From NCBI GenBank assembly GCA_043819795.1, contig JBDREN010000009.1, forward strand, positions 1 through 14,193: a stretch of DNA of 14,193 bases. Reading direction: 5' to 3'. The notes under the pieces are model-generated. The model was not told where the DNA came from. It was given only the letters and a program-made list of their open reading frames with translations, and did no database searches. The position numbers and the translations under genes were made by a program. This stretch comes from Elusimicrobiota bacterium (lineage in GTDB: Bacteria > Elusimicrobiota > Elusimicrobia > UBA1565). This document shows, piece by piece, positions 1 through 14,193 of the stretch (the stretch's first letter is position 1; every line of letters begins with the position of its first letter).

Positions 1-30
1 CCCGAAGGGGGAGAGGGTCAGGGTGAGGGG
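1..30. repeat. BoxC/REP-like palindromic repeat, left copy, cut by the window edge
   Basis: Sequence is CCC-GAAG-GGGGAGAGGG-TCA-GGGTGAGGGG. GGGTGAGGG (21-29) is the exact reverse complement of CCCTCACCC (412-420), and GGGAGAGG matches CCTCTCCC (444-451), so this copy is inverted relative to the one after the DUF559 gene. Confidence 0.7.
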
Positions 31-78
31 GGGAACTCATGGGGGTGTTCACTCGTATACGGTAACGAGGTATCGCCC

Positions 79-468
79 ATGAACCCGATAGACTTCGCTC
101 GCGGTCTCCGCCGGGACCCCACAGACGCCGAGGCCCGCATCTGGCGCCACCGGCGATCGCGAAGGCTGGCCGGATGGGAATCCCGCCGCCAGCACCCCAT
201 CGGCTCCTACATCGTGGACTTCCGCTGCGTCGAAAGCCGTTTGGTCGTCGAGCTAGACGGAGGCCAGCATCGAGAGCGCCGACAGTACGATAAGAAACGG
301 ACCGCCTTTCCGCGGTCGAAGGGGTGGCAGGTCCTCCGCTTCCGGGACAACGACGCCCTGCTGGAAACGGATTCCGTGCTGGGGGCGATTCTAGAGGCCT
401 TGCCCAACCAACCCTCACCCGCGCTTCGCCGCGCTCAGCGCGACCTCTCCCGCAAGCGGGAGAGGTGA
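79..468 (+). CDS. DUF559 / Vsr-like PD-(D/E)xK endonuclease-domain protein (YcjD-like), probably degenerating
   Basis: Family motifs ARxLRR-PTDAE, RRQHPIG.YIVDF.C, LVVELDGGQH, YD..RT and VLRF are present. Several normally conserved hydrophobic positions are substituted. The C-terminal ~18 aa are read through the downstream repeat, with the TGA stop at the end of its hairpin. Confidence 0.85.
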   Translation: MNPIDFARGLRRDPTDAEARIWRHRRSRRLAGWESRRQHPIGSYIVDFRCVESRLVVELDGGQHRERRQYDKKRTAFPRSKGWQVLRFRDNDALLETDSVLGAILEALPNQPSPALRRAQRDLSRKRER

Positions 469-534
469 TCCCGCCTCCCGCAAGCGGGAGAGGTAATCCC
501 CCCCTCCTCCCCCCGCGAAGCGGGGCAGAGGGGA
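412..534. repeat. Cluster of BoxC/REP-like hairpins (right copy plus tandem derivatives)
   Basis: CCCTCACCC at 412-420; small hairpin CGCGCT/AGCGCG at 420-442; perfect 11-bp inverted repeat ACCTCTCCCGC-AA-GCGGGAGAGGT at 443-466; 20-nt direct repeat CTCCCGCAAGCGGGAGAGGT at 447-466 and 475-494; third hairpin CCCCTC..CCCCGC-GAA-GCGGGG..GAGGGG at ~501-533. Confidence 0.8.
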
Positions 535-559
535 CATAACGGTTGTTGATGGGACACCC

Positions 560-596
560 AATCTCCAATGCCTCTCCGTCGGAGAGGCGGAGGATT
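560..596. repeat. GC-rich hairpin related to the same repeat family; possible bidirectional pause or terminator between convergent genes
   Basis: GCCTCTCC-GTC-GGAGAGGC at 570-588, extendable by AATCTCC/GGAGGATT. There is no U-tract, so it is not a classical intrinsic terminator. Confidence 0.45.
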
Positions 597-704
597 CAGG
601 AAGCCTTGCGGAAGTCAGGAAACTGCGCTTCGCCGGGCACGGCGCACGGCGACCCGCCATTCACGTCCCGTCACGGGATCTTCGGGATTTTCCGCAAACT
701 GCGC

Positions 705-1157
705 TTAATCCGGGGCCACGTAGTCGGAGTGCCGCTGCTGGAAGTACTGCAGGGCGAGCTTAGCGATCGAGTCCGACACATATAGGTCCGTGACGGACGC
801 GGGGCTTTGGGCGCCGCAGGCCGAGCAGGACCACGCCTCGCTGCCAGTGGCGGCCTTGAGGGGCAGCGCGCACTTCTTGCAGTGCGGCAGCCCCGATTTG
901 ACGCCCAGGACCTTCTTCTCCGCCGGCGAGGACGTGACGACCGGGAACCAGAGCACGTCGTAGCGCTCGATGCGGAACTCCCGCTCCACGGGCTTGGCGC
1001 GCAGGGCCGCGAGCTCGGCTTCGAGCGCGGCCGCGCGCCCTTGAGCGGGCTCCGTCACCGCCTTCTGGCCGCGGACCTTCGCGAAGAGCGACAACGCCGC
1101 GACGGCCAGGACCGCCGACACGGCCGCGAGGATCAAGACGATAGGGTCGAAAGCCAT
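705..1157 (-). CDS. Hypothetical membrane-anchored protein with a C-terminal CxxC...CxxC zinc ribbon (150 aa)
   Basis: N-terminal hydrophobic helix IVLILAAVSAVLAVAALSLF followed by basic residues, a short coiled segment, then PHCKKC-x13-CSACG. Third codon positions are strongly G/C. The RBS AAGGAG (1164-1169, minus strand) is 6 nt from the ATG at 1157 and abuts the ATG at 1163, so 1157 is the preferred start. Confidence 0.85.
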   Translation of the reverse strand: MAFDPIVLILAAVSAVLAVAALSLFAKVRGQKAVTEPAQGRAAALEAELAALRAKPVEREFRIERYDVLWFPVVTSSPAEKKVLGVKSGLPHCKKCALPLKAATGSEAWSCSACGAQSPASVTDLYVSDSIAKLALQYFQQRHSDYVAPD

Positions 1158-1290
1158 GGGCATCTCCTTTTCACCTCCGGTGCGTACACCGCTGGACCGG
1201 CCGCGCGCCCCGGGATCGAGTCCGTTGCGGGCATCGCCCGCCTATCCCTTAATCAAAAGCGGCCCGCGCCGACTCCCGCTTGGCCCTATC

Positions 1291-1299
1291 ATCATAGCA
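1291..1299 (-). promoter_or_regulatory. Putative extended -10 promoter for the zinc-ribbon gene
   Basis: The minus strand reads TG-C-TATGAT (TGn plus 5/6 match to TATAAT) in an AT-richer patch ~135 nt upstream of the start codon. No clear -35. Confidence 0.4.
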
Positions 1300-1419
1300 T
1301 AACGACGTAAAACGCGTGGTAATCCCGGAATCGGGCGAAATCCGATCCTCGCCGCCGGGGTCCGGGCGTCTCTCCTGGCGGATTATCGATACAAAACAAT
1401 CCTTTTCCCGCATCCGAAT

Positions 1420-1447
1420 GTAACATCCATGTTACTTGCGGTAACAC
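1420..1447. promoter_or_regulatory. Palindromic transcription-factor operator with a third half-site
   Basis: Perfect inverted repeat GTAACAT-CC-ATGTTAC at 1420-1435, plus another GTAACA at 1441-1446, 21 nt after the first. It lies just upstream of the -35 at 1457. Confidence 0.55.
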
Positions 1448-1456
1448 GCTTGTGAA

Positions 1457-1485
1457 TCGACAAAAAGCCCAACGGGGGCTATAAC
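1457..1485 (+). promoter_or_regulatory. Sigma70-type promoter for the riboswitch / giant-protein transcript
   Basis: TCGACA (1457-1462), 17-nt spacer, TATAAC (1480-1485): 5/6 match at both hexamers with ideal spacing. The predicted TSS (~1491-1493) falls just before the riboswitch P1 strand. Confidence 0.7.
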
Positions 1486-1494
1486 AAAGTGGGG

Positions 1495-1606
1495 GCGGGA
1501 ACGGCACCCTCCGGCGCAAGCCGGAGCTCGCGAAGCCAAGGGACGATCGGGTTCTACCGCACCATCGAAAACTTCGGACGATCGTCGGCCAGGCTACCGA
1601 ATCCGC
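1495..1606 (+). ncRNA. c-di-GMP-I (GEMM-I) family riboswitch aptamer, G20/G47/C92 (GGC) pocket variant
   Basis: P1 GCGGG(1495-99)/TCCGC(1602-06); GGCA at 1503-06; P2 CTCCGGC-GCAA(GNRA)-GCCGGAG at 1509-1526; junction CGCGAAGCC at 1529-37 (canonical CGCAAAGCC); AGCC(1534-37)/GGCT(1592-95); P3 GACGATCG(1542-49)/CGATCGTC(1579-86); 3' end GCCAGGCTACCGAA. It lies in the 5' UTR of a surface-protein gene, a typical context for the family. Confidence 0.85.
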
Positions 1607-1638
1607 GTAACAGTCAGACGTCAGGACCGGGTTGGGGG

Positions 1639-1662
1639 GCTGAGTCGTTTCGACGGCTCGGC
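1639..1662 (+). promoter_or_regulatory. UUCG-tetraloop hairpin in the riboswitch expression platform
   Basis: GCTGAGTCGT-TTCG-ACGGCTCGGC forms a 10-bp stem with two G-U pairs, so it is favoured on the + strand RNA. No following U-tract. Confidence 0.55.
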
Positions 1663-1679
1663 ATCGGTCACGGACGATC

Positions 1680-4600
1680 GTGCGCGGAATCGAAACGAAA
1701 GCAGGGATCAAGGGCGTACCTTTCTACCGGCTGCTGGTGACCGCGATCGCGGCGGCGCTGCCGGCGCTGCCCTGTGCCGCGGCGCCGGCGCCGGATTTTT
1801 TCACGGTCTCGGTACAGAAGACGGAGATCCGGTGGGGCTGGGAGTACGACGATCCCGCCGCGGTCGGATTCAGGATTTTCGGGGCTTCCTCACCGGAAGG
1901 CCCTTTCTCCTTGATCGCCGGCGCCGAGATCCTCGGCCCCCACGCGACCACCTACACCGAGACGGGCCTGACGCCGGGGTCGGAATATTTCCGGTACATA
2001 GCGGCCGTGAGCGGCGGCGGGCTGATGCGCGGCTCGATCGGTCTCCAGGTCCAGACCCCTGGACCGGGCCAGGGTTCCGAGAAGGTGTGGAGCGGGCGCG
2101 GGCGGAGCGGCAACGCTTCCGAGGGCGCCAACTGGCTGGGCGGTATGGTGCCCTCCGATCAGGAAGCCGTCCGGTTCGACGCGACCAATTCCACAAAATC
2201 CTGCCGTTGGGACCTGGATCGGTCGATCCTGTCGTCGCTCGCCATCAAGCCGGGCTACGGGGCGGCCGTGACGCTCGCGATACCGGACCTCACGATAGAG
2301 CGGGGCCTGCTCCTGGAAAGCGGGGTCTTGTCGTTTAACCGCGCGCATGTGACGGTGGGCGGCGGCTGGAGGCAGACGGCGGGGACGTTCATGGCGGGCC
2401 AGAGCACGGTGACGCTGGACACGTCGATCGTGAGCGAGCCCCTGGATGTCACCGCCGCGAGCCCCTTCCACCATCTGGTGATCGGGGCGGGGGAGCGGTG
2501 GGCCGTCGAGAGCGAGGTGAACTTCCTTTCGCCGCTGATCGTGACGGGGAACCTGACGAACAGAGCGAGCCGGGCCGGGAGGTTCTCGGGGGGGCCCGCC
2601 GTGATCCTGGGCGACATGAGGCTCTACGGTGAAGGGGCGGATTGGGCGACGGGGAGGTACCCGCTGACGGTCAAGGGGACGCTGCGGCTGCGCGGGGACG
2701 ATCTCGAGGTCAGCAGCACCCTGCGGCTGGGGACGGGAGTGCACATCGAAGCGGGGGGCGGGGAGTTCGTGCTCACCAACGGGGCGGTGATCACGAGCTT
2801 AGCCCCCGGCCAGAGGTTCTATTCGTTCATCGTGGAGGAGGGGGGATACCTGCGGCTGCTGCACGGCTCGATCCTGTCGCTGGACAGCGGGGGGATCCAA
2901 GTGCGCGGACCCATGTACTGGTTCTCCCACATAGCGAACATCACGTTCGATATGGTGGAGCCGGGCGCGACGGCGCTGAACTTCCTGTATGAGACGTGGT
3001 CGGAACAGCGCGTTTTCGACAACCTGACGTTCGCGGACCCCGGGATCGGGACGAACATCGCGGCGCCGAGATGGAAGGGCGGGGCCCAGATCATCGTCAT
3101 CGGGTTCGACGGCGTCCGGGGAGGGCCCTCCTTCGAGAACGACCCCCATGACTCGATCACGTGGGTGGGAGGCACGCGGCGGGTGTGGGCGGCGGAGACT
3201 CCCGGCCGGGCGTCCGACGGCGGCAACTGGAGCCCGGCGGGGACTCTGCAGAACGATGACGAGGTCGTCTTCGACGGCTCGGGCGGCGGCGATTGCGACT
3301 GGGACGTGGAAGGGATCAGCCTCTCGGCCATCGCGCTGGAGCCGGATTTCACGGGCACGGTGAGCCTGGCGGTGTCGGAGATGACGGTGCTCGAGAGCCT
3401 GACCCTCGCGGGAGGCCGGCTGTCGTTCAACGACGCGCATGTGACGCTGGCCGGCGATTGGACGCAGACGGGCGGGGTTTTCGAGGCGGGCCGGAGCACG
3501 GTGACGATGGATACGGCGCTTTTGGGCGAAGACCTGAGCGTCATGGCCCATGACCCCTTCCATCACCTGGTGATCGGCGCCGGTGGGCAATGGATCGATG
3601 AGCGGGCGGTGACCTTCCTCTCGCCGCTGACGGTGTCCGGGGACCTGACGGGAGGGGGGGGCAGGGCCGCGAACTTGTTGGGCGGGCCCACCGTGATCCA
3701 TGGCGACATGAGGCTGCAGGGCGGCGGGGCGGTTTGGCGGACGGGACCCCATTCGCTGGAGATCGGGGGGACGCTGAGGCTGGAGGGGAGCGACATCGAG
3801 GTGGACAGCACGCTGCGGTTGGGGACGGGCGTGCATCTCGAGGGTAGCGGGGAGTTCGCGCTCATCAACGGGTCGGTGATCACGAGCATAGCACCCGGAG
3901 AGAGCTTCTATTCGTTCATCGTCGACGAAGGGGCCTCCCTGCGCCTGGCGCGCGGTGCGATCCTTTCGCTGGACTCCGGCGGGATCCAGATGCGCGGGCC
4001 GATGCACCCCCTGTCCTATATCGGGAACATCACGTTCGATTCTCTGCAGCCCGGGGCGACGGCGCTGAACTTCCTGTACGAGGCGACGTCGGAGCAGCGG
4101 GCCTTCGACAACCTGACGTTCGCGGACCCGGGGATCGGGACGAACGTCGCGGCGCCGGGATGGTCGGAGTCGGCGCAGGTCATCGTTTCCGGTTTCGACG
4201 GGGCCCGGGGCGGGCCGGCCTTCGAGCTCGATCCCCACGACGTCATCGTCTGGATCGCCGATGACGGGAAGATCGCGGCTCTGCCCGAGGCTCTCGAGGA
4301 CCTGGCCGCCGCGGCTCTGGACGCTTCCTCCATCCGATGGACGTGGCAGGCCGCCGGCTCGGCGCTGAGCTACGACGTGTTCTCCGCGATCGACGCCTCC
4401 GCGCCGCTGGCCACGGTCACGGGCGCCAGCTTCACTCGGACGGGGCTCTCGACCAACACGGCCTTCGGCATCATGGTCCGGGGCGTCAACGAATGGGGAG
4501 CCGGCCGCATCGGCGCGCTCACGACCGCCTACACCTTGGCCGAGCGGCCGGACGGCCTGGAGATCACGGCCGCATCGTCGGACACGATCTCGCTGAGCTG

Positions 4601-7600
4601 GTCGCGCGCCTCCAATCCCGAGGGGACGGTCTTCGAGCTGCGGCGATCCGTCGGCGAGGGCTTCGTGCCCGTCCTGAGGGGCACGGCCACGTCCGTGCGG
4701 CAGACGGGGCTGCGACCCCTGACGGAGTACGCATTCATGGTCGGCGCGAGGAACGGCGATTCCGTCCCCACGGCGTTCACCGCCGAGGCGTCCACGATGA
4801 CGCTGCCTCCCGCGCCCGGCGAGCCGGCGGTCTCCGGCGGGACGGCGCTGGGGGTCTCTTCGATCAGCTGGACGTGGTCGCGGCTGCCGCACGCTTCCAG
4901 ATACAATGTGTTCCGGGCGTCCGACACCTCGGAGGCGCTGGCCACCACGGACTCGACGGCCTTCGTGTGGACGGGCCTCTCGGTGAACGCCGACTACGGC
5001 ATCGTCGTGCAGGGGCTCAACGAGATCGGCGGAGGCCCCCTGTCCGGGCCTTCGACCGCTCACACCCTGGCCGAGCGGCCGGACAGCCTTGAGGTCACGG
5101 CCGCATCGTCCGCGACGATTTCGCTGGCCTGGCCGGCCACCGCCAATCCCGCGGGGACGCTGTTCGAGCTGCAGCGGTCCGTCGGCGAGGGTTTCGTGAC
5201 CGTCCTATCGGGCACCGCCACGGCCGCCGAGCAGACGGGCCTGCGCCCCGGGACCCCCTACATCTTCAGGCTTCGCGCCCGGAACGGCGATTCGAGATGG
5301 ACCGAGTACGGCGCCGTGGCGTCGACCACGACCCTGCAGCTCCCGCCCGACGGATCGGCGGTCCCCGTGGGCGCCGCTCTGGGGGAGTCCTCGATCAGCT
5401 GGACCTGGGCGCCGCTGCCGCGCGTCTCGAGGTACGACGTGTTCCGGGCGTCGGACACTTCGGAGCCGCTGGTCTCCACGGTCTCGACGGGATTCGCGTG
5501 GGGGGGGCTGGCCCCCAACACGCCGTACGGCGTCGTCGTCCGGGGGATCAACGCGACCGGCGAGGGACCTCTGTCGAAAGCCTCGACCGCCTACACATTG
5601 GCCGAGCGGCCGGACGGCCTGGAGATCACGGCCGTATCGTCCGCGGCGGTCTCGCTCGCCTGGTCGGCCGCCGGCAATCCCCCGGGCACGGTCTTCGAGC
5701 TGCAGCGGTCCGTCGGCGAGGGTTTCGTGACGGTGCTCTCGGGCACCGCCGCCGCCGCCGCGCAAACGGGCCTGCGCCCGGCGGCCGCCTACGCCTTCAG
5801 GGTCCGCGCGCTCAACGGCGACCAGGTGCCGACCGGGTTCGGCGCCGAGGCCTCCGCCACGACCCTGCCGCCGTTGCCGGACCGCGTGGGGACTCCCGTC
5901 GCCGTCGCGCTCGGGGTCTCATCCATCGCCTGGACCTGGGGCGCTCTGCCGCACGCGGAGCGCTACGAAGTCTATTGCGCGTCGAGCCCGTCCGCGCCGC
6001 TCGGATCCGTCGCGGCCGCGAGCCACACCTTGACCGGGCTCTCGGTGAACGCCGCCTACGGGATCGTCGTCAAAGGGCTCAACGAGACAGGAGAAGGGCT
6101 GTTGTCGGAGCCGTCCACCGCCCATACCCTCGCCGCGCGGCCCGCCGGCCTCGTCATAACCGCCGTATCGTCCACCTCCATCGCGCTGGGTTGGTCGGCC
6201 GACGGCAACCCCGAAGGGACCGTTTACGAGGTCTGGAGGGATACGGGGGCGGGCTTCGCCGTGGCGGCCGCCACGACCCGGACCGATTTCGCCGTCCCCG
6301 GCCTCGCCCCCACGGGCGTCGTGGCTCACAAGGTCCGCGCCTTCAACCACGACTCGGTCCCGACCTCCTTCAGCGCGACGGTCTCGACGATGACCCTGCC
6401 GCCTCTGCCCGGCCGGCCGCAGACTCCCTCCGGCGTCGCCCTGGGCGTCTCCGCGATCGCCTGGACGTGGGCGGCCCTGCCTCATGCGGCCGGCTACGAC
6501 ATCTACTCGGCCTCGAGCCTCTCCACGCTTCTCGCTTCGGTCCGCTCGGCGAGCTTCGCGCGGGCGGGCCTCTCGGTGAACGCCGCCTACGGCATCGTCG
6601 TGCAAGCGGTCAACGCCTCCGGAAGAGGGCCGCTGTCCGGGCCGGCGACGGTCCACACCCAGGCGGCGCGGCCGGACGGACTCCGGATCACCGCCGTTTC
6701 GTCCACCTCGGTCACGCTCAGCTGGTCCGCCGGAGCGAATCCCGCTCCGACGCTCTACGAGGTCCACAGGGATACGGGGACGGGCTTCCTCGCGATCGGC
6801 TCCACGACGCTGCCGCGCTTCGCCGACGCCGGGCTCGCGCCGGAGAGCGCTTCCGCCTACCAAGTCCGGGCCTTGAACGGCGATTCCAAACCGACCGCCT
6901 TCAGCTCCGCGGTCTCGACGACCACCTTGCCGCCCGCGCTCGGCGCGCCTCGGACTCCCGCCGGCGACGCCCTGGGCGTCTCCTCGATCGCCTGGACGTG
7001 GGCGGCCCTGCCGCACGCCGCCGCCTACCGCGTCTACGCCGCCTCGGACACGTCGGAGCCCCTCGCCTCGGTGAGCTCCGCGGGCTTCACCTGGACCGGC
7101 CTCCCGGCCAACGCGGGCCGCGCCATCCTCGTCCAAGGGGTCAACGAGGCCGGGGCGGGGCCTTTGTCGGGAACCGCTTCGGCGCACACCCTGGCCGCGC
7201 GGCCGGCCGCCCTCGCCATCGCGGCCGTGTCGCCCGCCGGCCTCTCGCTCGTCTGGTCGGCCAACGGGAACCCGGAGGGGACGCTCTACGAGGTCCACCG
7301 GGACGCGGGGGCCGGCTTCGCGGCGGTCGCCGCTACGACCCTGACGGGCTTCCTCGACGCGGAGGCCGCGCCCGCGGGCGCCGTCCGCTACAGGGTCCGC
7401 GCGCTCAACGGCGCCTCGATACCGACCGGCTTCACCGCCACGTTATCGACCTCGGACCTGCCGCCCCTGCCCGGCCGCCCCGGGCCCCCCGCGGGCGCGG
7501 TCCTGAGCACCACCTCGGTCCTGTGGACCTGGTCCGCCACGGCGAGCGCCGACGGCTACAGGATCTTCCTCGCCGGCAGCACCGGGACCTGGCTCGGCTC

Positions 7601-9443
7601 CTCGGCCGTGGGCGGCTTCACGCAGAACGGCCTTTCCCCCAACACGCCTTCCAGCGTCGTCGTCGAGGGATTCAACACCCTGGGCACCGGCCCTCGCTCC
7701 GAGCCGAGCTCCGTCGTTTACACGCTCGCCAATCCGCCGGCCGGCACCGCCGCCTCCAGCGTCCGGGTGACGAGCGCGAAGATCGACTGGGGGATCAACG
7801 GCAATCCGGCCGCCACGACGGCCCAGCTGGAGCGCTCCCCGGACGGCGCCTCCTTCACGAGCGTATTCACCGGGTTCGCCACGGCGTTCACCGATTCCGG
7901 GCTGTCGGGCTGCTCCACCTATTATTACAGGGCGCGCAACGTGAACGCCGCCGGGGTGGCCACGGCCTACGACGCGACGATCCTCCTCAAGACCGAGGCC
8001 GCCGTCCCCCTGGGGGCCGGGAACCTGGAGGCGACGCCGCTCGAAGGCAACCGCGTCGCGCTCTCCTGGGCGCCGTCACCGTCGGAGGGCGTCATCGAGT
8101 ACCGGCTGTACTTCGATGCCGGCACCGGCGTCATCGACTACGACACCCCGCTGGCCGTCCTGTCCTCGACCGAGACCGCGTATACCACCGATGTGCTCGT
8201 GTCGAGCCCGGCCTATCGGTTCGGGCTGCGCGCCTATAACAGCTGCGGGGTGGAGGAGGGGAACACGAGCGTCCTGGCCTCGGCTCCGGCTCTCAACAGC
8301 CTGACCGGGGTGCAGGCCGCCATCAAAGAGCCCAAGAGCGGGAAGCGCCTCAAGGGCAACAGCGTCACCATCGTCGCGGAGCTGTTTCTGGGCGACGAGG
8401 CTCAGACGAGGCGGATCCTGTTCCAATACAAGCCTTCCGCCGACACGGCCTGGTCGGACATCACCGCGGCCGACGTGAGCCATCCGAACCCCGATCCTTC
8501 CGGTCCCTTCTTCGTGCACTGGAACGCGGACGCCGTGACGCCCGGCGCCTACGACCTGAGGGCCGTGGCGAGCGACATCCAGGGAGAGCTCGACGCATGT
8601 CCGCCGAGCATCACCGTGATCGTCGATCCGGTGGATTTCGATATCAGCGAGACGAGCCTGGGCGGAGGCAAGGTCAGAAAGGAGCAGAAGGTCAACAACG
8701 CCGTCACCAACGAGGTCAAGGCCGCCGACGAGGGAACGAGCCAGGTGACCACCTTGAGCATCCCGGCCGGAGCCTTGAACGCTTCCACAGTCACCGTGTC
8801 GGTGGTCAACAACCCGACGGACGCCCCTGCGCCCCCCGAAGATGTCGAGGCAGTGAGCGTCGTGACCGAGATCACCTTGTCCAACGCCCAGCGCGGCCTG
8901 TCCAACGGGAAGAGCGCCGCGGTCACGCTGAGCTTCCCGGACCAGGACGGGGACGGGATCGTTGACGGGACGACGGTCCGCGCGGAGCAGCTCCGGATGT
9001 TCTCCTCGGAAAGCCCCGCGGGACCCTGGAAGAGGGACCTCTCCTGCAGCGTGGACCTCTCGAAGAGGACGGTCACCGGCATGACGAGGCATTTCAGCTT
9101 CTTCGCGCTGTTCGCCCCGGCGGCGTCCTCTTTGAGCGCGGTGCGGGCCTATCCCGTGCCCTTCATGCCCAACAGCGGCGACCCGGACGACGGGGCGCCC
9201 TACAGCCCGGGCGACCCCGACTCGGGGATCATCTTCGACAATCTGCCGGCTTCCGTGGAGATCAAGGTCTACACGCTGACGGGCCAGCTTGTGGCGGGCT
9301 TCGGGTCGGGTAGCTCCGGCAACAAGCTGCGGTGGGACGTGAGAAATGACGGCGGCGAGGACGTGGCTTCCGGGCTCTACTTCGCCGTGATATCGGGCTC
9401 CGGCGAGTCGCCGGTGGTCAAGAAGCTTCTGATCGTAAGATGA
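1680..9443 (+). CDS. Giant secreted surface protein / putative adhesin (2587 aa) with fibronectin type III repeats and a C-terminal FlgD-Ig / T9SS-type sorting domain
   Basis: Sec-type signal peptide (RLLVTAIAAALPALPCAAA); one FN3 (YTETGLTPGSEYFRYIAAV); two ~365-aa beta-rich repeats; seven 177-aa double-FN3 units; one more FN3; an Ig-like domain (HWNADAVTPGAYDLRAVASD); a DQDGDGIVD Ca-binding-type loop (8940-8966) in a domain ending RHFSFFALF; C-terminal VRAYPVPF...IKVYTLTGQLV...WDVRNDGGEDVASGLYF...KKLLIVR (9141-9440). The GTG start at 1680 has a weak RBS and is uncertain. Confidence 0.93.
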   Translation: MRGIETKAGIKGVPFYRLLVTAIAAALPALPCAAAPAPDFFTVSVQKTEIRWGWEYDDPAAVGFRIFGASSPEGPFSLIAGAEILGPHATTYTETGLTPGSEYFRYIAAVSGGGLMRGSIGLQVQTPGPGQGSEKVWSGRGRSGNASEGANWLGGMVPSDQEAVRFDATNSTKSCRWDLDRSILSSLAIKPGYGAAVTLAIPDLTIERGLLLESGVLSFNRAHVTVGGGWRQTAGTFMAGQSTVTLDTSIVSEPLDVTAASPFHHLVIGAGERWAVESEVNFLSPLIVTGNLTNRASRAGRFSGGPAVILGDMRLYGEGADWATGRYPLTVKGTLRLRGDDLEVSSTLRLGTGVHIEAGGGEFVLTNGAVITSLAPGQRFYSFIVEEGGYLRLLHGSILSLDSGGIQVRGPMYWFSHIANITFDMVEPGATALNFLYETWSEQRVFDNLTFADPGIGTNIAAPRWKGGAQIIVIGFDGVRGGPSFENDPHDSITWVGGTRRVWAAETPGRASDGGNWSPAGTLQNDDEVVFDGSGGGDCDWDVEGISLSAIALEPDFTGTVSLAVSEMTVLESLTLAGGRLSFNDAHVTLAGDWTQTGGVFEAGRSTVTMDTALLGEDLSVMAHDPFHHLVIGAGGQWIDERAVTFLSPLTVSGDLTGGGGRAANLLGGPTVIHGDMRLQGGGAVWRTGPHSLEIGGTLRLEGSDIEVDSTLRLGTGVHLEGSGEFALINGSVITSIAPGESFYSFIVDEGASLRLARGAILSLDSGGIQMRGPMHPLSYIGNITFDSLQPGATALNFLYEATSEQRAFDNLTFADPGIGTNVAAPGWSESAQVIVSGFDGARGGPAFELDPHDVIVWIADDGKIAALPEALEDLAAAALDASSIRWTWQAAGSALSYDVFSAIDASAPLATVTGASFTRTGLSTNTAFGIMVRGVNEWGAGRIGALTTAYTLAERPDGLEITAASSDTISLSWSRASNPEGTVFELRRSVGEGFVPVLRGTATSVRQTGLRPLTEYAFMVGARNGDSVPTAFTAEASTMTLPPAPGEPAVSGGTALGVSSISWTWSRLPHASRYNVFRASDTSEALATTDSTAFVWTGLSVNADYGIVVQGLNEIGGGPLSGPSTAHTLAERPDSLEVTAASSATISLAWPATANPAGTLFELQRSVGEGFVTVLSGTATAAEQTGLRPGTPYIFRLRARNGDSRWTEYGAVASTTTLQLPPDGSAVPVGAALGESSISWTWAPLPRVSRYDVFRASDTSEPLVSTVSTGFAWGGLAPNTPYGVVVRGINATGEGPLSKASTAYTLAERPDGLEITAVSSAAVSLAWSAAGNPPGTVFELQRSVGEGFVTVLSGTAAAAAQTGLRPAAAYAFRVRALNGDQVPTGFGAEASATTLPPLPDRVGTPVAVALGVSSIAWTWGALPHAERYEVYCASSPSAPLGSVAAASHTLTGLSVNAAYGIVVKGLNETGEGLLSEPSTAHTLAARPAGLVITAVSSTSIALGWSADGNPEGTVYEVWRDTGAGFAVAAATTRTDFAVPGLAPTGVVAHKVRAFNHDSVPTSFSATVSTMTLPPLPGRPQTPSGVALGVSAIAWTWAALPHAAGYDIYSASSLSTLLASVRSASFARAGLSVNAAYGIVVQAVNASGRGPLSGPATVHTQAARPDGLRITAVSSTSVTLSWSAGANPAPTLYEVHRDTGTGFLAIGSTTLPRFADAGLAPESASAYQVRALNGDSKPTAFSSAVSTTTLPPALGAPRTPAGDALGVSSIAWTWAALPHAAAYRVYAASDTSEPLASVSSAGFTWTGLPANAGRAILVQGVNEAGAGPLSGTASAHTLAARPAALAIAAVSPAGLSLVWSANGNPEGTLYEVHRDAGAGFAAVAATTLTGFLDAEAAPAGAVRYRVRALNGASIPTGFTATLSTSDLPPLPGRPGPPAGAVLSTTSVLWTWSATASADGYRIFLAGSTGTWLGSSAVGGFTQNGLSPNTPSSVVVEGFNTLGTGPRSEPSSVVYTLANPPAGTAASSVRVTSAKIDWGINGNPAATTAQLERSPDGASFTSVFTGFATAFTDSGLSGCSTYYYRARNVNAAGVATAYDATILLKTEAAVPLGAGNLEATPLEGNRVALSWAPSPSEGVIEYRLYFDAGTGVIDYDTPLAVLSSTETAYTTDVLVSSPAYRFGLRAYNSCGVEEGNTSVLASAPALNSLTGVQAAIKEPKSGKRLKGNSVTIVAELFLGDEAQTRRILFQYKPSADTAWSDITAADVSHPNPDPSGPFFVHWNADAVTPGAYDLRAVASDIQGELDACPPSITVIVDPVDFDISETSLGGGKVRKEQKVNNAVTNEVKAADEGTSQVTTLSIPAGALNASTVTVSVVNNPTDAPAPPEDVEAVSVVTEITLSNAQRGLSNGKSAAVTLSFPDQDGDGIVDGTTVRAEQLRMFSSESPAGPWKRDLSCSVDLSKRTVTGMTRHFSFFALFAPAASSLSAVRAYPVPFMPNSGDPDDGAPYSPGDPDSGIIFDNLPASVEIKVYTLTGQLVAGFGSGSSGNKLRWDVRNDGGEDVASGLYFAVISGSGESPVVKKLLIVR
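2082..4260 (+). repeat. Intragenic tandem duplication, 2 x ~1.09 kb (beta-helix / passenger-like module)
   Basis: Copy 1 starts KVWSG..NAS..NW (Trp codon 2088) and copy 2 RVWAA..RAS..NW (Trp codon 3186). Shared blocks include PFHHLVIGAG, STLRLGTGVH, FYSFIV, ILSLDSGGIQ, PGATALNFLYE and FDNLTFADPGIGTN. Confidence 0.9.
4290..8000 (+). repeat. Seven tandem 531-nt (177-aa) double-FN3 units
   Basis: The first Trp codon of the S(S/A)I.WTW motif recurs at 4338, 4869, 5400, 5931, 6462, 6993 and 7524, exactly 531 nt apart each time. Confidence 0.95.
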
Positions 9444-10393
9444 GAATCCGGAAGATCATCCTTCTCGGCATTCTCGCCCTGGGCGGGCTCAGGGCGGCGC
9501 CGGCGCGCGCCGGCTCGGCCGGGGCCGATCCCCTCAATTTCCTCTTCCTGGACGCGAACGCCCGGGCGGTCGCGATGGGAGGAGCCTACACGGCTCTGGC
9601 GGCCGACGCGAACGCCCTGCTCTACAACCCGGCGGGCCTCGGGAGGATCGGACGGCACGAGGCCACCTTCATGCACAACGAGCACTTCGAAGGCGTCAGC
9701 CAGGAGTACATGGGGGTCGCGTTGCGGCAGGGATGGGGCCTGAACCTCAACTACGTGGACTCGGGGAAAGTGCCCAGGACCACGATCTCCAACAAGGACG
9801 GGACCGGCCTGGGGAGCACGGGGCTGAGGGACCTGGCGGTCGGGGCGGGCTACGGCCGGGCCGTGCGCGAGGACCTGGCGCTCGGCGCCGGGATCAAGTA
9901 CGTCAGCGAGGAGATCGCCGGAGTGAAGGCCGATGGTCTCGCGCTGGATTTCGGCGCGCTGTACTCGCCGCCGGGCCTAGAGCGCCTCACCCTCGGGCTC
10001 GCCGTGCAGAACATCGGACGCAAGGTGAAGTTCCAGAGCGAGGAGGAGAACCTGCCGCTCAACGCCCGGGCCGGGGCGGCGTACGCGTTCACGATGGGGG
10101 GACAGAAGAGCCTGGTGGCCGTCGACGTCACCAAGGAGCGGAGCGAGGACGTCCTCCTCAGCGCGGGGGCCGAGACCGTCGTCGCGGGCATGATGCCCGT
10201 GAGGCTGGGATACAGCGCCCGCAACGACGCCGGCCCGGGACTGAGCATCGGGTTGGGATGGGCCCTCAAGGACCTGCAGATGGACTACGCGTTCGTGCCT
10301 TTCGGGGATCTGGGTTCGGCCCACCGCCTCAGCGCCACCTTGAGGTGGGGCGAGGGCGGCGAGCCGGCCCGCGGCACGGGAGGTTCCCGGTAG
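9440..10393 (+). CDS. PorV/PorQ-family (FadL-like) outer-membrane beta-barrel protein
   Basis: Signal peptide MRIRKIILLGILALGGLRAAPARA; hallmark FL..NARAVAMGGAYTALA.DANALLYNPAGL; alternating beta-strands; C-terminal DYAFVPFGDLGSAHRLSATLRW. The start overlaps the upstream stop (ATGA, 9440-9443). Confidence 0.9.
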   Translation: MRIRKIILLGILALGGLRAAPARAGSAGADPLNFLFLDANARAVAMGGAYTALAADANALLYNPAGLGRIGRHEATFMHNEHFEGVSQEYMGVALRQGWGLNLNYVDSGKVPRTTISNKDGTGLGSTGLRDLAVGAGYGRAVREDLALGAGIKYVSEEIAGVKADGLALDFGALYSPPGLERLTLGLAVQNIGRKVKFQSEEENLPLNARAGAAYAFTMGGQKSLVAVDVTKERSEDVLLSAGAETVVAGMMPVRLGYSARNDAGPGLSIGLGWALKDLQMDYAFVPFGDLGSAHRLSATLRWGEGGEPARGTGGSR

Positions 10394-10646
10394 ACGGATG
10401 GGACGCCATACACGGGAATCCCAAGGAGGAGACGGGATGACGACGGCACCGCCGGTGATCCGAGTCTTGCCCGGCGCCCGGGCGCAGGCAGGCGACGCCG
10501 TCTCGGGGGGATGCCGCCATCGGACGCCGGTCCGCCCGTCCGTGCCGGTCCCGGGCGGTGAGGAAGACAATCCGCGAGGCGCCCGCGCCTCCTTCGGTCC
10601 GGCGTATCCGCGGCGACGCCACGCCGCGCGCAAGTGGGAGGTCCGC

Positions 10647-11363
10647 ATGGCAAGCGTGATGCAGTTGGCCGAGCACTGGATCCTGCATGGAGACACGACG
10701 AATTCCACCCAGTTCTTCTGGCTATTGACGAAGGCTATCGAGCGGGATCCCGCCCTCTTCTCCCGCGCCACCTCCGCGTATTGCACGCATATGGAGGATC
10801 TCTTCAGGACCGCCGAGCAGCTCGCGCAGACGGACCTCCCGTTCTCGAGGATCGCCAACACCATGGGCGACGGCTTCTTCCTGCTGGGCCGGCCCGGACG
10901 CGGCAGCCGGCACATCACCGACGAGGCCTCGGACCTCCTGATCGCCTCGAGGAAGGTCAAGGAGACGGGCGACCGGATCCTCGCGTCTTTGAGGGACGAA
11001 TGCGTGGGATGGTATCCGTCGGTCACCGACGAGGCGTTCCCGTCCCTCGAGCTTAAGATCGTGCTCCATCAAGGCCATCTCGCCAGCGCCCGGCTCTCAG
11101 GCCACTTCGTCGGGGACACCGTCAATTACTGCAGCCGCGTCGCGGCCTCCGCGTTCGACGACGGGCGGACGGACCGCATCGTCTTCACCGACAGCCTCTT
11201 CGAGGTGCTGCCGGAGGACATCAAAGAGAGGACCCGGCGCTACGGCCGGCCGGTCCCGGTCAAGAACTACCCGAAGAAGGACGGCCCTCATTGCCCGCTG
11301 CGGCCCCGGGAGGTCTACGGCGTCCCGCTGTCCGACGACGATTTCTGGACGGCGCTGGGCTGA
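10647..11363 (+). CDS. Stand-alone class III nucleotidyl (adenylate/guanylate) cyclase-domain protein, atypical
   Basis: ILHGDTTNST (first metal Asp, 10692), NTMGDGFFL (second Asp, 10869), LKIVLHQG (cf. RIGIHxG), HFVGDTVNYCSRV (Asn 11124, Arg 11136). RBS GGAGG is 5 nt before ATG 10647. An in-frame alternative ATG at 10437 also has an RBS (AAGGAGG). Confidence 0.8.
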   Translation: MASVMQLAEHWILHGDTTNSTQFFWLLTKAIERDPALFSRATSAYCTHMEDLFRTAEQLAQTDLPFSRIANTMGDGFFLLGRPGRGSRHITDEASDLLIASRKVKETGDRILASLRDECVGWYPSVTDEAFPSLELKIVLHQGHLASARLSGHFVGDTVNYCSRVAASAFDDGRTDRIVFTDSLFEVLPEDIKERTRRYGRPVPVKNYPKKDGPHCPLRPREVYGVPLSDDDFWTALG

Positions 11364-11531
11364 TATCCCGGCCGGCCGGATTCCTCCCACCGCCGGAACC
11401 TCACGTACTCGTCGAACACGGGAAAGGCCGCCCAACAGACCGAAGAGAGCCATAAGGCGCTTGAGGACCAGCTGCAGCAGACAGACAACTGATGCCTGAC
11501 GACGGGATGCCTTGCCTTGGGTCAAGCCCGT

Positions 11532-13601
11532 TCAGGGCTTAATCTTGACGCCAAGAGATTCGACTGCCTTCGCGTATTCGGGCTTGAGCCTCAGGGCCTC
11601 TGTGAAGGCGGTCCTGGCCGTCCGTAGGTCGCCATTCCGGAAGGCAGCCTCTCCTAAACTCAGGTGATACAACGCACTGTCGGGAGAAAGACGGGCCGCT
11701 GTGCGGAGCAGCGGCACGGCCTTTTCAAGTTGACCCACCCTCATCAGGAGCTCCCCGACACCGTGGATGGCTCGGGCATTCTCCGGCTTGATTCGCAGGA
11801 CTTCCTTGTAGTATTTGAGCGCATCTTCGTAGCGCCCCATCTGCATGCACGCAAACGCCAGGTTCAGGAGGGTGTTGAGATGGTGAGGATAGGCAGACAA
11901 GACGGCTTCATACATCGGAACGGCCTTTTCAGGATCCCCCATTCTCAGATGAGCGCTTCCAACCGGAAACAGCACTTTCTTGCGAAAAGGGTTGTACCGG
12001 TAGGCCGCCAGCCCCGCCACCGCGACCATCCTCCACTGCTGTGTCGCACTGAAGCCGGCGATGCGGGAAAAGCAGTATTCCGCAAGGATCCTCCGGGACT
12101 GCCAGGTGAGCAAACCGGCAGTCAGGCAGAAAACCATTACTGAAACCACGGCCGCCTTCCATCCCGAAAGCCGGAGCCACACAGACCCCTGCAAGGGGGG
12201 GGACAGCGCCCCTAAGATTCCCAGATAGGACGCAAAGACCAACGGAGGCACGGCACGATTGAATGGGAAACTGACCATCGCGTTGGCGAGCAGGCCCGCC
12301 GTGCTCACCCCGATCGCCAATAGGCACGACTGCGCCCATGGATCCGATTCCTTGCGGAAGATACGCCAGAAAGAGGCAAAGACGCTCCAGCCCAGCCAGA
12401 GGAGCAACACGAGACCCACAGCGCCCGTTTCAGCCAGCACTTGGAGATAGTCGTTATGAACATGGCTGAGGAATTTCTTTTCGCCGTACCCCCAGTTCAC
12501 GACTCCTCTTCGGCTGTAGTCCGGATAATGGACCTTGGCGTTCCCGAGCCCAACGCCGCGAAGAGGGGAATCCCGCGCCATCTCCAGGATGTTTCTCCAG
12601 ATGGCGAATCTGAGACGAATGGAACCAGTCGCGATATGCTCTTGGGGCGAATCGTGGAAGGGCCTCCGCGCAGGCCCTTCAGATAGGGCTGCCCACGTAG
12701 CGGAAAGCCGACGGACGGTGCCGTCTCTCTCAGGATTGACGTTCGATCCTCTAGTCCCCACAAGAGCCGCGAAGAGCACCGCTCCAGCGATCCCTGCGAC
12801 GATCTTCGCTCGACTCAGTCGCGCGCCCTTGGGGAAGGGGCGGGGACGGGCCCAAAGAAGAGCCCCCGCAACGATGGCTTGGACACCGACAACCAGCACC
12901 GCCGCACGCGAACTGGTCCAAAACAGATAGAGGCATGCGGTCCAAAAAGCCAACGAATACATCCAGAAAGACCTGCGGTGGTCGCTGGTGAGCCAAGCGA
13001 AGGCCGCTAAGGGCAACGTCAGCGCCACGAAATGGACAGCGATATTCCGGTGGCCAAAGGTGGACGCGGGCGGCAGACTCTGAGGGATCCGATTCACCCA
13101 CGGCGCGTCCAAATACTGCAGGATTCCCAAAACCGAAACAGCAAAGCCGGACCATAGGAAGGCCCGCAAGACGAACCGGATATCGCGGACGCCGCGCAGC
13201 GTGCGCGCGGCATAGAAACAGACTGCGGCGCACGCGGCCCAGTGAAGCCAGGTCTCCAAGCCCTCGTAGCGGTTATGCGCCCAAACGATGGAAAGGCCGC
13301 ACCAGCCGAGGAACGCCAGAAGCGGAAGGGAAAATCCTGTTTTGAGGCTCCTGAGCCCGCCGCTCCGAATAGCCCTCCAGCACGCCACACACACGAGGGC
13401 CGCGGCCAAGGACTGGATGAAAGCGGATTGGGGGAGGTAGCAGGCATCCTCCAAACCACCCCAAAAGAGCCTGTAGTCTATGACGAAAGGCGCCAGGCCG
13501 ACTGAAACCGCGAAGGCTACGACTTCGCGGTCTCGCGGCGCGTCCTTCGGTGTTTCCACTGGCGCGTATTTTCTCAACAAAAGTTCTATGCTGGCGCTCA
13601 C
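11532..13601 (-). CDS. O-antigen ligase / O-oligosaccharyltransferase-like (Wzy_C) polytopic membrane protein with C-terminal TPR repeats
   Basis: About 12 hydrophobic segments; motifs STFGHRN, TSSRAA, R.AIW...LEM..DSPL.GVGLGN and HVHNDYLQVLAETGAVG; C-terminal TPRs (e.g. NLAFACMQMGRYEDALKYYKEVLRIKPEN). Start is uncertain: the GTG at 13601 was chosen, the ORF is open to 13661. Confidence 0.9.
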   Translation of the reverse strand: MSASIELLLRKYAPVETPKDAPRDREVVAFAVSVGLAPFVIDYRLFWGGLEDACYLPQSAFIQSLAAALVCVACWRAIRSGGLRSLKTGFSLPLLAFLGWCGLSIVWAHNRYEGLETWLHWAACAAVCFYAARTLRGVRDIRFVLRAFLWSGFAVSVLGILQYLDAPWVNRIPQSLPPASTFGHRNIAVHFVALTLPLAAFAWLTSDHRRSFWMYSLAFWTACLYLFWTSSRAAVLVVGVQAIVAGALLWARPRPFPKGARLSRAKIVAGIAGAVLFAALVGTRGSNVNPERDGTVRRLSATWAALSEGPARRPFHDSPQEHIATGSIRLRFAIWRNILEMARDSPLRGVGLGNAKVHYPDYSRRGVVNWGYGEKKFLSHVHNDYLQVLAETGAVGLVLLLWLGWSVFASFWRIFRKESDPWAQSCLLAIGVSTAGLLANAMVSFPFNRAVPPLVFASYLGILGALSPPLQGSVWLRLSGWKAAVVSVMVFCLTAGLLTWQSRRILAEYCFSRIAGFSATQQWRMVAVAGLAAYRYNPFRKKVLFPVGSAHLRMGDPEKAVPMYEAVLSAYPHHLNTLLNLAFACMQMGRYEDALKYYKEVLRIKPENARAIHGVGELLMRVGQLEKAVPLLRTAARLSPDSALYHLSLGEAAFRNGDLRTARTAFTEALRLKPEYAKAVESLGVKIKP

Positions 13602-13684
13602 GCGCCCAAGGACTGCTATTTTACATAATACGCATCTTTGACGAGCAGGACCTCGGCACATCGCTGTCTATCCGTCGTGCTGAG

Positions 13685-13927
<243 letters not shown>

Positions 13928-14005
13928 ATAATGGGGGTTTTCGGCTTTCCGACGCAGGTCCGCTCGAATATCGGAATATCTTTATTATTAAAGGCTAATG
14001 TGGCT

Positions 14006-14032
14006 TGCATCCAGCTGCATCCGCATACATCC
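14006..14032 (+). repeat. Three helically phased direct repeats T(G/A)CATCC; putative integrase arm or excisionase sites
   Basis: TGCATCC at 14006, TGCATCC at 14016 and TACATCC at 14026, a period of exactly 10 nt, ~80-105 nt from the att core and next to an AT-rich tract (13967-13993). Confidence 0.55.
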
Positions 14033-14193
14033 GTTGACACCTGTTTTCACTGCGAGTTGGGTCGAGTAGGGCGATGGCGCATCCACACGGAGTACTGGTC
14101 AATTTGACTCACCTTGCAACCGTGAGCCGCGCATTGTCGTTTAAGCGCCTGCGCCAGGGCGCCCAGGTCCGCTGATGTTTCCATCGCCCCCTC

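Follow-up and report, generated by a model that had tools for sequence, protein, structure and literature searches.

The aptamers of GEMM-I riboswitches use G20 and C92 as pocket residues according to the available portions of two papers (PMC4744006, PMC3764141), and in those of the second, A47 stacks between the guanines of the ligand and A25, G42 and A47 are counted among the highly conserved positions (PMC3764141). Base selection by class III nucleotidyl cyclases follows a rule of two positions, as given in the accessible part of PMC2576301. Excerpts available on individual enzymes describe a basic residue at the second base-selecting position of the cGMP maker PfPucC, a histidine at the same position of a Dictyostelium guanylate cyclase, and other residue sets at these positions in PycC. 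Literature listings on the GGC ligand, on riboswitch/T9SS modules of Elusimicrobiota and on orphan cyclases showed no entry on the locus or on the cyclase family reported here.

The window analysed was an entire contig (C9) of 14,193 bases from a genome of 5.0 Mb that is 90% complete. Three co-oriented genes lie on its plus strand, at 1680-9443, 9440-10393 and 10647-11363, the first two (a giant surface-protein gene and porV) overlapping by 4 nt and the third, encoding a cyclase, starting after a gap of 253 nt. Neither a U-tailed terminator nor, by sequence scan, a consensus promoter was found in this gap, and plus-strand terminator calls in the span fell only within the giant gene. The three co-oriented genes with no U-tailed terminator between them are therefore as originally described, and co-transcription of porV and the cyclase gene by putative read-through may occur. 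The original prediction had further proposed that the riboswitch, the surface-protein genes and the cyclase form one second-messenger circuit. Its parts were confirmed as observed, and riboswitch control of the surface-protein/PorV pair was well supported, if ordinary for the lineage; the link of the cyclase to a common circuit was not supported. On balance we favour, with somewhat better than even confidence, a giant gene/PorV module preceded by a divergent GEMM-I aptamer that likely reads c-di-GMP, behind which an unrelated lone cyclase was likely inserted.

A sigma-70-type promoter was predicted by sequence at 1457-1485 (plus strand), with the -35 box TCGACA at 1457-1462, a 17-nt spacer and the -10 box TATAAC at 1480-1485. 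A strict consensus scan did not call it, and an alignment of homologous promoters placed TTGAC at the matching -35 position. Abutting the -35 box is an operator array (1420-1456, plus strand) composed of the palindrome GTAACA-N4-TGTTAC and TGT(A/T)AC-like repeats at ~11-bp spacing, which we take to resemble that of OmpR/PhoB-type sites. The operator motif was present four times in the genome (never in a reversed-genome control) and in 6 of another 100 genomes of the order (loci L105-L110); on this distribution we regard the promoter as real, with activation by a regulator being likely. All six operators in these relatives precede a CsgG/FlgO-like gene, five of them by way of a GEMM riboswitch. 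Since the layout of promoter and upstream operator also recurs at three other places in the genome (C106:550, C100:37261 and C223:1690), the promoter first proposed stands. The array is likely a transcription-factor site, as predicted from its sequence; its conservation is a new observation and defines, in an uncultured phylum, a small regulon situated ahead of GEMM riboswitches. We also noted that the operator-linked copies in genomes G005 and G088 have G20 and that the copy in G003 lacks an aptamer, and that aptamers at C106:629-727 in the window's own genome and at L107-L109 have A at position 20, a cGAMP-type pocket by the G20A rule. In many motor-operon leaders (L017-L044), the region separating the promoter from the GEMM aptamer includes a structured element that is conserved and lies ~100 nt before the aptamer.

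Downstream of the promoter lies a divergent GEMM-I aptamer of the GGC type (1494-1602, plus strand), with G20 at 1503, G47 at 1532 and C92 at 1597. The GEMM-I architecture is present, comprising the P1-P2-P3 three-way junction, a GNRA loop (GCAA) and the C44-G83 pair, and the canonical G20/A47/C92 pocket is broken at position 47 only, as the earlier reading of a GEMM-I fold with G at this position had it. P3 is extended and contains one A.A mismatch, and the P2 loop is altered (A24C, A25C and G42C, with U43), resulting in ACC/CUC where AAA/GAC is usual; the earlier reading did not include the loop changes or the mismatch. Against the Rfam family RF03167 (c-di-GMP-I-GGC) the aptamer scored 39 bits (E 2.7e-6), short of the gathering threshold of 59; the long P3 insertion lowers the score. 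A search of the whole genome with RF01051 at E<=0.01 gave three matches, none of them on the window contig. The consensus of the RF03167 model itself has G at position 47, and the window aptamer agrees with it at G20, G47 and C92. The unusual pocket pointed out earlier is thus a catalogued Rfam variant and not new. The RF03167 label alone says little, because A47 aptamers also score best with this model.

GEMM-I matches were found in 85 of the 101 genomes of the order, and position 47 was A in 29 of 29 readable loci among the 30 best (one was unread). The genome's other three GEMMs all have A47, with A47 copies scoring 63 and 62 bits. The closest, on contig C101, likewise precedes a giant gene and has a nearly identical P2 and 3' strand, with a compensatory double change of C-G to U-A. 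The combination of C24 with U43 was also seen in a 76-bit aptamer of genome G088. A G47 pattern matched three of the 101 genomes of the order, and only the match in the window was a riboswitch. Three intact G47 aptamers (L078:12466-12638, L079:5256-5387 and L080:1849-1965), picked by eye from a loose G47 pattern that matches at chance level and then confirmed, were found in genomes G192, G226 and G361, within one family of another order. They have canonical P2 loops, an enlarged L2 and long P3 insertions, and one precedes a PorV-like gene and a giant gene. A tight G47 pattern matched 4 of 401 genomes of the phylum, a figure that is no census, as the pattern misses the window and genome G361 and two of the four matches are not riboswitches.

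The minimum free energy of the aptamer was no better than that of shuffled sequences (z -1.1). Folding placed a structured leader hairpin at 1603-1690 (plus strand), which covers the likely start region, has no U-tail and is a candidate translational expression platform. Control would be translational, as no terminator lies 3' of the aptamer. Accessibility of the start region was the same in free and aptamer-constrained equilibrium folds, and no switch was seen. All three of the highly conserved positions A25, G42 and A47 differ in the window aptamer, which counts against our main reading; with these departures and no switch on folding, the function of the aptamer is a prediction from sequence, and it likely still reads c-di-GMP.

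The genome has nine GGDEF matches, four of them full domains with an intact motif, so that the riboswitch needs no neighbouring enzyme. It also encodes 10 ordinary class III cyclases and 24 cNMP-binding domains, the latter being possible in-trans receptors for a cyclic mononucleotide. An intact GGDEF domain at C11:6190-6639 (minus strand) has Asn in place of the canonical Asp at the base-reading position and is a candidate source of a second dinucleotide; in Hypr GGDEF enzymes this position is Ser, as stated in the available part of PMC6456294.

The giant gene (1680-9443, plus strand) encodes an exported surface protein of 2587 aa with a signal peptide recognised by eye, two N-terminal repeats of ~340 aa that are 58% identical, FN3 repeats (10 Pfam fn3 stretches) and a C-terminal T9SS-like tail. 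The tail scored 17 bits with TIGR04183 (cut-off 23) and matched the PorZ tail at E 2.8e-8. No orthologue of its N-terminal 817 aa was found, the search giving domain matches only, in 26 of 100 genomes. The following gene (9440-10393, plus strand) encodes an outer-membrane barrel of the PorV/PorQ family (NF033709, 160.6 bits, cut-off 90). There were 22 PorV-like matches in the genome, and 14 of 21 evaluated paralogues sit after an ORF of >1000 aa; tails of the preceding ORFs looked similar by eye, with a regular expression catching 6 of 21. The gene 3' of porV differed each time across the evaluated paralogues. In genomes G007 and G013 an A47 riboswitch is followed by a FecR gene, a giant gene and PorV, without a cyclase. 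A module of riboswitch, giant gene and PorV is ordinary for the lineage. The closest paralogous giant-PorV pair (C151:13199-14979) is followed by two genes that appear AbiEi/AbiEii-like by eye, again passengers after porV.

The third gene (10647-11363, plus strand) encodes a stand-alone protein of 238 aa with the class III nucleotidyl cyclase fold, in which D16, D75, N160 and R164 are intact and the pocket residues are N71 and H153. A GGAGG lies 6-10 nt upstream of the start at 10647, where homologues also begin; starts at 10398 or 10437 were rejected, since the resulting extension has non-coding base composition and is missing from homologues. The predicted model (pLDDT 90) matched class III cyclases in Foldseek at E 3e-8, the VIA comparison with CyaB gave Z 17.5 and an rmsd of 3.0 over 189 residues, and Atlas neighbours agreed with the class III fold. 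The window protein was assigned to no family in Pfam, NCBIfam or PADLOC, and a PDB sequence search with the single protein gave nothing relevant. Pfam matches were obtained for 7 of 18 family members at E<=1; a Glyoxalase match of the window protein (E 0.009) was ruled out by the fold. In a family alignment of 26 proteins of at least 190 aa (shorter ones were dropped), D75, N160 and N71 were found in 26/26, D16 in 25/26 (one gap) and R164 in 24/26. Position 153 was Arg in 22/26, His in the window protein alone and another residue in three. In an alignment with a rhodopsin guanylate cyclase, N71 and H153 fall opposite E497 and C566, so the pocket fits neither the K/D,T pair of adenylate cyclases nor the E/C pair of guanylate cyclases; with the fold confirmed, the earlier description of a class III cyclase matching neither type held. 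Rv1900c, an adenylate cyclase making cAMP, has Asn at the first position, where Lys is usual. An Asn/Arg pocket offers hydrogen-bond donors fitting a keto base, making cGMP or cUMP likelier than cAMP as a product. The window cyclase, too, likely makes cGMP or cUMP rather than cAMP, a prediction that is weaker for this protein because it has His in place of the family Arg.

The cyclase family is rare and patchily spread, with 21 representatives among the 1.84 billion searched. A homologue was found in none of 60 relatives and none of 400 other genomes of the phylum; a pattern scan found it in one other genome, none of whose 150 relatives carries it. Thirteen pattern matches on viral contigs gave no confirmed member, no relative was found on plasmids, and none of 7997 candidates of 512-2000 aa was a fused cyclase, which is weak evidence. 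The three genomes with the other G47 aptamers had no cyclase. Cyclase loci elsewhere have BrxL upstream (L011), HsdM downstream (L013), a pPIWI-associated nuclease (L012), a tRNA-Ser upstream (L010) or, with a frameshifted cyclase, a UvrD/GajB-like helicase (L014); no defence gene adjoins the cyclase in the window. PorV, a riboswitch or a Pycsar effector was found in none of six such loci, five of which have <1 kb upstream. The co-occurrence of riboswitch, porV and cyclase that a common circuit had suggested was thus not found among the 60 relatives, the 400 other genomes of the phylum, the A47 operons or the six other cyclase loci. A relative at L009:9965-10834 has a C-terminal tail that is HEPN-like (Pfam E 4e-4, short of the cut-off) and contains an R-x4-H motif; it is either a fusion or a chimera.

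Downstream, an O-antigen ligase/TPR gene (11532-13661, minus strand; Pfam Wzy_C) converges on the cyclase gene and has foreign codon use (codon adaptation in the 1st percentile). The 3' end of a tRNA-Ala(CGC), an attachment-site remnant of 49 bp at 13879-13927 (minus strand), is 100% identical to a tRNA on contig C158 and lies 2.5 kb from the cyclase gene; no whole tRNA is present in the window. What we take, by resemblance, to be a possible recombinase tail lies beyond the cyclase, and Pfam gave no support for it. The foreign-codon gene, the possible recombinase tail and the tRNA-Ala remnant together suggest an integration hot spot. The codon use of the cyclase gene itself is host-like (68th percentile, GC3 0.89), giving no sign of recent foreign origin and counting against a recent arrival. 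Run X2 contained pieces of all three genes at ~90-98% identity, which may mean that the genes stay together in close relatives, although no contig in that run bridges porV and the cyclase gene. Its cyclase was 363/369 identical (98%) and diverged in the last codons, indicating that the 3' neighbour differs there. An open stretch of 42 codons without a start (11364-11492, plus strand) follows the cyclase stop and is a possible gene remnant at a junction. At the other end of the window, a DUF559 gene with flanking repeats (1-621), which has several near-identical copies in the genome, is likely a mobile element sitting at this edge of the contig. The single-copy gene at 708-1163 (minus strand) is divergent and encodes 152 aa, with a membrane anchor at the N terminus and a pair of CxxC motifs; no family match above cut-off was found for it.

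If a riboswitch-controlled surface module with an unrelated cyclase behind it is the right description, an activator would bind the operator array and the promoter would fire. c-di-GMP from the genome's GGDEF enzymes would then occupy the site formed by G20 and C92 and stack on G47, probably with lower affinity than in the A47 copies; in the absence of a following terminator, it would tune how strongly the giant gene is translated. The PorV-family barrel would bind the tail of the giant protein and display it on the surface. A cyclic mononucleotide would be the product of the cyclase, which would work as a homodimer with two metals and, having no adjoining receptor gene, exert its effect in trans. 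Transcripts that read through from the adhesin promoter may supply the cyclase by accident of insertion, and it is likely a passenger and not part of a circuit. The aptamer might instead be a decaying copy that binds no ligand, leaving the operon to operator and promoter alone with the cyclase again a passenger. This is unlikely: the low score (39 bits versus 63 and 62 for A47 copies), five changed junction and loop positions, a G47 that is a singleton among the 101 genomes of the order (the two other pattern matches are not riboswitches) and the lack of a switch on folding argue for it, but P1, P2, P3, the GNRA loop, C44, G83, G20 and C92 are all kept, P2 carries a compensatory change, C24/U43 recurs in the 76-bit G088 aptamer, and another order has three intact aptamers with G47.

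The curation of GGC as a family of its own, and the hints of a second dinucleotide from the A20 aptamer on C106 and the Asn-GGDEF on C11, would fit a G47 aptamer sensing another dinucleotide (3'3'-cGAMP or a pyrimidine-containing one, for example) made elsewhere in the cell and unrelated to the cyclase. We consider this quite improbable, as the base-reading G20 and C92 are of the c-di-GMP type and position 47 stacks. It is very doubtful that the cyclase was co-opted as a third operon gene, with c-di-GMP raising both adhesin display and an unusual cyclic mononucleotide acting through the genome's receptors. Co-orientation, the missing terminator, a strong ribosome-binding site, host-like codons, the 24 cNMP-binding domains and the presence of all three genes in the related population of run X2 are consistent with such a relay; the cyclase, however, co-occurs with a riboswitch or PorV nowhere tested, the slot after porV is variable, and the 253-nt gap contrasts with the 4-nt overlap of the true pair. 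At similarly long odds, and speculatively, the Asn/Arg-pocket cyclases would be an undescribed roaming family making cGMP or cUMP that signals in trans with no partner gene; one copy would have been captured in this lineage as the third gene in a riboswitch-controlled adhesin operon, where it would convert c-di-GMP levels into another messenger that is not cAMP. A direct loop, in which the cyclase makes the riboswitch ligand and closes a feedback, has next to no probability: both parts have non-standard pockets, but the enzyme has the fold and the catalytic residues of a mononucleotide cyclase and the two variants never co-occur elsewhere.

Compared with RF03167 and RF01051 (Vc2), the window aptamer has in common the three-way junction, the GNRA loop, C44/G83, G20 and C92, and it shares G47 with RF03167; it differs from the latter in its score below the cut-off, its P2 loop (ACC/CUC versus AAA/GAC) and its long P3 insertion. 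Together with the three cleaner examples, it provides natural material to test the ligand of the GGC variant. Pycsar and Pucsar systems (PycC, PucC; PMC11224242, bioRxiv 2026.08.12.744502) likewise use class III cyclases that are small, stand alone, have altered pockets and occur in defence settings, but a PycTM, PycTIR or E2-like gene adjoins the cyclase in none of seven loci (the window and L009-L014, some with short flanks). The window cyclase had no PADLOC match, weak PycC matches were obtained for 3 of 18 family members, and its fold resembles ordinary cyclases at least as closely as it does PycC. With the class III catalytic domain (PF00211; CyaB 3R5G, CyaC, Rv1900c) it shares the fold, the two metal-binding Asp and the transition-state Asn and Arg, whereas its identity is 11-20%, it has no Pfam match or sensor domain, and it carries an Asn/His pocket (Asn/Arg in the family). 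Such a compact, catalytically intact family would allow an easy assay for new base-selection rules. The surface-protein pair, with its T9SS-like C-terminal tail and its PorV/PorQ-family barrel, parallels the Bacteroidota T9SS, in which type A cargo is served by a PorV shuttle; here the tail scores below the TIGR04183 cut-off, and one barrel gene, among ~20 paralogues, stands beside each giant gene.
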